DNA from: Clostridia bacterium
Lineage (GTDB): Bacteria > Bacillota > Clostridia > TANB77 > CAG-508
Length of the DNA: 64,000 nt
Direction of reading: 5' to 3'
Assembly: GCA_017510245.1 (NCBI GenBank)
Contig: JAFWNQ010000014.1
Coordinates: forward strand, 26,499 to 90,498
Shown: positions 1-64,000 of the stretch, one piece after another
Numbering within the stretch: the stretch's first letter is position 1
How the letters are laid out: every line of letters starts with the position of its first letter
Notes under the pieces: generated by a model
Told to the model about the DNA's origin: nothing
What the model saw: only the letters and a program-made list of their open reading frames with translations
Database searches by the model: none
Program-made: the position numbers and the translations under genes

Positions 1-337
1 TAAAATTAAGTGAAGATATATAATTGATATTTGTAATCTTTCCATCTTTCATAGCAATATTACCAGTTATTCCGACTCTGTGTCCCCCATATAGTGTAAT
101 AAATCCATTGCTAATTTGAGATTGATATGAATAAACAGAATTCTCGCAAAGCATTTGAAGAATATTTAGTATTTCTCTTTCATCTGGAATATATTCTAAG
201 ATTAATTCTTCATTGTATTTTAAAATTGTTTTTCTATTAGTTCTAATCCTAATTTCTTGCAATTCATTTACTTTATTTTTGTCAATCAATGAACTAATCT
301 GATTTGGAAAGATTCTAAAAACATTGTTAACATCCAT
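1..337 (-). CDS. spoIIIAA: Stage III sporulation protein AA, N-terminal part (3' end lies beyond window start)
   Basis: Not in the ORF track because no stop lies in the window. Minus-strand ATG at 335-337 follows AGAGAGGAAAAAT. Translation MDVNNVFRIFPNQISSLIDKNKVNELQEIRIRTNRK...NGFITLYGGHRVGITGN fits the SpoIIIAA N-terminal pattern (EIRxR, GGHRVG). Confidence 0.7.
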   Translation of the reverse strand, partial: MDVNNVFRIFPNQISSLIDKNKVNELQEIRIRTNRKTILKYNEELILEYIPDEREILNILQMLCENSVYSYQSQISNGFITLYGGHRVGITGNIAMKDGKITNINYISSLNF

Positions 338-380
338 ATTTTTCCTCTCTAGTTTTTATAATATATTTATATTTGTCCAT

Positions 381-419
381 AAAAAAGATAGCATATAATA
401 AATATATGCTATCTTTTTT
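381..419 (-). terminator. Rho-independent terminator downstream of yebC
   Basis: Perfect 16-bp stem AAAAAAGATAGCATAT / ATATGCTATCTTTTTT with a 7-nt loop and flanking A/T runs. Confidence 0.7.
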
Positions 420-434
420 ATTTTATTCTTGTTA

Positions 435-1160
435 TTATTCATCCCAATTATGATATACGTTCATTACGTCATCTAAATCTTCTAGTCTATCAATTAGTCT
501 TTGTAATTTTTCAGCATTTGCATCATCTAGTTCAACTGTTGTCGATGGTATTTGTTGAACTTCCGCTTCTACAAATTCTAATCCTTCTGCTTCTAATGCT
601 TCTCTTACTTTAGAAAAATCGCCTGGTTCTGTTGTGACTTCAAAGCACTCATCATCTGCCTTAAAATCTTCTGCTCCATTGTCTAACGCAATCATCATTA
701 AATCATCTTCTGACATATCAGTTGTTGATCTATCAATTACTATTATTCCTTTTTTGCTAAACATATATGCAACACACCCAGAAGTTCCAAGATTTCCTCC
801 CGATTTATCAAAAGCATGTCTTACATCTGCTGCTGTTCTATTTCTATTGTCTGTATTAGCTTCTACAATAACAGCTACTCCATTTGGTCCATATCCTTCA
901 TAAACTATATCTTCATATACTTTATTGCTTCCTTCACCTGAAGCCTTTTTTATTGCATTTTTTATTGTATCATTAGGCATATTGTTTGCCTTACATTTTG
1001 CAATAACATCTTTTAATTTAGAGTTACCAGCCGGGTCAGGTCCACCTGCTTTAACTGCTACTAAGATTTCTCTACCTAATTTAGTGAAAACTTTTCCTCT
1101 AGCTGCATCTGTTTTACTTTTTTTAGCTTGAATATTGTGCCATTTGCTATGTCCTGACAT
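435..1160 (-). CDS. yebC: YebC/PmpR family DNA-binding transcriptional regulator
   Basis: [32 protein letters not shown] is the canonical YebC N-terminus. Length is 241 aa. Confidence 0.95.
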
Positions 1161-1277
1161 AACCGAATCCCTCCTTATAATAAATTTACCTATCTATTAT
1201 AACATAATTTTCCTCATTTGTGAAGTTTTCTGAATTCTTTTTAGACTTTTGATGGACGTCCCTAAGTTTACCCAAGT

Positions 1278-2564
1278 TTATTCTGGCAAATAATTTATCT
1301 GAGCATTGCAATTATAATTCCAATAGTTATTTACCCATTCTTCAGGTAATTCACTTTGTTTATAGTTAATATTAATTGTTTGTGAAGATGTCCAAGCATT
1401 AAATATACAATATCCCATTCTCTTTACACTATTTGGTATTGTTATACTTTGCAAATTAGAGCAACTACCGAATGCGAAATCTCCTATCATTTTTATACTA
1501 TTTGGTATATTAATTGATACTAAATCTGTATAACCACCAAAAGCATGATCCCCTATGCTAATAGTATTTTCTCTCAGAGTAATACTTGTATTAGATGACA
1601 TTGTTCCCTTATAACAACATAATGCATTTCCAAAATATATTAGCCCATCAGATAGTGAATTAAAAAATGGTGTATAATCAAAAGCATATCCTCCAACATA
1701 TTCTACATTATCAGAAATACTTACAGAGTTTAAACTACTGCAATTACTAAATGCATTTGAAGCAATGTATTTAACACTATTAGGAATAACTATTTGTTGC
1801 AAAGAACTAATACTAGAAAAAGCACCACTTCCAAGGTTAATTACAGTATCAGGTATTATTAAATTAGTAATTTGATTTGTAATATACGAACTTTGCCAAC
1901 CACCAGAATCTATATTGTTCATAGTATAGATTCTATTATTCTCTTTTATAAATGCTGGAATCCCATATTTAAATGTTCCTCCTTCTATTTCTCTAGACTT
2001 ATAAGCTGAGAAATCACTATATGGATCATCATATCCATATATTTTACATGTATCTTCACCTGTTATTTCATATCTCCACTTGTCAGTAGTAAATATATTT
2101 CCATTCATGTCTATCATACAGTCGCCAGATTCTTTTGATATTTTTGTCCTTAATGCTTCTAAGCTTATTGTTCCTCCCGAAAAAGTTCCATCATATATAT
2201 CTGATACTTTTATTTCATATTTTCCTCCTTTTGTTGTTAATATCTTTTCTAATACTGATTCCTCGCCATTATCTGATAATGTTCCCTGTGTACTATATTC
2301 TGGTGATGTTAATATTTCTATTAATTCCTCTTCTGATAGCTCTCCATGATTGTCTACTTGCTTTTCCATTATATCCATTTTAGCAATATCAATTATTTGT
2401 GCTTTTTCCGATACTTCTGATGAGTCTCTTGCTCTTTCCATTAAACCACCATTGCTTAGTACCAAGTTTATTGTTACACCTGCTAAAATTAATAGAACTA
2501 TTATTGTTACTACTAGTGCTATTAATGTTATTCCTTTTTCTTTACTAATTCTTTTGTTTCTCAT
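1278..2564 (-). CDS. Prepilin-like (Glu5-less) N-terminus fused to BspA-type leucine-rich repeat surface protein
   Basis: N-terminus MRNKRISKEKG-ITLIALVVTIIVLLILAG. C-terminal repeats IPNSVKYIASNAFSNCSSLNSVSI / IPNSIKMIGDFAFGSCSNLQSITIPNSV are typical of LRR_5 (BspA) repeats. Confidence 0.7.
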   Translation of the reverse strand: MRNKRISKEKGITLIALVVTIIVLLILAGVTINLVLSNGGLMERARDSSEVSEKAQIIDIAKMDIMEKQVDNHGELSEEELIEILTSPEYSTQGTLSDNGEESVLEKILTTKGGKYEIKVSDIYDGTFSGGTISLEALRTKISKESGDCMIDMNGNIFTTDKWRYEITGEDTCKIYGYDDPYSDFSAYKSREIEGGTFKYGIPAFIKENNRIYTMNNIDSGGWQSSYITNQITNLIIPDTVINLGSGAFSSISSLQQIVIPNSVKYIASNAFSNCSSLNSVSISDNVEYVGGYAFDYTPFFNSLSDGLIYFGNALCCYKGTMSSNTSITLRENTISIGDHAFGGYTDLVSINIPNSIKMIGDFAFGSCSNLQSITIPNSVKRMGYCIFNAWTSSQTININYKQSELPEEWVNNYWNYNCNAQINYLPE

Positions 2565-2648
2565 ATTTTTTCCTTTCCCTTACAGTCATAAAGTCTCACT
2601 TGTAAAATAATTTACATATTTTAATAATAATATATCTTTGTTTATTTT

Positions 2649-3617
2649 TCAATAAGTTTCTGCAGTATTTCTCATAAAATCCACAAACTTTTCTATTCCT
2701 TCTTTAAAACTTGTTTTTGGCTCATATCCTATAAGCTCCTTTGCTTTTGAAATATCTGCATAAGTTCTATCTACGTCTCCTGGCTGCATAGGAAGTTTTT
2801 CTATTATTGGCTCTTTATTTAAAGCTTCTCCTATTGTACTTATCATTTCATTTAGTTTTATTGGATAAGAATTTCCCAAATTTAATATTTCATAAACATT
2901 ATCATTCTTTTCCAAATAATCTGCTGATTTTATAATTCCATCAACTATATCATCTATGTATGTATAATCTCTAGAAGTTGTACCATCTCCAAACATAGGA
3001 ATTTTTTTGTTTTCCATCATAAGCTTTGTAAATTTTGTAATAGCTAAATCTGGTCTTTGTTTTGGGCCATAAACAGTAAAGAATCTTAGCATCATAATGT
3101 CAATATTGTATAAGCTATAGTATGTATGTGCCATTACTTCATTTGATTTCTTTGTAGCAGCATATGGACTTATAGCATAATCAACAATCATATTTTCGTT
3201 AAAAGGAACTGTTCTACAATTTCCATACACACTACTAGAAGAGGCCATTATTACTTTTTTTATTTTATGTTTTCTTATTTCTTCAAGTAGGTTTTGTGTT
3301 CCCATGCAATTTACATCTTGGTACAATATAGGATTTTCAATTGATGGTCTTACTCCTGCCATTGCTGCTAGATGAATTACAAAATCTATATTGTTATCAG
3401 AAAAAATCTTGTTAAGCGCTTCTTTATCTCTAATGTCTGCCTCATAAAGAAAAAAGTTTATATTATTGCATAAGTTTTCTATATTCTTTCTTTTAATTTT
3501 GGGATCATAAAAATTATTAAAATTATCAACTACAATAACTCTATTGTTCTTTGTTAGTTCTTCACATAAAGAAGAACCTATAAAACCTGCACCACCTGTT
3601 ACTAAAAAAGTTTTCAT
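2649..3617 (-). CDS. NAD-dependent sugar-nucleotide epimerase/dehydratase (UDP-glucuronate 4-epimerase-like)
   Basis: Rossmann motif TGGAGFIGS, SDR catalytic YAATK, and position next to ugd. Confidence 0.8.
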   Translation of the reverse strand: MKTFLVTGGAGFIGSSLCEELTKNNRVIVVDNFNNFYDPKIKRKNIENLCNNINFFLYEADIRDKEALNKIFSDNNIDFVIHLAAMAGVRPSIENPILYQDVNCMGTQNLLEEIRKHKIKKVIMASSSSVYGNCRTVPFNENMIVDYAISPYAATKKSNEVMAHTYYSLYNIDIMMLRFFTVYGPKQRPDLAITKFTKLMMENKKIPMFGDGTTSRDYTYIDDIVDGIIKSADYLEKNDNVYEILNLGNSYPIKLNEMISTIGEALNKEPIIEKLPMQPGDVDRTYADISKAKELIGYEPKTSFKEGIEKFVDFMRNTAETY

Positions 3618-3668
3618 AATTTATCTCATTCCCTTCTATTGACAGCTAAACTTACCTATATTTTCACA

Positions 3669-4964
3669 CTACCTTCCTATCGAATGATAATCTATTCCAT
3701 TTTCTTTCATTTCATTAATATCATAAATATTTCTTCCATCAAAAACTGAAGGATTGCTCATTAGTTCTTTATATTGTTCTGGTTTTATGTCCTTTATTTC
3801 ATTCCATTCAGTAAATATAAAACAAGCATCTGCATCTTTTAATGCTTCTGTAGGATTCTTAGCATACATTATCTTTTCATCATCATATTTTTCTTTAAAA
3901 TTGTTTGAAGCTATTGGATCATAAGTATAAACATTAGCTCCTTGATTAACTAAATACTTTATATTATCAATGGATGGTGCTTCTCTTAAATCATCTGTTT
4001 CAGGTTTAAAAGCTAAACCTAAAACTGCAATTTTCTTTCCCTCAAAAGATTTAAAACACTTCTTAGCCTTTTTTATAAGCCTTTTTCTTTGTTCTTCATT
4101 TACTTCAATAGTTGCTTTTACAGTTTTTAGTTCATACCCATTTTGTTCTGCTAAATAATTAAGTGCTTTAGTATCTTTTGGAAAGCAACTTCCTCCATAT
4201 CCAATTCCTGCATTTAGAAATTTAGCTCCAATTCTATCATCATAGCTCATTCCCTTTGCAACTTCCTCTATATCTGCTCCAACTATTTTACATAGATTTG
4301 CTATTTCATTCATATAGGATATTTTTAGTGCTAAGAAACTATTACATGCATATTTCACCATTTCAGCACTTCTTCTATTCATTGAAACAATTGGTAAATT
4401 AAAAGGTTTATATATTTCATTAAGTTTCTTCTCTGCTGATTTACTTTCTATTCCAATAATAACTCTTTTAGCATGAAGCATATCATGAACAGCATTTCCT
4501 TGTGCTAAAAACTCTGGATTACTTGCCACCTCAACCTTTACATTGTTTTTCAAATTATCTTTTATTATTTTTTCAACTCTTTCATTCGTTCCAACTGGAA
4601 CTGTAGATTTTACAACCACTAAGCAGTCGTTCTCTATGTTTTCAGCAATTTGCTTTGATACAATTTCTACATACTCCAGATTAGCTGACCCATCAGGATT
4701 TTCTGGTGTTCCAACACCAATAAAAATCACTTCAGCATTTTTGTAAGTATTAGCATAATCTGTTGTATATCTTATTCTTCCTTTTTCTGCATTTTTTTGC
4801 ATAAGTTCTTGCAAGTCTTTTTCGTAAATTGGGCTAATTCCTTTTTGCATCAAGCTTATTCTTGCTTCATTAACATCTATACAAGTTACATTATGTCCTA
4901 CATCAGCAAAGCAGACTCCTGCAACTAATCCTACATATCCTGTTCCAGTTACAACAATATCCAT
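3669..4964 (-). CDS. ugd: UDP-glucose 6-dehydrogenase
   Basis: MDIVVTGTGYVGLVAG NAD-binding start, GGSCFPKD active site. I place the start at the internal ATG 4962-4964, which follows AAAGGAGGAAGA. The ORF-track start at 5024 is probably a 5' extension. Confidence 0.9.
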   Translation of the reverse strand: MDIVVTGTGYVGLVAGVCFADVGHNVTCIDVNEARISLMQKGISPIYEKDLQELMQKNAEKGRIRYTTDYANTYKNAEVIFIGVGTPENPDGSANLEYVEIVSKQIAENIENDCLVVVKSTVPVGTNERVEKIIKDNLKNNVKVEVASNPEFLAQGNAVHDMLHAKRVIIGIESKSAEKKLNEIYKPFNLPIVSMNRRSAEMVKYACNSFLALKISYMNEIANLCKIVGADIEEVAKGMSYDDRIGAKFLNAGIGYGGSCFPKDTKALNYLAEQNGYELKTVKATIEVNEEQRKRLIKKAKKCFKSFEGKKIAVLGLAFKPETDDLREAPSIDNIKYLVNQGANVYTYDPIASNNFKEKYDDEKIMYAKNPTEALKDADACFIFTEWNEIKDIKPEQYKELMSNPSVFDGRNIYDINEMKENGIDYHSIGR

Positions 4965-5121
4965 TCTTCCTCCTTTGCTGTTGCCAAAATTCTCCGTCAC
5001 TATTTGCATCATTCTTAATTGCATTTTCTAATTAATCTTTATTATTTCACATTTTAGCATAAACAAATCTGTTTTTCAACGTCTAAATAAAAACATAGAA
5101 AGAACTATATTTCCAACATAT

Positions 5122-5144
5122 AAAGGCGACCATTGGTCGCCTTT
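5122..5144 (-). terminator. Terminator after the PP2C operon
   Basis: Stem AAAGGCGACC / GGTCGCCTTT with loop ATT. Confidence 0.6.
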
Positions 5145-5168
5145 ATGTTTTCATCTATTACAAGATTT

Positions 5169-5450
5169 CTAATCAAATAATGTATCTTCTTTGAGTCCTT
5201 TTTCCAAATATTTTATAAAATTAGAGACTATTATTTCATCTTCCTCATTCATAATAGGACTAACTTTTCCATCATCTTCATATATTCCACTATATATGTT
5301 TATATTTTTATCTTCATTCATAGAATAATCTGTATAAATCACAAATTTTCTATTTGTATAATCAAAAGTTGAAAGTACTGAATACTTTTTTTCAGTTCCA
5401 TCTTTATTAATTCTTTTTAAAGTTTCTTTTCTTTCCACTAGATATAACAC
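5169..5450 (-). CDS. DUF1292-like small protein
   Basis: The pattern KKYSVLSTFDYTNRKFVIYTD...DDGKVSPI..EEDEII resembles YrzB/DUF1292. Its start abuts the stop of the PP2C gene. Confidence 0.5.
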   Translation of the reverse strand: MLYLVERKETLKRINKDGTEKKYSVLSTFDYTNRKFVIYTDYSMNEDKNINIYSGIYEDDGKVSPIMNEEDEIIVSNFIKYLEKGLKEDTLFD

Positions 5451-7655
5451 CTACCTTTCATCATCATCTCTATCTTTTTTTACAAAAACTGCAGCTGTTG
5501 TGTTATCTTTTCCTCCAGGTATTGAATCGTAGTATTGACGATCGCCATCTAAATATCTAGGTCTAATTGAACGATGTTCTAATGCCGTTTTTACTAATTG
5601 TTTTGCTACACAACTATCATCTGTATTCCTTGTTATTACTGCAATTTGTTCGTCTGATAAGCAATCTGTAACTCCATCACTAGCAATAATAATCATGTCA
5701 TAACTATCATTGCTCATTATTCCAGAATGTACATCAGGAGGATATGAACCACCTAAACATTGTGTTATTTCATTTGATCTAGCATGAAATCTCATTGCTT
5801 CTCTAGTAGGAATTCTTCCTTTTTCAAACTCTTCTTCAACAACTGAATCATCTATAGTTATTTGAGATAATACACCATCTTTTACAGCATATCCTCTAGA
5901 GTCTCCCACATTTGAAATCAATGTTTGATCTTGTCCTATCAAAGCACATACAAGTGTTGTCCCTCCACCATGTAATTTTTGAAATATTTCTGCAGATGTT
6001 TTTTTAATTAATTCATCTAAAGCTTGTTGTGCTAAAGCAGGATTAGCATAGTATCTTTCTTTTTCTTCTCTACTTAATCCTTTAAACCATTCATCGATTC
6101 TGCTTGTAATCATGTGACTTGCTATTTCACCATTTTCAACTCCTCCCATACCATCAGCTACAAGCATCATCTTTAATCCTGGAATTTCATCATCTTTAAG
6201 TAAAAGTACAGAATCTTCTTGATTCTCTCTCTTTCGTCCAATAGAAGTACTTGCAAATAATTCACCATCTATTTCTTCATTTCCTTCATGTTTTGAAGTT
6301 AGTCCTGTAATCATTCTAGATTGTAGTCTTCTTAAATTTCTCCTATAGAATTCTACATTTTGAATTCCTCCAAGTGCTTGTGACACTCCTGTAAGTTCGC
6401 TTCTTCTATCTCTTAGTCTTCTTAATTGTTCTTCTCTTTGCCTTTCAGGAGAAGTTCTCCTTCCTTGTCCTGGTGAATCTATTCTTCTAGATCTTTGAGA
6501 GATTGCTATAGCTCTTTCTTCATCTAAACTTCTAATATGATACTCTCCATTTGAATCTCTTTCAATTGGTATACCATCCATAAAATGATTTGCTATTGCC
6601 AAAGAAGCATCTAAATTTGTTGCATTATAATCTTCAGGGTTTCCTATAAATACTACTGTTTCCATATAATTTAGCCATGGAGCCTCATGGTACCAAAATC
6701 CATTATATGCCTGTAAATCCGATTTGTCTGCTAAAGATTTTATTTCACTAGGAGTCATTGCGTCATGAACTCTCCTTGCATCATCTATTATTAAGTCAAT
6801 ATATTCACTCCAATGTCTTGAAACCTCTTGGAATATGTCTGAGCTACTTCTTGGCTCAGCATAAGGTCTAACTATACCTGCCCTAACCATTTCAGTATAT
6901 AATCTGTTGACCACATTAATTCCTTCTATTCTTGCATTTATTATATCTTCAACAGTAGTATGTCTTCCAATTCCCTGTGAGGCCATTTGATATCCTGCTG
7001 AGTTATGTGCAAGTGTTCTTGCCGCCCCATCTCTAGTTGAATATTCTGCCCCAAGTTCATGTTCCTGTAAATAATCAAGATTGTATACTGATGATAATAT
7101 GTTTAAATGATGAGCAGATTCAGGTCCAAATTTCATCCTTGTTACAGCTGAAGAATAAACTATATCTTGAATGTCATCAAGATTACTACCTGACTCATGC
7201 ATTGGAAGAGAAGGAAATGGTTTTAAAGATTGAGCCATTAGTTCTATAGCTTTATCATATTCATCCCCATTATCTAACGATGATATAACCACTGTTTTTC
7301 CACCAGCACTCATTCTTATACTTATGTCAGTTCTATCTCCAACTTGAGTCTCAGTAACCTCTCCTAATTCTCCTAGTACATCTTTGCTTAAACTGACTAA
7401 TGCATAATTACTTATTTCATCACTTGTCAATTCAGTGACATCATGTTTTCCTCTTTGTCTTAGTAGTTCATCTATAGGAATTACTACTGGAGAAAACATA
7501 AATCGATTTCCTCCTGCAAAGTATTCTTCAGAATCAATATATTGCAGTACAATTTGATCACCTATTACATTAATATTAACAGAATTTGGATTAGTCCTTA
7601 AACTTTTTAGCATCTGTGCTTCTTCAAAAATCGATTTTCCTATTAGTTTAGACAT
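5451..7655 (-). CDS. PP2C-family Ser/Thr phosphatase with a large uncharacterised N-terminal domain
   Basis: The C-terminal ~230 aa carry ADGMGG, NVGDSRGY, IIASDGVTD and GGKDNTTA (PP2C metal-binding motifs). The N-terminal ~390 aa and an Arg-rich linker (RRIDSPGQGRRTSPERQREEQLRRLRDRR) are unrecognised. No TM segments. Confidence 0.8.
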   Translation of the reverse strand: MSKLIGKSIFEEAQMLKSLRTNPNSVNINVIGDQIVLQYIDSEEYFAGGNRFMFSPVVIPIDELLRQRGKHDVTELTSDEISNYALVSLSKDVLGELGEVTETQVGDRTDISIRMSAGGKTVVISSLDNGDEYDKAIELMAQSLKPFPSLPMHESGSNLDDIQDIVYSSAVTRMKFGPESAHHLNILSSVYNLDYLQEHELGAEYSTRDGAARTLAHNSAGYQMASQGIGRHTTVEDIINARIEGINVVNRLYTEMVRAGIVRPYAEPRSSSDIFQEVSRHWSEYIDLIIDDARRVHDAMTPSEIKSLADKSDLQAYNGFWYHEAPWLNYMETVVFIGNPEDYNATNLDASLAIANHFMDGIPIERDSNGEYHIRSLDEERAIAISQRSRRIDSPGQGRRTSPERQREEQLRRLRDRRSELTGVSQALGGIQNVEFYRRNLRRLQSRMITGLTSKHEGNEEIDGELFASTSIGRKRENQEDSVLLLKDDEIPGLKMMLVADGMGGVENGEIASHMITSRIDEWFKGLSREEKERYYANPALAQQALDELIKKTSAEIFQKLHGGGTTLVCALIGQDQTLISNVGDSRGYAVKDGVLSQITIDDSVVEEEFEKGRIPTREAMRFHARSNEITQCLGGSYPPDVHSGIMSNDSYDMIIIASDGVTDCLSDEQIAVITRNTDDSCVAKQLVKTALEHRSIRPRYLDGDRQYYDSIPGGKDNTTAAVFVKKDRDDDER

Positions 7656-7664
7656 TTTTTCCTC

Positions 7665-7946
7665 CTATACTATAATTATATTTATACTTTTCACTTTATC
7701 ATTTACTTCCTCTTCAAGTTGCTTTATTTGCTTTTTATACAATTCCACTATGCTCTCATACTGTTTTGTACTAAGTTCTTCAACATTTATTTCATTTTTT
7801 TCGTATCTATTTTGCAAATTTAGTAATTCTACTTCAGAAATGCTGCTTCTTGTATTGTCAGATAAGAAATTCTTAATTTTTTTTATCAGTTCAACTATAA
7901 TGCTATTTTTATATTTGACCATAGCCAACTCATTATTCTTTGCCAT
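7665..7946 (-). CDS. Hypothetical coiled-coil protein (first gene of the PP2C operon)
   Basis: 93-aa ORF rich in E/K/L heptads, ending 9 nt upstream of the PP2C gene start. Confidence 0.5.
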   Translation of the reverse strand: MAKNNELAMVKYKNSIIVELIKKIKNFLSDNTRSSISEVELLNLQNRYEKNEINVEELSTKQYESIVELYKKQIKQLEEEVNDKVKSINIIIV

Positions 7947-8066
7947 TATTATTCCTCCTATTTAAAATACAATATTTATTATATTTTACCATACTTATTA
8001 GCTATAATTATTACAATTTATTTACTTTATAATTACTTTTTCGTTACATAAAAAAAGCGAAGATTT

Positions 8067-8264
8067 CTAATCTTCGCTTACCTTTGCAATCATTCTTATT
8101 GACCATAAACCTGAGATACCAACTAATATATATATAATTCTTGACACTAAGCTCATTGCTCCAAATAATGTATCCACTAAATTAAAATTAAATAAGCCAA
8201 TCAATCCCCAGTTTATAGCTCCAATAATAACTAGTACTAACGCAATAATGTCTATAGTTTTCAT
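8067..8264 (-). CDS. DUF378 family small membrane protein
   Basis: The GAINWGLIGLFNFNLV motif and two TM helices are typical of DUF378. A terminator AAAAAAGCGAAGATT/AATCTTCGCTT lies just downstream. Confidence 0.8.
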   Translation of the reverse strand: MKTIDIIALVLVIIGAINWGLIGLFNFNLVDTLFGAMSLVSRIIYILVGISGLWSIRMIAKVSED

Positions 8265-8381
8265 AATTATTTTCTAAAGTAGCTTTTTCTACTTTACTCC
8301 TTTCATTATTTTTAGTATTAGTATATTATTATATTTAAAATCTATTCATAAAAAAATCAATTTTTATTGGTAATTTTTTCA

Positions 8382-9398
8382 TTACATTCCCTTATATCTT
8401 TTTTCTGCAAAATTCCATGAGTCCCTGCACATTTCTTCAAGTTCTCTTTCTGCTCTCCATCCCATTTCTTTGTTAGCTTTACTTGGATCTGCACAGCAAA
8501 CAGCAATGTCTCCAGGTCTTCTGTCTGTTATTACATATGGAACTTTAACTCCATTAACCTTTTCAAATGTATTTACTAAATCAAGTACACTATATGGATT
8601 TCCTGTTCCTAAGTTATACACTGATAATCCCTTTTTTGTTTTTTCCATCTTTTCAATTGCATTAATATGTCCTAATGCTAAATCCACAACATGTATATAG
8701 TCACGCATACCTGTTCCATCTTTTGTATCATAGTCATTTCCAAACACATTTAGATGGTCTAGTTCTCCTGCTGCTACCTTCATAATATAAGGCATTAAGT
8801 TATTTGGTATTCCTTGAGGATCTTCACCTAGTAATCCACTTTTATGAGCTCCAATTGGATTGAAGTATCTTAATATACATATATTCCATTGGTTATCTGA
8901 GAAATACAAATCTTCAAGTATTTTTTCTATCATTGCCTTAGTTGTTCCATATGGATTAGTTGTTTTTCCTCTTCCTAAATCTTCTGTATATTTTGGTACT
9001 CCTTGATCTCCATATACTGTTGCTGAAGAACTAAATACTATACTCTTTATATTATGTTTTCTCATTGTATTTAATAATACCAAAGTTCCTGCAATATTAT
9101 TTTGATAATACTCTAATGGCATTTCAACTGATTCTCCAACAGCCTTTAATCCTGCAAAATGTATAACTGAAGTTATATCTTTATTTTCAGTAAATATTTC
9201 ATCCATTTTTTCTTTATCAAGTATGTCAGCCTCATAGAACTTAAAATCTTTACCAGTTATATCTTTGATTATATCTAATGTTTCTGGCTTACTATTTACA
9301 AAATTATCTACAACTATTACATCATATCCTTTATCTAACAGTTCTACTACTGTATGTGAGCCAATAAATCCTGCTCCACCTGTTACTAAAATTGACAT
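8382..9398 (-). CDS. galE: UDP-glucose 4-epimerase
   Basis: MSILVTGGAGFIGSH, catalytic YGTTK, 338 aa with GalE-like sequence throughout. Confidence 0.9.
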   Translation of the reverse strand: MSILVTGGAGFIGSHTVVELLDKGYDVIVVDNFVNSKPETLDIIKDITGKDFKFYEADILDKEKMDEIFTENKDITSVIHFAGLKAVGESVEMPLEYYQNNIAGTLVLLNTMRKHNIKSIVFSSSATVYGDQGVPKYTEDLGRGKTTNPYGTTKAMIEKILEDLYFSDNQWNICILRYFNPIGAHKSGLLGEDPQGIPNNLMPYIMKVAAGELDHLNVFGNDYDTKDGTGMRDYIHVVDLALGHINAIEKMEKTKKGLSVYNLGTGNPYSVLDLVNTFEKVNGVKVPYVITDRRPGDIAVCCADPSKANKEMGWRAERELEEMCRDSWNFAEKRYKGM

Positions 9399-9424
9399 AT
9401 TATTTCCTCCTTTTTCAAATTATT

Positions 9425-10354
9425 TTACATCATTTCTTTAACTTTTTCAATAATAGCATTTGCATCAATTTTAAAATGGCTAAGTAATTGTTCTGGTGTT
9501 CCAGATTTTCCAAATGTATCATTTATTCCCATTCTTACTAATTTCTTTGGATATTCATCACATAGTATTTCAGCAATAGCAGAGCCTAAACCTCCAATTA
9601 TACTATGGTCTTCTATAGATATCAAATTATTAGTTTCTTCTGCACACTTTAGTACTAGTTCCTTATCTATAGGTTTAATTGAATACATGTCCACTACTCT
9701 TACATTTATTCCTTTAGTTTTTAAAAACTCCTGTGCTTTAATTGCTTCACAAACAACATCTCCTGTTGCGAAAATTGTTGCGTCTTTACCATTTCCTATC
9801 TGCTTTCCTTTTCCTATTTCAAATTCTTCATTCTCGGCATATATTATAGGTGTTTTCATTCTACTTAATCTAACATATGTTGGTCCACTGTGTCTAGCAA
9901 CTTCACTTATTATTTTTCTTGTCGACACATCATCAGATGGACTTATAACTGTCATGTTTGGTAGTGTTCTCATTAAACTTAAATCTTCTAACATTTGGTG
10001 TGTAGCACCATCTTCGCCAACTGTTATTCCACTGTGTGTTCCACATATTTTAACATTTAGCTTTGGATATGCTATGCTTGCCCTTATCTGGTCATAACAT
10101 CTTCCTGTAGCAAAAGCTGCAAATGAAGCAACAAATGGTATTTTATCACAACTTGCTAAACCTGCAGCTGTACCTATCATATCAGCTTCAGCTATTCCAT
10201 TTTCAATAAATCTTTCAGGATACTTTTTCTCAAATATATCTGTTTTTGTGGAACTACTTAGATCTGCATCTAGCACTACAATTCTGTCATCCTCTAAATC
10301 TGCAAGTGCATTTCCAAAGCTCTCTCTTGTTGCAATTAATTTTTTACTATTCAT
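9425..10354 (-). CDS. Transketolase, C-terminal (pyrimidine-binding) subunit
   Basis: RESFGNALADL...GIAEADMIGTAAGLA...EDGATHQ are typical of split transketolase subunit B. Confidence 0.9.
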   Translation of the reverse strand: MNSKKLIATRESFGNALADLEDDRIVVLDADLSSSTKTDIFEKKYPERFIENGIAEADMIGTAAGLASCDKIPFVASFAAFATGRCYDQIRASIAYPKLNVKICGTHSGITVGEDGATHQMLEDLSLMRTLPNMTVISPSDDVSTRKIISEVARHSGPTYVRLSRMKTPIIYAENEEFEIGKGKQIGNGKDATIFATGDVVCEAIKAQEFLKTKGINVRVVDMYSIKPIDKELVLKCAEETNNLISIEDHSIIGGLGSAIAEILCDEYPKKLVRMGINDTFGKSGTPEQLLSHFKIDANAIIEKVKEMM

Positions 10355-11198
10355 CTTCCAGACTCCTTTCTTTAGTTTTTAATTCTTCTATTGCTTTTTT
10401 ATATTCTTCATCATTCATAGCTTTTCCATGCCATTCGACTTTGTTTTCCATAAATGAGACTCCTTTACCTTTTACTGTCCTAGCAATTATTGCAGTTGGC
10501 AAACCTTTTGTTCTTTCTGCAACAGAAAATGCTGACATTACTGAATCTATATTATTTCCATCTATTGTTATAGTATTAAATCCAAAAGAATTAAATCTAT
10601 CTTCTATTGATTCATAATTTAACTCTTTTACCTTTTCAGTTTCTCCAGTAAGCTGAAGTTTATTACAATCAATAATAACACATAAATTATCTAATTTATA
10701 TTTAGATGATGTCATCATTGCTTCCCATATTTGACCTTCTTGCAATTCACCATCACCAATTAAACAATACACTCTATATCCAGCCTTATTCATCTTTGAT
10801 GCAATTGCCATTCCATTTGCAATCGATAGTCCTTGTCCTAGTGAACCAGTTGTAATATCAACTCCTGGAACCTTATTCATATCTGGATGTCCTTGCAAAT
10901 AGCTTTCAAACTTTCTAAACTTTAGTAAGTCTTCTTTTGGAAAATATCCTCTTTCAGCTAATGTAGCATATAATGCTGTTGAAGCATGTCCTTTTGATAA
11001 AACAAATCTATCTCTTAATAAATCTTTTGGCTTATCTGGACTAATATTCATTTCATTAAAGTATAAAACGGTTAAAATATCTGTACAAGATAGTGAACCT
11101 CCTAAGTGTCCAGACTTTGCTTGGTTCACTTCTTCAACTATGTCAATTCTTATTTTATTTGCAATTCTTTCAAGCGCCTTTACTTTTGTAACTTTCAT
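10347..11198 (-). CDS. Transketolase, N-terminal (TPP-binding) subunit
   Basis: SGHLGGSLSCTDIL, GDGELQEGQIWEA. It overlaps the downstream subunit by 8 nt. Confidence 0.9.
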   Translation of the reverse strand: MKVTKVKALERIANKIRIDIVEEVNQAKSGHLGGSLSCTDILTVLYFNEMNISPDKPKDLLRDRFVLSKGHASTALYATLAERGYFPKEDLLKFRKFESYLQGHPDMNKVPGVDITTGSLGQGLSIANGMAIASKMNKAGYRVYCLIGDGELQEGQIWEAMMTSSKYKLDNLCVIIDCNKLQLTGETEKVKELNYESIEDRFNSFGFNTITIDGNNIDSVMSAFSVAERTKGLPTAIIARTVKGKGVSFMENKVEWHGKAMNDEEYKKAIEELKTKERSLEDE

Positions 11199-11473
11199 AT
11201 ATTAACTCCTTATTATAAATTTCATTCACATTTTATCACAAAAAAATAATAATGTATAGATTTTCCAAACATTTAGTATAATCAAAAATAGGCTAATTAG
11301 TATATAAAAAATAAGCTATATCAATACAATTCAAAAATCACAAACTTTTTCATTTAAAATAAATTATGTTTTTTCGTCGTTTTTTATTTACTTTTATTCG
11401 TCTTATTTGATATAATAATTAAAAATAAATAAGAAATAAAGTTTTGTTCATGTAGAAAGGATTTTTATTAGAA

Positions 11474-11707
11474 ATGAATAATAAGAATAATCTATCAGAA
11501 GCTATAAGGCAAAGAATTAAAGATTTAGCCAAAGAAAAAAATCTTTCAATTCGCAAAATATCAATTTTATCTGGAATTCCATATTCAACAATTAGTAGCT
11601 TTTTAATAAAAAGATGTTCAAGCTTAACTGTTGCAACTTTATATAAAATATGTGAAGGCCTAGGTGTAAGTATAATAGATTTTTTCAATGATGATTTATT
11701 TAACTAA
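11474..11707 (+). CDS. XRE-family helix-turn-helix transcriptional regulator
   Basis: LSEAIRQRIKDLAKEKNLSIRKISILSGIPYSTISSF is an HTH_3-type motif. It is one of only two plus-strand genes. The antisense ORF 11419-11688 is rejected. Confidence 0.75.
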   Translation: MNNKNNLSEAIRQRIKDLAKEKNLSIRKISILSGIPYSTISSFLIKRCSSLTVATLYKICEGLGVSIIDFFNDDLFN

Positions 11708-11743
11708 TATACATAAATATGGACGAGCAAAGCTCGTCCATAT

Positions 11744-12685
11744 TTATAATATCTCTTTTTTCAATACATCTACTATAGTGTCTACTGCAAACTTATTATC
11801 ATATTTAATCTCTTTTAATGACTTGATATCTTCTATTCTTTTTTCTAATTCTTCCACTTTATCACATAGTTTAATATACTCAAAGTCTTTAAGCCATTTA
11901 TATGATTCTTCAATTTTATGATTAAAATTATTAAAAGCTATACAAGGAGTTTCAGTAATAGCTGAAAAAATCATTCCATGAAGCCTATCAGTTATTACAA
12001 CTTCAGCTTTTCTAATCTGATCAAATTTATCTTGTAATAGTTTTTCTCTGTCTTTATATGATATGTTATTTGTAATTGTGTTCCAAATATTCATATCAGA
12101 TAATTCATATTTTCCAAATTCTCTTTGAACTATATTTTTAATGCTTTCAGCTTTTTCGTCAGATAGAGTTTTTTCTTTGTCTGTTCTAAAAAGTAAAAGT
12201 GCACCTTCTCGTCTCTCTTTTTTTGCTTCATTTAAAGTCATTACAATATCAGGTGTTAAATATACTTTAGCATTGTAAAAATGTTTTTTCATAAATTCAT
12301 AAGATTTTTCTTCTCTTGCAAGTATTACCAAATTTTTATGGGCATTGTATATTTTTTTTGACTCATCTAATACTCTTCTACCTTCTTCCGTGTCTGAAAA
12401 GTAAGCTGTTTGTGGAAAAACAATAATCTTATTGTTTGGATACATTTGAATTACTTTTCTTCTTCCTGCTTCTGGTGTAACATAAGTATCCCCAATATTT
12501 CCACCACCATGTAATAGTAAAATATCATCATCTTTTATATAAGTTTTTAACTTATTTGCACAAAGTTCTAATTTTTTCTCAGGTACCACATATTTTTCGT
12601 ATCCACTAAAATATGTATCAATTATTCTTTCTTCTGCAAGAGCAATCGCATTATCCCCAAGATTGCCATGGTGTGGTATTCCCAT
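11744..12685 (-). CDS. Polysaccharide pyruvyl transferase family protein
   Basis: HHGNLGDNAIALAE near the N-terminus and a C-terminal ITDRLHGMIF motif. The true start is probably upstream of ATG 12685 at a non-ATG codon (see findings). Confidence 0.7.
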   Translation of the reverse strand: MGIPHHGNLGDNAIALAEERIIDTYFSGYEKYVVPEKKLELCANKLKTYIKDDDILLLHGGGNIGDTYVTPEAGRRKVIQMYPNNKIIVFPQTAYFSDTEEGRRVLDESKKIYNAHKNLVILAREEKSYEFMKKHFYNAKVYLTPDIVMTLNEAKKERREGALLLFRTDKEKTLSDEKAESIKNIVQREFGKYELSDMNIWNTITNNISYKDREKLLQDKFDQIRKAEVVITDRLHGMIFSAITETPCIAFNNFNHKIEESYKWLKDFEYIKLCDKVEELEKRIEDIKSLKEIKYDNKFAVDTIVDVLKKEIL

Positions 12686-12715
12686 TATAATTATTCTTTT
12701 AATATTAATCAGCTC

Positions 12716-14632
12716 CTATTCTATAACAGTTTCTATTTGTTTATTATAATCTTCATCTTTAACATCTTGAGTAATATTACCTTGCTTAACTTCATTAGTA
12801 TATTTGTTCATTATCTTTTCTTTTTTACTAACATTTCTAATATACCATTCATACTCAATGTCTAAATGACCTATATCCAAAGCTTGATATCCTTCCCTAG
12901 CTAATTCATAGGCTAAGATAGTTGCTGTTGGTCCTAAAGCCATTACTATTAATGAGTCTTTTGGTTGTTTTCTTAACTCAGCTATTATTTCGTCATACTT
13001 ATCAAAAGCATTTTCTGAAGGACATATTACTCTTTTTACCGATTTACATTTATCTAGTAAATCATTTCCTACGCCCATTCTCGTTTGCTCACCTTCGCAA
13101 ATTACTACATCTCTATCTTCCCATAAGCTCTTAAGCATATCAAAGTATTTTCCTGCATTGCTTCTATCTTTATATCTAATATACAGTCTTGTCATATTTG
13201 ATGTTCCATATTCCATATCATTATGCAAGTATTCAAGCCAAGTTTTTCTATGCATCTCCATATTATTAATCCAGAATTTTTCACTCTCCTCTGTCAAGTT
13301 ATCAAAACTATTTAGTACATCTGGTACACCTATAATACAAAAATCTTGCTTTGCACTAAGAACTTCCTTTAATCTTTGACCTAATTTCTCATTTTTATTT
13401 TGGAATCCTATTTCTCCACCTTTAATAATATCTAATTCTCCATCACCAAAACGAGCAATTGATTTACGTTCAGTTTTAATTTTATTAATTGTATCTTCTA
13501 TATTCATTATTGTAATTGGACTCTTCTGCATTTCCTGCAATAAATCTGCTTTTCTTTTTAACATTTCATTATCCATATCATATTCCTCAATTTCTTTATA
13601 TGTTTCTGCATTTGGTTTCGACATTTTCTCATTTATTTCCTTTGGAAGCATCTTTCTAATCTGTCTCAAAATTTCACAATATTTAAGTGTTTGTTCATAA
13701 TCTCTATTTTCTATTGATTCTAAAATATATTTTACTGATTTAATAACTGTAGGAATTCTCAAGCTACTTCCTAAAGTATAAAACCACTTCATAGCATCTA
13801 AAACTTTTATTCTTTCTTCATCTACTAGCTTTTCTGAGTCAATAAATCTAAATAGCATATAGTTTACACTCTTTGCGTAAAAATACCTATAATAGTCTAA
13901 ATGATTGTTATTTTTGAAATTATTATAAATAATCCTGTAAGCCTTATTAATTCCCATAAAATACTCTATAGAACAACTTGTAGAAATAGAATCTGCATCT
14001 CTTAGTCTATAATCATAAACAATTTCTGGTAAATAATAAACATTTTTTGACTTTATAAAACAATATGTTGTGAAAATAGCATCCTCTGCTGGTAGTCTAT
14101 CTTCAAATAGTATTCCAAGCTCATCTAAGAAACTTTTTCTAAAGATTTTATTCCATACTCCTGAATTCATAATGTAAAAAGACTGGTCATAATCAGTTAT
14201 TGATAGTTTAAACTTATGATATTTGCTTTTATCAAATATAGGTTTGTCCCAAACTTTTCCGTCTTCACTCATATTTGCATAATTTCCAATGACATAATCT
14301 GCATTTGTTTCATCAATATACTCTACTAGTTTTTCACAAGCATCTAATTCAAAAGTATCATCAGAATCCAAAAACATAATATAATCTCCAGTTGCTTCAC
14401 TTAATCCTGTATTTCTAGCACCAGATAATCCCGCATTTTCTTGATGAATAACCTTTATTCTATTGTCTTTTTTTGCATAATCATCACAAATAATACCAGA
14501 TGAATCTTTCGATCCATCATCAATTAGAATTATTTCTATATTTTTATATGTTTGATTAACTGCCGATTCTATTGAATCAACTAAATATCTTTCTACATTA
14601 TAAACAGGTACAATTATTGAAACTTTATTCAT
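12716..14632 (-). CDS. Bifunctional glycosyltransferase: GT2 domain + GT-D (DUF1792) domain
   Basis: N-terminus VSIIVPVYNVERYL...IILIDDGSKDSS...FLDSDD (GT2, DxD). C-terminus IARFGDGELDII...IGHLDIEYEW is typical of DUF1792/GT-D. Confidence 0.75.
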   Translation of the reverse strand: MNKVSIIVPVYNVERYLVDSIESAVNQTYKNIEIILIDDGSKDSSGIICDDYAKKDNRIKVIHQENAGLSGARNTGLSEATGDYIMFLDSDDTFELDACEKLVEYIDETNADYVIGNYANMSEDGKVWDKPIFDKSKYHKFKLSITDYDQSFYIMNSGVWNKIFRKSFLDELGILFEDRLPAEDAIFTTYCFIKSKNVYYLPEIVYDYRLRDADSISTSCSIEYFMGINKAYRIIYNNFKNNNHLDYYRYFYAKSVNYMLFRFIDSEKLVDEERIKVLDAMKWFYTLGSSLRIPTVIKSVKYILESIENRDYEQTLKYCEILRQIRKMLPKEINEKMSKPNAETYKEIEEYDMDNEMLKRKADLLQEMQKSPITIMNIEDTINKIKTERKSIARFGDGELDIIKGGEIGFQNKNEKLGQRLKEVLSAKQDFCIIGVPDVLNSFDNLTEESEKFWINNMEMHRKTWLEYLHNDMEYGTSNMTRLYIRYKDRSNAGKYFDMLKSLWEDRDVVICEGEQTRMGVGNDLLDKCKSVKRVICPSENAFDKYDEIIAELRKQPKDSLIVMALGPTATILAYELAREGYQALDIGHLDIEYEWYIRNVSKKEKIMNKYTNEVKQGNITQDVKDEDYNKQIETVIE

Positions 14633-14719
14633 AACCGCATCCCCTTTTCAAATATTTCTCAACAATTATACCATATATTGTCTATTTTTGCAATAAAAAT
14701 GAGCTATTATTCACAAGAT

Positions 14720-15289
14720 TTATGTATACTTCAAAAACTCTTCTTCTATAGAATCTTCAGACTCTCTCATTGCCATAATTGTTTGTTCAAACAATTCATC
14801 TAGCTCCCATCCAAGCATTTCTGCTCCTTTCTTTATAATCTCACGAGAACAACCTGCAGCAAATTTTTTGTCTTTGAACTTCTTCTTTAAACTTTTAGTT
14901 TCCATATCTTTTGTGCTTTTAGATGGCCTCATTTTTGCAGCCGCCCAAATTAATCCAGTTAATTCATCTACTGCAAAAAGAATTTTTTCCATTTCATGTT
15001 TTGGTTCGACATCAGAGCATTCTCCATAACCATGACTACACACTGCATGAATTAATTCATTACTAGCATCAATTTCTTTTAACAATTCTGGTGCTTTTTT
15101 GCAGTGTTCATCAGGATACATTTCAAAATCAACATCATGCAATAATCCAGCTAACCCCCAAAAATCTTCATCTTCTCCATTTTTTCTTGCAAAATATCTC
15201 ATTACTTGTTCAACTGTTAATGCATGCCTAATGTGAAATTCCTCTTTATTATACTTTTTTAATAATTCAATTGCTTTTTCTCTATCCAT
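14720..15289 (-). CDS. HD-domain phosphohydrolase
   Basis: HIRHALTV...LLHDVDFE HD motif. 189 aa. Confidence 0.7.
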   Translation of the reverse strand: MDREKAIELLKKYNKEEFHIRHALTVEQVMRYFARKNGEDEDFWGLAGLLHDVDFEMYPDEHCKKAPELLKEIDASNELIHAVCSHGYGECSDVEPKHEMEKILFAVDELTGLIWAAAKMRPSKSTKDMETKSLKKKFKDKKFAAGCSREIIKKGAEMLGWELDELFEQTIMAMRESEDSIEEEFLKYT

Positions 15290-15291
15290 TT

Positions 15292-16338
15292 TTAATCTTC
15301 CTCCATCTCTAATTCATTATATATTCGTATTCCACCATATAAAATAAAAGCAGACACTATTGTTATTCCAAACAATCCTAGTGGCGTAAATATCATCTTA
15401 GTATATCCAAAAAATACTGGAATAGCTCCAATAAATAGCGCAAGTGTCAATAATCCAAAAGCCATTCCTTTATTATTAGATAATAAATTACTAAGTGCTG
15501 TTAAAGTTATTGGCATAGTCATATTAAATAGTAATATTGCTATTACTCCTAAAATACTATTATTAAAAGCAAATAAAAACAATACTGCTGATGAAATCAA
15601 AGAAAACAAGGAAGTCTTTATAAATCCTATTCTATCTCCAATAACTCCCCCTAGCATTTTTCCTAATACTACTACAAATATTGAAATTAACGCTAATATA
15701 AAACTACTTTTCCATTCAAATGCTAGAATCAATCCAACATAGCTTCTAATCACAACAGTTACAATCAAGCACATAATAGCAATTAGCATTTTTTTATTAA
15801 TTGTTGGAATTATAACTTCCTCATTATTAACTCTGTCTCGCACTTTCAAATATAATTGTATTAATAATAGTGCTGAAATAATCAATAGTACTATTAAAAG
15901 ATAATTCTTTTCAGCTCCTATTGAACCTGATTTTTGTCCTAAAAATATTCCCATTGCTCCTGTTGATACAAATATTCCAGACAATGTTGCTTTTTTATCG
16001 CTTATGTTTAAAACGTCAATTCCGCCTCCAACATGAAACAATGAGTTTCCTAATCCTGCTATTAAACATGCTAAAATCTCATAATTTGCAAAACCATAGG
16101 CTACTGCAACCAATAAACAACCTATAGCAGAACAGATTGCGTTTTTATTTGCTTTATCTGCTATAATTCCCACAGGCAGTTGAACTGCAAAAGCAAAAAA
16201 ATTATAAATAATTATTGCAATAAAAACATTTAAATCTTGTCCCGTTTTATGAGATATCATATTTGTTATTAATACCGCACATGAAAGATCAACAACAAAA
16301 TGAATAATACTATAAATTGCCACAATACTTTTTTTCAA
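15292..16338 (-). CDS. Polytopic integral membrane protein (about 10 TM helices, transporter-like)
   Basis: Hydrophobic throughout. No family recognised by eye. Confidence 0.5.
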   Translation of the reverse strand: MKKSIVAIYSIIHFVVDLSCAVLITNMISHKTGQDLNVFIAIIIYNFFAFAVQLPVGIIADKANKNAICSAIGCLLVAVAYGFANYEILACLIAGLGNSLFHVGGGIDVLNISDKKATLSGIFVSTGAMGIFLGQKSGSIGAEKNYLLIVLLIISALLLIQLYLKVRDRVNNEEVIIPTINKKMLIAIMCLIVTVVIRSYVGLILAFEWKSSFILALISIFVVVLGKMLGGVIGDRIGFIKTSLFSLISSAVLFLFAFNNSILGVIAILLFNMTMPITLTALSNLLSNNKGMAFGLLTLALFIGAIPVFFGYTKMIFTPLGLFGITIVSAFILYGGIRIYNELEMEED

Positions 16339-16359
16339 AATTTAATCTCCTTCTGTATT

Positions 16360-17271
16360 TTATAAATAAAACTTTCCCTGCCATAAATCTCTTTCTCTCA
16401 TTGCTTTATCTAGTCCATTAAGTACTTGTTTTTTATGTACATTCCATTCAGGTGCAACTAAAATATCCTTTGGTGCATCCCCAGAGATTCTATGTATTAT
16501 AAAGTTTGGATTTAAATGTGTAATAATGTAAATTAGTTTTTCTATGTATTCATCTTTTTCTATAGGCTTATATTCTCCTCTTTTAAACATTTCTGCTAAT
16601 TCAGTATTTTTAACAATATAAGTCGAATGAATTTTTACTCCTTGTAATTTGTGTTTATTAATAAAATCAACTGTATTTTTTATGTCTTCATCTCTTTCAT
16701 AAGGTAGTCCTACCATTATATGAGCTACAACATCAATATCATATTTGTTTAAAATCTCAACAGCTTTAGTAAACTGCTCACTTGTATATTCTCTTTTAAT
16801 AATTTTCCCCAATTCATTATTACTTGTCTGTAATCCTAATTCTACACATACATAATAATTATCAGTATATGATTTTAAAAGCTTAGCTATATCTTCATTA
16901 ATGCAATCTGGTCTTGTTCCAATTTCTAAGCCAACTATTCTATCATCAACTAATGCCGCATCATATTTTAGTTTTAAATTATCTAGTGTGTCATAAGTAT
17001 TCGTAAAATTTTGAAAATATACAATAAACTTATTTGCCCTATCAGCTCTATATGTTGTAAAATAATACTTTACTTGTTCAGTAATATCATCTATTGAATT
17101 TATCAACTCTCCAGATCCTTTTTCACTACAATAAATACATCCTTCTGTTCCTAGAGTGCCATCTCTATTGGGGCAAGTAAATCCACCATCCACACATATT
17201 TTTAAAGTTCTTTCTCCAAACTTGTTTTTCAAATATTCATTTAAATGTCTATATCTATCACTATCTTTCAT
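16360..17271 (-). CDS. TIGR01212-family radical SAM protein
   Basis: FTCPNRDGTLGTEGCIYC cluster motif. The family normally starts near MK..RY..L..YLK, so I use the internal ATG at 17269-17271. The ORF-track extension to 17415 runs through a terminator and overlaps the neighbouring gene. Confidence 0.8.
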   Translation of the reverse strand: MKDSDRYRHLNEYLKNKFGERTLKICVDGGFTCPNRDGTLGTEGCIYCSEKGSGELINSIDDITEQVKYYFTTYRADRANKFIVYFQNFTNTYDTLDNLKLKYDAALVDDRIVGLEIGTRPDCINEDIAKLLKSYTDNYYVCVELGLQTSNNELGKIIKREYTSEQFTKAVEILNKYDIDVVAHIMVGLPYERDEDIKNTVDFINKHKLQGVKIHSTYIVKNTELAEMFKRGEYKPIEKDEYIEKLIYIITHLNPNFIIHRISGDAPKDILVAPEWNVHKKQVLNGLDKAMRERDLWQGKFYL

Positions 17272-17336
17272 AGAAAAAAGTATATCAAAAAATGCTTTAT
17301 TAATCAATATTAAAATAATTATAAAAGCAACGCAAA

Positions 17337-17358
17337 GGAGCCAGCTCTTGCTGGCTCC
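17337..17358 (-). terminator. Terminator of the 65-aa islet gene
   Basis: GGAGCCAGC-TCTT-GCTGGCTCC perfect stem, followed on the minus strand by TTTGCGTTGCTTTT. Confidence 0.7.
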
Positions 17359-17389
17359 TCCGCATAAGATCTGTCCCGGGGTAATTGAA

Positions 17390-17587
17390 TCACTTGTCCG
17401 GAATAATTGAATCAAATCCGGTCTCTGTCACCCTACGTCCACTCTCGTCTGTTAGTTCATAGCCTCTCCTTGACCACTCGGGAGCAATTCCGGTAATTGT
17501 TACCTTTGTTCCCTTCTTAATCGTGTAACTCAAGCATTCAAGGTCATAAGCTGCTACTCCTGTTGTTCCAATCGGCAGAATCTTCAT
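17390..17587 (-). CDS. Hypothetical 65-aa protein in a GC-richer single-gene islet
   Basis: Strong RBS (TAGGAGGAGAA-ATG), its own promoter and terminator, and composition clearly GC-richer than the flanks. No family recognised. Confidence 0.6.
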   Translation of the reverse strand: MKILPIGTTGVAAYDLECLSYTIKKGTKVTITGIAPEWSRRGYELTDESGRRVTETGFDSIIPDK

Positions 17588-17642
17588 TTCTCCTCCTAGC
17601 GTAGTTACGCTAACTAAAACCTATACCTTTACGAACATATAT

Positions 17643-17671
17643 ATTATACTATGTTTACATAAATTAGTCAA
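17643..17671 (-). promoter_or_regulatory. Sigma-A-type promoter of the 65-aa islet gene
   Basis: Minus strand reads TTGACT-17 nt-TATAAT (-35 at 17666-17671, -10 at 17643-17648). The leader contains the hairpin TAGCGTA-AC-TACGCTA next to the RBS. Confidence 0.6.
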
Positions 17672-17735
17672 GTGTAAGAATTTAAGAAATTCCTTATTTC
17701 CTCATTGCCATAGTTTTCCGGCACCTATGGAATAT

Positions 17736-19355
17736 TTAAACATCTATATAGAACATTATACGTGTACAAAAGTAATCCATATATAAATAGCTGTCTTCTG
17801 TATCACCTGGATTGTAGCTTCCACTATCTTTAGCAGAGCAAGTATATCTAGCACTTCCACCTCTAAGTACACGTCTACTTGATGACCAACTTGAGCCGGT
17901 TCCATCTATAGCTGCTGCCATAGTCCATTCTCTTACGTTCGCTTCTAAGTCAAATATATTATTTATTACATCTGTTTCGTTATTAGGTCCTACCCACATT
18001 CCAGTATTTAGTATTGTATAACTATGATTTCCATTAGTTGAAGCTGTTACTTTTGATGAATCATTAGGATTTGTAAGTCCAAAGTTCAACATTGCATCCC
18101 ATTGACTTCCCCATATCATGCCTGATGTAATTCCATTTTTATTATATGCCTTCGCTTTGCTGTATGCATTCCACCAATTAAGATTTCTAGCTGGAGTTAC
18201 ACATAGTCTTGAAATATCCGATGAAGAGTCACCCATTTCATACCTTGCTACATAAAATCCTCCATATTCCTTTATACTTGCTATTAGATTATTGTATTCT
18301 TGTTGTAATATTTCTTCACTAATTCCAGTAGTATTCTCACTCCAACTGTCCGAATATGTTAAATAAGCTGGCTCTTTACGACCAAGTGCCGGATCATAGC
18401 ATTCTTCTCCAGTCTGATTACTATTCCAAGTATATAATACTCCTCTATAATTTGTTCCAGATGATATTTCTGCCATTTTCTTGTTTGTTTTTCCTACTGT
18501 TAAATTTGTTTTATCGACTGGAATCCATACAAATTCATTTCCATTACTATAGTTTTTTCCATCTATTTGTTCTACACTATCTGTAATTACGAGTCCTTTA
18601 GTTACATTTCCTACATTTTCGCTTGTTCCATAAGCAAATCCTTCTGGAATCCAAACATCATATCCATCTTTTGATAGTTTATAGTTACTATTCTGAATTG
18701 TCGAATACTCTTCCGCTTTTGAAGCAGGATATTCATTCCAAATTATTTCTCCATATTCTCCATTTAAATTTGTTGCAGTTATTCTATACAAACCAGGTTT
18801 TGTAATTGCAAATTCTGCATTTTGTCCATCTATTGTTTCATCATTACAAGTATATTGTAGTTCATCAATAGATAAATCGTTGTAATTTCCTCCTTCTGCA
18901 GAAACTCTTAATAAAATTGCCCTTGATTCTGTCTCTTGTGTAGAAATAGCCAAGCTTAAATTATTCTCAACGTTTTTTATTCCCTCATATTTTATTTCTC
19001 CATTTGTATTAATAGTATATTGTCTTTTCGACTCGTTAAAAGTAACTTTAATTGGATTTCCTCTAGCACTTGCTCCTTGATTTGTTAATTCAGTATTTAA
19101 ATCTCCTGCTGTTACTTCTATCAAACCTCCATTACTTACTTTTTTTGATAATGCAGAATTATATGCTAACGCAATAATCTCTTTTTCTTTACCTATTTCA
19201 GTTTGTTCTTTGGCAGCTTTTGATTTCTGAATCAATCCATTACTTCCCATTGCCAAATTAATTGTTATTCCAGCTAATATTAAAAGCACTATGATTGTTA
19301 CTACCAATGCTATTAAAGTTATTCCATTTTCTTTAAAATTATTTCTTTTGTTCAT
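17736..19355 (-). CDS. Prepilin-like (Glu5-less) N-terminus fused to an FGE-sulfatase / C-type-lectin-fold-like domain
   Basis: MNKRNNFKENG-ITLIALVVTIIVLLILAG. The C-terminal half has GGFYVARYEM, WGSQWDAM, RRVLRGGS, reminiscent of SUMF1/FGE-type domains. Confidence 0.65.
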   Translation of the reverse strand: MNKRNNFKENGITLIALVVTIIVLLILAGITINLAMGSNGLIQKSKAAKEQTEIGKEKEIIALAYNSALSKKVSNGGLIEVTAGDLNTELTNQGASARGNPIKVTFNESKRQYTINTNGEIKYEGIKNVENNLSLAISTQETESRAILLRVSAEGGNYNDLSIDELQYTCNDETIDGQNAEFAITKPGLYRITATNLNGEYGEIIWNEYPASKAEEYSTIQNSNYKLSKDGYDVWIPEGFAYGTSENVGNVTKGLVITDSVEQIDGKNYSNGNEFVWIPVDKTNLTVGKTNKKMAEISSGTNYRGVLYTWNSNQTGEECYDPALGRKEPAYLTYSDSWSENTTGISEEILQQEYNNLIASIKEYGGFYVARYEMGDSSSDISRLCVTPARNLNWWNAYSKAKAYNKNGITSGMIWGSQWDAMLNFGLTNPNDSSKVTASTNGNHSYTILNTGMWVGPNNETDVINNIFDLEANVREWTMAAAIDGTGSSWSSSRRVLRGGSARYTCSAKDSGSYNPGDTEDSYLYMDYFCTRIMFYIDV

Positions 19356-19491
19356 CTTTACCCCTTTCTAGTCTTTTGTTATTCTAAAAAACAACATTTA
19401 AAATTTTCCTAAAACAGCTGTACCCCTTAAATTTTAACTGTATATTTTCTACCTACATTAAATTTTTGATCATTTTTTATAATTTACCAAT

Positions 19492-19520
19492 ATTTTATAA
19501 ATAAATTATTTTTTTGTCAA
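19492..19520 (-). promoter_or_regulatory. Promoter of prepilin-like gene 17736-19355
   Basis: Minus strand reads TTGACA-17 nt-TAAAAT. It lies 23 bp from the outer end of the RAYT element. Confidence 0.5.
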
Positions 19521-19542
19521 CAGCTAAAAAATCTTTTTTCAT

Positions 19543-20433
19543 TTGTCATTTGGTGTCATTGGGTGTCATTGGGGACGTTGTTGTTTTGACATTATTTACT
19601 GTTTTGAATTATATATTTTTCTTATGCTTTCTCTATTAACTTCTAATAATTCAGCAATTTTTCTTAATGAAATATTATTTTCATCTTTTAGAGTTACTAT
19701 TATTTTTTTCATTATGTCTTTATTCATCTTTATCTCTTTAATTGTTACTTTATTATCTACTAAAAACTTAAATATAATGTTTTTACATTCTCTGTTTTTA
19801 TCCTCATCAATGTCCATAAATAAGTATTTTTCACTATAATCTTTATCCAATTCTTTCGTTATTTTATAGTTTGAGTATGGATATTCCCAAGGATGTTTGC
19901 ACATTCCTGCTTTTACAGGATTATAATGAATATATTTTATACAATTATATAAATATTTTTCATTATAAATTCCTTCCGACCTATATCGGTTTCTAAATAC
20001 ATAACCTACTCTACTATATTTTTTGTTGTAATACTTTGCATATGCAGTATTTAAACGTTGCATAAATTTAGCTAAATTTTCCACTTTTGATGTTTCTAAT
20101 AGTATGTGAGCGTGATTGTTCATTATACAATAAGCTATTATTTTTATCTCACATTCTTGATTTAAACTATACATTTTTACTAAATAAAATTCTATATCTT
20201 CTTCACTTTCAAAAATATAAGTTTTTTCTATTCCTTGTGTTATCACATGGAAAAAACACGTCTTTATATAATTTCTTGGATATCTTGGCATATATTATAA
20301 CTCCTTAAATAAAAAAATGACAAAGTTTATTAGAACATTTTATCACACTGTTCTTATAAATTTTGTCAAAATTTGTATTTACCTTAATTATTATTATATC
20401 AATTTATCTACGTCCCCATTGACACCATTGACA
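19543..20433 (-). mobile_element. IS200/RAYT-like unit: Y1 transposase gene bracketed by inverted decamer arrays
   Basis: Left side has 3 tandem TGTCATT(T/G)GG units then GGGGACGT (19544-19578). Right side has ACGTCCCC then CCATTGACA twice (20410-20433). The inner 8-mers are perfect inverted repeats. Confidence 0.6.
19596..20291 (-). CDS. Y1 (HUH) transposase, IS200/REP-associated tyrosine transposase-like, with C-terminal HTH
   Basis: HUH motif NNHAHILL, catalytic Tyr region YIHYNPVKAG, C-terminal LRKIAELLEVNRESIRKI helix-turn-helix. Confidence 0.75.
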   Translation of the reverse strand: MPRYPRNYIKTCFFHVITQGIEKTYIFESEEDIEFYLVKMYSLNQECEIKIIAYCIMNNHAHILLETSKVENLAKFMQRLNTAYAKYYNKKYSRVGYVFRNRYRSEGIYNEKYLYNCIKYIHYNPVKAGMCKHPWEYPYSNYKITKELDKDYSEKYLFMDIDEDKNRECKNIIFKFLVDNKVTIKEIKMNKDIMKKIIVTLKDENNISLRKIAELLEVNRESIRKIYNSKQ

Positions 20434-21817
20434 TATTTTGATCACCACTTTCTAGTAATTTTAATTGTTTTTTATCTTTATATTTTATATATATCCTATA
20501 CATATTTAGTAATATAAATATACTTTGTAAAAAATATATATTGCCTAAATAACAATATCTAATTGCATCAAATGCTGTTGTGTGTGTATATGTTACACCA
20601 CAAATAATTATTAAATATATAATCAATATAATATGAAGTATTAAATTTATCATATCTTTTTTTCTTATATTTGTTATATAAATAATCACACTTATTATAC
20701 TGAAAACAATTGTACATATCTCATAAGTTTTTCTTATTATTTCAATTCCTTTTGCGTTTTCCTCAATAATACTATCTACCTTATGAGAATTATAAAAGTT
20801 CATAGTATAAGCATCCACTATCTCATCATATTCAAAGACCTTCAACATTTTATCTTTTGGAAAGGTTTTGATATTTTTATAAGTTGATGTATAACATATA
20901 GTTTTTATAAAATTTCTTGGTAATTTTTTTATACTATTGAGTGATGGAGGATTTGTAAAAACCAATGGAAATGCAAATTCTTTCTCTAATTTTCCTTCTT
21001 CAAATAATTCGTCAATTTCTTTACTTAATTTGTAAAAATATTCATTTGCTTCTTTTCCATCTTTAAAATCATATTTTTTGTATATCCATGTTCTAAACAT
21101 CCAAATTATATTTGAATTATATATTTCTCCTTTTGACCTAGCATATGAATTATATATACTATCTATTTCTGCTCTGGTGTAACCAAAAGTTTTTGAATTA
21201 TCTGCTAATTTATAGAATGTACTTTTAGGAATTGCAATATGATCATCTATTATTTCATCATCTTTTATTTGTAGTATTTTTGTAAAAGCATCCTTAAAAT
21301 ATGAATCGTTTAGCTCACTATAAGTATAAATATTATAATGTTTATAATTTAGATAAGACACTATATTTAGATTTAAAATAACTATAGCAATTGGTATTAC
21401 TGTAATAAATATATTTTTTATTTTTAAATTTTTATATAACTTACAAATAATTATTAATACCAGAATTATTTTTGTCCAAATATTATCTTCTTTTGTTATA
21501 ATCATAATAGACATTATTATTCCTAAAAAAATAAAATTTAGAATATTATTCTTTTTCGAGGTAATAATATTTATTATTACACCTAAGAAAAATAGCAATT
21601 CAACATAAGATAAAGAATTGCGGTATAATCTTTGAAATAAGTCACTTGAATAGCTAATTGGATTAAATAATAAAATTATCAAAATAAAAACTAACATCCC
21701 TTTATCTTTTATTATTTTTTTAAGTGAATACGTAAAAAATAAACATGCACATATATAAATCAGTGTAAATGCATTTCCATACCCTATACCAGATAGTTTG
21801 GCTAAACATAAAAACAA
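20408..21817 (-). CDS. Polytopic membrane protein (ArnT/PMT-like glycosyltransferase-like), main part; continuous with 21834-22040 through a +1 frame change at CGG 21873-21875
   Basis: Multiple TM helices followed by a soluble domain. This reading frame stays open upstream to 21880 (ANGLFLGSYYQRTLIKGIAYPLFL). Confidence 0.6.
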   Translation of the reverse strand: MFLCLAKLSGIGYGNAFTLIYICACLFFTYSLKKIIKDKGMLVFILIILLFNPISYSSDLFQRLYRNSLSYVELLFFLGVIINIITSKKNNILNFIFLGIIMSIMIITKEDNIWTKIILVLIIICKLYKNLKIKNIFITVIPIAIVILNLNIVSYLNYKHYNIYTYSELNDSYFKDAFTKILQIKDDEIIDDHIAIPKSTFYKLADNSKTFGYTRAEIDSIYNSYARSKGEIYNSNIIWMFRTWIYKKYDFKDGKEANEYFYKLSKEIDELFEEGKLEKEFAFPLVFTNPPSLNSIKKLPRNFIKTICYTSTYKNIKTFPKDKMLKVFEYDEIVDAYTMNFYNSHKVDSIIEENAKGIEIIRKTYEICTIVFSIISVIIYITNIRKKDMINLILHIILIIYLIIICGVTYTHTTAFDAIRYCYLGNIYFLQSIFILLNMYRIYIKYKDKKQLKLLESGDQNMSMVSMGT

Positions 21818-21833
21818 TGGATATGCAATTCCT

Positions 21834-22040
21834 TTAATAAGTGTTCTTTGATAATAAGATCCTAAAAATAATCCGTTGGCTTAATGTCATCATTTGATTT
21901 ATCATTAAGCCATCATCTATTTTCAAGTTTTTTATATAAAAGTTAGGGACATCTATTGTAAAAATAAATCTCACAATTACTATTAAACAAACTAGTAGTA
22001 TATATCTATTATCTATAATACTTTGAAATATTTTTTTCAT
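21834..22040 (-). CDS. N-terminal fragment (68 aa) of the same membrane protein
   Basis: MKKIFQSIIDNRYILLVCLIVIVRF is a typical N-terminal TM start. The frame decays after in-frame CGG (CAA-CGG-ATT) and the +1 frame continues as GGA-TTA.... Confidence 0.55.
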   Translation of the reverse strand: MKKIFQSIIDNRYILLVCLIVIVRFIFTIDVPNFYIKNLKIDDGLMINQMMTLSQRIIFRILLSKNTY

Positions 22041-22063
22041 ACTATTCTCTCTACCGTTTCTAT

Positions 22064-22472
22064 TAATTATTTGACATATTAATTGATTCTATATCAACCT
22101 GTATTATAGGTCTAAGAGTAATATTAGAATTAAAGTAATTATCTCTATTTATGCCATTATTATTAGAGTAATATGGAACTAACCCATCAGTATAAAAAGG
22201 AACTGCTCCGTTCAAACTATAGCTATTGTCTATCCAAAAAAGCGATCACCCAAAATTTCAGCGAAAGGTGAATAAAAAGTCCAGTCTGTCGTGTCCATAA
22301 AACCCAATAATGGACAATCCCATCTTGGCAATCCAATGTAACTGCAACCACTATTACTATTAAAATCCATAAGATTTAACCCTGCCTATTTAAGCCTTAG
22401 ACCATAATTTTTAATGTATGTTCCTGTACAATGTAAATTTCCAGTTTATTTATAATTTCTTTTGTTCACCAT
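22064..22472 (-). pseudogene. Decayed remnant of a prepilin-like / YWxAS...FRPVV family gene
   Basis: RBS plus ATG-GTG-AAC-AAA-AGA (MVNKRNYK, compare MNKRNNFK of 17736-19355), then TAA. The TM segment is missing, there is a second in-frame TAG, and a frame change falls at a T6 run. The tail reads ...FWIDNSYSLNGAVPFYTDG...NITLRPIIQV. Confidence 0.6.
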
Positions 22473-22561
22473 TTTCTCTCCTCTTTTTTAACTATCTAAA
22501 ATAATTTTAAATCTTTTTACTTATCTGTGTCAATAGTATTAAAACTTTTGTAATATTGCAC

Positions 22562-22593
22562 AAAAAAAACTTATTACTAAGTAATAAGTTTTT
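22562..22593 (-). terminator. Terminator downstream of tRNA-Leu
   Basis: AAAACTTATTAC-TAA-GTAATAAGTTTT stem-loop with a T-run. Confidence 0.7.
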
Positions 22594-22677
22594 TGGTGCG
22601 GATGAAGGGACTCGAACCCCCACGCCGTTGGCACTGGTTCCTAAGACCAGCGCGTCTACCAATTCCGCCACATCCGC
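22594..22677 (-). tRNA. tRNA-Leu (anticodon UAG), CCA encoded
   Basis: Minus strand reads GCGGATG...CTGGT-CTTAGGA-ACCAG...long variable arm...GGGGGTTCGAGTCCCTT-CATCCGC-A-CCA. Cloverleaf with a type II variable arm. Confidence 0.85.
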
Positions 22678-22858
22678 ATATATAATATATGTTACTTACT
22701 AATAATACTCCAATTATGCAAAAAAGTCAATATTTTTTGGTTAAATAGTATAAAAATATTGTTTCTTCCTAATAAAAGGTGTCTCATAATTTACAACTAT
22801 GTAGTTGATAACTGGAATTTCTGCACATTGTGTAGAAACTCCAGTTACTAATCTCACT

Positions 22859-23680
22859 CTATAAATCAGTGTTTATTATTCGTTGGTATTCTGCTGCTCC
22901 TGCAATAGAAGGTACCCTTACTACAACATTTACTTTACCATTTTCATCAAGATACATCGGAGCATTTATTGAACAACTCGCATTTTTTAACTCAGAGTTA
23001 AATGATTCTCCAGATTCATTAATCTCCATTTTATTTTTCTTCATTATACTATAGTATTCATCCGTCTCTTCTTTATATAAGCTTTCTATCTTTTTTAAAT
23101 ATTCAGTTTCAAGTATATCTTTTGAATGTACTAATTCCAAATTACTTATATTCTTTCCAGAAGTTAGGTTAATATTGTATGTGCTATAATAAACAACATC
23201 ATTTGGAAATTTTCTTTTTATTACTAGTGATACTATTTTATCATTAACAAAGTATTTATACTCCATTCCAAAGTCACCATCTTCTTCTTTTACATCTTTA
23301 TATTTTTCTGCTATTTCTTTATTAATCATTTCTATATCTTTTGAGTCAACATTTATTAAAGGTATTATATTGTCATTTGGATTCTTGATATCATATACCC
23401 ATTCTTTACTATTATCAATTTTAACTACAGTTGTTTTTTCATTTTTATCTACTACCTTTGTTTCGTTTACTTCTACATTATTTTTAGAAGTATCTTTGTC
23501 AACAACTATCACATTTTGATTTGCTAGTTTTTCAGTTTCACCTATAGAATTACTGCTCTCTGTTTTCTCCCTACTTCCTATGTAATATAATAAAACTCCT
23601 ATTACAACAGCTAGTATGCAAATAATAATTATGCATATTGTTATTCCTAAACTAATCTTTACTTTTCCTTCTTCTTTCAT
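22859..23680 (-). CDS. Membrane-anchored protein, possibly DUF4163/DUF3298 (RsiV/PdaC-like)
   Basis: N-terminal TM helix, then IPLINVDSKDIEMINKEIAEKY...STYNINLTSGKNIS, which loosely fits the family. Confidence 0.4.
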   Translation of the reverse strand: MKEEGKVKISLGITICIIIICILAVVIGVLLYYIGSREKTESSNSIGETEKLANQNVIVVDKDTSKNNVEVNETKVVDKNEKTTVVKIDNSKEWVYDIKNPNDNIIPLINVDSKDIEMINKEIAEKYKDVKEEDGDFGMEYKYFVNDKIVSLVIKRKFPNDVVYYSTYNINLTSGKNISNLELVHSKDILETEYLKKIESLYKEETDEYYSIMKKNKMEINESGESFNSELKNASCSINAPMYLDENGKVNVVVRVPSIAGAAEYQRIINTDL

Positions 23681-23758
23681 TTGAATCCTCTTTCATTTGT
23701 ATATATTTTTTTCTTCCTATCACTAAAATACTACTTTATAATAAAAATGTCAATAACT

Positions 23759-25060
<1,302 letters not shown>

Positions 25061-25108
25061 TTACATAAACTAATTATTCTATCGTCTCAAAAGGCTGAAC
25101 CTTTATTA

Positions 25109-26470
25109 TCATCTGTATTCATCTTTGTCATCTTCCCATGAATTAGGTTCAAATACTGTTCCTAAAAACCAGATATCATTTGTTTCTTTCTCGCGAATAA
25201 AATACATAAATGGCTTGTCTATTTTTATTTCTAATGGTTGTTTTTCATCTATCATAGCATTAGCTTCCATCATAATGGCGGTCACTGCTGCTGCTTTTAC
25301 TCCCTTTTCCGAAAAGTCAATATTTGCCATATGCACAGCATCTCCAACAAACAAATTACCACTACTACTTGTTTGTATAAACATATTTGTAAAGTCTGCT
25401 TTATTATCATTAAAAGCATCTGTTATTCCCATTTCTTGCATATCTCTTTTTAGTTTTAATCTATAATCAAATGAAAATTTAGGAATTGTTATATTAACTC
25501 CATTGTCTGCACTACTTGCAGGTTGCAATTTACTAATAATACCATTGTATGTAGATGCATCAAACTTCTTTACATATTCAGATAAGTTTTCATCTGGCAT
25601 TACAGCTATAAATTGCATCTTATTGTTTTCATACTCTTCCAAATCCATTGCTAATGCGGTAACACTGTCATCTTTAAAATATGAAACATCTTTATTCATA
25701 CATTTTTTATGATGCATCATAGTAGCAAGATAATTATTTCCATTTTCTAAATAAAAGTTCTCTCCATATGTATCATCCAATCCAAAATTAAATTTCCATT
25801 CCATATCAATTGCTAATGCATTTATCAATACCATTTTTGTGTTTTCATTAGAAAATGTATCATCTGATAAGACATCTTTTATTTGTCCTAAAGTCTTTTT
25901 TTCAATCCACTTATTTGCATTGTTAGCACTTTTAAATGGATCATATTTTACTTCTGCATTATATTTGTTAAATAACAAGTCTGAATATTCTTTTTTAGCA
26001 TTTTGTGCATAAGTGTCTCTGATGAAAAGGCTATTTGCAAATGACATTATATCCTCTATACTGTTATATGATGAAGCATTAGTGTTTTCTAGTACTTTAT
26101 CTAATTGAGCTTTTGTGTTACCATTGGCTCCTTCTTTTAACATGTTTAATGCTGTTTTTATTGACAATGGACTATAAACCATATTATCATTATTTAATTC
26201 CATTTTCAAAAATTCTAATGCAAAATTTGTATCTTCATCATTCATTTGCACTTTTTCTCTTTTTATTTGTGGTTTTATATCCTCAATTATGTTTTCTGTA
26301 ACTTCATTTTCTTCATTTTTATTTTGAACTTCATTTACTTCAGCAACCTCTTCTTTATTTGAATTAATGTATATTATTGCTGATACAACACATATTATAA
26401 TAATTATTAATACTAATACTATATTTATTACAGTTGTTAGTTTTAAATTAATTTGGCTATCTTTTTTCAT
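25109..26470 (-). CDS. Serpin-family protease inhibitor with N-terminal membrane anchor
   Basis: YSPLSIKTALNMLKEGANGNTKAQL, hinge-like EKGVKAAAVTAIMMEA, and C-terminal IKIDKPFMYFIRE are serpin hallmarks. TM helix at residues ~14-35. Confidence 0.85.
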   Translation of the reverse strand: MKKDSQINLKLTTVINIVLVLIIIIICVVSAIIYINSNKEEVAEVNEVQNKNEENEVTENIIEDIKPQIKREKVQMNDEDTNFALEFLKMELNNDNMVYSPLSIKTALNMLKEGANGNTKAQLDKVLENTNASSYNSIEDIMSFANSLFIRDTYAQNAKKEYSDLLFNKYNAEVKYDPFKSANNANKWIEKKTLGQIKDVLSDDTFSNENTKMVLINALAIDMEWKFNFGLDDTYGENFYLENGNNYLATMMHHKKCMNKDVSYFKDDSVTALAMDLEEYENNKMQFIAVMPDENLSEYVKKFDASTYNGIISKLQPASSADNGVNITIPKFSFDYRLKLKRDMQEMGITDAFNDNKADFTNMFIQTSSSGNLFVGDAVHMANIDFSEKGVKAAAVTAIMMEANAMIDEKQPLEIKIDKPFMYFIREKETNDIWFLGTVFEPNSWEDDKDEYR

Positions 26471-26517
26471 ATTTTATCCCTTCTTCTGTATAGAATCATC
26501 TTATAACTTATTGCTAA

Positions 26518-27564
26518 CTAGTAATCTAACATCATTGATTTTTTTACTCTATCTAATGTTTGCTTTGCTATTTTTCTAGCATGTTCTGTTCCCGCCATCA
26601 AAATGTCCATTACTTCATTTGGATGCTCTTCATAGTAGTGTCTTTTTTCTCTAATTGGCCCTAATTCTCTATTTATATTATCTATAAGTTGCTTTTTGCA
26701 TGCAACACAGCCTCTTGCTCCAGCCTTGCATTCTTCACAGATATTTTTACACTCATTCTCTGTACTAAATAGCTTATGATAATAATAAACCATACATACT
26801 TCTGGATGCCCTTTATCATCTTTCCTTATTCTTTGTGGATCTGTTAATGCTGACATTACTTTTTGCTTAATTTCTTCTAAGTCATCAGATAAATACAATG
26901 CATTTCCTAAAGATTTTCCCATTTTTTCATTTCCGTCAAGTCCTTTTATTCTGGTTGTGTTGCTAAGAACTGCAACTGGCTCTCTTAGTGTTTCTCCATA
27001 TATAGAATTAAACTTTCTAACAATTTCTCTGCATTGTTCTATTAAAGGAAGTTGATCATCGCCTACTGGAACGTATGTAGCATCAAATGCAGTTATGTCT
27101 GCAGCTTGACTTACGGGATAACCTAAAAATCCATAAGTAACACTCTCTCCAAATAACTCTTTCTTAGCTGCTATTTCTGTTTTTACTGTTGGGTTCCTTT
27201 GTAGTCTAGCTATAGTTACTAAATTTGAGTAATATACTGTTAATTCAGCTATTTCTGGTATCATTGACTGAATAAAAAAAGTAACCTTATTTGGATCAAT
27301 TCCAACCGCTAATTCATCCATAATTATTTGTGTTACATTGTCTTTAACTTTTTGTGGATTATTAAAATTATCTGTTAAAGCTTGGACATCTGCAACTTCT
27401 ATGAAAGTTTCAAACTTATCTTGTAATTTGGCTCTACTTTTTAAAGAACCAAAATAGTGTCCTATATGTAAGTGCCCAGTTGGCCTATCACCAGTTAGAA
27501 TTCTAAGTGATTTATCTGGTTTAACATCTTCGATTTTAATCTTTTCATCATTTATTTCTTGCAT
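26518..27564 (-). CDS. trpS: Tryptophan--tRNA ligase (variant with a Cys-rich segment)
   Basis: HIGH motif (GHLHIGHYFG), KMSKS variant (KMGKS), Cys run C-x21-C-x6-C-x2-C. Confidence 0.9.
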   Translation of the reverse strand: MQEINDEKIKIEDVKPDKSLRILTGDRPTGHLHIGHYFGSLKSRAKLQDKFETFIEVADVQALTDNFNNPQKVKDNVTQIIMDELAVGIDPNKVTFFIQSMIPEIAELTVYYSNLVTIARLQRNPTVKTEIAAKKELFGESVTYGFLGYPVSQAADITAFDATYVPVGDDQLPLIEQCREIVRKFNSIYGETLREPVAVLSNTTRIKGLDGNEKMGKSLGNALYLSDDLEEIKQKVMSALTDPQRIRKDDKGHPEVCMVYYYHKLFSTENECKNICEECKAGARGCVACKKQLIDNINRELGPIREKRHYYEEHPNEVMDILMAGTEHARKIAKQTLDRVKKSMMLDY

Positions 27565-27634
27565 TGAATTATTTCCTTTCTTAAAATATATATTGAGATC
27601 TTTCTCTTAGATCAGCTGTGAACTTTAGAAATGC

Positions 27635-27949
27635 TTAGTACATTTTTTGGTTAACTGTCAAATTAATTAATAATTCCTTTTCATCATCTTCTGCTGCTTT
27701 GTTCCTATGCGTCTCTCCACATTTATCACACTTATATATAATTACATATCCTTTTTTGCTGTCTAATTCAACTTGCTGTGGTCTTAGAATTCCTTTACAC
27801 TCATTTTCTCTATCTCCTGGCATTATATCAACATGTTTAGAGCATAAGCAGTAAGGACAATGATCTCTAGAAGTGTATCCTAGTTTTTCCACAATCTTTC
27901 CGCAGTTTTCACATACAAAAGACTCATCTCTTTTAGTAAACTGTTTCAT
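27635..27949 (-). CDS. RNHCP domain-containing protein
   Basis: FVCENCGK...SRDHCPYCLCSKHVD...YKCDKCGETH matches the RNHCP zinc-ribbon pattern. Confidence 0.75.
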   Translation of the reverse strand: MKQFTKRDESFVCENCGKIVEKLGYTSRDHCPYCLCSKHVDIMPGDRENECKGILRPQQVELDSKKGYVIIYKCDKCGETHRNKAAEDDEKELLINLTVNQKMY

Positions 27950-28175
27950 TTTTTTCCTTTCACTATATTATTAATTATGTCAATACACCTATCCTTATTT
28001 TATCATACATTACTATTATACATCTTTTTTCCAATTCTTACAAGAACAATATCGGACATTTTTCAAAACAAAAAATAATAAAACAAATGTAACGACCTTG
28101 TTAGATTTTATATAGTAAAAATTAGTTGCATAGTATTTTTTATATAATAAGAAATTATCAACTTTCCAGTTATAT

Positions 28176-28205
28176 AAAAAAGATGGAATTCCTTCCATCT
28201 TTTTT
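28176..28205 (-). terminator. Terminator of the kinase gene
   Basis: AAAAAGATGGAATTCCTTCCATCTTTTTT hairpin with a T-run. Confidence 0.7.
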
Positions 28206-28238
28206 CTTCCCATAGAACCAGTTAGTAGTAACCTCTTT

Positions 28239-29891
28239 TTAATAATCAAATACACTTCCACCTATAAACTCTCTTAATAATGAGTTGTTTGGAATTGGAT
28301 ATTCATCAATTTCTTTAAAATATTCTAGCAAAGATACTATTCTCTTCGCTTCTGAATACTCTGGATGAGTATTATCTATTTCATTTAATAGTGGCACTGC
28401 ATGTCTAGCAAGTACAGCTAGCTCATATACTAAAGAACTATTAAACATAACATCCGCTTCTTCTTGGAATGGGAAAATATTTTTTCTCTCTCCTCTTGCA
28501 ACAGATGGCCATCTCTGTAATGTTGCCAAAGCAGAATAACCTCTAAAATTATAATCTCTTACAATCCTTCTAATCAATCTAGTATCTGATGCAGAAATTC
28601 TATTATAATAGTCAAAGTTAAGAACCGTTAGATCACTTACATAAATTTTGAATTTGTTCTCTTTAGGAATCTTTTCTGTTAACTTATTGTTTAAGCAATG
28701 AATTCCCTCTATTACTAATATTTCATCTTCTTCTAATTGTAAGAATCTATTTTCTCCAAAAATTTTAGTTCCAGTTTTAAAATCAAATCTAGGTATTTCA
28801 ACTTTTTCACCATTAATTAATCTTTCCAAATGATCATTAAATAAGTTCAAGTCAAGAGCATCTATTGTTTCAAAGTCATATTCACCATCTTCATCTCGTG
28901 GCGTTTCTGATCTTTCCACAAAATAATCATCTGTACCAATAGTTACAGGTTTAATTCCATTTACTCTTAACTGCATACAAAGTCTTTTAGCAAAAGTTGT
29001 TTTACTTGATGAAGATGGTCCTGCAATTAATACCATTTTTAATTCTTTATGATTTTTTATTTTGTCTGCTATTTCTGCTAACTTCTTTTCTTGTAGCGCT
29101 TCAGCAGTTAAAACTATATCTTTTCCTTTACCTCTTTCAACATATGAGTTTAATTCTTGAACAGTAGTGATTTCCATTAATTTATGTATTTGCTCATATT
29201 CTTGTAAAGTAGCTAAAAGCTTTTTACTCTCTTTAAATGGTAATAATTCTGTTGGCTTATCAGCATTTGGATATCTAACAATAAACCCTTCCTTATATCT
29301 ATTTACATCAACCAAATTAATGTATCCTGTAGTTATAGGCATAACTCCAAAGAAATAATTGTAATAATCGTCACAAAAATACAATGTTACAACATCTTTA
29401 TTTTGATTATCTACTTGTAGCTTTCCTCTGTCATCCTCGTCGTTGTTTTTCTCGAAGAACTCCTCGGCCTCTTGCTTTGTCATATTAACTTTTCTAATTG
29501 GAATATCTTTTTCAACTATCTCATGAACTCTTTTTCTAATATTTTCAATAACTTCATCCGTTATTTCTAAATTTTTACATTCACAATATGTTCCACCTGT
29601 TAGTTGATAGTTAATTACTAGTTTTGCGTCAGGATAAAGTTGCTTAAACGCCATACTTGTAATATATAAAGCTCCTCTTAAGTAAACTCTTAGTCCGTCT
29701 TTGTTTGTCACATCTAGTAATGTTATGGTTTCATCACCATTAAATTCAAAGTCCAGTGATTTTACCTCATTATTATATTTACATGCCATTATATGTTTAG
29801 GAGCTATTTTAGCATTTGCTCCAAGACCATCCATAATTCTTTTTACATCTCCATGTATATCATATTCCTGTTCTTGATAAATTATTTTCAT
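28239..29891 (-). CDS. Uridine/nucleoside kinase-family protein with an N-terminal ThrRS-like additional domain
   Basis: P-loop LIAGPSSSSKTTFAKRL in the C-terminal half. 550-aa architecture typical of long Udk-like proteins of Clostridia. Confidence 0.7.
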   Translation of the reverse strand: MKIIYQEQEYDIHGDVKRIMDGLGANAKIAPKHIMACKYNNEVKSLDFEFNGDETITLLDVTNKDGLRVYLRGALYITSMAFKQLYPDAKLVINYQLTGGTYCECKNLEITDEVIENIRKRVHEIVEKDIPIRKVNMTKQEAEEFFEKNNDEDDRGKLQVDNQNKDVVTLYFCDDYYNYFFGVMPITTGYINLVDVNRYKEGFIVRYPNADKPTELLPFKESKKLLATLQEYEQIHKLMEITTVQELNSYVERGKGKDIVLTAEALQEKKLAEIADKIKNHKELKMVLIAGPSSSSKTTFAKRLCMQLRVNGIKPVTIGTDDYFVERSETPRDEDGEYDFETIDALDLNLFNDHLERLINGEKVEIPRFDFKTGTKIFGENRFLQLEEDEILVIEGIHCLNNKLTEKIPKENKFKIYVSDLTVLNFDYYNRISASDTRLIRRIVRDYNFRGYSALATLQRWPSVARGERKNIFPFQEEADVMFNSSLVYELAVLARHAVPLLNEIDNTHPEYSEAKRIVSLLEYFKEIDEYPIPNNSLLREFIGGSVFDY

Positions 29892-29930
29892 TTAATACAA
29901 TTCCTTTCTTCTTTTACTTATGTATTTGGT

Positions 29931-32702
29931 TTATGACATTTTTTCTTTTAATTTAGATAATACATTCATTGCATCCATCGGCGTCATATTATTCAAATCT
30001 ACTTCGTCTAATTCATGAGCTATCTCTGCTAATTTATAATTATACATACTTATTTGTCCTTGATTTTCCTGCTGTTCTGTCTTGCTAAGTTTCTCTGTCT
30101 TTAATATGCTTTTTCTTTCAAGTGATCTAAGTATTTGATTTGCTCTCTTTGTTACATCTTTGGGAACTCCAGCAAGTTTTGCTACATGCACTCCATAGCT
30201 CTCATCTGTTCCACCTTCAACAATTTTTCTTAAGAAAATAACATCCTCGCCATGTTCTTTTACAGCTATATGAAAATTCTTAGTTCCTTCAAGCTTATTC
30301 TCTAAGTCTGTTAGTTCATGATAGTGAGTAGCAAATAGTGTTTTAGCTTTTATTTTTGATATTTGTTCTGCAACTGCCCATGCTATTGATAGTCCATCAT
30401 AAGTAGATGTTCCTCTTCCAATTTCATCTAAAATTACCAAACTTCTTTCTGTTGCATTTTTTAATATAGCAGCTACTTCCATCATCTCAACCATAAAAGT
30501 ACTTTCTCCCATGGCTAAATCGTCAGAAGCTCCTACTCTAGTAAATATTTTGTCTACAATTCCTATATGGGCATAAGATGCTGGTACAAAGCTTCCAACC
30601 TGTGCCATTAAAGTAATCAATGCAACTTGACGCATATATGTAGATTTTCCAGCCATGTTTGGTCCTGTAATAATATCAAGTCTATTACTGTTAGAGTCTA
30701 AATATGCATCATTTTGTATAAATTCTCCTGCAGGAAGCATTTTTTCTATAACAGGATGTCTTCCATCTTTAATTTCTATTACATCTGTATTGTCTACTTC
30801 TGGCATACAATAGTTTAAGCTTTCTGCTACTTTGGCAAAGCTACATAGCACATCAATTTTAGATACTATACTAGCTGCAATTTGTAATCTCTTTGCATTT
30901 TCTTCAATCTTGTTTCTTATTTTTACAAACTCATTATATTCGATACTAATTATTTTTTCCTGAGCTCCAATTATTTCATTTTCTAAATTCTTTAGTTCTT
31001 CAGTTATGTATCTTTCTCCTGTGGTTAAAGTTTGCTTTCTAATGTATCTATCTTTTGGAGCCATCTTTACAAATGATTTAGATATTTCTATGTAATATCC
31101 AAATACTTTGTTATATCCTATTTTTAAATTCTTAATTCCTGTTTTTTCGCGTTCCTCAGTTTCAATATTTACAAGCCATTGCTTTCCATTTGTTGTTATT
31201 TCTATTAATCTGTCAACTTCTTCATTATACCCTTTTTTGATTAATCCTCCATCTTTTAATGTTATTGGTGGATCATCAACTATAGCTTTATCAATCAATT
31301 CAAAAAGGTCTTCTAATGTATCAAGCGATTCATACATGTTTTTTAGTAATTTTGAATCAACTCTTGATAATGATTGCTTTAAATTTGGAAGTTGAGCTAT
31401 TGAGTTTTTCAAAGATATTAAGTCTCTCGCATTAGCAGTTCCATATGATATTTTTCCAGCCAACCTTTCTATATCATATACCTTTTTTAGAGAATCCACT
31501 ATTTCGTCTCTTAGAATCTTACTTTCTTTAAGTTCTTTTACTGCATTAAGTCTAGCATTAATATCCTTAACATCTATTAATGGATCACTAATCCATCTCC
31601 TAATGAGTCTTCCTCCCATAGATGTAGAAGTTTTATCTAGCACCCACAACAAAGTTCCTTTTTTTGTTTTATCTCTCATTTTTTCCGTTATTTCTAGATT
31701 TCTTCTTGCACTTATATCTAAAGACATATATCTAGTTGGTTCATAATAAACTATTTTACTCAAATTTTGTGGAAATTGTTTTTGTGTCGTTTCTACATAG
31801 CTCATCAATCCATTAATTGCACATACTGCAAACATTTTTTTATCTATATTTATTGACTTTTCATTTTTGTCAACTATATCAAATTTTTCTTTAATACTCT
31901 TTGATTCATTTGAGAATGGAATTTCCTCATTATTGTTCCAGTACTTCTTATTGCTTGAAGTCACAGAATAAGCATCCATACTCACATTTTCATTATTTGG
32001 ATCTGCTTCTTCATCTATATGGCTATTTTTTATATTATCTTCAACAGTAATGAAAGCTGAGAATCTTTGATTTATTTTGTTTATTTCTACTTTGCTATCA
32101 GCCATCATTTTATTAATTACAAGTTCTGAAGGATTATATCTAGATATTTCATCTAATAGCTTAGAAAAGTTATTGTCCTCTCTTATTTCTGTAGCGTAAA
32201 AATCTCCTGTTGATATATCACATACCGCTACTCCAAAGAACATTCCTTCTTTGTATATAGACATTATATAGTTGTTTTTCTTTTCTTCTAGAATGTTACC
32301 ATCTACTATTGTTCCAGGTGTAATAACTTTTATTACATCTCTTTTTACAATTCCTTTTGTGCTTTTTGGATCTTCTAATTGTTCACAAATAGCAACTTTA
32401 TATCCTTTTTCTACAAGCTTTGGAATATATGAGTTTATTGCGTGATGTGGTATTCCACACATTGGAGCTCTTTCTTCTTGTCCACAGTCTTTCCCTGTTA
32501 AAGTTAATTCTATTTCTCTAGATGTTATCACTGCATCTTCAAAAAACATTTCATAAAAGTCTCCTAAACGATAGCACAATATGCAATCTAAGTATTTAGA
32601 CTTTGTTTCTATATACTGTCTCATCATTGGAGTATATTTATCTCTATTTTCATATCTTTCTTTTGCTAACTTTGCAGCTTGTGCTTTTTCATCTTCTAGC
32701 AT
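29931..32702 (-). CDS. mutS: DNA mismatch repair protein MutS
   Basis: TPMMRQYIETKSKY, Walker A GPNMAGKST, ILDEIGRGTSTYDG. It has a low-complexity insertion around residues 220-290. No mutL is adjacent. Confidence 0.95.
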   Translation of the reverse strand: MLEDEKAQAAKLAKERYENRDKYTPMMRQYIETKSKYLDCILCYRLGDFYEMFFEDAVITSREIELTLTGKDCGQEERAPMCGIPHHAINSYIPKLVEKGYKVAICEQLEDPKSTKGIVKRDVIKVITPGTIVDGNILEEKKNNYIMSIYKEGMFFGVAVCDISTGDFYATEIREDNNFSKLLDEISRYNPSELVINKMMADSKVEINKINQRFSAFITVEDNIKNSHIDEEADPNNENVSMDAYSVTSSNKKYWNNNEEIPFSNESKSIKEKFDIVDKNEKSINIDKKMFAVCAINGLMSYVETTQKQFPQNLSKIVYYEPTRYMSLDISARRNLEITEKMRDKTKKGTLLWVLDKTSTSMGGRLIRRWISDPLIDVKDINARLNAVKELKESKILRDEIVDSLKKVYDIERLAGKISYGTANARDLISLKNSIAQLPNLKQSLSRVDSKLLKNMYESLDTLEDLFELIDKAIVDDPPITLKDGGLIKKGYNEEVDRLIEITTNGKQWLVNIETEEREKTGIKNLKIGYNKVFGYYIEISKSFVKMAPKDRYIRKQTLTTGERYITEELKNLENEIIGAQEKIISIEYNEFVKIRNKIEENAKRLQIAASIVSKIDVLCSFAKVAESLNYCMPEVDNTDVIEIKDGRHPVIEKMLPAGEFIQNDAYLDSNSNRLDIITGPNMAGKSTYMRQVALITLMAQVGSFVPASYAHIGIVDKIFTRVGASDDLAMGESTFMVEMMEVAAILKNATERSLVILDEIGRGTSTYDGLSIAWAVAEQISKIKAKTLFATHYHELTDLENKLEGTKNFHIAVKEHGEDVIFLRKIVEGGTDESYGVHVAKLAGVPKDVTKRANQILRSLERKSILKTEKLSKTEQQENQGQISMYNYKLAEIAHELDEVDLNNMTPMDAMNVLSKLKEKMS

Positions 32703-32968
32703 TTATTCTATAGTTCCTTTCTAAGTCTAATATAACATAGTAATATTATCATATAATAGTTTAAAAAGCAAGAAAAAAGAAGGCAAAAAGGATAGTTCTT
32801 AATGCCTTTTTTTTGTCATTAAAACTATCCTTTTTTATGTCAGTTTTATTCTTTTGGACTACCATATTTTTTAATGTAAAATTTTCCATCCACAATACAC
32901 CAATGGCAAAAGCACCATTCTAATATCTCCTCCATAATGGAATTCCAAATGGAAATTTATAAAAAACT

Positions 32969-33154
32969 TTATTCCTCTACAATTTTAAATGCATCATTAT
33001 TATTAACATCCTTTGTTTTTTCCAATGTATATCCATAGTTTAGAACAACAACAGGTCTAAATCCCATATCATTACGACTATAATAAGTTATATCTAACCC
33101 TCCGCCATAATGATATTCATTTCCTACATGTCCGCCAATTATCCACAACTGCAA
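32969..33154 (-). CDS. C-terminal segment (+1 frame) of prepilin-like gene 33117-34304
   Basis: ...GGHVGNEYHYGGGLDITYYSRNDMGFRPVVVL carries the family C-terminal FRPVV motif. It is reached from the main frame by skipping the C of CGG at 33134. Confidence 0.6.
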   Translation of the reverse strand: MQLWIIGGHVGNEYHYGGGLDITYYSRNDMGFRPVVVLNYGYTLEKTKDVNNNDAFKIVEE

Positions 33155-34304
33155 CCATATTACTATATTTAGCAGGTGAAGCCAGCCAATAGGCCATTGC
33201 CTGCGTTTTCAAGTGTGCTACAGAATATGGTTTATGTAGATTGCTTATTATTTGACAATAATTATCATATGTTTTTCCCCCATCTCTACTTATAATATAT
33301 CCTCCCGTACTATCAATCTGTCCCATACAATAATTTGTTTGCGTTCTTTCAGAAACTTTGTTATATGCTTTAAATAAAAGTTCTATAGTTGGTCCTCCTA
33401 TTGCATATTCAGCATAACCTTGTGTACTATTCGAAAATTTACCCCAAGTAATAGTATCTAACATATAAGCTATAGCTTTTATATTATCTGCTGTACTTGT
33501 ATTACCATTTAAAAAAGAATAGTATTTACTATTTAGTTTTTGTAGTTTGGTTTCAACATCTGTTGATCCAACATATTGTGTCATTACTCCATCATTTAGG
33601 TTATTACCAAATTTCGCTTTGTATTCCGAACCATCTATAGGGATTGGCCTTGCTCCAACTACTTCTACTCCCTCTTTTTTCACTGTTGGAAGTTTTGTAT
33701 TTTTTATATATTCTTTTGAAATTAAATAAATCCTTTCCTCTGTCTCGCCATCTAGGGCTCCCGCATAAAATAATTGCCACCCTATATCCTGCAACTCTTC
33801 TGGTAAAGTTTCTGCATAATTAATTACGTCTAGTCCAAAAAATATATTCGCTCCATCATACAATTCCGAAATTTCCATTGCGTTTGGATTAGAAACTCCA
33901 TTCTTTTTTTCTAAAGTTCCATCTTGAAATATGTAATACTCATTTTCTGTATCTATAAATTTAACTTTTAATCTGTCACTTCCAGTTACTTTTGTCTTAT
34001 TATCTCCCACAGACATATCTAACTCTTCTTGCAAGTCAGGTTTATTCACTTTATTCCCTAACCCTTTTACTTTTGCAGACATAAATGCTAATTGTATTTG
34101 TTCTTTTTCATCACCTATAATCTTTTCCTCTTTTGATATTTTAGTTCTTTCTATTAATCCATTACTTCCAATTGCCATATTTATAGTTATTCCTGCTAGT
34201 ATTAGCAGCACTATTATAGTTACAACTAGAGCTACTAACGTTATTCCATTTTCTAATATGTTCGTTCTTTTGTTTATCATTTTTTTCTTCCTTTCGGACA
34301 TCAC
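33117..34304 (-). CDS. Prepilin-like (Glu5-less) surface protein, main frame; likely start at 34280
   Basis: MINKRTNILENG-ITLVALVVTIIVLLILAG with RBS AAAGGAAG before ATG 34278-34280. YWLASP motif near the end. The frame ends 5 codons after in-frame CGG 33132-33134. Confidence 0.7.
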   Translation of the reverse strand: MMSERKKKMINKRTNILENGITLVALVVTIIVLLILAGITINMAIGSNGLIERTKISKEEKIIGDEKEQIQLAFMSAKVKGLGNKVNKPDLQEELDMSVGDNKTKVTGSDRLKVKFIDTENEYYIFQDGTLEKKNGVSNPNAMEISELYDGANIFFGLDVINYAETLPEELQDIGWQLFYAGALDGETEERIYLISKEYIKNTKLPTVKKEGVEVVGARPIPIDGSEYKAKFGNNLNDGVMTQYVGSTDVETKLQKLNSKYYSFLNGNTSTADNIKAIAYMLDTITWGKFSNSTQGYAEYAIGGPTIELLFKAYNKVSERTQTNYCMGQIDSTGGYIISRDGGKTYDNYCQIISNLHKPYSVAHLKTQAMAYWLASPAKYSNMVAVVDNWRTCRK

Positions 34305-34586
34305 ATTTTGATAGTTGAAGCTGCAGTTAGCAAGACTTTAAGCTTCTCATCTTACTTATCCTTATTATTTTAATATATAGATTTATTTTAGTATATTTTT
34401 ATTATTTTTTCAATATGTAAAAGTATGTGTGTGTACATATATATACACATCCTTAGAGATTTTCAAGTTTTTTTACTTTTTCATGACATTTTTTCATAGC
34501 CTTTTTTATATTTTTCTGAAAGCTTTTTTCCTATTTTATATTTCCAAAATTCTCTGTCCCCAATGGCTGCTAATAACCAAAAAGGC

Positions 34587-34616
34587 CCCCTCTGGTTGTG
34601 CAAGCAACCAAAGGGG
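34587..34616 (-). terminator. Terminator of the 105-aa islet gene
   Basis: CCCCTCTGGTTG-TGCAAG-CAACCAAAGGGG (1 mismatch), followed on the minus strand by CCTTTTTGG. Confidence 0.6.
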
Positions 34617-34644
34617 AAATTGCCTAGCTTTCCAGCAGCTCTTA

Positions 34645-34962
34645 CTACTGCTTGAGCTTGAAAGCTATGCTAAAAAGAGATCCGTCTTGCCCAGCATACA
34701 CAAGTTCAGAGTTCTTCAAGTACACATATGGATGCTTTTGCATCACTCCCTGAACAAATATCTTGCTGCACATTAGGTCATTGTAAACTTCAAAAGCATC
34801 AATTGCTCTAACAGCCTCAATGACAAACACAAGACCGTTTTCTTTGCACTCATTTATGACTTCCATAGAAACGTCCTCGGAGGCTTCTCTATAGTAAAAA
34901 TCTTGTAGCCACTTAGGACTAATTTCGACATTATGTGCCATAGTTATCATCCCAATCTTCAA
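34645..34962 (-). CDS. Hypothetical ~100-aa protein in a GC-richer single-gene islet
   Basis: ORF with composition clearly GC-richer than the flanks. The start is ambiguous (TTG 34962 or ATG giving MITMAHN / MAHNVEI). No family recognised. Confidence 0.5.
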   Translation of the reverse strand: MKIGMITMAHNVEISPKWLQDFYYREASEDVSMEVINECKENGLVFVIEAVRAIDAFEVYNDLMCSKIFVQGVMQKHPYVYLKNSELVYAGQDGSLFSIAFKLKQ

Positions 34963-35024
34963 TTGACTGATGGAATTTCTAGTCTTGCACCTAGAAATAT
35001 TTAACTTATATCTATTTTACCACA

Positions 35025-35059
35025 AAAACACTAGTTTTTCAATAAAACTAGTGTTTTTC
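35025..35059. terminator. Bidirectional terminator after prepilin-like gene 35130-36432
   Basis: Perfect 15-bp stem AAAAACACTAGTTTT / AAAACTAGTGTTTTT with a 5-nt loop. Confidence 0.75.
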
Positions 35060-35129
35060 TATAATAGCTCATTCTTTTTCAATATAATAAAATTCGAAAT
35101 CCTTTATTAAGAGTTAAGCATACAATTAA

Positions 35130-35330
35130 CTATTTTATTGCAACTTCTCCTGTTTCATCATTAATTTCTAGCCTAGCTGCTGGTATAGATACTACGACGC
35201 GAAAAGCATTGCTAACTGTTTTACCGTGTTCCATAAGAGCGACACATTTCTGCTCCATCAATATATCCAGAATTACAACAAAACAAATTATATTTTGCAT
35301 AACTTGATGTTTCACCCTTAGATCCCGCAT
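35130..35330 (-). CDS. C-terminal segment (+1 frame) of prepilin-like gene 35221-36432
   Basis: Only the last ~31 codons (GKTVSNAFRVVVSIPAARLEINDETGEVAIK) look genuine. They are reached by skipping the C of CGG at 35226. Confidence 0.55.
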   Translation of the reverse strand: MRDLRVKHQVMQNIICFVVILDILMEQKCVALMEHGKTVSNAFRVVVSIPAARLEINDETGEVAIK

Positions 35331-36432
35331 ATATACATCTAGATGCTATCCAATAATCATCTCCATTAGCATTGAATAATTCGTTTGAAATTGGACTGTT
35401 TCCGAATTGACCGAGTTTCTCTTTTTGGAAATTAACACCTTTATCTTCTGCGGTTGGATTATAGTAACTAAAATAAGTATAATTTACAGTAAGTTTTCTG
35501 GCCGGATTTGATCCATCTTCTAATACTCTTCCAATTCCTCTGTCTGTTGTTATTATAGTATTTGGTACTTCATCATACAATTGATTATCTACTACTACTT
35601 CTTTATTTGAATCTGCAATATATATACCTGGATATCTCTTATTCATTGGAGTAAATACTTTTTTCCCAAGGTCCTTTCCTTCATTCCACACATATTCTCC
35701 ACTATTGTCGTATGGAGCATTTCTTACAAATGTATCTTCCCAGTTATATGTCCTTTCATTCAATAATTCTGCTGCATGTTTTAAATCTGTAAGCTTAAAA
35801 GCATGTATTCGATTTGATGTTACACCAATCTCAAGATTTACAAATAGTTCTGTACTTATTTTATTTAAGTAATATAAGCAATTATCATACCCTGATGATT
35901 CCTTAAATTGTACTTTCTTTTTTGTTGGCCCACTTACTATATTTATTCCATTTTGATCTGCACTTAAAACATACCATTTTATTCTCTCTTCTTCTGTTCC
36001 TAATAAATCTGATTGTGTAAAAGTTTGGTCTGCAAGTCCACCATTATATTTTCCTTCAACTGTTACTTTTACTGGATTTCCTTCTTGATCTCTTAAATCT
36101 GTTACATTATAATTAATCTCTTGAAGTGCTTTTCCATTATCTTTAATTCTCTCCGTAACTTTTTCTATTTGCTGTTGAGATAGTTTAATTGTAGTATCAT
36201 CGATAAAATTTCCAGCTATTTCAATTTCTTTGATTTCATTTTCCCCTGAATTATGATATACTTCACTTGACTTTTTTGTTTTTTGAATTAACCCATTATT
36301 ACTAATTATCATATTAATTGATACTCCAGCTAATATTAATAATACTAATATTGTGACTACAAGTGAAATTAAAGTTATTCCTGTTTCATTTATTATACAC
36401 ATTTTTATTTTTTTCATTAAACACCTCTTCAT
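35221..36432 (-). CDS. Prepilin-like (Glu5-less) surface protein, main frame; likely start at 36417
   Basis: MKKIKMCIINETG-ITLISLVVTILVLLILAG with RBS AGAGGTG. YWIASR motif. The last sense codon is in-frame CGG (35224-35226), immediately followed by TAA. Confidence 0.7.
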   Translation of the reverse strand: MKRCLMKKIKMCIINETGITLISLVVTILVLLILAGVSINMIISNNGLIQKTKKSSEVYHNSGENEIKEIEIAGNFIDDTTIKLSQQQIEKVTERIKDNGKALQEINYNVTDLRDQEGNPVKVTVEGKYNGGLADQTFTQSDLLGTEEERIKWYVLSADQNGINIVSGPTKKKVQFKESSGYDNCLYYLNKISTELFVNLEIGVTSNRIHAFKLTDLKHAAELLNERTYNWEDTFVRNAPYDNSGEYVWNEGKDLGKKVFTPMNKRYPGIYIADSNKEVVVDNQLYDEVPNTIITTDRGIGRVLEDGSNPARKLTVNYTYFSYYNPTAEDKGVNFQKEKLGQFGNSPISNELFNANGDDYWIASRCIYAGSKGETSSYAKYNLFCCNSGYIDGAEMCRSYGTR

Positions 36433-36555
36433 AAATCCTTGTACTTTTTTATTATAGTAAAAAACACATCTTTATTCAATAACCTCCTTTTTTATATATT
36501 TTTTATTTCTTCATCTATCTAAGCTGTTATTCTTTTATTACATTTCTATGACAAT

Positions 36556-36600
36556 AAAAAAAACATTTTGAATTTTTATTAAATTCAAAATGTTTTTTTT
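36556..36600. terminator. Terminator after miaB
   Basis: 20-bp stem AAAAAAAACATTTTGAATTT / AAATTCAAAATGTTTTTTTT. Confidence 0.75.
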
Positions 36601-38012
36601 TATAATTTTCCTTTTAAATACCACATATGTTCCGAAATCACCTCTACATCTTGCATTGTACCAATTAGCTCTTTTGAACCTTCAAAATTAACAACTTTAT
36701 TTGACTCTGTTCTTCCCGTTAACATTTTATCATTTGTTTTACTAACCCCTTCTACTAAAACTCTCTGTACTGTATTAACATATTTTTTATTTGATTCTTC
36801 AACTAATTCTGCATATAGTCTTTTTAACTTTTCAAATCTTATATGTTTTATTTCTTCATCTACTTGATTTTCCATTTTATCTGCAACAGTTCCAACTCTT
36901 CTTGAGTAAATAAACATAAATACTTGTTCAAATTTTACTCTTTTGACCACATCTAGCGTATCTTCGAAATCTTGTTCAGTTTCGCCTGGAAATCCAACAA
37001 TTATATCAGTTGTAAATGTTGCCTCAGGTATTTTTCCTCTAATTTTATCTACTAGATTAAGATATTGCTCCTTAGTATATTTTCTGTTCATTACTCTAAG
37101 GATTTCTGTACTTCCCGACTGTAATGGTAAATGTATAAGTTTACACACTTTTTCACAGTCTTTAATTGCTTCTATTACATCATCAGTAAAATCTTTTGGA
37201 TGAGGAGATATAAATCTTATCCTCTCAATTCCTTCTATTTTATTTATAGCTCTTAGTAATGTAGCAAAAGAATTAACTATCATGTCCTCATTTTGAACTG
37301 TAATTTTATAGTTAACATCTTCTCCTTTTTGTTTTTGACTAACTAAATATGAATTAACATTTTGTCCCAATAATGTTATTTCCTTATATCCATTATTCGC
37401 AAGCTCTTGTATTTCATTTATTATATCTTGTGGATTTCTACTTCTTTCCCTCCCGCGTACATAAGGAACTATACAAAAGGCACAAAAATTATTACATCCA
37501 TTCATTATTGGCACAGAAGCTTTATATTTATCATCTCTAACTACTGGTATTCCTTCATATATATATCCATCTATATCTAGAATATCATCTATTTTTTTGT
37601 GTTCCTTTAGTATATTATATAAGTTTTCTGGAAATTTTTCTAAAGTATGTGGTCCAAATATCAAATCTACGAATGGATAACTTCGTTTTAGTTTATCTAC
37701 CATGTTTTTTTCTTGCATCATACAACCACCAATTGCTATAATTGTTCCATTCTCATCCTTACACTTTTTAACTTCTCCAAGCTTTCCAAATAGTCTATCC
37801 TCAGCATTTTCTCTAACACAACACGTGTTAAATACTATAACAGCCGCTTCTTCCGGATTATTAGTTCTAATATATCCACTTTCTTCTAGCATTCCAGATA
37901 TTTTCTCTGAATCATTTTCATTAAGCTGGCATCCCATAGTATAAACAATATACTTATTATTATTGATTAACTCATTTATTTTTTTAGTCCATTTCTTTGT
38001 ATCTACTTGCAT
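36600..38012 (-). CDS. miaB: tRNA-2-methylthio-N6-dimethylallyladenosine synthase
   Basis: YTMGCQLNENDSE (MTTase N-terminus), radical SAM CNNFCAFCIVP, C-terminal TRAM domain. Confidence 0.93.
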   Translation of the reverse strand: MQVDTKKWTKKINELINNNKYIVYTMGCQLNENDSEKISGMLEESGYIRTNNPEEAAVIVFNTCCVRENAEDRLFGKLGEVKKCKDENGTIIAIGGCMMQEKNMVDKLKRSYPFVDLIFGPHTLEKFPENLYNILKEHKKIDDILDIDGYIYEGIPVVRDDKYKASVPIMNGCNNFCAFCIVPYVRGRERSRNPQDIINEIQELANNGYKEITLLGQNVNSYLVSQKQKGEDVNYKITVQNEDMIVNSFATLLRAINKIEGIERIRFISPHPKDFTDDVIEAIKDCEKVCKLIHLPLQSGSTEILRVMNRKYTKEQYLNLVDKIRGKIPEATFTTDIIVGFPGETEQDFEDTLDVVKRVKFEQVFMFIYSRRVGTVADKMENQVDEEIKHIRFEKLKRLYAELVEESNKKYVNTVQRVLVEGVSKTNDKMLTGRTESNKVVNFEGSKELIGTMQDVEVISEHMWYLKGKL

Positions 38013-38050
38013 ATTACTACCTCTTTATTTCATTATCTCTATATCTAAAA

Positions 38051-38166
38051 TGTGCAAAAAGGGACGGGGGATTTCTGCACATTTGTGCAATTAGGGACAC
38101 TCTTTCTAAAGCAGGGGTGTCCCTTTCTGCATATTTGTGCAGAAATCCCCCGTCCCTTTTTGCACA
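38051..38166. repeat. 116-nt nested palindromic element (31-bp perfect outer inverted repeat plus inner stem)
   Basis: TGTGCAAAAAGGGACGGGGGATTTCTGCACA (38051-38081) is the exact reverse complement of 38136-38166. Inner stem AGGGACAC/GTGTCCCT. GC-richer than its surroundings. A partial extra copy CCTTTTTTTGCACA follows at 38167-38180. Confidence 0.8.
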
Positions 38167-38181
38167 CCTTTTTTTGCACAT

Positions 38182-38212
38182 AAAACTCTGCGGAGTAGAT
38201 CCACAGAGTTTT
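38182..38212 (-). terminator. Terminator of rpmE
   Basis: AAAACTCTG-C-GGA...TCC-A-CAGAGTTTT hairpin directly after the rpmE stop. Confidence 0.7.
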
Positions 38213-38220
38213 TAATAATC

Positions 38221-38421
38221 TTATTTAATTCCGTATTTTTCTTTAAACTTAGCTGCCTTTCCACCTTTTGTCTCTTTTCTTAAATTACCTGTCCAAAATG
38301 GATGACATTTTGAGCATACATCAACTTTCATATCTGCTTTAGTTGAATTTGTTTTTATTACATTTCCACAAGCACAAGTTATTGTAGCTTCTGTATAATC
38401 TGGGTGTATTCCTTCTTTCAT
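38221..38421 (-). CDS. rpmE: 50S ribosomal protein L31 (Zn-ribbon type)
   Basis: MKEGIHPDY...CACGN...CSKCHPFWTG. Start at ATG 38419-38421 after AAGAGGTGA. The ORF-track GVG start at 38430 is rejected. Confidence 0.93.
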   Translation of the reverse strand: MKEGIHPDYTEATITCACGNVIKTNSTKADMKVDVCSKCHPFWTGNLRKETKGGKAAKFKEKYGIK

Positions 38422-38450
38422 CACTTTCACCTCTTTCTAAAATTTCGTAA

Positions 38451-38633
38451 TTATTCTGCTTTTTGAGCTATAACTTCATTTCCATCATAATATCCACAGC
38501 TTGGGCATACTCTATGTTGCATTGTAAGCTTATGGCAATGAGGACATTCTACAAGGTTTTTGTTTTCCAATTTCCAAGTTGATCTTTTAGTATGTGTTCT
38601 TTGTTTTGACCATCTTCTTTTTGGTTGTGCCAT
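38451..38633 (-). CDS. rpmF: 50S ribosomal protein L32
   Basis: MAQPKRRWSKQRTHTKRS...CPHCH...CPSCGYY. Confidence 0.93.
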   Translation of the reverse strand: MAQPKRRWSKQRTHTKRSTWKLENKNLVECPHCHKLTMQHRVCPSCGYYDGNEVIAQKAE

Positions 38634-38695
38634 TTTAATCCCTCCTTATGCTTTAGAATATCTATATTTAAAAATACTTTCTAAGTCACTTTAAT

Positions 38696-38724
38696 ATTAT
38701 ACTAATTTTAATGAGCTTTGTCAA
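38696..38724 (-). promoter_or_regulatory. Consensus sigma-A promoter of rpmF-rpmE
   Basis: Minus strand reads TTGACA-17 nt-TATAAT. Confidence 0.65.
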
Positions 38725-38865
38725 TAGATTTTTTGCTTTTTCTCAGCTTTTTCATAAAAAACAGCCTTTTATTTCAAGATTTTATTCTCTTCATAACAAT
38801 GTCCCACACTCCATGTTGTTCTTTATAATTTTCTTCTGTTTTACCTATAAATAATAATTACTACA

Positions 38866-39474
38866 TTAATCTGAAATATTTAAACTACTTGTAATAAATT
38901 CTTCCACTCCATCATTATTATACTGATTATTTATTTCCTGTTTTTGTTCTTCACTAAGTTCTAACCAATATTGATTGTATTTTGGCCAAACAGTTATTGA
39001 ATCTAGTGGATATCCTGGGTTTCTTTTTTCACATGGTGTATCTGTAAAGTAAAATCCATCTTTACTCCAAGTATGTTCATATGTATTCTTTTCATCATAA
39101 AGCACCATTCCATAAACCCATTTAGAGTCTAATCTTCCACCATATTCTTTAGCCATATTAGTATAATAATCTATCATCTCATCATCATCTAGTTCTTTTC
39201 CATTAATTCTTCTTACATGAGTTCCTGGTTGTTTTTCATCAGGTAAATTCTCTATGTATAAATTATCATCTAGTCCAACTGTTATCATACCTGTTGCTTC
39301 ATAGTAAGCTTTTGCTTTTATTGTTGCATTTTCTATAGCATTATTTCCTGATTCATCTATATCCAAATCAATATTTAAATCCCTAATTGATATGATTTCT
39401 ATTCCATATGGTTCCAATTTTTTTGAATATTTCTTTATTTTTGCAGGATTTTTAGTTGCAAATAGTATTTTCAT
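38866..39474 (-). CDS. Ham1/RdgB-like non-canonical purine NTP pyrophosphatase family protein
   Basis: The start MKILFATKNPAKIKKY and overall layout resemble the Maf/Ham1 superfamily. Weaker match further on. Confidence 0.5.
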   Translation of the reverse strand: MKILFATKNPAKIKKYSKKLEPYGIEIISIRDLNIDLDIDESGNNAIENATIKAKAYYEATGMITVGLDDNLYIENLPDEKQPGTHVRRINGKELDDDEMIDYYTNMAKEYGGRLDSKWVYGMVLYDEKNTYEHTWSKDGFYFTDTPCEKRNPGYPLDSITVWPKYNQYWLELSEEQKQEINNQYNNDGVEEFITSSLNISD

Positions 39475-39555
39475 TTTTACTCCTTGTTATATTCTTATGA
39501 ATCACACAATGATTCTCTATGATTTTTATGAGTACACAGTATTATTACTTCAGTT

Positions 39556-41751
39556 CTATTTAGTACGTTTAACATCATAAACACTGTCAACTTTTCCAAT
39601 TTCTCTAACAACTTTATTTAATAAACTAACGTTGTTAACTTCTATTGTCATTTCTATTGTTGCTATTTTTTCTCTATTCGCTCTTGCTGAAATAGCTATA
39701 AGCTTAGCATCTGTGTTTGATACAACCTTCATTACATCTGCAAGTAAACCATCTCTGTCATTAGCTTGTACCGTAATATCTGCAGTATATGTACTTGATT
39801 CTTGTCCATCCCAATGAACTTCAATCATTCTACCTTCATCTTTAATTAAATCTTTAACATTTATGCAATTACTTCTGTGTACAGTTACTCCTCTTCCTCT
39901 AGTGATGTACCCAACTATTTCGTCTCCTGGAACAGGATTACAACACTTAGATAGTTTAACTAAACAATTTTCTATTCCTTTAACTACAATGCCCGTTTTT
40001 GATGAATTCTTTTTTCTTGCAGTATGTAGTTTTTCTATTTTTTCATCAACATCAATTTTTTCCTTGTTAAACTTTCTATATTCTTCAAGTGTTTTAGCTA
40101 TTATTTTTCCTTGGCCTATTGATCCAAATCCAACCGCTGCATACATATCTTCTAATGTTTTAAATCTGTATCTCTTTAAAGCAGATTGATAGTATTTTTC
40201 GGTAAATAACTCATCATAAGTCATTCCAATACGCTTAATTTCTTTTTCTATTAAATCTTTTCCTTTTTCAATGTTCTTGCTTCTGTCATGTTTTTTAAAC
40301 CATTGCAATATTTTAGTTTTTGCGTTAGAACTTTTTACAAATCTTAGCCAGTCTCTGCTAGGACCTTTTGAATTATCATTTGTCGCAATCTCTACAATAT
40401 CTCCATTCTTAAGTTTTGTAATTATTGGCATCATTTTACTATTAATCTTGCATCCTACCATTCTGTTACCAATCTCAGCATGAATCAAATAAGCAAAATC
40501 TATTGGTGTACTTCCTTTTGGCAATGTTTTTATCTCTCCTTTTGGAGTAAATACATAAACTTCATCTTCAAATAATTCTGTTTTCAATGTATCCATAAAT
40601 TCTTGAGGATCTTGCATATCTTTTTGCCATTCCAAGCTTTCACGAAGCCACGCTAATTTATCATCTGAAACTTTTACATTAGTCTTTTTTCCTCTCAAAA
40701 AACTTTGTTCTTTGTAAGCCCAATGTGCTGCAATACCAAATTCAGCTATTCTATGCATGTTGTATGTACGAATTTGTACTTCGAATGGTGTTCCTTTTTT
40801 TCCTATTAATGTTGTATGTAGTGATTGATACATATTAGGTTTTGGTACAGCAATATAATCTTTAAATCTTCCTGGCATTGGAGTATATAATTCATGTACA
40901 ACTCCTAATGCTGCATAACAGTCTTTTACTGAATTAACTAAAATTCTAAGTGCAAATAAATCATATATTTGGTCTAATGTTTTATTATCTCTCTGCATTT
41001 TTCTATAAATAGAGTATAAATGTTTTGCTCTTCCAGTAACTTCAGCAATTATGTGATTTTTCCTAAGATTAAGCTTAATCTCATCCATTATTTGGTCAAT
41101 AAACTTTAATCTTTCTTCTCTCTTTTTGTCTATACCTGCAACTATTTCTCTGTACTCTTCTGGATATAAATACTTAAAAGATAAATCTTCTAATTCCCAT
41201 TTTAGTGAATAAACTCCGAGTCTATTAGCTAATGGCGCATATAGTTCAAGAGTTTCATGTGATATAGCCAATTGCCTGTCTCTTTTTAAATACTTTAGTG
41301 TTCTCATATTGTGTAATCTATCTGATAATTTAATGAGTATTACTCTAATATCTTTTCCCATAGCTAAAAACATTTTTCTATAGTTTTCAACTTGCTGTTC
41401 TTCACCACTTTCAAAATTAATCTGTTTTAACTTTGTTACTCCATTAACCATTTCAGCTATTTCTTTGCTAAACTCAGATTCTATGTCTTCATAAGTAACA
41501 TCAGTGTCTTCAACTAAGTCATGCATTAGTGCAGCACAAATAGTTTCATCATCAAGACCTAAGTCAGCTAAAGTGTAAGCTACTTCAATAGGGTGAATTA
41601 TATATGGCTCACCAGATTTTCTTTTTTGATCACCATGATGCTGATATGCATATTCATATGCTCTTTTTATTAACTTTACATCACATCTTTTATTATGACT
41701 TTTTGCTGTTTGAATTACATCATTTATTGTTCTTTCCTTACTCTTTGTCAT
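39556..41751 (-). CDS. relA: Bifunctional (p)ppGpp synthetase/hydrolase RelA/SpoT
   Basis: HD hydrolase motif (HPIEVA...HDLVEDT), synthetase domain, TGS and ACT domains. 731 aa. Confidence 0.95.
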   Translation of the reverse strand: MTKSKERTINDVIQTAKSHNKRCDVKLIKRAYEYAYQHHGDQKRKSGEPYIIHPIEVAYTLADLGLDDETICAALMHDLVEDTDVTYEDIESEFSKEIAEMVNGVTKLKQINFESGEEQQVENYRKMFLAMGKDIRVILIKLSDRLHNMRTLKYLKRDRQLAISHETLELYAPLANRLGVYSLKWELEDLSFKYLYPEEYREIVAGIDKKREERLKFIDQIMDEIKLNLRKNHIIAEVTGRAKHLYSIYRKMQRDNKTLDQIYDLFALRILVNSVKDCYAALGVVHELYTPMPGRFKDYIAVPKPNMYQSLHTTLIGKKGTPFEVQIRTYNMHRIAEFGIAAHWAYKEQSFLRGKKTNVKVSDDKLAWLRESLEWQKDMQDPQEFMDTLKTELFEDEVYVFTPKGEIKTLPKGSTPIDFAYLIHAEIGNRMVGCKINSKMMPIITKLKNGDIVEIATNDNSKGPSRDWLRFVKSSNAKTKILQWFKKHDRSKNIEKGKDLIEKEIKRIGMTYDELFTEKYYQSALKRYRFKTLEDMYAAVGFGSIGQGKIIAKTLEEYRKFNKEKIDVDEKIEKLHTARKKNSSKTGIVVKGIENCLVKLSKCCNPVPGDEIVGYITRGRGVTVHRSNCINVKDLIKDEGRMIEVHWDGQESSTYTADITVQANDRDGLLADVMKVVSNTDAKLIAISARANREKIATIEMTIEVNNVSLLNKVVREIGKVDSVYDVKRTK

Positions 41752-41773
41752 ATCTAATCCCCCCTTTTACTTA

Positions 41774-43468
41774 TTATATAGCCTTTCTTACATCTGTTAT
41801 TACCATTTGTATTGTTTCTTTGTTGTTAAAACTGTTTATTCCTATATTTCCTACAATATCAATTTTATCATCTATTTGGTATTGTTGTGCCAAATCACCT
41901 AAATTAAATCCTATTGCCTCCATGTTTACATTTTCGTTTTGCAAGCTCATTTTTATATGTTTACCTTCAGACAATGTTCTTATTGCATTGATTTTTAAGT
42001 TCTTATATAAAACTAATGGTTCAAAATTTGATTCTCCAAAAGGTTCCAATAATCCTATCTGTTTTATGTCTTCAAAACTAATGTCTTTATTAGTTATTTC
42101 TTCATCTATTTCAATTACTCGCTGCATCATATCATTAGATATATTTTTATTTGCATAGTCTTCAAATTCTTTTTTGAATTTTTCATAATCTTTTGCTTTT
42201 AGCGAAAGTCCTACAGCCATTCCATGACCGCCATAATTTGTTAGGTGTTTGCTACATTTTTCTACTGCTTGATGTAAGTCAAATCCAGGGATACTTCTTC
42301 CTGAGCCTCTCATTTCTTCTCCCTCAATACAAAGTAATAAACTAGGCTTAAAGAAACTGTCTGTTATCTTAGATGAAACAATTCCTATAATTCCATGATG
42401 CCACTCTTCTTTCGCTAAAATCAAACATTTCTTATCAATTTCATTATTAGCCATATCAAATGCTTGTTTATATATTTTTTTTTCTATTTCTTGTCTTTTC
42501 CTATTGAAATTTTCTAGTTTTCTCGCTAATTCTTGAGCCTTTCGAGGGTCTTCTGTCAAAAACAATTCTAACGCATCCTCATGATGTCCCATCCTTCCAC
42601 AAGCATTTATCCTTGGTGAAATTCCGAATGATATTGCTGTTGCATCTATTTTCTTTATTCCGCTAATTCTAATTAATTCTCTTATTCCTGTATTTCTTTG
42701 TTGTTCTACAAGCATCATTCCTAGTTTAGAAATAACTCTATTTTCATCAACAAGTGGTACTATGTCTGAAATTGTACCTATGCAAGCAAAATCAAGATAT
42801 TTCAAGCAAATGTTCTCATTAATATCAAGTTTTTGAGATAGTGCCTGTGTAAGCTTAAAAGCCACACCACATCCAGCTAATTCTCGAAATTTATAATTGT
42901 TGTCTTTTCTTTTGCAATCTACAACTGCAATTGCTTTTGGAATTTCTTCTCCAGGTTCATGATGATCTGTTATAATTACATCAATTCCAAGTTCTTTAGC
43001 CAATTCCGTTTCTTTTATACCTGTTATTCCACAATCAACTGTTATTATAAGATTATACCCTTTTTTCGCAATAGATTTTATTGCATTTTCATTCATTCCA
43101 TAGCCTTCTGTAAGTCTATTGGGAATATATACATCAACATTTACATCAATTTCTTTCAAAAATCTTTTTAGAATTGTTGAACTAGTGATTCCGTCTGCAT
43201 CATAGTCTCCATAAATAATTATTTTTTCTTTATTTTCAATTGCTTTTATAATTCTTTCTACAGCTTTATCCATATCAGGCATTTCAAATGGATTTCCAAA
43301 GCTATCTCTAGTTGGATTTAAAAATTCTTCTATCTTTTTATCATTGTCTATTCCCTTTGAAGCAAGAATATTCGAAACAATTCTACTTAATTTATAATTT
43401 TTTTGTATTTTTTCTGATTTTTTTATTAGTTTATCTGTTTTCTCTTTTATTCTCCATATTTTGCTCAT
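41774..43468 (-). CDS. recJ: Single-stranded-DNA-specific exonuclease RecJ
   Basis: DHH motifs (IYGDYDADGITS, DCG, ITDHH) and DHHA1 (GGHGMAVG). Confidence 0.93.
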   Translation of the reverse strand: MSKIWRIKEKTDKLIKKSEKIQKNYKLSRIVSNILASKGIDNDKKIEEFLNPTRDSFGNPFEMPDMDKAVERIIKAIENKEKIIIYGDYDADGITSSTILKRFLKEIDVNVDVYIPNRLTEGYGMNENAIKSIAKKGYNLIITVDCGITGIKETELAKELGIDVIITDHHEPGEEIPKAIAVVDCKRKDNNYKFRELAGCGVAFKLTQALSQKLDINENICLKYLDFACIGTISDIVPLVDENRVISKLGMMLVEQQRNTGIRELIRISGIKKIDATAISFGISPRINACGRMGHHEDALELFLTEDPRKAQELARKLENFNRKRQEIEKKIYKQAFDMANNEIDKKCLILAKEEWHHGIIGIVSSKITDSFFKPSLLLCIEGEEMRGSGRSIPGFDLHQAVEKCSKHLTNYGGHGMAVGLSLKAKDYEKFKKEFEDYANKNISNDMMQRVIEIDEEITNKDISFEDIKQIGLLEPFGESNFEPLVLYKNLKINAIRTLSEGKHIKMSLQNENVNMEAIGFNLGDLAQQYQIDDKIDIVGNIGINSFNNKETIQMVITDVRKAI

Positions 43469-43617
43469 ATGTTTCTCCTATTATATAAAAAAACAATATT
43501 GCTATAATTCTATACCTTTTTGGGTATTTTAGCAATATTATTTTTGTATCTTCTTCTCATTTTGAACTATTACATATATATTTACATTTTATACCGTTAT
43601 TTGTAATAGTTAATTAA

Positions 43618-44133
43618 CTAATCAAAATTTTGCATATTAATTTTTGTATAATTTCCAGGATATCTGAATATAATTTGTCCTGAAGCATTCTCGAATCCAC
43701 CAACATAATAAATAGTCCTAGATTCTCCGTTTATTATGTATACATCATCATCTGTTGCATCCAAGTCACCATAATTTCTCTTACCAAAATTAAGTGCTTC
43801 CATTTTAGACTCTACTTTACCAAACAAGTCACTACTTAACTGATTTGCATTTATTATATAATAAGTATCTCCATCATTTTGATTATCACAAAAACTAGTA
43901 TCTCCATTATACACATCACCTATTGTTGATATGCTCTTATCAGATGGATAAACTTGAGAAACTGTTTCTGATAAAATAGTAAAGTCATCTTTAAACTTTG
44001 TAATTCTATTTAATGCTATTATATCATTTATTTTTAATGCTGTTGGAATACTAATTAGTCCTAAAACTATTACAGTTATAACTAAGACAATTAGTGTAAT
44101 ACCTTTTTCATTTTTAATCTTTTGCATAATCAT
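43618..44133 (-). CDS. Small prepilin-like (Glu5-less) protein
   Basis: MIMQKIKNEKG-ITLIVLVITVIVLGLISIP followed by a ~130-aa soluble domain. Confidence 0.6.
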   Translation of the reverse strand: MIMQKIKNEKGITLIVLVITVIVLGLISIPTALKINDIIALNRITKFKDDFTILSETVSQVYPSDKSISTIGDVYNGDTSFCDNQNDGDTYYIINANQLSSDLFGKVESKMEALNFGKRNYGDLDATDDDVYIINGESRTIYYVGGFENASGQIIFRYPGNYTKINMQNFD

Positions 44134-44143
44134 TTTTCCTCTT

Positions 44144-44461
44144 TTAATCTTCTCTATCTTTTTCCTTACTAGCTTCTTTTCTAGATTTTTTTGCTATTAA
44201 GTCTTCGCTTTTTTTATCTCTGCTAACATCAACTACAGCCTTTTTTCTTTTTGACTTTTTTGAAAAATTTAAAGAATAGCTCTTTTCCATTTCATCAACT
44301 TCAGCCATAGCTTTTTTTAAGTCTGCTAGCTCAGTTCTACTTATATCAGCATTATTGAATTCATTAAAATCAATTTCGTCAACATCGTATTCTCCGAGTT
44401 GTTTATATGATGTTTTAATGTATGAGAATATGTTGCCTAATTTTGTATTTACCGTTCCCAT
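44144..44461 (-). CDS. Hypothetical highly charged protein
   Basis: 105-aa ORF ending 10 nt upstream of the small prepilin-like gene. Lys/Glu-rich tail. Confidence 0.45.
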   Translation of the reverse strand: MGTVNTKLGNIFSYIKTSYKQLGEYDVDEIDFNEFNNADISRTELADLKKAMAEVDEMEKSYSLNFSKKSKRKKAVVDVSRDKKSEDLIAKKSRKEASKEKDRED

Positions 44462-44621
44462 CTTTAGGAAGTCTCCTCTCTATATTTATAAAAATACATC
44501 TTTTATTATAACATAAATCTCTATAAAATGCAATAGTTTTTGTTGACATAATTTAAAAGCTTATCTTTTATTCTTCTAGTTTAATTTTACCATTAATATA
44601 AACATACTGTCAATTAGTTTT

Positions 44622-45302
44622 TTAAGCTTTTATACTATTTACAGCTTTGAAAATCTTTTCTTTCATATTGATTTGTTTTTGCGTTTTTATTGCTATAATC
44701 CACAGATATATAACACCCATTAGAATTACTACATTTTTATAATAATAAATCAGTAAACTGCATATAGCTGTTAGAATAGACAAACTAGACCATGTTACAT
44801 TTTTGGTAATTGTATAGCTCTTTTGTAATCCCTTAAAAATATGAGATACGTCCTTAACAATTTTACCTCCATCCATCGGATAAATAGGAATTAAATTAAA
44901 AATAGCAATTATTAAATTAGAATAAATAATGTTTGTAAATATATTTATATTTAAACTATTTAATTTTACCAAAAAACTTAATAAACAAATGATAATCATA
45001 TTTGTCAAGGGTCCAGCTAAAGCTAACACTATTCTTTTTACATTTACTAAACTTCCATGAAATATTTTTTTATTATAATCATTATAGTTTATTTTAAAAC
45101 TTAAACTTAACCCAAAAGGTGAAATCTCTATTTTTTTAGGCTTAAATCCCATTATTAATCCACATATCAAATGTCCTAGTTCATGAATTATTCCAAATGC
45201 TATTAATATCATATATGAATTAATATTCCTTGCTATACTAAAAATAATAATAAAAATAAATATTTTTAAATCAACAATTACATTCATATAATTCCCTTCC
45301 AT
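44622..45302 (-). CDS. M50 site-2 protease family (SpoIVFB-like) membrane metalloprotease
   Basis: HELGH zinc motif inside a TM helix, downstream NLIPIYPMDGG motif, multiple TM helices. Confidence 0.8.
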   Translation of the reverse strand: MEGNYMNVIVDLKIFIFIIIFSIARNINSYMILIAFGIIHELGHLICGLIMGFKPKKIEISPFGLSLSFKINYNDYNKKIFHGSLVNVKRIVLALAGPLTNMIIICLLSFLVKLNSLNINIFTNIIYSNLIIAIFNLIPIYPMDGGKIVKDVSHIFKGLQKSYTITKNVTWSSLSILTAICSLLIYYYKNVVILMGVIYLWIIAIKTQKQINMKEKIFKAVNSIKA

Positions 45303-45305
45303 TTC

Positions 45306-46154
45306 TTACTCTAAGTTCAGAATCTGCTCTGGATTAACTGTTGCATTATTCCTTCTAATCTCAAAATGTAAATGCGGTCCTGTTGATTTTCCTGTAGCTC
45401 CAACCTTTGCAATTAGTTTTCCTTGCTCAACATAATCTCCTTGATTCACTAAAATTTCACTGCAGTGTGCATATAAGGTGCTAATTTCTCCATTTGTAAT
45501 TACAACATGTTGACCATAATCTCCTTCTGCTGATACTAGACTAACTGTTCCTTCCATTGATGCAATTATATTTGTTCCAGTTGATGCGCCAATGTCAACA
45601 CCTCCATGATTTGAAGAAATAATATCATTTCCCTCTCTCTCTCCATATTTTGATGTTATTATTCCTTCAACTGGCTTAATAAAGCTAGCATTGTTTTTTA
45701 TATAATCACTATCGCTTTCATTTTCACTAGTTTGAGTTTCTTCTACTCCTCCCATTCCATCTTGCTCTTCCTTATTATTAGTTTCTTCATTATTCTCCTG
45801 TTCTTTTTCTACAGATTCTTCATTATTCTCCTGTTCTTTTTCTACAGATTCTTCATTATTTTTTGTATTTTCTTCCATAAAACTTTTTACTATTTCATTA
45901 ATATCAAAATAGATTTTTTGAAAATCTGTATCTCTTGAAATTACAGGTTTTATAAGTTCCATTGCATAACTATGATTCTGTGATAAATAATAGATTACTC
46001 CAAATATACAAATACTCACTATTATTTGTATAAATGTTTTATTTAGAAAACTTATACTACTTTTTTTTCTACTATTTATATTATTAGCAGGTATTCTACT
46101 TCCCCTTCTTTCAGCAATCTCCTTAGCTCTTCTAATTTTATCTTCTTCACTCAT
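45306..46154 (-). CDS. M23 (LytM) family peptidase with N-terminal TM and acidic repeat linker
   Basis: HGGVDIGASTGTNI...GATGKSTGPHLHFEIR. Start placed at ATG 46152-46154 after AAGGAGACC. The ORF-track extension contains an in-frame CGG and is rejected. Confidence 0.85.
   Translation of the reverse strand: MSEEDKIRRAKEIAERRGSRIPANNINSRKKSSISFLNKTFIQIIVSICIFGVIYYLSQNHSYAMELIKPVISRDTDFQKIYFDINEIVKSFMEENTKNNEESVEKEQENNEESVEKEQENNEETNNKEEQDGMGGVEETQTSENESDSDYIKNNASFIKPVEGIITSKYGEREGNDIISSNHGGVDIGASTGTNIIASMEGTVSLVSAEGDYGQHVVITNGEISTLYAHCSEILVNQGDYVEQGKLIAKVGATGKSTGPHLHFEIRRNNATVNPEQILNLE
45785..45860. repeat. Perfect 33-nt tandem repeat (2.3 copies) inside the M23 gene
   Basis: Unit CTTCATTATTCTCCTGTTCTTTTTCTACAGATT encodes NNEESVEKEQE repeats. 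Confidence 0.9.
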
Positions 46155-46289
46155 ATAGGTCTCCTTTATGGAGCACGCTGTACTCCGGTACATTTTTTTA
46201 CATTGTTTTAAAACAAAACTATTTCACTTTATAATTCTATATAAAAAGACAGACATATTTAAATATATGTCCGTCTTTTTATTTTATTA

Positions 46290-47483
46290 CTATTTATTAA
46301 CTTGTACTTTTCCATATACTCCGCCACCGCCGGCTCTAATTTGCAATTTGCCTTTTCTTGCTTGTTCTATTACCTCAGCAAGTTTTAGTCCAACTACCGC
46401 TTCAATATCATCTTTTGACACTTTATTTAAAATAGTCATCTCTGTTCCAAATGCATTAATTAGTTTTTCTATGGCTTTGTTACCTACACCTGGAATAAAC
46501 TGCAAAGGCGTTTGATAAATATATTCTGGTCTAAATGAAGGGCTTTTTGACTCTTGGTCTTTTACAATTTCAATTCTATCATAAACCCCCATAGTTATAT
46601 TAGTTCCTCCACATTTGTCACATTTTAGAGCAGGAGGATCTGTTTCGATTGGTTTATTACAGTCTTCGCAAAAACTTCTGTTATATTTTCCAAGTTTAGG
46701 ATCTAGTCCATAATTTGAAATAATCTTTCTACCATCTTCCATTTTAATGGCTTTTATTATTTCTTTATAATTAATGTTTTCTACTAATAGTTTATTGTAT
46801 TCTCTCGCTATCTTAGGAAGTGAATGTGCATCTGAATTTGTAATAAAGTTTTTGTTTGATAATTCTGAGATTTCATCTGCAATATATGTGTCAGAACTTA
46901 GTCCTAACTCTATAGCAAAAATTCTTTCATATTTTTCTTTAAATATTCTTTCCAATCTTTCTGTACAATTTCCATAATAGCTTTTATATGGGGTGAATGC
47001 ATGTGCTGGAATTAATACTCCATTATACTTTTCTGCTATGTCTATCAGTTCATAACCTGATACATTAGACCTTTGAGTGCTTAAAGTTATGTTTTTTATA
47101 TGATTTGACATTTCACGTGAAAAAGCTTTTATATCTCTTAAATGTGGAAAATAGCAAAGATTGTGAGCACTTCCTTTTCTCCCATCTTCTCTAATCTCCG
47201 AAGTTTCAACTTCACTACCAAGAATAATACAAACCCTATCTTTATAGATTATTCCTCCATCTTCTAATTCAAAAGCTTCACCATTTTTTAAAAAGTTTTC
47301 AATGTCTTCAATTACATAAGGTGATGCACAATCAATTACCCCAACAACATCGATACCTTTTCTTTCATAACATTCTTTTGCTATATTTGCAAAATTCAAA
47401 GATCTTGCTCCTGTTATCTTGACTGGTTTTCCACTTTCGCTTCTTCCTATGTGTACATGTAAATCTGCATAAATTTGATTCAT
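46290..47483 (-). CDS. Endonuclease Q (TIGR00375) family protein
   Basis: PHP-like start MNQIYADLHVHIGRS, Zn-ribbon CEDCNKP...CDKCGG. Start at ATG 47481-47483 after AGGAAGGGG. Confidence 0.75.
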   Translation of the reverse strand: MNQIYADLHVHIGRSESGKPVKITGARSLNFANIAKECYERKGIDVVGVIDCASPYVIEDIENFLKNGEAFELEDGGIIYKDRVCIILGSEVETSEIREDGRKGSAHNLCYFPHLRDIKAFSREMSNHIKNITLSTQRSNVSGYELIDIAEKYNGVLIPAHAFTPYKSYYGNCTERLERIFKEKYERIFAIELGLSSDTYIADEISELSNKNFITNSDAHSLPKIAREYNKLLVENINYKEIIKAIKMEDGRKIISNYGLDPKLGKYNRSFCEDCNKPIETDPPALKCDKCGGTNITMGVYDRIEIVKDQESKSPSFRPEYIYQTPLQFIPGVGNKAIEKLINAFGTEMTILNKVSKDDIEAVVGLKLAEVIEQARKGKLQIRAGGGGVYGKVQVNK

Positions 47484-47547
47484 ATTACCCCTTCCTAATA
47501 AAAAGGTCAAAGTATTCTTCTTTAACCTTTCTACAATTAATTATATA

Positions 47548-47865
47548 TTATCTATCCATTTCAACATCGTCTATGTTTAGCATTCTTTCATCACCATCTT
47601 GATTTAAATATGGTGTATCTCCTTGTCCAGTTATTACAGCATCCGAATCAAATGCAGTTTCTCTATAATCATTATTTATTGCATCTTTAATAGTTCTAGC
47701 ATCAACTACAGAAGGTGTTGGATCGTCTCCCTCTTCTATTTCTTTTCCTGTATTTGTATAGTGATCTGTTTCAACATCAACACTATTTGCCCAACGAACT
47801 ACGTTCTCCGGTCTAGCTATATTTCCATCATTTGCTTCCTTTATAATTTTTTCTAAGATATTCAT
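47548..47865 (-). CDS. Hypothetical acidic protein
   Basis: 105-aa ORF, no recognised family. Confidence 0.45.
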   Translation of the reverse strand: MNILEKIIKEANDGNIARPENVVRWANSVDVETDHYTNTGKEIEEGDDPTPSVVDARTIKDAINNDYRETAFDSDAVITGQGDTPYLNQDGDERMLNIDDVEMDR

Positions 47866-47880
47866 ATTATTCCTCCACTA

Positions 47881-48441
47881 TTATACTTCCACTTTTTGTA
47901 GGAAATTAATAAAATTAACAAACTGTGGTAATAATTTATTATTTTTATCTTTTAAGTTTCTAAATTGCAATAAAACTAATGCCTCATCTGGAGCAAATCC
48001 AACTCTTTCTGGTCTATCTAATAGCATTCCTCCAAATTGGTCAGCTAACTCCAATATATCACTTTCGATCGCTCTATTTTCTTGTATAGCATATCTATTT
48101 ACACCCTCACAAATCTTACAGAATCTATCATCAAATCCCAATGATGATAAGTATTCTGCGCCTTTTGTTGCATAGCTTTTTATTTCTTCAATATTTGTAG
48201 AGTTTTCAACCTTTAAACAATCACATAATAATCTTGCAGTAATAACTACATTCTCATCTACTTTTACTTCAGGATTATTACTTTTCAAATAATCTAAAAA
48301 CATCTTAGTTATTAATGTTTTAAAAATTACAGAATTATTGTAGTAAATTCCCGTTTTCTTTTTTAAGTAGTACATTATTTCTAGCTTTTTACCCCAATCC
48401 TTTTCGTTTAAAATGTAATCAGCAAATGATTCATTTTCCAT
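47881..48441 (-). CDS. Hypothetical protein
   Basis: 186-aa ORF, no recognised family. Confidence 0.45.
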   Translation of the reverse strand: MENESFADYILNEKDWGKKLEIMYYLKKKTGIYYNNSVIFKTLITKMFLDYLKSNNPEVKVDENVVITARLLCDCLKVENSTNIEEIKSYATKGAEYLSSLGFDDRFCKICEGVNRYAIQENRAIESDILELADQFGGMLLDRPERVGFAPDEALVLLQFRNLKDKNNKLLPQFVNFINFLQKVEV

Positions 48442-48576
48442 AATACTATACGTTCCTTTCTTTAGTTAACTAGCTCTATTCTTGTATTTGTATTATATTA
48501 TAATAAGTAATATATATTCAATAACGATTCATAAATTTAATGTTTTTGTAATATTTTTGTAATGTATTTGTAATAT

Positions 48577-49791
48577 TTATTTTACAGCTATACACATAGT
48601 ATAATCTAATCCTGAACATGAATTCTTTTTGTATGCAACTGTATATATATCTGTAGCATTTATATCAATTTCCAGCATCCTTCTATAGCGTCTGTTGTTA
48701 TTTGATTGTTCAAACTTTTTAACTGATGTAATTACATTATTATTTTCAATTCTAGAAATAATTTTTTTTCCTTTATTATTAAACCCTATAACTCTAATGT
48801 ATGGCATAACTTTATACGAAGTATCCATATCTTGCTTTGTAATTCCAAGTAAAGCATAAATCAAGATTCTTTGTATTTTTGTTTTAGTATATCTTTTTGA
48901 ATTAATCATATTAATTAGTTCTTGAATACTATTAGTTTTTGCAACAGAAGATTTTATCAAATTCTCTAATCCCTCTGACACTTCAGGTAAATTAGCTATT
49001 TCTGATTTTGTCATTGTTCTTAATTTGTATATAATTAAGCTAGAAAAATCAGATAAGTCCTTAGTATATGTTCCGTTATTAATATTATCCACTAATATGC
49101 TAAAAGTCGAACTTGGTACTACTTTTGTAATATCATCAAATTGATTTCTCGATAGTAGATATCTTATTCCTGTACTACTTGCAAATTCATCTATTATCTT
49201 TTTACTATGATAAAAAACTTTTTCTCTTTTAATTCCTACAGGTATTATATTTGCTTTGTTTCTTTTTATTGCTTTTAAATATTCAATTGCTAATATATTA
49301 TTTGATCCTTTAATTACTTCTTTATACTTTTCGTCTTTTAAATAATTAATCAATGCATTCTGCCTAGCTTTTGGAAAAGAATTTCCTATTTTTAATTCTT
49401 CTTTTAGTAATGTTTTATATTCATCAGGTTCGCTTTCTAAAACTTTAGCAATATTATTTAAATCTGCTATATTTGAAGTTTCCATTCCAAAAGAAATATG
49501 AGTTACGCCTAATTGTTTAAATATTTTTATTGCACCATCTGCAAAGTTTTCTGCACTCGAAATACTATATAAAGTTGGTAATTCTATTACTAAATCCACA
49601 TTTGCATTTAAGGCCATTCTAGCCTTTTCCCATTTATTTACTATTGAAGTATTACCTCTTTGAGTAAAATTTCCCGTCATAACGGCAACAACATATTCTG
49701 CATTTGTCCTTTCCTTTGCATTTTGTATATGATATAAATGCCCATTATGCAATGGATTATATTCCGCAACTATTCCTAATATATTGGCCAA
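48577..49791 (-). CDS. tmcAL: tRNA(Met) cytidine acetate ligase TmcAL (UPF0348/YlbM)
   Basis: GIVAEYNPLHNGHLYHI nucleotidyltransferase motif. ~400 aa, typical for the family. Confidence 0.85.
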   Translation of the reverse strand: MANILGIVAEYNPLHNGHLYHIQNAKERTNAEYVVAVMTGNFTQRGNTSIVNKWEKARMALNANVDLVIELPTLYSISSAENFADGAIKIFKQLGVTHISFGMETSNIADLNNIAKVLESEPDEYKTLLKEELKIGNSFPKARQNALINYLKDEKYKEVIKGSNNILAIEYLKAIKRNKANIIPVGIKREKVFYHSKKIIDEFASSTGIRYLLSRNQFDDITKVVPSSTFSILVDNINNGTYTKDLSDFSSLIIYKLRTMTKSEIANLPEVSEGLENLIKSSVAKTNSIQELINMINSKRYTKTKIQRILIYALLGITKQDMDTSYKVMPYIRVIGFNNKGKKIISRIENNNVITSVKKFEQSNNNRRYRRMLEIDINATDIYTVAYKKNSCSGLDYTMCIAVK

Positions 49792-49953
49792 AAGTACACC
49801 TCCTATTGAAAAAAATTGGTTTTGTTGTTATAATATCACAAAAGAAAAAAATTATCAATTCTATTTGTCAAAAGGGGCGTCCTTTTTGACAGACAGATAC
49901 CAAAAGGGGTACTCATTATTTTTGATTCTTGTACCTATTGGTAGATTGAAAGG

Positions 49954-50397
49954 ATGTATAATATGGATAAAGTGATAATATATACAGATGGAGCTTGCTC
50001 TGGTAATCCAGGTCCAGGAGGATGGGGCGCTGTTTTGATGTATGGTGAGAATAAAAAGGAAATCTCTGGAGGTTCAAAAGATACCACTAATAATATTATG
50101 GAAATGACAGCTGTGATAGAAGCATTAAAGCTATTAAAGTATCCTTGTGAAGTCGAATTATATAGTGATAGTGCATATATCGTAAATTGTTTTCATAAAA
50201 ATTGGATAGATGGTTGGATAAAAAAGAATTGGAGAAATGCTTCTGGTGAACCTGTAAAAAATAAGGAGTTATGGCAAGAACTTATAGAGCTTACTAAAAC
50301 TCATAAAGTATCTTTCAATAAAGTTAAGGGACATGCAGATGATTTATATAATAATAGATGCGATGAACTTGCAAGAAATGCTATTCCAAAAGATTAA
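49954..50397 (+). CDS. rnhA: Ribonuclease HI
   Basis: [50 protein letters not shown]. Confidence 0.93.
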
Positions 50398-50412
50398 TAT
50401 TTTAAGTATATG

Positions 50413-50441
50413 AAAAAACACCTTTTTATAAGGTGTTTTTT
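50413..50441. terminator. Bidirectional terminator between rnhA and the M23 gene
   Basis: AAAAAACACCT-loop-AGGTGTTTTTT. Confidence 0.75.
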
Positions 50442-50520
50442 GTGTATACTTATATTTAATCTTTTTACGATGTAATATAGAATAAATCTGCCAAAAGCGT
50501 CTCTTTTAACACTTTTTGTA

Positions 50521-51117
50521 CTATCTTATATATTCTTTGTCCTCTGAGTATGGAATATCTTCAGGAGTAAAATCCCATGGTTTGTTTGAAGCCATTATTC
50601 TCCACAATTTTGCATATGGTTCAAGTTTAAATTCTTCAGTTAGTTTCTCTAAGTCAATTTTTGGCAGTACATCTAGCGGATTTATAGTATATTCTAATCC
50701 AGTTTCTTCAGTATTCTCCTTTCTTATTTCGATATGCAAATGTGGCACTCTAGATCCACCACTTGATCCAGTTAATCCTATGACAGTATTCTTTGTAATT
50801 ATATCTCCAGGTTTAACAAAATATTTTCTCAAGTGCCCATATACAACTCTTCTTCCGTCATCATTCAATATTTCTACCTTGTTTCCATAGCCATCGTTAA
50901 AGCTGTCAAATCCTTCTGTTGTAGTTCCATCAAATTCAGCTAAGATTACTGTTCCATTTGCTATTGAGTGAACTTCCGTTCCAATATCTGCTGTAATGTC
51001 AAATCCAGAGTGTTGTCTTTCTTTAAACAACACATAGTGGTTCTTCCTAATTCCATATTTATCATGTTCTGTTACTTTGTATTTTGGTTCTATTGGCCAA
51101 ATATATTCATCATTCAT
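50521..51117 (-). CDS. M23 family metallopeptidase (no signal peptide seen)
   Basis: HSGFDITADIGTEVHSIANGTV...GSSGGSRVPHLHIEI. Confidence 0.8.
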   Translation of the reverse strand: MNDEYIWPIEPKYKVTEHDKYGIRKNHYVLFKERQHSGFDITADIGTEVHSIANGTVILAEFDGTTTEGFDSFNDGYGNKVEILNDDGRRVVYGHLRKYFVKPGDIITKNTVIGLTGSSGGSRVPHLHIEIRKENTEETGLEYTINPLDVLPKIDLEKLTEEFKLEPYAKLWRIMASNKPWDFTPEDIPYSEDKEYIR

Positions 51118-51547
51118 CTATATCATCACCTTCATTGTTTAATATTCTGTCTCTATATATTTCTAAGTGTTTTAGCATATGCCCTATGTTACTCTCGCCA
51201 GCAAATCTTTTTGAATCAAAAAAGTTTTCATCCTTGTCAATCCACAATAATCTGTTAACCTCTTCTATCAATTCAACTTCTTTGTTAAGTTTTCCTGCAA
51301 AAACCTCTAATTCAAAATCAGGTAAAAAATATTGAAAATTCATTAAGTGAATTAGTTTTATATCATTATCTGTAATTCCTGTTTCCTCTTTTAGTTCTCT
51401 ATATGCTGAAGAAGTCTCATCTTCACCTTCTTCAACTTTTCCTCCAACTAAATTATACTTTCCTTTATATGGATCTTTTTTTCTCTCACACATCAGTATT
51501 TTGTCTTCTGTTTTGTTAAAAACAATAATTACATTCAGCTTTTTCAA
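51110..51547 (-). CDS. NUDIX hydrolase
   Basis: Nudix box GGKVEEGEDETSSAYRELKEETGI. Confidence 0.85.
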   Translation of the reverse strand: MKKLNVIIVFNKTEDKILMCERKKDPYKGKYNLVGGKVEEGEDETSSAYRELKEETGITDNDIKLIHLMNFQYFLPDFELEVFAGKLNKEVELIEEVNRLLWIDKDENFFDSKRFAGESNIGHMLKHLEIYRDRILNNEGDDIDE

Positions 51548-51549
51548 TA

Positions 51550-52116
51550 TTACTCTCCTTCATTAATCAATATGTATTCGCCATTTTTATATACTATCTT
51601 ATCTCCTTCTTTTACCTTTTCAAGAAATTCTTTTGATATATAGATTTCTTCTATTTCTTCAGATTCATTGTTGTTACTATCTGTAATATCATAAATCCAA
51701 ATTCTATCTTCTGCTTTTTCATTTATTAAATATATATGATTTTCTATCCTTTTCTTTCTAATCTCTTTTTTTTGATCATCTATTATTTTTTGTAAAAGTT
51801 CACTCATTTCTTCTGCAACTTCTTCTGTTGCTTCTTCATCTATTGTATAATTTCCATCTTCAAGTCTAAGCACACTATATTCCTCTGCATCATTAGGTAA
51901 GTTTTCCGTTTTGATTTCTATAACTCTATTGCTCTCACCATCTTTGCAATTTGTTGCATTAAATTTATCAGGAGCTTTTGAATTCTTACCATATATATAA
52001 TACATATCTCCGTCGTCATCATTTTCTTTTGCATATTCATTTAGAAATTTGTTTCGTTCCATTTTAAATATATCTCTATAATGTGTTGTTAGTTTTTCTC
52101 CAAATTCTTCTTTCAC
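51550..52116 (-). CDS. Hypothetical highly acidic protein, translationally coupled to the nuclease
   Basis: The GTG start shares one nucleotide with the nuclease TAG stop (TAGTG) and is preceded by AAGGGGGAAG. 188 aa, Asp/Glu-rich. Confidence 0.55.
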   Translation of the reverse strand: MKEEFGEKLTTHYRDIFKMERNKFLNEYAKENDDDGDMYYIYGKNSKAPDKFNATNCKDGESNRVIEIKTENLPNDAEEYSVLRLEDGNYTIDEEATEEVAEEMSELLQKIIDDQKKEIRKKRIENHIYLINEKAEDRIWIYDITDSNNNESEEIEEIYISKEFLEKVKEGDKIVYKNGEYILINEGE

Positions 52117-52880
52117 TACTTCCCCCTTGCTCTTTTTATTGAGCTTTCTCCTGTTGCATAGTCTATTGTAATACCTGGTTGAATATTATATACAAATACA
52201 TTAAAGCAAACACCTTCTCCATTATCTTCAACAGAATAAGCTTCCATTTGAACTCCACTTGCAACCAAATTGTTTCCTTTATAAACTGGAGTAACTCTAT
52301 ATAGAACATGTTTGTTCTCATTTTTCTTTTGAGTTCTCACATATTCTGCAACTTTATTTTCGAATGGAAGCATTCCTTCTACATTAAAGTATCTAGTGCC
52401 TGTTATTAGATTTAATGAGTTATCATCTTCATCTGATAGCTGATATGCAATCAAATGACACCTATTATATAATGCTTCATTATTGTATAATTTCTGTTTC
52501 CATCCAGATGGTTTGATAATGCTTATGTCTCCTCTTTCGTCTCCTGCAGGTGGCATTGTTTTTCTACAAATATTTGCATAGGCTACACCACATCTTCCTA
52601 AACTGTCTAATTCTGAATAATTTTCAAAACTCTCCCTTGTATAGTCTTTTTCTGTAAAATTGGGTTTATTTCCATTTAATGTAATATATATTTTTCCATT
52701 ATATTCAGGAAATTCAGATATATCACTCAAATATATACTTTGAACTTCATTATTAAACTGTTCACCAACATAACCCTTCAACTCTGGGAAATAGTTTTCT
52801 ATTATTGTTGCTATTATTATTAATAAAATAACGGCAACGATTTGTTTATAATTTATCTTTGAATTCTTCTGTTTACTCAT
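52116..52880 (-). CDS. Membrane-anchored DNA/RNA non-specific endonuclease (NucA/EndA-like)
   Basis: N-terminal TM helix. The active-site region YNRCHLIAYQLSDEDDNSLNLITGTRYFN matches the DRGH/ββα-Me nuclease pattern. Confidence 0.8.
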   Translation of the reverse strand: MSKQKNSKINYKQIVAVILLIIIATIIENYFPELKGYVGEQFNNEVQSIYLSDISEFPEYNGKIYITLNGNKPNFTEKDYTRESFENYSELDSLGRCGVAYANICRKTMPPAGDERGDISIIKPSGWKQKLYNNEALYNRCHLIAYQLSDEDDNSLNLITGTRYFNVEGMLPFENKVAEYVRTQKKNENKHVLYRVTPVYKGNNLVASGVQMEAYSVEDNGEGVCFNVFVYNIQPGITIDYATGESSIKRARGK

Positions 52881-52902
52881 TTATCAATTCCTTTAGCTTT
52901 AT

Positions 52903-54639
52903 TTATTGATTCTTATCAAATATTCTGTAATACGAAATTCTATCATACTCTTTCATTTTATCGTAATTTGATGAAGTATCGTTTTCTTCTCTATATACGT
53001 TTCCATCATTATCTTCATAAAACCTCTTTGTTATTATCGGATAGTATTTTTGAAGTTCTTCCATATAATTATTCATTGCACTTAGTTCGACTCCAGCAGC
53101 TTTTAATAAATAGTTTTGTAAATATACTGTACTAGTTCTAATGTTATGTCTTGTTTCTATTTCATAATTTGCCCAAATTAAGAAGGAAGTTTCATATTGT
53201 ACCATTTCTCTTTCCATACCATTATCACTGTCATCTAAATTAGGTTGATGATCTCCAAAGAATAAAAGAATATACTTTTCATCTTTATCTTTTAATTCTT
53301 CTATCAAGTCTTTTAAAGCCTCTGATGAATCATGTGCTAATTGCATATATACATTTGTATGGAAGTCATCACTATAGTCAATTTGTTCCGGATCTGTATT
53401 CAAATATCCAATGTGATTCTGTACAGTTAAGACATATTCAAATAATTTTTCATTTTCTTTTTTCTCATCAATTTCTTTAAGTAATTCTCTATATGTGCTT
53501 TCATCAGTAAAGAAATCGTTGTTGAAATTCTTTTCTAGTCCTTCAATATCATCTTTAAATTTAATTGATTGAAATCCCAAAAGAGGATATACTTTGTTTC
53601 TAGAGTAAGCAAAATTTTCCCATGGATGTATTGCTGATGTCTTATACCCTATTGATCTTAAATGTTCAACTATTGAAGATTTAACTTTTCTTGGTACATA
53701 TTGTTGAAAAACATAGGAACCTTTCGATAGTATTCTCATAGAATTTTGTGTTAAAAACTCATACTCAACATTCGAAGTTCTGCCTCCGAATTCACTTGAA
53801 TACATTGTACCACTAATTACATTGTCACTTTTTTCAAGTTTGCTATAATACTCAATTGGATTTGCATTTCCATGATTATACGTATTATAATAATCACAAA
53901 AAGATTCATTTACTATTACAATGATATTAGGTTTTTCTTCGCTATATTCGTTTGATTTTTTATCATAGCTACTTAAAGTTTTTATTACTTCGTCTCTATT
54001 ATATCCTTCTGGGGGTTTTACTCTAAAGTCTTGAATCATTCTAAGTATTGTCATAGGTGTTCCCAAGCACCTATATGTATTATTTAGGTCCCACAATGAC
54101 CATCCACTATATATTTTTGTTTTTGATAATACTAAAACAATAATAATTCCTATACAAACTTTGGATATCCTTATCTTATAACTGTCTTTTTGTTCAACTA
54201 TTTTATTTCTAAATATCATAAAAATAGCTATTATTGCTATTATAAATAAAGCTCCAAAAACAAAATTACTGTCAAATTTTATTGTAATATATTTGGATAC
54301 ACTCAAAGCTGTCTGAAATGCAAATATATCTGATATAGCTATTGAAGATCCCCTTGCAATCCTTACAATATAATTAATTATGTCATATAAAGCTTCAACA
54401 CCAATAACAATTCCTAGTGATAATTTTGAATTATTAGTTAATCCTTTTACTATTAAATACTCGCATCCCCATATTACCATAGTTGCAATTATATAATTCC
54501 AGTTTTCAAATGAATATATGTTTCTTGAATCTTCAAAGTATTTCATCGCAAAGCTTAATAAAAATAGTGTTACAACTATTAATCCAATATGAATTGCATA
54601 TTTTTTTATTTCTATTTTTATATCTTTTTTTTCTTCCAT
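52903..54639 (-). CDS. LTA synthase (LtaS)/sulfatase family membrane protein
   Basis: Five N-terminal TM helices plus an extracellular sulfatase-like domain (IIVIVNESFCDY, FGDHQP). Confidence 0.75.
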   Translation of the reverse strand: MEEKKDIKIEIKKYAIHIGLIVVTLFLLSFAMKYFEDSRNIYSFENWNYIIATMVIWGCEYLIVKGLTNNSKLSLGIVIGVEALYDIINYIVRIARGSSIAISDIFAFQTALSVSKYITIKFDSNFVFGALFIIAIIAIFMIFRNKIVEQKDSYKIRISKVCIGIIIVLVLSKTKIYSGWSLWDLNNTYRCLGTPMTILRMIQDFRVKPPEGYNRDEVIKTLSSYDKKSNEYSEEKPNIIVIVNESFCDYYNTYNHGNANPIEYYSKLEKSDNVISGTMYSSEFGGRTSNVEYEFLTQNSMRILSKGSYVFQQYVPRKVKSSIVEHLRSIGYKTSAIHPWENFAYSRNKVYPLLGFQSIKFKDDIEGLEKNFNNDFFTDESTYRELLKEIDEKKENEKLFEYVLTVQNHIGYLNTDPEQIDYSDDFHTNVYMQLAHDSSEALKDLIEELKDKDEKYILLFFGDHQPNLDDSDNGMEREMVQYETSFLIWANYEIETRHNIRTSTVYLQNYLLKAAGVELSAMNNYMEELQKYYPIITKRFYEDNDGNVYREENDTSSNYDKMKEYDRISYYRIFDKNQ

Positions 54640-54814
54640 TATTTTCTTATAATACTGCTCCTATTCCTACTACTGTTAGATATTTTAACATAATAGATTT
54701 TTTTTTGTCAATGGTAATACATCAGTTGCTTTGGTATATTTATCTCATTTTATAATAAATACTTATTATTCTTTACAAATTTATTCTTATCTTTATAATT
54801 AATAAAAAAAGAAA

Positions 54815-54847
54815 TATCTTTCTCCCTCTTGCGGAAGGAGAAAGATA
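54815..54847 (-). terminator. Terminator of the DUF1874 gene
   Basis: Perfect 11-bp stem TATCTTTCTCC / GGAGAAAGATA, followed on the minus strand by TTTCTTTTTTT. Confidence 0.75.
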
Positions 54848-54888
54848 CTTCTTTTTTCGATAGAAATTGTTACTATGCCCAGTCCATC

Positions 54889-55218
54889 TTACTGCAGGTT
54901 TTCGCACTCCTCCATCAGAGTAACCTCAAAGAACACGAGGCTAGCTCCATTTGGAAGCTCAGTTGCCCCCTCCGGAAGTCTGGGACCCCTGTACTGTGCA
55001 ACGTACAATACGTCGTCAGTAGTTAAGGTCAAGGTTGTCCGGTTTACCTCAACCTTTCGGTCAAGATAGCTGGAAAGCAACGAAGCAGTGTCAGGGTGTC
55101 CAATTACCGACACGGCATCAATCGGCACTTCTGCTGCAGGCACCCTCATCACTCTAATGAGCTTGAGATCCTCGACCTCAAGCATGTTCAGTGAGAAGGC
55201 ATTCGCGAGGTAATTCAT
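54889..55218 (-). CDS. DUF1874 family protein (AcrIII-1 / Crn2 cyclic-oligoadenylate ring nuclease family)
   Basis: MNYLANAFSLNML, SVIGHPDTA, VNR, VAQYRGPRLPEG and FFEV match my recollection of the signatures of SIRV1 gp29, STIV B116 and YddF. RBS AAAGGAGAGG. Markedly GC-richer than the flanks. Confidence 0.75.
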   Translation of the reverse strand: MNYLANAFSLNMLEVEDLKLIRVMRVPAAEVPIDAVSVIGHPDTASLLSSYLDRKVEVNRTTLTLTTDDVLYVAQYRGPRLPEGATELPNGASLVFFEVTLMEECENLQ

Positions 55219-55292
55219 TACCTCTCCTTTCTTGCTGAGCCATCCTTAAATTAAGAATTGGTCTTACCAGCGATCGGATATATGATAGAATT

Positions 55293-55339
55293 ATTATACC
55301 ACTATTTACATAATGTGTCAATTATGTAAATAGTGGTAT
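55293..55339 (-). promoter_or_regulatory. Consensus promoter of the DUF1874 gene embedded in a perfect 19-bp inverted repeat
   Basis: Minus strand reads TTGACA (55316-55321)-17 nt-TATAAT (55293-55298). The palindrome ATACCACTATTTACATAAT-GTGTCA-ATTATGTAAATAGTGGTAT spans 55296-55339. Confidence 0.6.
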
Positions 55340-55351
55340 ATGCTATTTGTT

Positions 55352-55948
55352 TTATTTATTTATATTATTCATTGAAAAACACCTTTTTTCCATTAATAAG
55401 TCTTGAACTCCTCGAAGAGCTTCACCAAATCTTTGGAAATGTACAACTTCTCTTTGCCTTAAGAATCTTAAAACATCAACCACATCGGGATTATCTTTTG
55501 AAAGGTCTATTAGTTTTTCATATGTCGCCCTTGCCTTTTGTTCTGCTGCAAGATCTTCCTGTAAGTTGGCTACTGGATCTCCTTTAGCTGCAATATATGC
55601 TGCTGTGAATGGAACACCTGCTGCACTAACAGGATATACATCAACTCCATGATCTGTATAATATGGTTGCAAACCAGCTTTTTCAATTTCTTCTATACTC
55701 AAATCTTTGGTTAGTTGATTTACCAAAGCTCCAACCATTTCAAGATGTCCTAATTCTTCTGTTCCTATATCATTTAATAAAGCTTTAGACTTTTGGTCTG
55801 GCATTCCAAATCTTTGAGATAAGTATCTTAGTGACGCTCCTAATTCACCATCTGGTCCTCCATATTGACTTATTATCCATCTTGCAAGCTTTGGGTCTCT
55901 CTGCTTAATATTAATAGGATATTGTAACATTTTACTGTAGTTCCACAT
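55352..55948 (-). CDS. cotJC: Spore coat protein CotJC (manganese catalase family)
   Basis: MWNYSKMLQYPINIK start and ELGHLEMV ferritin-like motifs. The ATG overlaps the cotJB stop (TAATG). The ORF-track start at 55975 is rejected. Confidence 0.9.
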   Translation of the reverse strand: MWNYSKMLQYPINIKQRDPKLARWIISQYGGPDGELGASLRYLSQRFGMPDQKSKALLNDIGTEELGHLEMVGALVNQLTKDLSIEEIEKAGLQPYYTDHGVDVYPVSAAGVPFTAAYIAAKGDPVANLQEDLAAEQKARATYEKLIDLSKDNPDVVDVLRFLRQREVVHFQRFGEALRGVQDLLMEKRCFSMNNINK

Positions 55949-56271
55949 TATTTCATACCTCCTTCCCAAGGCCATGGACTAGCAATCCACCTCCAAGAAT
56001 TGCAAGGGCAGAAAATTGACAATGGTCCATACTTTCTTTGATATTCTTCATATGCATTTCTGTATTGTTTTGCATATTGCTTGTGTAATGCTAATGCTTT
56101 ATCATCTTTTGGGTGAGTATCAAGGTATAATGCTAATTCATTTATTGTAAAAGCTAATGATTGTACCTTGCCTAACAGCTCTTTTTTTGACAAATTACTT
56201 TCACATTTATCATTTACTACGCAAGTATTAAACATATTCTCCTCCAATCCTTCTTTCATTGTTTTACACAT
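55948..56271 (-). CDS. cotJB: Spore coat protein CotJB
   Basis: LLGKVQSLAFTINELALYLDTHPKD...YGPLS. The real start is probably ATG 56259 (ATGA overlap with cotJA) or ATG 56232 (after GGAGGAG). Confidence 0.85.
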   Translation of the reverse strand: MCKTMKEGLEENMFNTCVVNDKCESNLSKKELLGKVQSLAFTINELALYLDTHPKDDKALALHKQYAKQYRNAYEEYQRKYGPLSIFCPCNSWRWIASPWPWEGGMK

Positions 56272-56573
56272 TTTCCTTCATTTATAGTTTTATTTCTAAT
56301 ATACATATTCTCTTTTATGCTCTGTCCCGGACTGTAAGGGCTTACTAATTCTGGAAAAATTGTTCCCATTTTTAGTCCAATTTCTGGTTTAAATATCTTA
56401 TCTAAGTAATGAATTGGTACATAGCTTTGACCATACATATAGTTCTCTGGAAAAACGGTTGGATCATTTTCAAACCCGCACTCACATTTGTCTACATAAT
56501 CATTTTTGTTTATGTTGATCTGTTTATTGTTACTACAATTTGAATTGTTGTAACTTTGGCACCTGTTATACAT
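56256..56573 (-). CDS. cotJA: Spore coat-associated protein CotJA
   Basis: YGQSYVPIHYLDKIFKPEIGLKMGTIFPELVSPY matches the CotJA signature. Confidence 0.8.
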   Translation of the reverse strand: MYNRCQSYNNSNCSNNKQININKNDYVDKCECGFENDPTVFPENYMYGQSYVPIHYLDKIFKPEIGLKMGTIFPELVSPYSPGQSIKENMYIRNKTINEGKCVKQ

Positions 56574-56670
56574 GTTTATCCTCCTTTATTTTTTATAATA
56601 CATTGTATGATTTCTCTAGTTAAAAGGTTACAAAAAAAGAGGCAACCGATAGTCGCCTCTTTATATTAAA

Positions 56671-58110
56671 CTATATTATCATTATACCGCCAATTACTTC
56701 ACTTTCTTTATCTAATGGTTTCATCTTGTTTCCACCAGCTATTACAATTGTATCTCCTTTACTTAAAATACCTTTTTCCTCAAGTTGTCTAATCCCTATT
56801 TCAATTGTCATATCTATATTTTCAGCAGGCTCGATATATACTGGCATAACATTGTGAGATATTGCTAACTTATTAAATGTTTTCCTATCATCAGTTATAC
56901 CTACTATTGGACAAGCTGGTCTATATCCTGATAAGAAGTTAACAGTTTCTCCACTATGTGTATATGCAACTATTGCTGATGCATTTATTCCTGCTGCAGT
57001 ATGACATGCACTGTATGCAATATTTGATTTTAGATTTCCTGGAATTGCAATATTTCCTCTTTCCTTAAATCTTTTCCAATATTTTAAATCATCTTCAATT
57101 GCTTCAGATATTTTTACCATGTCATCAACACACTCTACATGATATTTTCCCATTGCTGTTTCTCCTGAAAGCATTATACATCCTGTTAAATCATATACAG
57201 CATTAGCAACATCGCTTACTTCTGCTCTAGTTGGTCTAGGGCTATTAATCATTGATTCAAGCATTTGTGTAGCTGTAATAACTGGTTTTCCAGCTTTAAT
57301 ACAAGTTTTTATTAATTCTTTTTGAACTATTGGAACTTGTTCCATAGGCATTTCCACACCCATATCTCCACGTGCTACCATAATTCCATCTGATACATAT
57401 AAAATCTCTTCAAAGTTGTCAATTCCTTCTTGACTTTCTATTTTTGAAATAATACCTATTTCTTCTCCACCATTATCATCTAATAGTTTTCTTATTTGTC
57501 TTACATCATCTGCTCTTCTTACAAATGATGCAAAAATAAAGTCAAATCCAGCTTGTATTCCTTTTGTAATATCATCTATATCTTTTGGAGATAACGCAGG
57601 TAATTCTAATTCAACTCCAGGAACATTCATTGTTTTTCTTGAGCCAAGTCTTCCTGTATTCTTAGCAATACAAATAATGTCTTTATCTGCTATTTCTTGA
57701 ACTTCAAACTCCAATGCTCCATCATCAACTAATAAAGTAGAACCAGGTTTTACATCCTTATATAGTTCTTTGTAACTAACTGTAGTTTTTGTTTCATTTC
57801 CTATAATATCATCATATACAAAAGTAAATGTCTGGCCTTCATGTATAGTAACTTTTTCATCTCCAGATTCTTGTTTGCCTGTTCTTATCTCTGGTCCTTT
57901 TGTATCTAGTGCCATTGCTATAGGGAGATTTAACCTATCTCTACATTTCTTTATGTTCTCAATCTTTTCTGCATTTTCTGTGTATCCTCCATGTGAGAAG
58001 TTGATTCTACAAACATTTAATCCTGCATTCATTAAATTTGTAAGTATTTCTTCTGTCTCACTAGCTGGTCCAATTGTTCCAATTATCTTGGTTTTTCTAA
58101 TATTTTTCAT
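56671..58110 (-). CDS. pyk: Pyruvate kinase
   Basis: KTKIIGTIGPAS, NFSHG, MVARGDMGVE. Confidence 0.95.
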   Translation of the reverse strand: MKNIRKTKIIGTIGPASETEEILTNLMNAGLNVCRINFSHGGYTENAEKIENIKKCRDRLNLPIAMALDTKGPEIRTGKQESGDEKVTIHEGQTFTFVYDDIIGNETKTTVSYKELYKDVKPGSTLLVDDGALEFEVQEIADKDIICIAKNTGRLGSRKTMNVPGVELELPALSPKDIDDITKGIQAGFDFIFASFVRRADDVRQIRKLLDDNGGEEIGIISKIESQEGIDNFEEILYVSDGIMVARGDMGVEMPMEQVPIVQKELIKTCIKAGKPVITATQMLESMINSPRPTRAEVSDVANAVYDLTGCIMLSGETAMGKYHVECVDDMVKISEAIEDDLKYWKRFKERGNIAIPGNLKSNIAYSACHTAAGINASAIVAYTHSGETVNFLSGYRPACPIVGITDDRKTFNKLAISHNVMPVYIEPAENIDMTIEIGIRQLEEKGILSKGDTIVIAGGNKMKPLDKESEVIGGIMII

Positions 58111-58240
58111 CTATAATTCTCCCTTCTTTTATTTTTGAACCAGAGAATATTATAGCACTACATTTGACTTTTTTCAACATTTTTTGACAAAATAATTATT
58201 TTTTTCTTAAATATATTTTAACTATTTAAAAAGATTATTT

Positions 58241-59548
58241 TTAAAACCCAGTTCTAGGTAGTTTTTTATTGGCTTTTTTTTCAGTTTTAGGAACAATTTC
58301 TTTATTCTCTATCTCAACTCTTGCTGTTTGATTGTAAGTTAATTCAATTTCTTTTGGATTATTGTCTAAAATATAATTATTAGGTGTCTCAATTTCTGTT
58401 ACAATAATAATACCTGGTTTTAAATCTTCTAATTTAATTTTACCTTCGTTATTTGTTTTGAAAACACCTATTTCTTCACCACTTTTATAGTTTATTTTAA
58501 AACTAACTCCAGGTATAGAATCTTTTGTTTTGGAATCTATTTTTTCTAATTCAAAACTACATTTTTTAGAATTAATACTTAATTCTAATTTGCCATATTC
58601 ATCATCATATTTCTCCACTGTAATTAAATAGTCTTGCATTCCACTTATTGTGCTTTTTGCATAAAAAACAGGATAATTTTTACAAGTAGCCTTATATTCA
58701 ATACTAATATTATAATCTTTTTCTATTTTTTTATTTTCAAATACTATTCTAAATTTTTCTCCAGCCTTAAATTTACTCTTATTATCTCCATTTATATCTG
58801 ATGTATACGTTCCATCTGGTGCACCTAGTATTTTTTTAATCTCTATTTCTTCTTCTATATTATTGTTTGAAATTATAAATTCCTGGTAGCTATATTCTAT
58901 ATCATTTACTATATCTCCATTTTTTGAAATAGTTACTTTTCCAATTGAATCTGCATCTGTATTTCCTATTTTTACAAGGTTATATATTGCATCTACCACC
59001 TTTTTTCCTCTTCTTTTTATTTCATTAAGGTCTTGTCCATCAACAGGATCTTCACCTGCTCTAAAATGATTATATACTTCATTTTCAGTTCTGCCTTCAA
59101 TTATAAAATAAGCTGCTTGTTTTGTTGCAATATATGCATCATCATCCGTTTCTACTCCTAGCTGCTTTGCTGAAGAATATGGATACCCATTTTTGAAAAC
59201 TCTCCATAATCTTTTTTGTTGTTCATCATTATTAGATAATTTATATTGAATTGTTGTATCATACCCTTCATATTCACCCGGAATCCATCCTACACCATTG
59301 GCATTTGGCATACAACAATATGCAATTCTTTTTTGACCATTATCGTCAGTATAATATGTTCTTGAATATGTTATGTAATACCATTTTTGATATTTACTAT
59401 TCCAGTACTGAATTGAATAAAATCCTTTTTCTCCTCTTTCAATATACTTAGTTTCACCTATTTTTACTACATTTGCTTGTACATAAGAATTATTTATTAG
59501 TATTACAAAAATAATAATAAAGCTCATTAATCTTAATATCTTTCTCAT
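58241..59548 (-). CDS. Thioester-domain (TED) plus SpaA/Cna-B-type surface adhesin ending in LPRTG
   Basis: Signal peptide MRKILRLMSFIIIFVILINNSYVQA after RBS GAGGAA. TED-like IAYCCMPNANG and ATKQAAYF. C-terminal prealbumin-like domain (FELEKIDSKTKDSIPGVSFKI...). The ORF stops one residue after LPRTG. Confidence 0.65.
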   Translation of the reverse strand: MRKILRLMSFIIIFVILINNSYVQANVVKIGETKYIERGEKGFYSIQYWNSKYQKWYYITYSRTYYTDDNGQKRIAYCCMPNANGVGWIPGEYEGYDTTIQYKLSNNDEQQKRLWRVFKNGYPYSSAKQLGVETDDDAYIATKQAAYFIIEGRTENEVYNHFRAGEDPVDGQDLNEIKRRGKKVVDAIYNLVKIGNTDADSIGKVTISKNGDIVNDIEYSYQEFIISNNNIEEEIEIKKILGAPDGTYTSDINGDNKSKFKAGEKFRIVFENKKIEKDYNISIEYKATCKNYPVFYAKSTISGMQDYLITVEKYDDEYGKLELSINSKKCSFELEKIDSKTKDSIPGVSFKINYKSGEEIGVFKTNNEGKIKLEDLKPGIIIVTEIETPNNYILDNNPKEIELTYNQTARVEIENKEIVPKTEKKANKKLPRTGF

Positions 59549-59610
59549 AATCATTCCTCGCATAATGTAAATTCTTTCATTACACGAATCTCTCCTTTCT
59601 TTTTTACTAA

Positions 59611-60153
59611 TTAATCTACTTTTATAGCTTGTACGCATAATCTTTTGCTTTTTTGATTTTTTATGCAAGTTATTAAAGTAATCTTCTCTTCTCCAGTATC
59701 TTCTAATAAAGTCCAATCAGTTTCATCTATAACTTTTATATTATCCACTATATAATGTTTCTCGAAAAAATCCGTTTTATATACTATGTTGTCTCCATTT
59801 TGTAGTTGGTTTATTTTAGCAAAATAAGAATATTTATTTCCTCTATTATGCGCTGCTAAACAGACATTTCCATCATAGATTGGAGTTTCTTCAATATGTC
59901 CTATATAATCTTTAAGAATATCTTTTGTACTTCCTTCTTTTATCTTGCCAACTAGTTGTATTTTTTTAATTTCTAAAGTTCCTATTATTTCATCATTTAA
60001 TTCATCTATTTTGTTTTCTTCTTCCAAATTTTCAGATATTTGATTAATCCTTTCTCCTTCGTTCAAAATGTCTTTTTTAGAGTTCGATAAATTACCTATT
60101 ATTATAATTGCCATAATAATAGTTACTATCATTAATACTTTTATTCTTTTCAA
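59611..60153 (-). CDS. Sortase family transpeptidase
   Basis: N-terminal TM helix, LAAHN, catalytic TLITC, downstream Arg (KRLCVQAIKV). Confidence 0.85.
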   Translation of the reverse strand: MKRIKVLMIVTIIMAIIIIGNLSNSKKDILNEGERINQISENLEEENKIDELNDEIIGTLEIKKIQLVGKIKEGSTKDILKDYIGHIEETPIYDGNVCLAAHNRGNKYSYFAKINQLQNGDNIVYKTDFFEKHYIVDNIKVIDETDWTLLEDTGEEKITLITCIKNQKSKRLCVQAIKVD

Positions 60154-60201
60154 TAATTCTCCTTTCTGTAATTTTTATATATGGAATAGTTAAGAAAAAA
60201 T

Positions 60202-61788
60202 TTATTTTTTATAATAGATAATATAATCAGAATCATCACAATTCATAACAATCTCATATTCTGATAAAACTTTTGAATCAATTTTTTTAGGGATAATTAT
60301 TTTTTTATTATCCTCTTCTTTTTGAATAAAATCACTTTCATTTTCTAAGCTTTTTATCAACTCGTCTATTATGCTTTCATCTTCATTAAAATCATTAATA
60401 TTCATAATCCTATATCCTTCTATCTGTTTTATTCTTATTTTGCTTATGTTTTTGTTATTCAGGTCTATTATTTCTTTTCCAATGATTTCTTTTGTATCAT
60501 AATCTACATATGTTATTTCTTTAATATTATTTATATCTTCGTTTATTTTTTTATTATCTTCCTTGATATAATAATAGATTACCTCATCTTTTGCATTACT
60601 AATTGTTCCTTCTTTATTATCAGGAATCTTTTTTAATTTGTAGCCTTCTATAATTTTTTCTTCTGTATTATACTTATTATTAATTCTGTCCTCTATCACA
60701 ACACTATCCGAAATTTCATTGTTCGTTTCAATGTCTATATATTTAACATTGATAATTCCTTTTGGTATTTCGTTATAATATATATTAAGTACATTATATT
60801 CATCATTCATTTTTACATTTGTTTTACTTTTTTCATATGTATATCCATCAATTTTCTCAGCATTAATACTAATAAATTGACCTTGTACTCCAGAAATGCT
60901 CCTTGATTCTTTAAGCTTTTTTCCTGTTAGTCTATCTATATAGTTTACCAGAATAGTTGCATTTTTAGCATACTCATATATTATATTTGTTTTTTCTTTT
61001 TTTAGAACTCCAGATTCTTTACCTATTGTATTTACTAGCTGATAACCATCAATTTGCTTACTCTTAACTTCATATTCTTGATTTGCATAACCACTTATTA
61101 TTTCTTCAACATCAATTTCAGATTTTGTATTTGTATCTATATATTTAACACTTACTCCTTCAGATGGTAATTCTAATTTAAAAGTTTTATTTTTAGAAAA
61201 ATTATTTTCATTATCACATGTTTTTATATGTAAATAATAATTCTTATTCCAGTCTAGTTTTTGTTCTAATATTGGCTTATTGTCTAACTTATTAATTTGA
61301 TTATCTGCTTCATTTTCTTCTGTATTATCAATTATATAGCTATATCCTTTTATGTCACTTTTTGAATACATCGCTATCTTTTTCTCTTTTTCTTTATTAG
61401 TAATATAATAATTATAACTAGTTCCATTATCTTTTGGTATTTCAAAACTAATAATCATATTATCCTCTAGCACTTTTGTATCTATTTTTTCCACACTATT
61501 AGGGGCTGCTTTGTCCTTTAAGTCTATAGAAATTTTGTTATTAAAAAACTGATTAGTATTGTTTTTTATTATGTTATCTTCACAAGAGTTTTCTCCATCG
61601 TTACAGCTTACTGATCTTATCTGGCTTCCTTTTGAATACTTTATTTGAGTTATCTCATTATTCTTTTCTTTTGTAATAATTGCCACTTCTTTTGCTAACA
61701 TTTTTTGATTGAATACTAGTATACTAGAAATTAACAAGGTAGTAAGTGCACAAGATATCTTTAGTATTTGTTTTGCTGAATACTTCAT
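60202..61788 (-). CDS. Secreted protein with several MucBP-like repeats
   Basis: Signal peptide MKYSAKQILKISCALTTLLISSILV. Repeats V(K/N)YID..T..E(I/L)...GY(Q/T/K)L. Start at ATG 61786-61788 after AAAGGAGA. No LPxTG. Confidence 0.6.
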   Translation of the reverse strand: MKYSAKQILKISCALTTLLISSILVFNQKMLAKEVAIITKEKNNEITQIKYSKGSQIRSVSCNDGENSCEDNIIKNNTNQFFNNKISIDLKDKAAPNSVEKIDTKVLEDNMIISFEIPKDNGTSYNYYITNKEKEKKIAMYSKSDIKGYSYIIDNTEENEADNQINKLDNKPILEQKLDWNKNYYLHIKTCDNENNFSKNKTFKLELPSEGVSVKYIDTNTKSEIDVEEIISGYANQEYEVKSKQIDGYQLVNTIGKESGVLKKEKTNIIYEYAKNATILVNYIDRLTGKKLKESRSISGVQGQFISINAEKIDGYTYEKSKTNVKMNDEYNVLNIYYNEIPKGIINVKYIDIETNNEISDSVVIEDRINNKYNTEEKIIEGYKLKKIPDNKEGTISNAKDEVIYYYIKEDNKKINEDINNIKEITYVDYDTKEIIGKEIIDLNNKNISKIRIKQIEGYRIMNINDFNEDESIIDELIKSLENESDFIQKEEDNKKIIIPKKIDSKVLSEYEIVMNCDDSDYIIYYKK

Positions 61789-61827
61789 AGGCATTCTCCT
61801 TTCTAGAATCAATTATAATACGGAGAT

Positions 61828-61845
61828 TATATCCGGCCGGATATA
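61828..61845. promoter_or_regulatory. Perfect 18-bp palindrome upstream of the MucBP gene (operator-like)
   Basis: TATATCCGGCCGGATATA sits ~40 nt upstream of the start codon. Its GC core stands out in an AT-rich spacer. Confidence 0.4.
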
Positions 61846-61953
61846 AAAGAATTTAACAACTTTTTCCAAAATATGGTTAAGTCAGATTATATTATGTTTT
61901 AATCTAAAAGTCAATAGTTTTTTTGGAATATTTTAACATTTTTGTAATTGTTT

Positions 61954-61976
61954 AAAGGCGACCTCTGGTCGCCTTT
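61954..61976 (-). terminator. Terminator after the zinc-ribbon membrane protein gene
   Basis: AAAGGCGACC-TCT-GGTCGCCTTT. Confidence 0.65.
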
Positions 61977-61983
61977 AATCCTT

Positions 61984-63438
61984 CTATTTTGTTTCTACTT
62001 TATCTTTTTTCTTATCTGCCATTTGCTCTATATAACTCTTTTTTGCTACTCCAGCTACTCTCTTATTGTTTGCGTTTTTCATGCTTGAATCTCTTAATCC
62101 TTTTTCATGTTTTACAAAATTATCAACTTTTCTTAAATTAGTTAGATCTGTTTTGGTTTCTTTTTCATGACTATGTCTAGCACCTTTGTTTCTGTATTTT
62201 CCATATATTATAGCAAAATAAACAAATCCTGCTAACAAAAAGATCCATGGCCAGTCTTCATCATTACTTGAATTTCCTAAAACTATCGCTGCTATAAGAC
62301 CTAGTAACTCAACTATAGCTGATACAAATAATAACTTTGGCATATGTATTGGAACACTTCCCATGGTTTCTTTTGTCCTTGCATTTACAGCAACATAGTG
62401 TAATAAACTATTTTCACCTTTCTTTTGTTGATAACTATATAGCCAAACTGGTAGATAAGCTGCTTTCCACTGTTGTCCTTTAATATCTAGTTCTTCCTTG
62501 TCCCATCTAACACCGCGATCATAAAACTCTAAAGATTTATTAGCTGCAAATCTAGCTATATCTTTTGATTGTTCTTCCACTAATCCTTTTAGTTGAGTAA
62601 CATTTGTATCTCTTTTTTCTGATGTATATCCCTTTATGTAATTTGAATCCCATTTTACACAGTTTTCTGTATCAAATGGCATTATTGAATTAATAATATT
62701 ATTAGTTTTATCTTTAGATTGTGTATCTAATTTATCAGCACTTGATTCAACAGTTAACCCATCTATAGTCAAGTCAAATTCTCTTTCAACATCATACAAA
62801 TCTGCATCATAATATGTTTTTTCCTTATCGCCACTACCTACTGTATATTTTCTTACTAAGTGTTCCCCTTGTCCAGATAAATTTGCATGTGTATTAGCAT
62901 CAACAATCATATATGGAAGATAAACTCCCATAACATTTTCTGCAGTAAACTCTTTTTTAAATTTAGGATGTGCATAAAATTTTCTTTTTCCAACAAATTT
63001 ATTAATTGCATCCTTTGCCTCGTTTTTAGGAATTTTAAATGGTAATACGACATCAGGAACAGCTCCATTTGGTATTTGTTGATTAACAGATAATGTATTT
63101 CTACACCAGTGGCATCTAGCTTGTGTTGACTGAGAAGTATCAACAACTACTTCTGCTCCACAACTGCTGCACTTAAAAGTTATCATGTCTTCTGAATCAG
63201 CTACTATATCTTGTGCACCAGAACCCATATATTCACCTTCAAGTTTACTTAAGTCTTTTTCTCCTACTTCAACTTTTTCTGGTTCAAACTCATGTCTACA
63301 AAAATTACATCTCAATTTACCATTTTTTACACTTAGCGATATATCTGTTGAACCACATTTAGGACATTTATTTTGACCATCCTTTGCTCCAATATCTGTT
63401 TCTACAATTGTTGGTTCATTGTTTTCTTTTTCTTCCAT
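61984..63438 (-). CDS. Double zinc-ribbon protein with C-terminal TM helices (YdjG/YdjH-like fusion)
   Basis: CPKCGS...CNFCRHEF and CSSCGA...CHWCRNTL ribbons, two C-terminal TM helices. Start at ATG 63436-63438 (MEEKEN) after GGAGT. Confidence 0.55.
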   Translation of the reverse strand: MEEKENNEPTIVETDIGAKDGQNKCPKCGSTDISLSVKNGKLRCNFCRHEFEPEKVEVGEKDLSKLEGEYMGSGAQDIVADSEDMITFKCSSCGAEVVVDTSQSTQARCHWCRNTLSVNQQIPNGAVPDVVLPFKIPKNEAKDAINKFVGKRKFYAHPKFKKEFTAENVMGVYLPYMIVDANTHANLSGQGEHLVRKYTVGSGDKEKTYYDADLYDVEREFDLTIDGLTVESSADKLDTQSKDKTNNIINSIMPFDTENCVKWDSNYIKGYTSEKRDTNVTQLKGLVEEQSKDIARFAANKSLEFYDRGVRWDKEELDIKGQQWKAAYLPVWLYSYQQKKGENSLLHYVAVNARTKETMGSVPIHMPKLLFVSAIVELLGLIAAIVLGNSSNDEDWPWIFLLAGFVYFAIIYGKYRNKGARHSHEKETKTDLTNLRKVDNFVKHEKGLRDSSMKNANNKRVAGVAKKSYIEQMADKKKDKVETK

Positions 63439-63474
63439 TTTTACTCCATTCCGGGTCAATTATCCCTATAAATT

Positions 63475-63520
63475 AAAAGGGTTAATGGGGTATTATAATA
63501 TGCGTCCCATTAACCCTTTT
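63475..63520 (-). terminator. Hairpin/terminator after the SPFH-SHOCT gene
   Basis: 15-bp stem AAAAGGGTTAATGGG / CCCATTAACCCTTTT with a 16-nt loop. Confidence 0.55.
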
Positions 63521-63533
63521 GCATATGTATTAA

Positions 63534-64000
63534 TTATAATCCTAATAATTGAGCTTTAGCTTTGTCAAATTCTTCTTGAGATATAACTCCATCATCTAAA
63601 AGTTTTTTCATTTTAGCTAATTTTTCATAAGGATCTTCTTGTTGTGCTTGTGGTTGTTGATCTGCAGGTGTCTCTTGTTGCATTGGTTGTTGTTCCATAG
63701 GTTGTTGTTGTTGATTAAATTGTAGGCTTGGATTTGAATATGGTTGTTGTTGTTGCATACCACCCATTACACCATTTGCTGCATTTACACCCATTCCCAT
63801 GAATGCCATTCCAGCTCCTCCACCATTTTCTCCTGCTGCTTGCATTCCACGTGCAACAGCTTGTTGTTGGAATGAATTTCCTCTTGCTCCTGATAGAGCA
63901 TCTGCTTTTTTAACATCGCTTAATAGAGCTTTAGTATCATCATCATATTCAATTGCTTGGATAGCGACTTTAACAATTTCTAATCCTCTATCTGTTTTCC
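63534..64000 (-). CDS. SPFH-domain (YdjI-like) protein with Gln/Met-rich linker and C-terminal SHOCT domain; 5' end lies beyond window end
   Basis: The frame is open to position 64000 (…TDRGLEIVKVAIQAIEYDDDTKALLSDVKKADALSGARGNSFQQQAVARGMQAAG…). The C-terminus LLDDGVISQEEFDKAKAQLLGL is a SHOCT motif. Confidence 0.6.
   Translation of the reverse strand, partial: KTDRGLEIVKVAIQAIEYDDDTKALLSDVKKADALSGARGNSFQQQAVARGMQAAGENGGGAGMAFMGMGVNAANGVMGGMQQQQPYSNPSLQFNQQQQPMEQQPMQQETPADQQPQAQQEDPYEKLAKMKKLLDDGVISQEEFDKAKAQLLGL

What the first reader, a model, noticed from the sequence alone, without database searches (positions are those of the whole stretch)
54815..55340. Orphan DUF1874 (AcrIII-1/Crn2 ring-nuclease family) gene as a GC-rich, self-contained islet between cotJ and ltaS
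The 109-aa protein shows the family signatures as I recall them: N-terminal LANAFS(L/I)NML, IGH with the catalytic His, NR, a VxQ...RLPEG segment with the conserved Glu, and FFEV. The DUF1874 family has been shown to be cyclic tetra-adenylate ring nucleases, used by viruses as anti-type-III-CRISPR proteins (AcrIII-1) and by some hosts as Crn2. A homologue, YddF, is carried by ICEBs1. Here the gene stands alone, is markedly GC-richer than the AT-rich flanks, and has a consensus TTGACA-17-TATAAT promoter. That promoter is buried in a perfect 19-bp inverted repeat (55296-55339), which could serve as an operator or as the cotJ terminator. It also has a strong terminator of its own. No cas genes, CARF effectors, phage genes or ICE genes are in the window. 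Its conserved Arg (VNR) is encoded by CGG (55039-55041), the codon that native genes in this window never use in frame. If CGG is poorly decoded, this gene would be silenced or frameshifted to N-G-Q-P-stop.
Basis: partly seen in the sequence, partly recalled or inferred. Interest (0 to 1): 0.65.

Follow-up and report, generated by a model that had tools for sequence, protein, structure and literature searches.

The report
Stand-alone cA4 ring-nuclease gene cassette
A gut Clostridia chromosome carries a small, foreign-looking, self-contained gene for an AcrIII-1/DUF1874-type enzyme that most likely destroys the cyclic tetra-adenylate alarm signal of type III CRISPR; it is a credible new member of a well-known family, and its one unusual feature is a portable promoter shared with related cassettes.

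Summary
A 109-aa ORF (54889-55218, minus strand) passes the PF08960 gathering score. Its alignment-backed model (pLDDT 94.3) matches only AcrIII-1/DUF1874 structures. The catalytic His and 8 of 9 cA4-contacting side chains are kept. The gene is the strongest compositional outlier in 64 kb (GC3 0.57 against 0.12-0.28). It has a 12/12 promoter inside a perfect 20-bp palindrome and its own terminator. About 84 kb of surveyed chromosome holds no cas, CARF, phage or ICE genes. The islet is present in every assembly of this species and absent beside cotJC in 80 related species. Variants 95-99% identical differ mostly at synonymous sites, and one lies on a metatranscriptome contig, so the gene looks functional. 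The CGG-silencing idea is not supported: CGG is about as rare as mutational bias predicts. New here: the promoter spacer element TTATGTAAA recurs in homologous cassettes only 52-60% identical, and in a second GC-rich mini-cassette in this window (65-aa orphan, 17390-17587). Verdict: a new member of a known kind, probably an orphan trans-acting cA4 ring nuclease. Whether it serves the host or is a mobile-element relic cannot be decided from this sequence.

The parts
54889..55218 (-). DUF1874 / AcrIII-1-fold ORF, 109 aa (stop codon included)
   Evidence: PF08960 scores 32.4 bits. AF2 model pLDDT 94.3. Foldseek top hits are 6scf, 2x4i, 2j85, 2j6b and Tsac_2833.
55096..55098 (-). Codon of His41, the equivalent of the catalytic His47 of SIRV1 gp29
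   Evidence: The phmmer alignment to 2x4i/6scf and the residue mapping. His is present in 68 of 70 homologs. The role of H47 comes from 10.1101/778746.
55039..55041 (-). CGG codon of Arg60, the equivalent of the cA4-contacting R66 of gp29
   Evidence: Arg is present in 69 of 70 homologs.
55219..55286 (-). Predicted 5'UTR of about 68 nt, with RBS AAAGGAGAGG at 55221-55230. A 7-bp hairpin (55207-55224) encloses part of the RBS and the start codon.
   Evidence: The stretch from CTGGTAAG onward is shared with L174 and with the X20 variant, whose homology stops at 55271. The fold is not significant (z = -2.1) and is not conserved.
55293..55321 (-). Sigma-A-type promoter TTGACA-17-TATAAT (12 of 12, TG-extended -10). 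Its spacer holds the element TTATGTAAA (55305-55313).
   Evidence: The spacer element is conserved in L174, L191 and L192.
55295..55340 (.). Perfect 20-bp inverted repeat with a 6-nt loop. The -35 hexamer lies mostly in the loop, running one base into the promoter-side arm. That arm carries the spacer and most of the -10, and the other arm is its mirror copy. It begins 11 nt after the cotJC stop codon.
   Evidence: RNA hairpin -24.8 kcal/mol, z = -8.3. It lies upstream of the predicted transcription start, so it is absent from the DUF1874 mRNA and present only in cotJ read-through RNA (inference).
54798..54857 (-). Intrinsic terminator of the cassette: 24-nt arms, a 5-nt loop, an A-run before and a T-run after (a bidirectional shape)
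   Evidence: z = -7.6.
54811..55290 (.). GC-rich core of the islet (150-nt windows with GC of at least 0.43, peak 0.52). The insert can span at most from the ltaS promoter (54682-54711) to the cotJC stop (55352).
   Evidence: GC excess over flanks is 0.21, the top of 94 homolog loci.
17320..17671 (-). Second cassette of the same design, related by promoter class only. Promoter TTGACTaatTTATGTAAAcatagTATAAT (17671-17643), RBS AGGAGGAG, a 65-aa orphan ORF (17390-17587; GC 0.45, GC3 0.41), and a terminator hairpin (17337-17358) followed by a T-run.
   Evidence: No family found.

Best explanation
The locus is a horizontally acquired single-gene cassette of about 0.55 kb. It consists of a promoter, a 5'UTR, an ORF and a terminator, and it sits between the cotJABC operon and an LtaS-like sulfatase gene.

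Its product is a DUF1874/AcrIII-1-fold protein. By homology it should form a homodimer, enclose one cyclic tetra-adenylate (cA4) molecule at the dimer interface, and cleave it to linear A2>P, with His41 acting as the general acid. N6, S9, N11, T44, R60, Q75 and R80 would hold the ligand.

The gene is transcribed from its own near-perfect sigma-A promoter, independently of its neighbours. The enzyme would therefore act in trans on any cA4 pool in the cell and switch off cA4-activated CARF/SAVED effectors. In effect it is a free-standing off-switch or anti-type-III factor.

What is shown: family, fold, active-site conservation, foreign composition, autonomous regulatory signals, purifying selection, and presence in every assembly of the species.

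What is inferred: dimerisation, cA4 cleavage, the physiological target, and the role of the palindrome. The palindrome may be an operator for an unidentified regulator, a terminator or insulator for cotJ, or both.
For: Family and fold: PF08960 is above its gathering score. Sequence hits to 2x4i/6scf, 2j6b and 2j85. The AF2 model has pLDDT 94.3. The Foldseek PDB hits with E below 0.02 are exclusively AcrIII-1/DUF1874 and Csx1-Crn2 chains, with TM 0.65-0.76. The BFVD top hit is Tsac_2833 of phage THSA-485A (TM 0.86/0.91, rmsd 1.4 A), at 44% identity. That protein abolishes cA4-dependent but not cA6-dependent type III immunity (10.1101/778746).

Active site: H41, N6, S9, N11, T44, R60, Q75, R80 and E83 align with H47, N8, S11, N13, T50, R66, Q81, R85 and E88. 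Most are at least 90% conserved among 70 homologs.

Foreign origin: GC3 is 0.57 against 0.12-0.28. The GC excess of 0.21 is at the top of 94 homolog loci, whose mean is 0.07. DUF1874 is absent from 80 related species' cotJ loci.

Autonomy: a 12/12 promoter and a strong terminator.

Functionality: the islet DNA is 100% identical in 12 of the first 13 contigs (the 13th has one mismatch), and every assembly has the same 712-bp gap. Variants show 11 synonymous against 3 non-synonymous codon changes. A 343-nt metatranscriptome contig covers 54909-55250, and in that run no contig covers the flanking genes.
Against: No biochemical data exist for this protein. Position S49 of gp29 is Asp here, although Asp is the norm in this clade (58 of 70). 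The dimer was not modelled. No type III CRISPR, CARF or SAVED gene is visible in about 84 kb, so a substrate source in this host is unproven. For the archaeal virus homolog SIRV2 gp37, a preprint reports that the protein does not act as an anti-CRISPR in native infection and has another partner (10.1101/2023.01.10.523387). Family membership therefore does not fix the biological role. The RNA evidence is a single low-depth contig of a 95% variant, and it could be contaminating DNA.
Confidence: 0.7

Rival explanations
1. Domesticated host ring nuclease. The cassette has been retained because it tunes or resets a type III CRISPR system (or another cA4-using system) encoded elsewhere in this genome. 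It would work like Crn2, but unlinked and in trans.
For: The cassette is fixed in all sampled assemblies of the species, including strains about 1% diverged. Purifying selection acts on it. The AcrIII-1 authors proposed that Crn2 arose by cellular capture of the viral enzyme. The palindromic, operator-like promoter would allow tight control.
Against: No cas10, csm/cmr, CARF or SAVED gene lies within about 84 kb. Ring nucleases that serve type III systems are normally encoded in the locus, and Crn2 was found in only 7 of the loci surveyed in 10.1101/2024.09.24.614671. A consensus promoter suggests high expression, which would disable defence instead of tuning it.
Confidence: 0.25
2. Relic or 'moron' of a mobile element. 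The gene arrived as an anti-CRISPR on a phage, ICE or IS-associated element, and it is all that remains of that element. It persists because it is cheap, or because it makes the host permissive to related elements.
For: Its closest homologs lie in mobile-element contexts: next to a large serine recombinase (L175), RadC (L178) and an IS rve transposase (L186). 192 relatives were found in viral contigs. Strong constitutive promoters are typical of anti-defence genes. The foreign GC3 points to recent arrival.
Against: No integrase, att-like repeats, target-site duplication or other element remnants flank it. The nearest viral homolog is only about 53% identical. The motif-bearing promoter is not enriched in IMG/VR: 77 matches against 59 for the control.
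Confidence: 0.3
3. The protein has a function other than cA4 cleavage, for example binding a host protein or a different nucleotide, and the ring-nuclease fold has been co-opted.
For: SIRV2 gp37 binds and inhibits a host lysine methyltransferase and gives no anti-CRISPR phenotype in native infection. No cA4 source is visible in this host.
Against: The full set of catalytic and ligand-contact residues is conserved here and across the clade. Both bacterial or phage homologs that were tested (YddF and Tsac_2833) act on cA4.
Confidence: 0.1
4. The gene is effectively silent or frameshifted because its CGG codon (R60) cannot be decoded in this AT-rich host.
For: CGG is very rare. Only 2 credible in-frame uses were found in about 18,000 codons, both within the last five codons of their genes.
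Against: The expected number from mutational bias alone is about 2.5 (16 CGA codons times an AGG/AGA ratio of 0.157), so there is no specific avoidance. The gene is under purifying selection along its whole length, including downstream of the codon. No change at the CGG codon is listed for the 95% variants, although that list was truncated. The tRNA set of the genome is unknown; only tRNA-Leu lies in the window.
Confidence: 0.04
5. The gene is an ancestral core gene of the clade, and its high GC simply reflects the amino-acid composition of the family.
For: DUF1874 genes are on average 0.07 GC-richer than their flanks.
Against: GC3, which is nearly independent of amino-acid composition, is 0.57 against about 0.17. 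Ameliorated homologs in AT-rich genomes have GC3 of 0.12-0.27. None of 80 related species has the gene near cotJC.
Confidence: 0.03

Closest known systems
Tsac_2833, the DUF1874/AcrIII-1 protein of Thermoanaerobacterium phage THSA-485A
   Same: It has the same fold (Foldseek TM 0.86/0.91, rmsd 1.4 A to its predicted structure). It is 44% identical over 91% of the protein and of similar size (102 aa). It is a Firmicutes-type homolog. It was shown to abolish cA4-dependent but not cA6-dependent type III immunity (10.1101/778746).
   Different: Tsac_2833 sits inside a phage genome among small same-strand genes. The window gene stands alone between housekeeping genes with its own promoter and terminator, and no phage genes are nearby.
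SIRV1 gp29 (AcrIII-1; PDB 2x4i, and 6scf with cA4)
   Same: The catalytic His and 8 of 9 ligand-contact side chains are shared. The fold matches at TM about 0.7.
   Different: gp29 comes from an archaeal virus and is about 30% identical. The position equivalent to S49 is Asp here. The loops differ (rmsd 2.7-4 A).
YddF of ICEBs1 (Bacillus subtilis)
   Same: It is a bacterial chromosomal copy of the family and a proven fast cA4 ring nuclease.
   Different: YddF is part of a recognisable integrative conjugative element. Here no element genes surround the gene.
Crn2 and the Csx1-Crn2 fusions (for example Marinitoga; PDB 8y7f/8y7g)
   Same: The DUF1874 domain is the same; Foldseek matches at TM 0.65-0.71. 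A homolog fused to a CARF-HEPN Csx1 is among the relatives found (P0080).
   Different: Crn2 is defined by its association with a type III CRISPR locus. The window gene is at least 9-54 kb (about 20-64 kb with the extensions) from any possible cas gene and is not fused to anything.
Anti-CRISPR promoters under Aca repressors, and the shared anti-defence promoter P_ADE of crenarchaeal viruses
   Same: A strong promoter overlapped by an inverted repeat, and one promoter type reused in front of different small accessory genes. P_ADE is described in 10.1101/2023.01.10.523387. The Aca comparison rests on my own knowledge.
   Different: No regulator gene lies next to the cassette. No binding protein is known. 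The motif is not enriched in viral contigs.

Membership tests
DUF1874 / PF08960 (STIV_B116-like; AcrIII-1 fold) | The profile HMM match is above the curated threshold. | tested here: met
   32.4 bits against a gathering score of 26, E = 1e-7, covering residues 3-84. PHROG 5063, E = 1.2e-14. 1,926 relatives at E of 1e-3 or better.
DUF1874 / PF08960 (STIV_B116-like; AcrIII-1 fold) | The three-dimensional fold matches that of solved family members. | tested here: met
   AF2 with a 70-sequence alignment gives pLDDT 94.3 and pTM 0.86. The top 12 PDB hits are all 6scf, 2x4i, 2j85 or 2j6b, with probability 1.0 and TM 0.66-0.76.
DUF1874 / PF08960 (STIV_B116-like; AcrIII-1 fold) | The catalytic histidine (H47 of SIRV1 gp29) is present. 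| tested here: met
   H41 lies in the IGH motif and aligns with H47; 6scf carries the H47A substitution at that column. His is present in 68 of 70 homologs.
DUF1874 / PF08960 (STIV_B116-like; AcrIII-1 fold) | The cA4-contacting side chains are present (N8, S11, N13, S49, T50, R66, Q81, R85; list). | tested here: met
   N6, S9, N11, T44, R60, Q75 and R80 are kept. S49 becomes D43, and Asp is the clade norm.
DUF1874 / PF08960 (STIV_B116-like; AcrIII-1 fold) | The protein forms a homodimer that encloses cA4 and has cA4-specific ring-nuclease activity. | not testable with these tools
   No multimer prediction was available and no biochemistry can be done here.
AcrIII-1 (anti-CRISPR in the strict sense) | The gene is encoded by a virus, plasmid or integrative element. 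| tested here: not met
   The flanks are cotJABC, pyruvate kinase, an LtaS-like sulfatase and an endonuclease. No integrase, phage or conjugation genes appear in about 84 kb. The only mobile-type gene is an IS200-like transposase 35 kb away.
AcrIII-1 (anti-CRISPR in the strict sense) | The protein inhibits type III CRISPR immunity during invasion. | not testable with these tools
   This needs an interference or infection assay.
[quoted passage not shown] | The gene lies within or next to a type III CRISPR-cas locus, or is fused to a CARF effector. | tested here: not met
   No cas, CARF or SAVED genes and no CRISPR array occur in the window or in about 10 kb beyond each end. The protein is a single domain of 109 aa.
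[quoted passage not shown] | The host genome encodes a cA4-producing Cas10. | not testable with these tools
   Only one scaffold of the organism could be reached. The species is not among the GTDB representatives searched.
Csx16 (CRISPR-associated ring nuclease) | The best profile match is to Csx16, and the gene lies in a type III locus. | tested here: inconclusive
   The PADLOC Csx16 model matches weakly (27.1 bits, E = 1.3e-6). The Pfam, PDB and fold evidence all place the protein in DUF1874 proper. Csx16 is reported to be structurally related to Crn2 homologs.
Integron cassette or MITE-like mobile unit (considered for the islet) | An attC-type recombination site, or terminal inverted repeats with a target-site duplication. 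| tested here: not met
   Only low-complexity AT-rich repeats flank the islet (D1 and I6). The 3' hairpin is an ordinary terminator. No integrase gene is present.

The most novel reading that the evidence does not exclude
The DUF1874 gene may be one cargo of a class of portable single-gene cassettes. Each would consist of a strong promoter with the spacer element TTATGTAAA, a short UTR, a small ORF and a terminator. Such cassettes would be implanted between housekeeping genes of AT-rich gut Clostridia and would carry unrelated cargo: the ring nuclease here and in L174, L191 and L192, a 65-aa orphan at 17390-17587, and a 119-aa orphan in L054. The shared near-palindromic element would be the operator of an unidentified regulator. 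That would make these cassettes a co-regulated accessory (perhaps anti-defence) regulon, a bacterial counterpart of Aca-controlled acr promoters or the archaeal-virus P_ADE.
Probability: 0.2. Interest if true: 0.6.

Novelty: new member of a known kind. Interest (0 to 1): 0.35.

Why it matters
Ring nucleases decide whether type III CRISPR signalling ends in recovery, dormancy or failure of immunity. A chromosomal, unlinked, apparently constitutive AcrIII-1-type enzyme in an uncultured gut Clostridia lineage raises a concrete question: is the host deliberately damping cA4 signalling, or is it carrying a leftover weapon from a mobile element that keeps it permissive to invaders? The answer affects how CRISPR type III activity should be predicted from metagenomic genomes. 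Loci would need to be scored together with unlinked ring nucleases. The conserved promoter element also offers a handle for finding further small accessory genes that gene callers miss; 9 of the 13 contigs first fetched had no gene call for this ORF. If the gene is only a relic, the finding is an ordinary example of the family's known promiscuous spread.

Tried and rejected
- The large homolog database was switched off, so the search for homologous proteins could not be run. I used the 50%-representative search instead.
- Single-sequence AF2 gave an unusable model with pLDDT 46.7. I replaced it with the alignment-backed model.
- Search for an empty site, part 1: 80 related species found through CotJC have neither DUF1874 nor the LtaS-like gene downstream, so there is no synteny to compare.
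- Search for an empty site, part 2: every contig of this species carries the islet. The apparent 'skips 701/727' joints in run X11 have sides of only 21-23 nt in a T-rich low-complexity stretch of very high depth, so I discarded them as artefacts.
- Search for a donor: the nearest viral relative is about 53% identical and the nearest metagenome relative 60%. No donor was identified.
- Promoter motif in viruses, first pattern: the 17-nt core gave 109 hits, none with promoter context.
- Promoter motif in viruses, full architecture: 77 hits against 59 for a shuffled-motif control, so there is no enrichment.
- Rfam finds nothing in the islet, and only a tRNA in the whole window.
- The 5'UTR structure is not significant and not conserved.
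- The divergent 77-aa ORF of L174, a possible regulator, has no family and no relative in the window or in the other loci.
- An integron or MITE origin is not supported: no attC site, terminal inverted repeats or target-site duplication.
- CGG as an unreadable codon is rejected on expectation and on selection grounds.
- A decayed remnant of the Cys-rich tail after the stop codon is only about 60% DNA identity over about 30 nt to L174, in a shifted frame. That is too weak to claim.
Full report
**1. The observation**

The 109-aa ORF is at 54889..55218 on the minus strand.

- Pfam PF08960 (STIV_B116-like, formerly DUF1874) scores 32.4 bits against a gathering score of 26.
- The gene has GC 0.51 and GC3 0.57. 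The other real genes of the window have GC3 of 0.12-0.28.
- The 400-nt bin over the gene (GC 0.475) is the window's maximum. The next highest bin is 0.385.
- A 12/12 TTGACA-17-TATAAT promoter with a TG-extended -10 lies at 55321..55293.
- A 24-nt-arm hairpin with a T-run follows the gene at 54805-54857.
- Both hairpins are far more stable than shuffled sequence, with z = -8.3 and -7.6.

**2. What the protein is**

A sequence search of the PDB finds SIRV1 gp29 (2x4i, E = 1e-6; 6scf, the H47A-cA4 complex), AFV3-109 and STIV B116.

A representative search of 1.84 billion proteins finds 1,926 relatives at E of 1e-3 or better. The nearest single-domain representative is 62% identical.

With a 70-sequence alignment, AlphaFold2 gives a confident model with pLDDT 94.3 and pTM 0.86. 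The single-sequence model was useless.

Foldseek against the PDB returns only AcrIII-1/DUF1874 chains at the top (TM 0.66-0.76), followed by the Marinitoga Csx1-Crn2 fusion. Against predicted viral structures the best match is Tsac_2833 of Thermoanaerobacterium phage THSA-485A, with TM 0.86/0.91 and rmsd 1.4 A. Tsac_2833 is also the best annotated sequence relative, at 44% identity.

I mapped the residues that 10.1101/778746 names for gp29 through the alignment:

- H47 corresponds to H41.
- N8, S11 and N13 correspond to N6, S9 and N11.
- T50 corresponds to T44.
- R66 corresponds to R60.
- Q81 corresponds to Q75.
- R85 corresponds to R80.
- E88 corresponds to E83.
- Only S49 differs. It is D43 here, and Asp is the norm in this clade (58 of 70).

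Most of these positions are at least 90% conserved in the 70-sequence alignment.

**3. Context and origin**

Upstream in the direction of transcription are cotJA, cotJB and cotJC, and before them pyruvate kinase. Downstream are an LtaS-like sulfatase, a DNA/RNA non-specific endonuclease and a DUF3006 protein.

The rest of the window reads as housekeeping, sporulation, cell-envelope and pilin-like genes (translations, my own reading; formal scans). The one mobile-element-type gene is an IS200-like Y1 transposase at 19596-20291. There is no CRISPR-like array.

I extended the survey along the source scaffold. It adds the spoIIIA operon on one side and a two-component system, sortase, LemA and CtpB on the other, again with no cas, CARF or SAVED genes.

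The exact protein, its neighbours and the 801-bp islet DNA occur in gut-metagenome contigs from several studies. The islet is 100% identical in 12 of the first 13 contigs fetched (the 13th has one mismatch), and every assembly has the same 712-bp gap between cotJC and the sulfatase gene. Nine of those 13 contigs had no gene call for this ORF, presumably because of its atypical composition.

A strain about 99.3% identical, with a gene-content difference elsewhere, exists, but its cotJ locus could not be retrieved. The species is not among the GTDB representatives. The 80 nearest species by CotJC (75-87% identity, uncultured gut Clostridia) have no DUF1874 within 6 kb of cotJC, but they also lack the sulfatase there. 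This excludes an ancient cotJ-DUF1874 linkage. It does not provide a true empty site.

To calibrate the compositional signal I measured 94 homolog loci. DUF1874 genes are on average 0.07 GC-richer than their flanks, which is an amino-acid effect. Ameliorated copies in AT-rich genomes have GC3 of 0.12-0.27. The window gene's excess of 0.21 and GC3 of 0.57 are at the extreme of that distribution. The foreign signature is therefore real, and the acquisition looks evolutionarily recent.

No donor was found. The nearest viral relative is about 53% identical and the nearest metagenome relative is 60%.

**4. Is the gene alive?**

Sequencing-run searches found 95-99% identical variants in bovine-gut and other metagenomes.

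Relative to the window, the 95% variant (runs X16 and X17) differs in 14 codons. Eleven of those changes are synonymous, three are non-synonymous, and there are no stops. The 99% variant (X11) has three changes, all synonymous. Roughly three quarters of random substitutions would change the amino acid (general knowledge), so the protein is under purifying selection.

In a 68-Mb bovine-gut metatranscriptome, the only contig that lies on the 2.6-kb region is a 343-nt piece covering 54909-55250. That is inside the predicted transcript, and no contig covers the flanking genes. This is suggestive of expression, but it is one low-depth contig.

**5. The CGG idea**

A naive ORF set has five in-frame CGG codons outside the gene.

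- Three are in codons 3-6 of ORFs that are probably over-extended at the N-terminus. One of them actually overlaps the end of the second cassette described in section 6.
- Two are real, and they lie within the last five codons of two pilin-like genes.

CGG is therefore extremely rare. However, with 16 CGA codons and an AGG/AGA ratio of 87/555, mutational bias alone predicts about 2.5 CGG codons. There is no evidence that CGG is specifically unreadable. Selection acts on the whole ORF, including the part downstream of the codon. The tRNA repertoire cannot be examined, because only tRNA-Leu lies in the window.

**6.

The predicted transcription start (about 55286) lies downstream of the palindrome. 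As RNA, therefore, the hairpin can exist only in cotJ read-through transcripts. It begins 11 nt after the cotJC stop codon, and no other terminator lies in between, although the tail that follows it is a poor U-tract. As DNA it covers the -35 hexamer (mostly in the loop), the spacer and most of the -10.

The closest metagenome homolog (L174, 60% identical) has a nearly identical promoter. It reads TTGACAttTTATGTAAATtGTGGTAcAAT, against TTGACAcATTATGTAAATaGTGGTAtAAT in the window. That is 25 of 29 positions, whereas the coding DNA is about 62% identical. L174 also has a second, divergent 12/12 promoter with the same element, aimed at a 77-aa ORF that belongs to no known family.

Two further homologous cassettes, with proteins about 52-53% identical to the window's, carry the element in their spacers. 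L191 has it in the same orientation, and L192 has it inverted as TTTACATAA.

Statistics on the 9-mer:

- It occurs at 6.6e-5 per position in 948 kb of related AT-rich DNA.
- It is present in 4 of 5 cassette promoters, whereas no permutation of the 9-mer reaches more than 2.
- It is present in 3 of 78 promoter-like sites of the window plus relatives, whereas none of 500 permutations reaches 3.
- Shared descent can explain the copies in the same orientation. It cannot explain the inverted ones.

One of those three promoter-like sites revealed a second cassette in this window:

- promoter TTGACTaatTTATGTAAAcatagTATAAT (17671-17643);
- RBS AGGAGGAG;
- a 65-aa ORF at 17390-17587, with GC 0.45 and GC3 0.41;
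- a GC-rich terminator at 17337-17358.

This cassette is wedged between a pilin-like gene and a radical-SAM gene, and it is present in all 17 contigs of the species. The protein has no Pfam, PDB or phage relative; its only hit is a weak match to an unknown-function PHROG.

The third site, in relative L054, precedes a 119-aa orphan ORF.

Two sequencing-run details fit a modular picture. In run X20, a 97% variant keeps homology only up to 55271, within the 5'UTR, and then has a different upstream sequence. In runs X15 and X21, a 1,715-nt contig matches only the 40-nt promoter stretch 55284-55323 and continues into unrelated sequence.

Against a phage origin for this promoter type, the full architecture is not enriched in IMG/VR: 77 matches against 59 for a shuffled-motif control.

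**7. Relatives' contexts**

DUF1874 is abundant in viral contigs: 192 confirmed relatives from a single peptide pattern, some on contigs longer than 200 kb.

In AT-rich metagenome contigs, the nearest homologs sit in arrays of small same-strand ORFs with a large serine recombinase (L175) or RadC (L178). One sits alone beside an IS rve transposase among housekeeping genes (L186). One sits alone with a perfect consensus promoter and its own terminator (L185; GC3 0.67).

GC3 runs 0.67 (L185), 0.57 (window), 0.41 (L174), 0.34 (L191) and 0.27 (L192). That series is what progressive amelioration of one cassette family in AT-rich hosts would look like. This is an inference.

**8. Mechanism and rivals**

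The best-supported reading is that the cassette makes a homodimeric, metal-independent phosphodiesterase that encloses cA4 and cuts it to A2>P, with His41 as the general acid. This rests on homology to gp29, to YddF and to Tsac_2833, which abolishes cA4-based but not cA6-based immunity. Because the gene is unlinked and has a consensus promoter, the enzyme would clear cA4 in trans.

I cannot tell which biological role holds: a domesticated regulator of a type III system elsewhere in the genome, or a relic anti-CRISPR that keeps the host permissive. The rest of the genome is out of reach.

A preprint on SIRV2 gp37 (10.1101/2023.01.10.523387) warns that family membership does not guarantee an anti-CRISPR role in the native setting.

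**9. Comparison with what is known**

The literature already describes DUF1874 as very widely and horizontally distributed: in archaeal viruses, phages, prophages, plasmids and many bacterial phyla, sometimes in integrated elements (yddF), and in 49 species next to type III loci as Crn2. Crn2 is rare in CRISPR loci (7 loci), and AcrIII-1 is the most common ring nuclease in phage genomes.

The window protein meets every testable criterion of the fold family. It fails the context criteria of both named roles: AcrIII-1 requires a location on a mobile element, and Crn2 requires a location in a type III locus. It is best called an orphan DUF1874 ring-nuclease homolog. As a gene it is a new member of a known kind.

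The conserved promoter element, and its reuse in front of an unrelated orphan ORF in the same genome, is the only part I could not find described. Its interpretation is tentative.

**10. Limits**

- The large homolog database was unavailable.
- Only one genome-collection scan and one metagenome-collection scan were allowed.
- No empty site, donor, regulator or complete host genome was obtained.
- Dimerisation and enzymatic activity are inferred, not tested.

Noticed in passing
window 17320-17671 (minus strand): A second self-contained mini-cassette. Its promoter has the same TTATGTAAA spacer element. It has a strong RBS, a 65-aa ORF (17390-17587; GC 0.45 and GC3 0.41 against flanks of about 0.28-0.34) and its own terminator. 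It lies between a pilin-like gene and a radical-SAM gene. No Pfam, PDB or phage relative was found. It is present in all 17 contigs of the species.
   Followed up: partly
window 34586-35042 (minus strand): A third small stand-alone ORF (34645-34962, 105 aa, GC3 0.43) between two pilin-like genes. It has its own promoter-like site (35042-35014) and a GC-rich terminator (34586-34617). It has no Pfam family and does not carry the TTATGTAAA element.
   Followed up: partly
window 38048-38212: A GC-rich compound inverted repeat (57-nt arms, 84% complementary, at 38051-38107 / 38110-38166, plus internal repeats). It lies between miaB and rpmE/rpmF (L31 at 38221-38430, L32 at 38451-38633). It could be a REP-like element, and an IS200-like (RayT-type?) Y1 transposase lies at 19596-20291.
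   Followed up: partly
Homologs P0003, P0004, P0005, P0009, P0010, P0013, P0017, P0032, P0054, P0058; L174 810-893: A subclade of DUF1874 proteins (10 of the 70 aligned, including most of the nearest relatives) carries a C-terminal Cys-rich tail: CxxC, then 3-8 residues, then CxxC, often followed by W-x-HG. It looks like a zinc knuckle. The window protein lacks it. The DNA just after the window's stop codon shows only a weak, frame-shifted resemblance to the tail of L174.
   Followed up: partly
L174 58-5088: L174 has two DUF1874 paralogs flanking large mTERF-repeat proteins. The second paralog (4708-5088) has lost the catalytic His (AITDS in place of IGH). The first is transcribed divergently from a 77-aa ORF of no known family, through back-to-back consensus promoters that both carry the spacer element.
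   Followed up: partly
Proteins P0001, P0002, P0008, P0011, P0080: The family includes tandem double-DUF1874 proteins (about 214-259 aa). In some, one copy lacks the His (IGF or VGF). It also includes a 524-aa fusion of a CARF-HEPN Csx1 to DUF1874.
   Followed up: partly
window 55207-55224: A 7-bp hairpin, GAGGTAA-TTCA-TTACCTC as written on the plus strand (loop UGAA in the mRNA), pairs part of the Shine-Dalgarno region with codons 2-4 and places the start codon in and next to the loop. It could damp translation. It is not conserved in L174.
   Followed up: partly
window 55271 (run X20); 55284-55323 (runs X15, X21): A 97% variant of the gene in another metagenome shares the 5'UTR only up to 55271 and then has a different upstream sequence. 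Separately, a 1,715-nt contig matches only the 40-nt promoter stretch and continues into unrelated, GC-richer sequence. Those contigs could not be retrieved.
   Followed up: partly
window 1270-2666 compared with L302: A strain 99.3% identical (a 123-kb contig from another sample) lacks the 428-aa prepilin/LRR_5 gene (1278-2564). This is strain-level gene-content variation in the surface-protein repertoire.
   Followed up: no
window 1278-2564, 17736-19355, 33117-34304, 35221-36432, 43618-44133: Five paralogous ORFs with prepilin-type N-termini (GITLIALVVTIIVLLILAG...) and divergent large C-terminal domains are scattered through the window. Two of them end with the window's only credible native CGG codons.
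   Followed up: no
L005-L010, L012-L013 and others: Gene callers left the DUF1874 ORF uncalled in 9 of the first 13 contigs, although the DNA is identical. Compositionally foreign small genes like this one are under-annotated in metagenome assemblies.
   Followed up: yes
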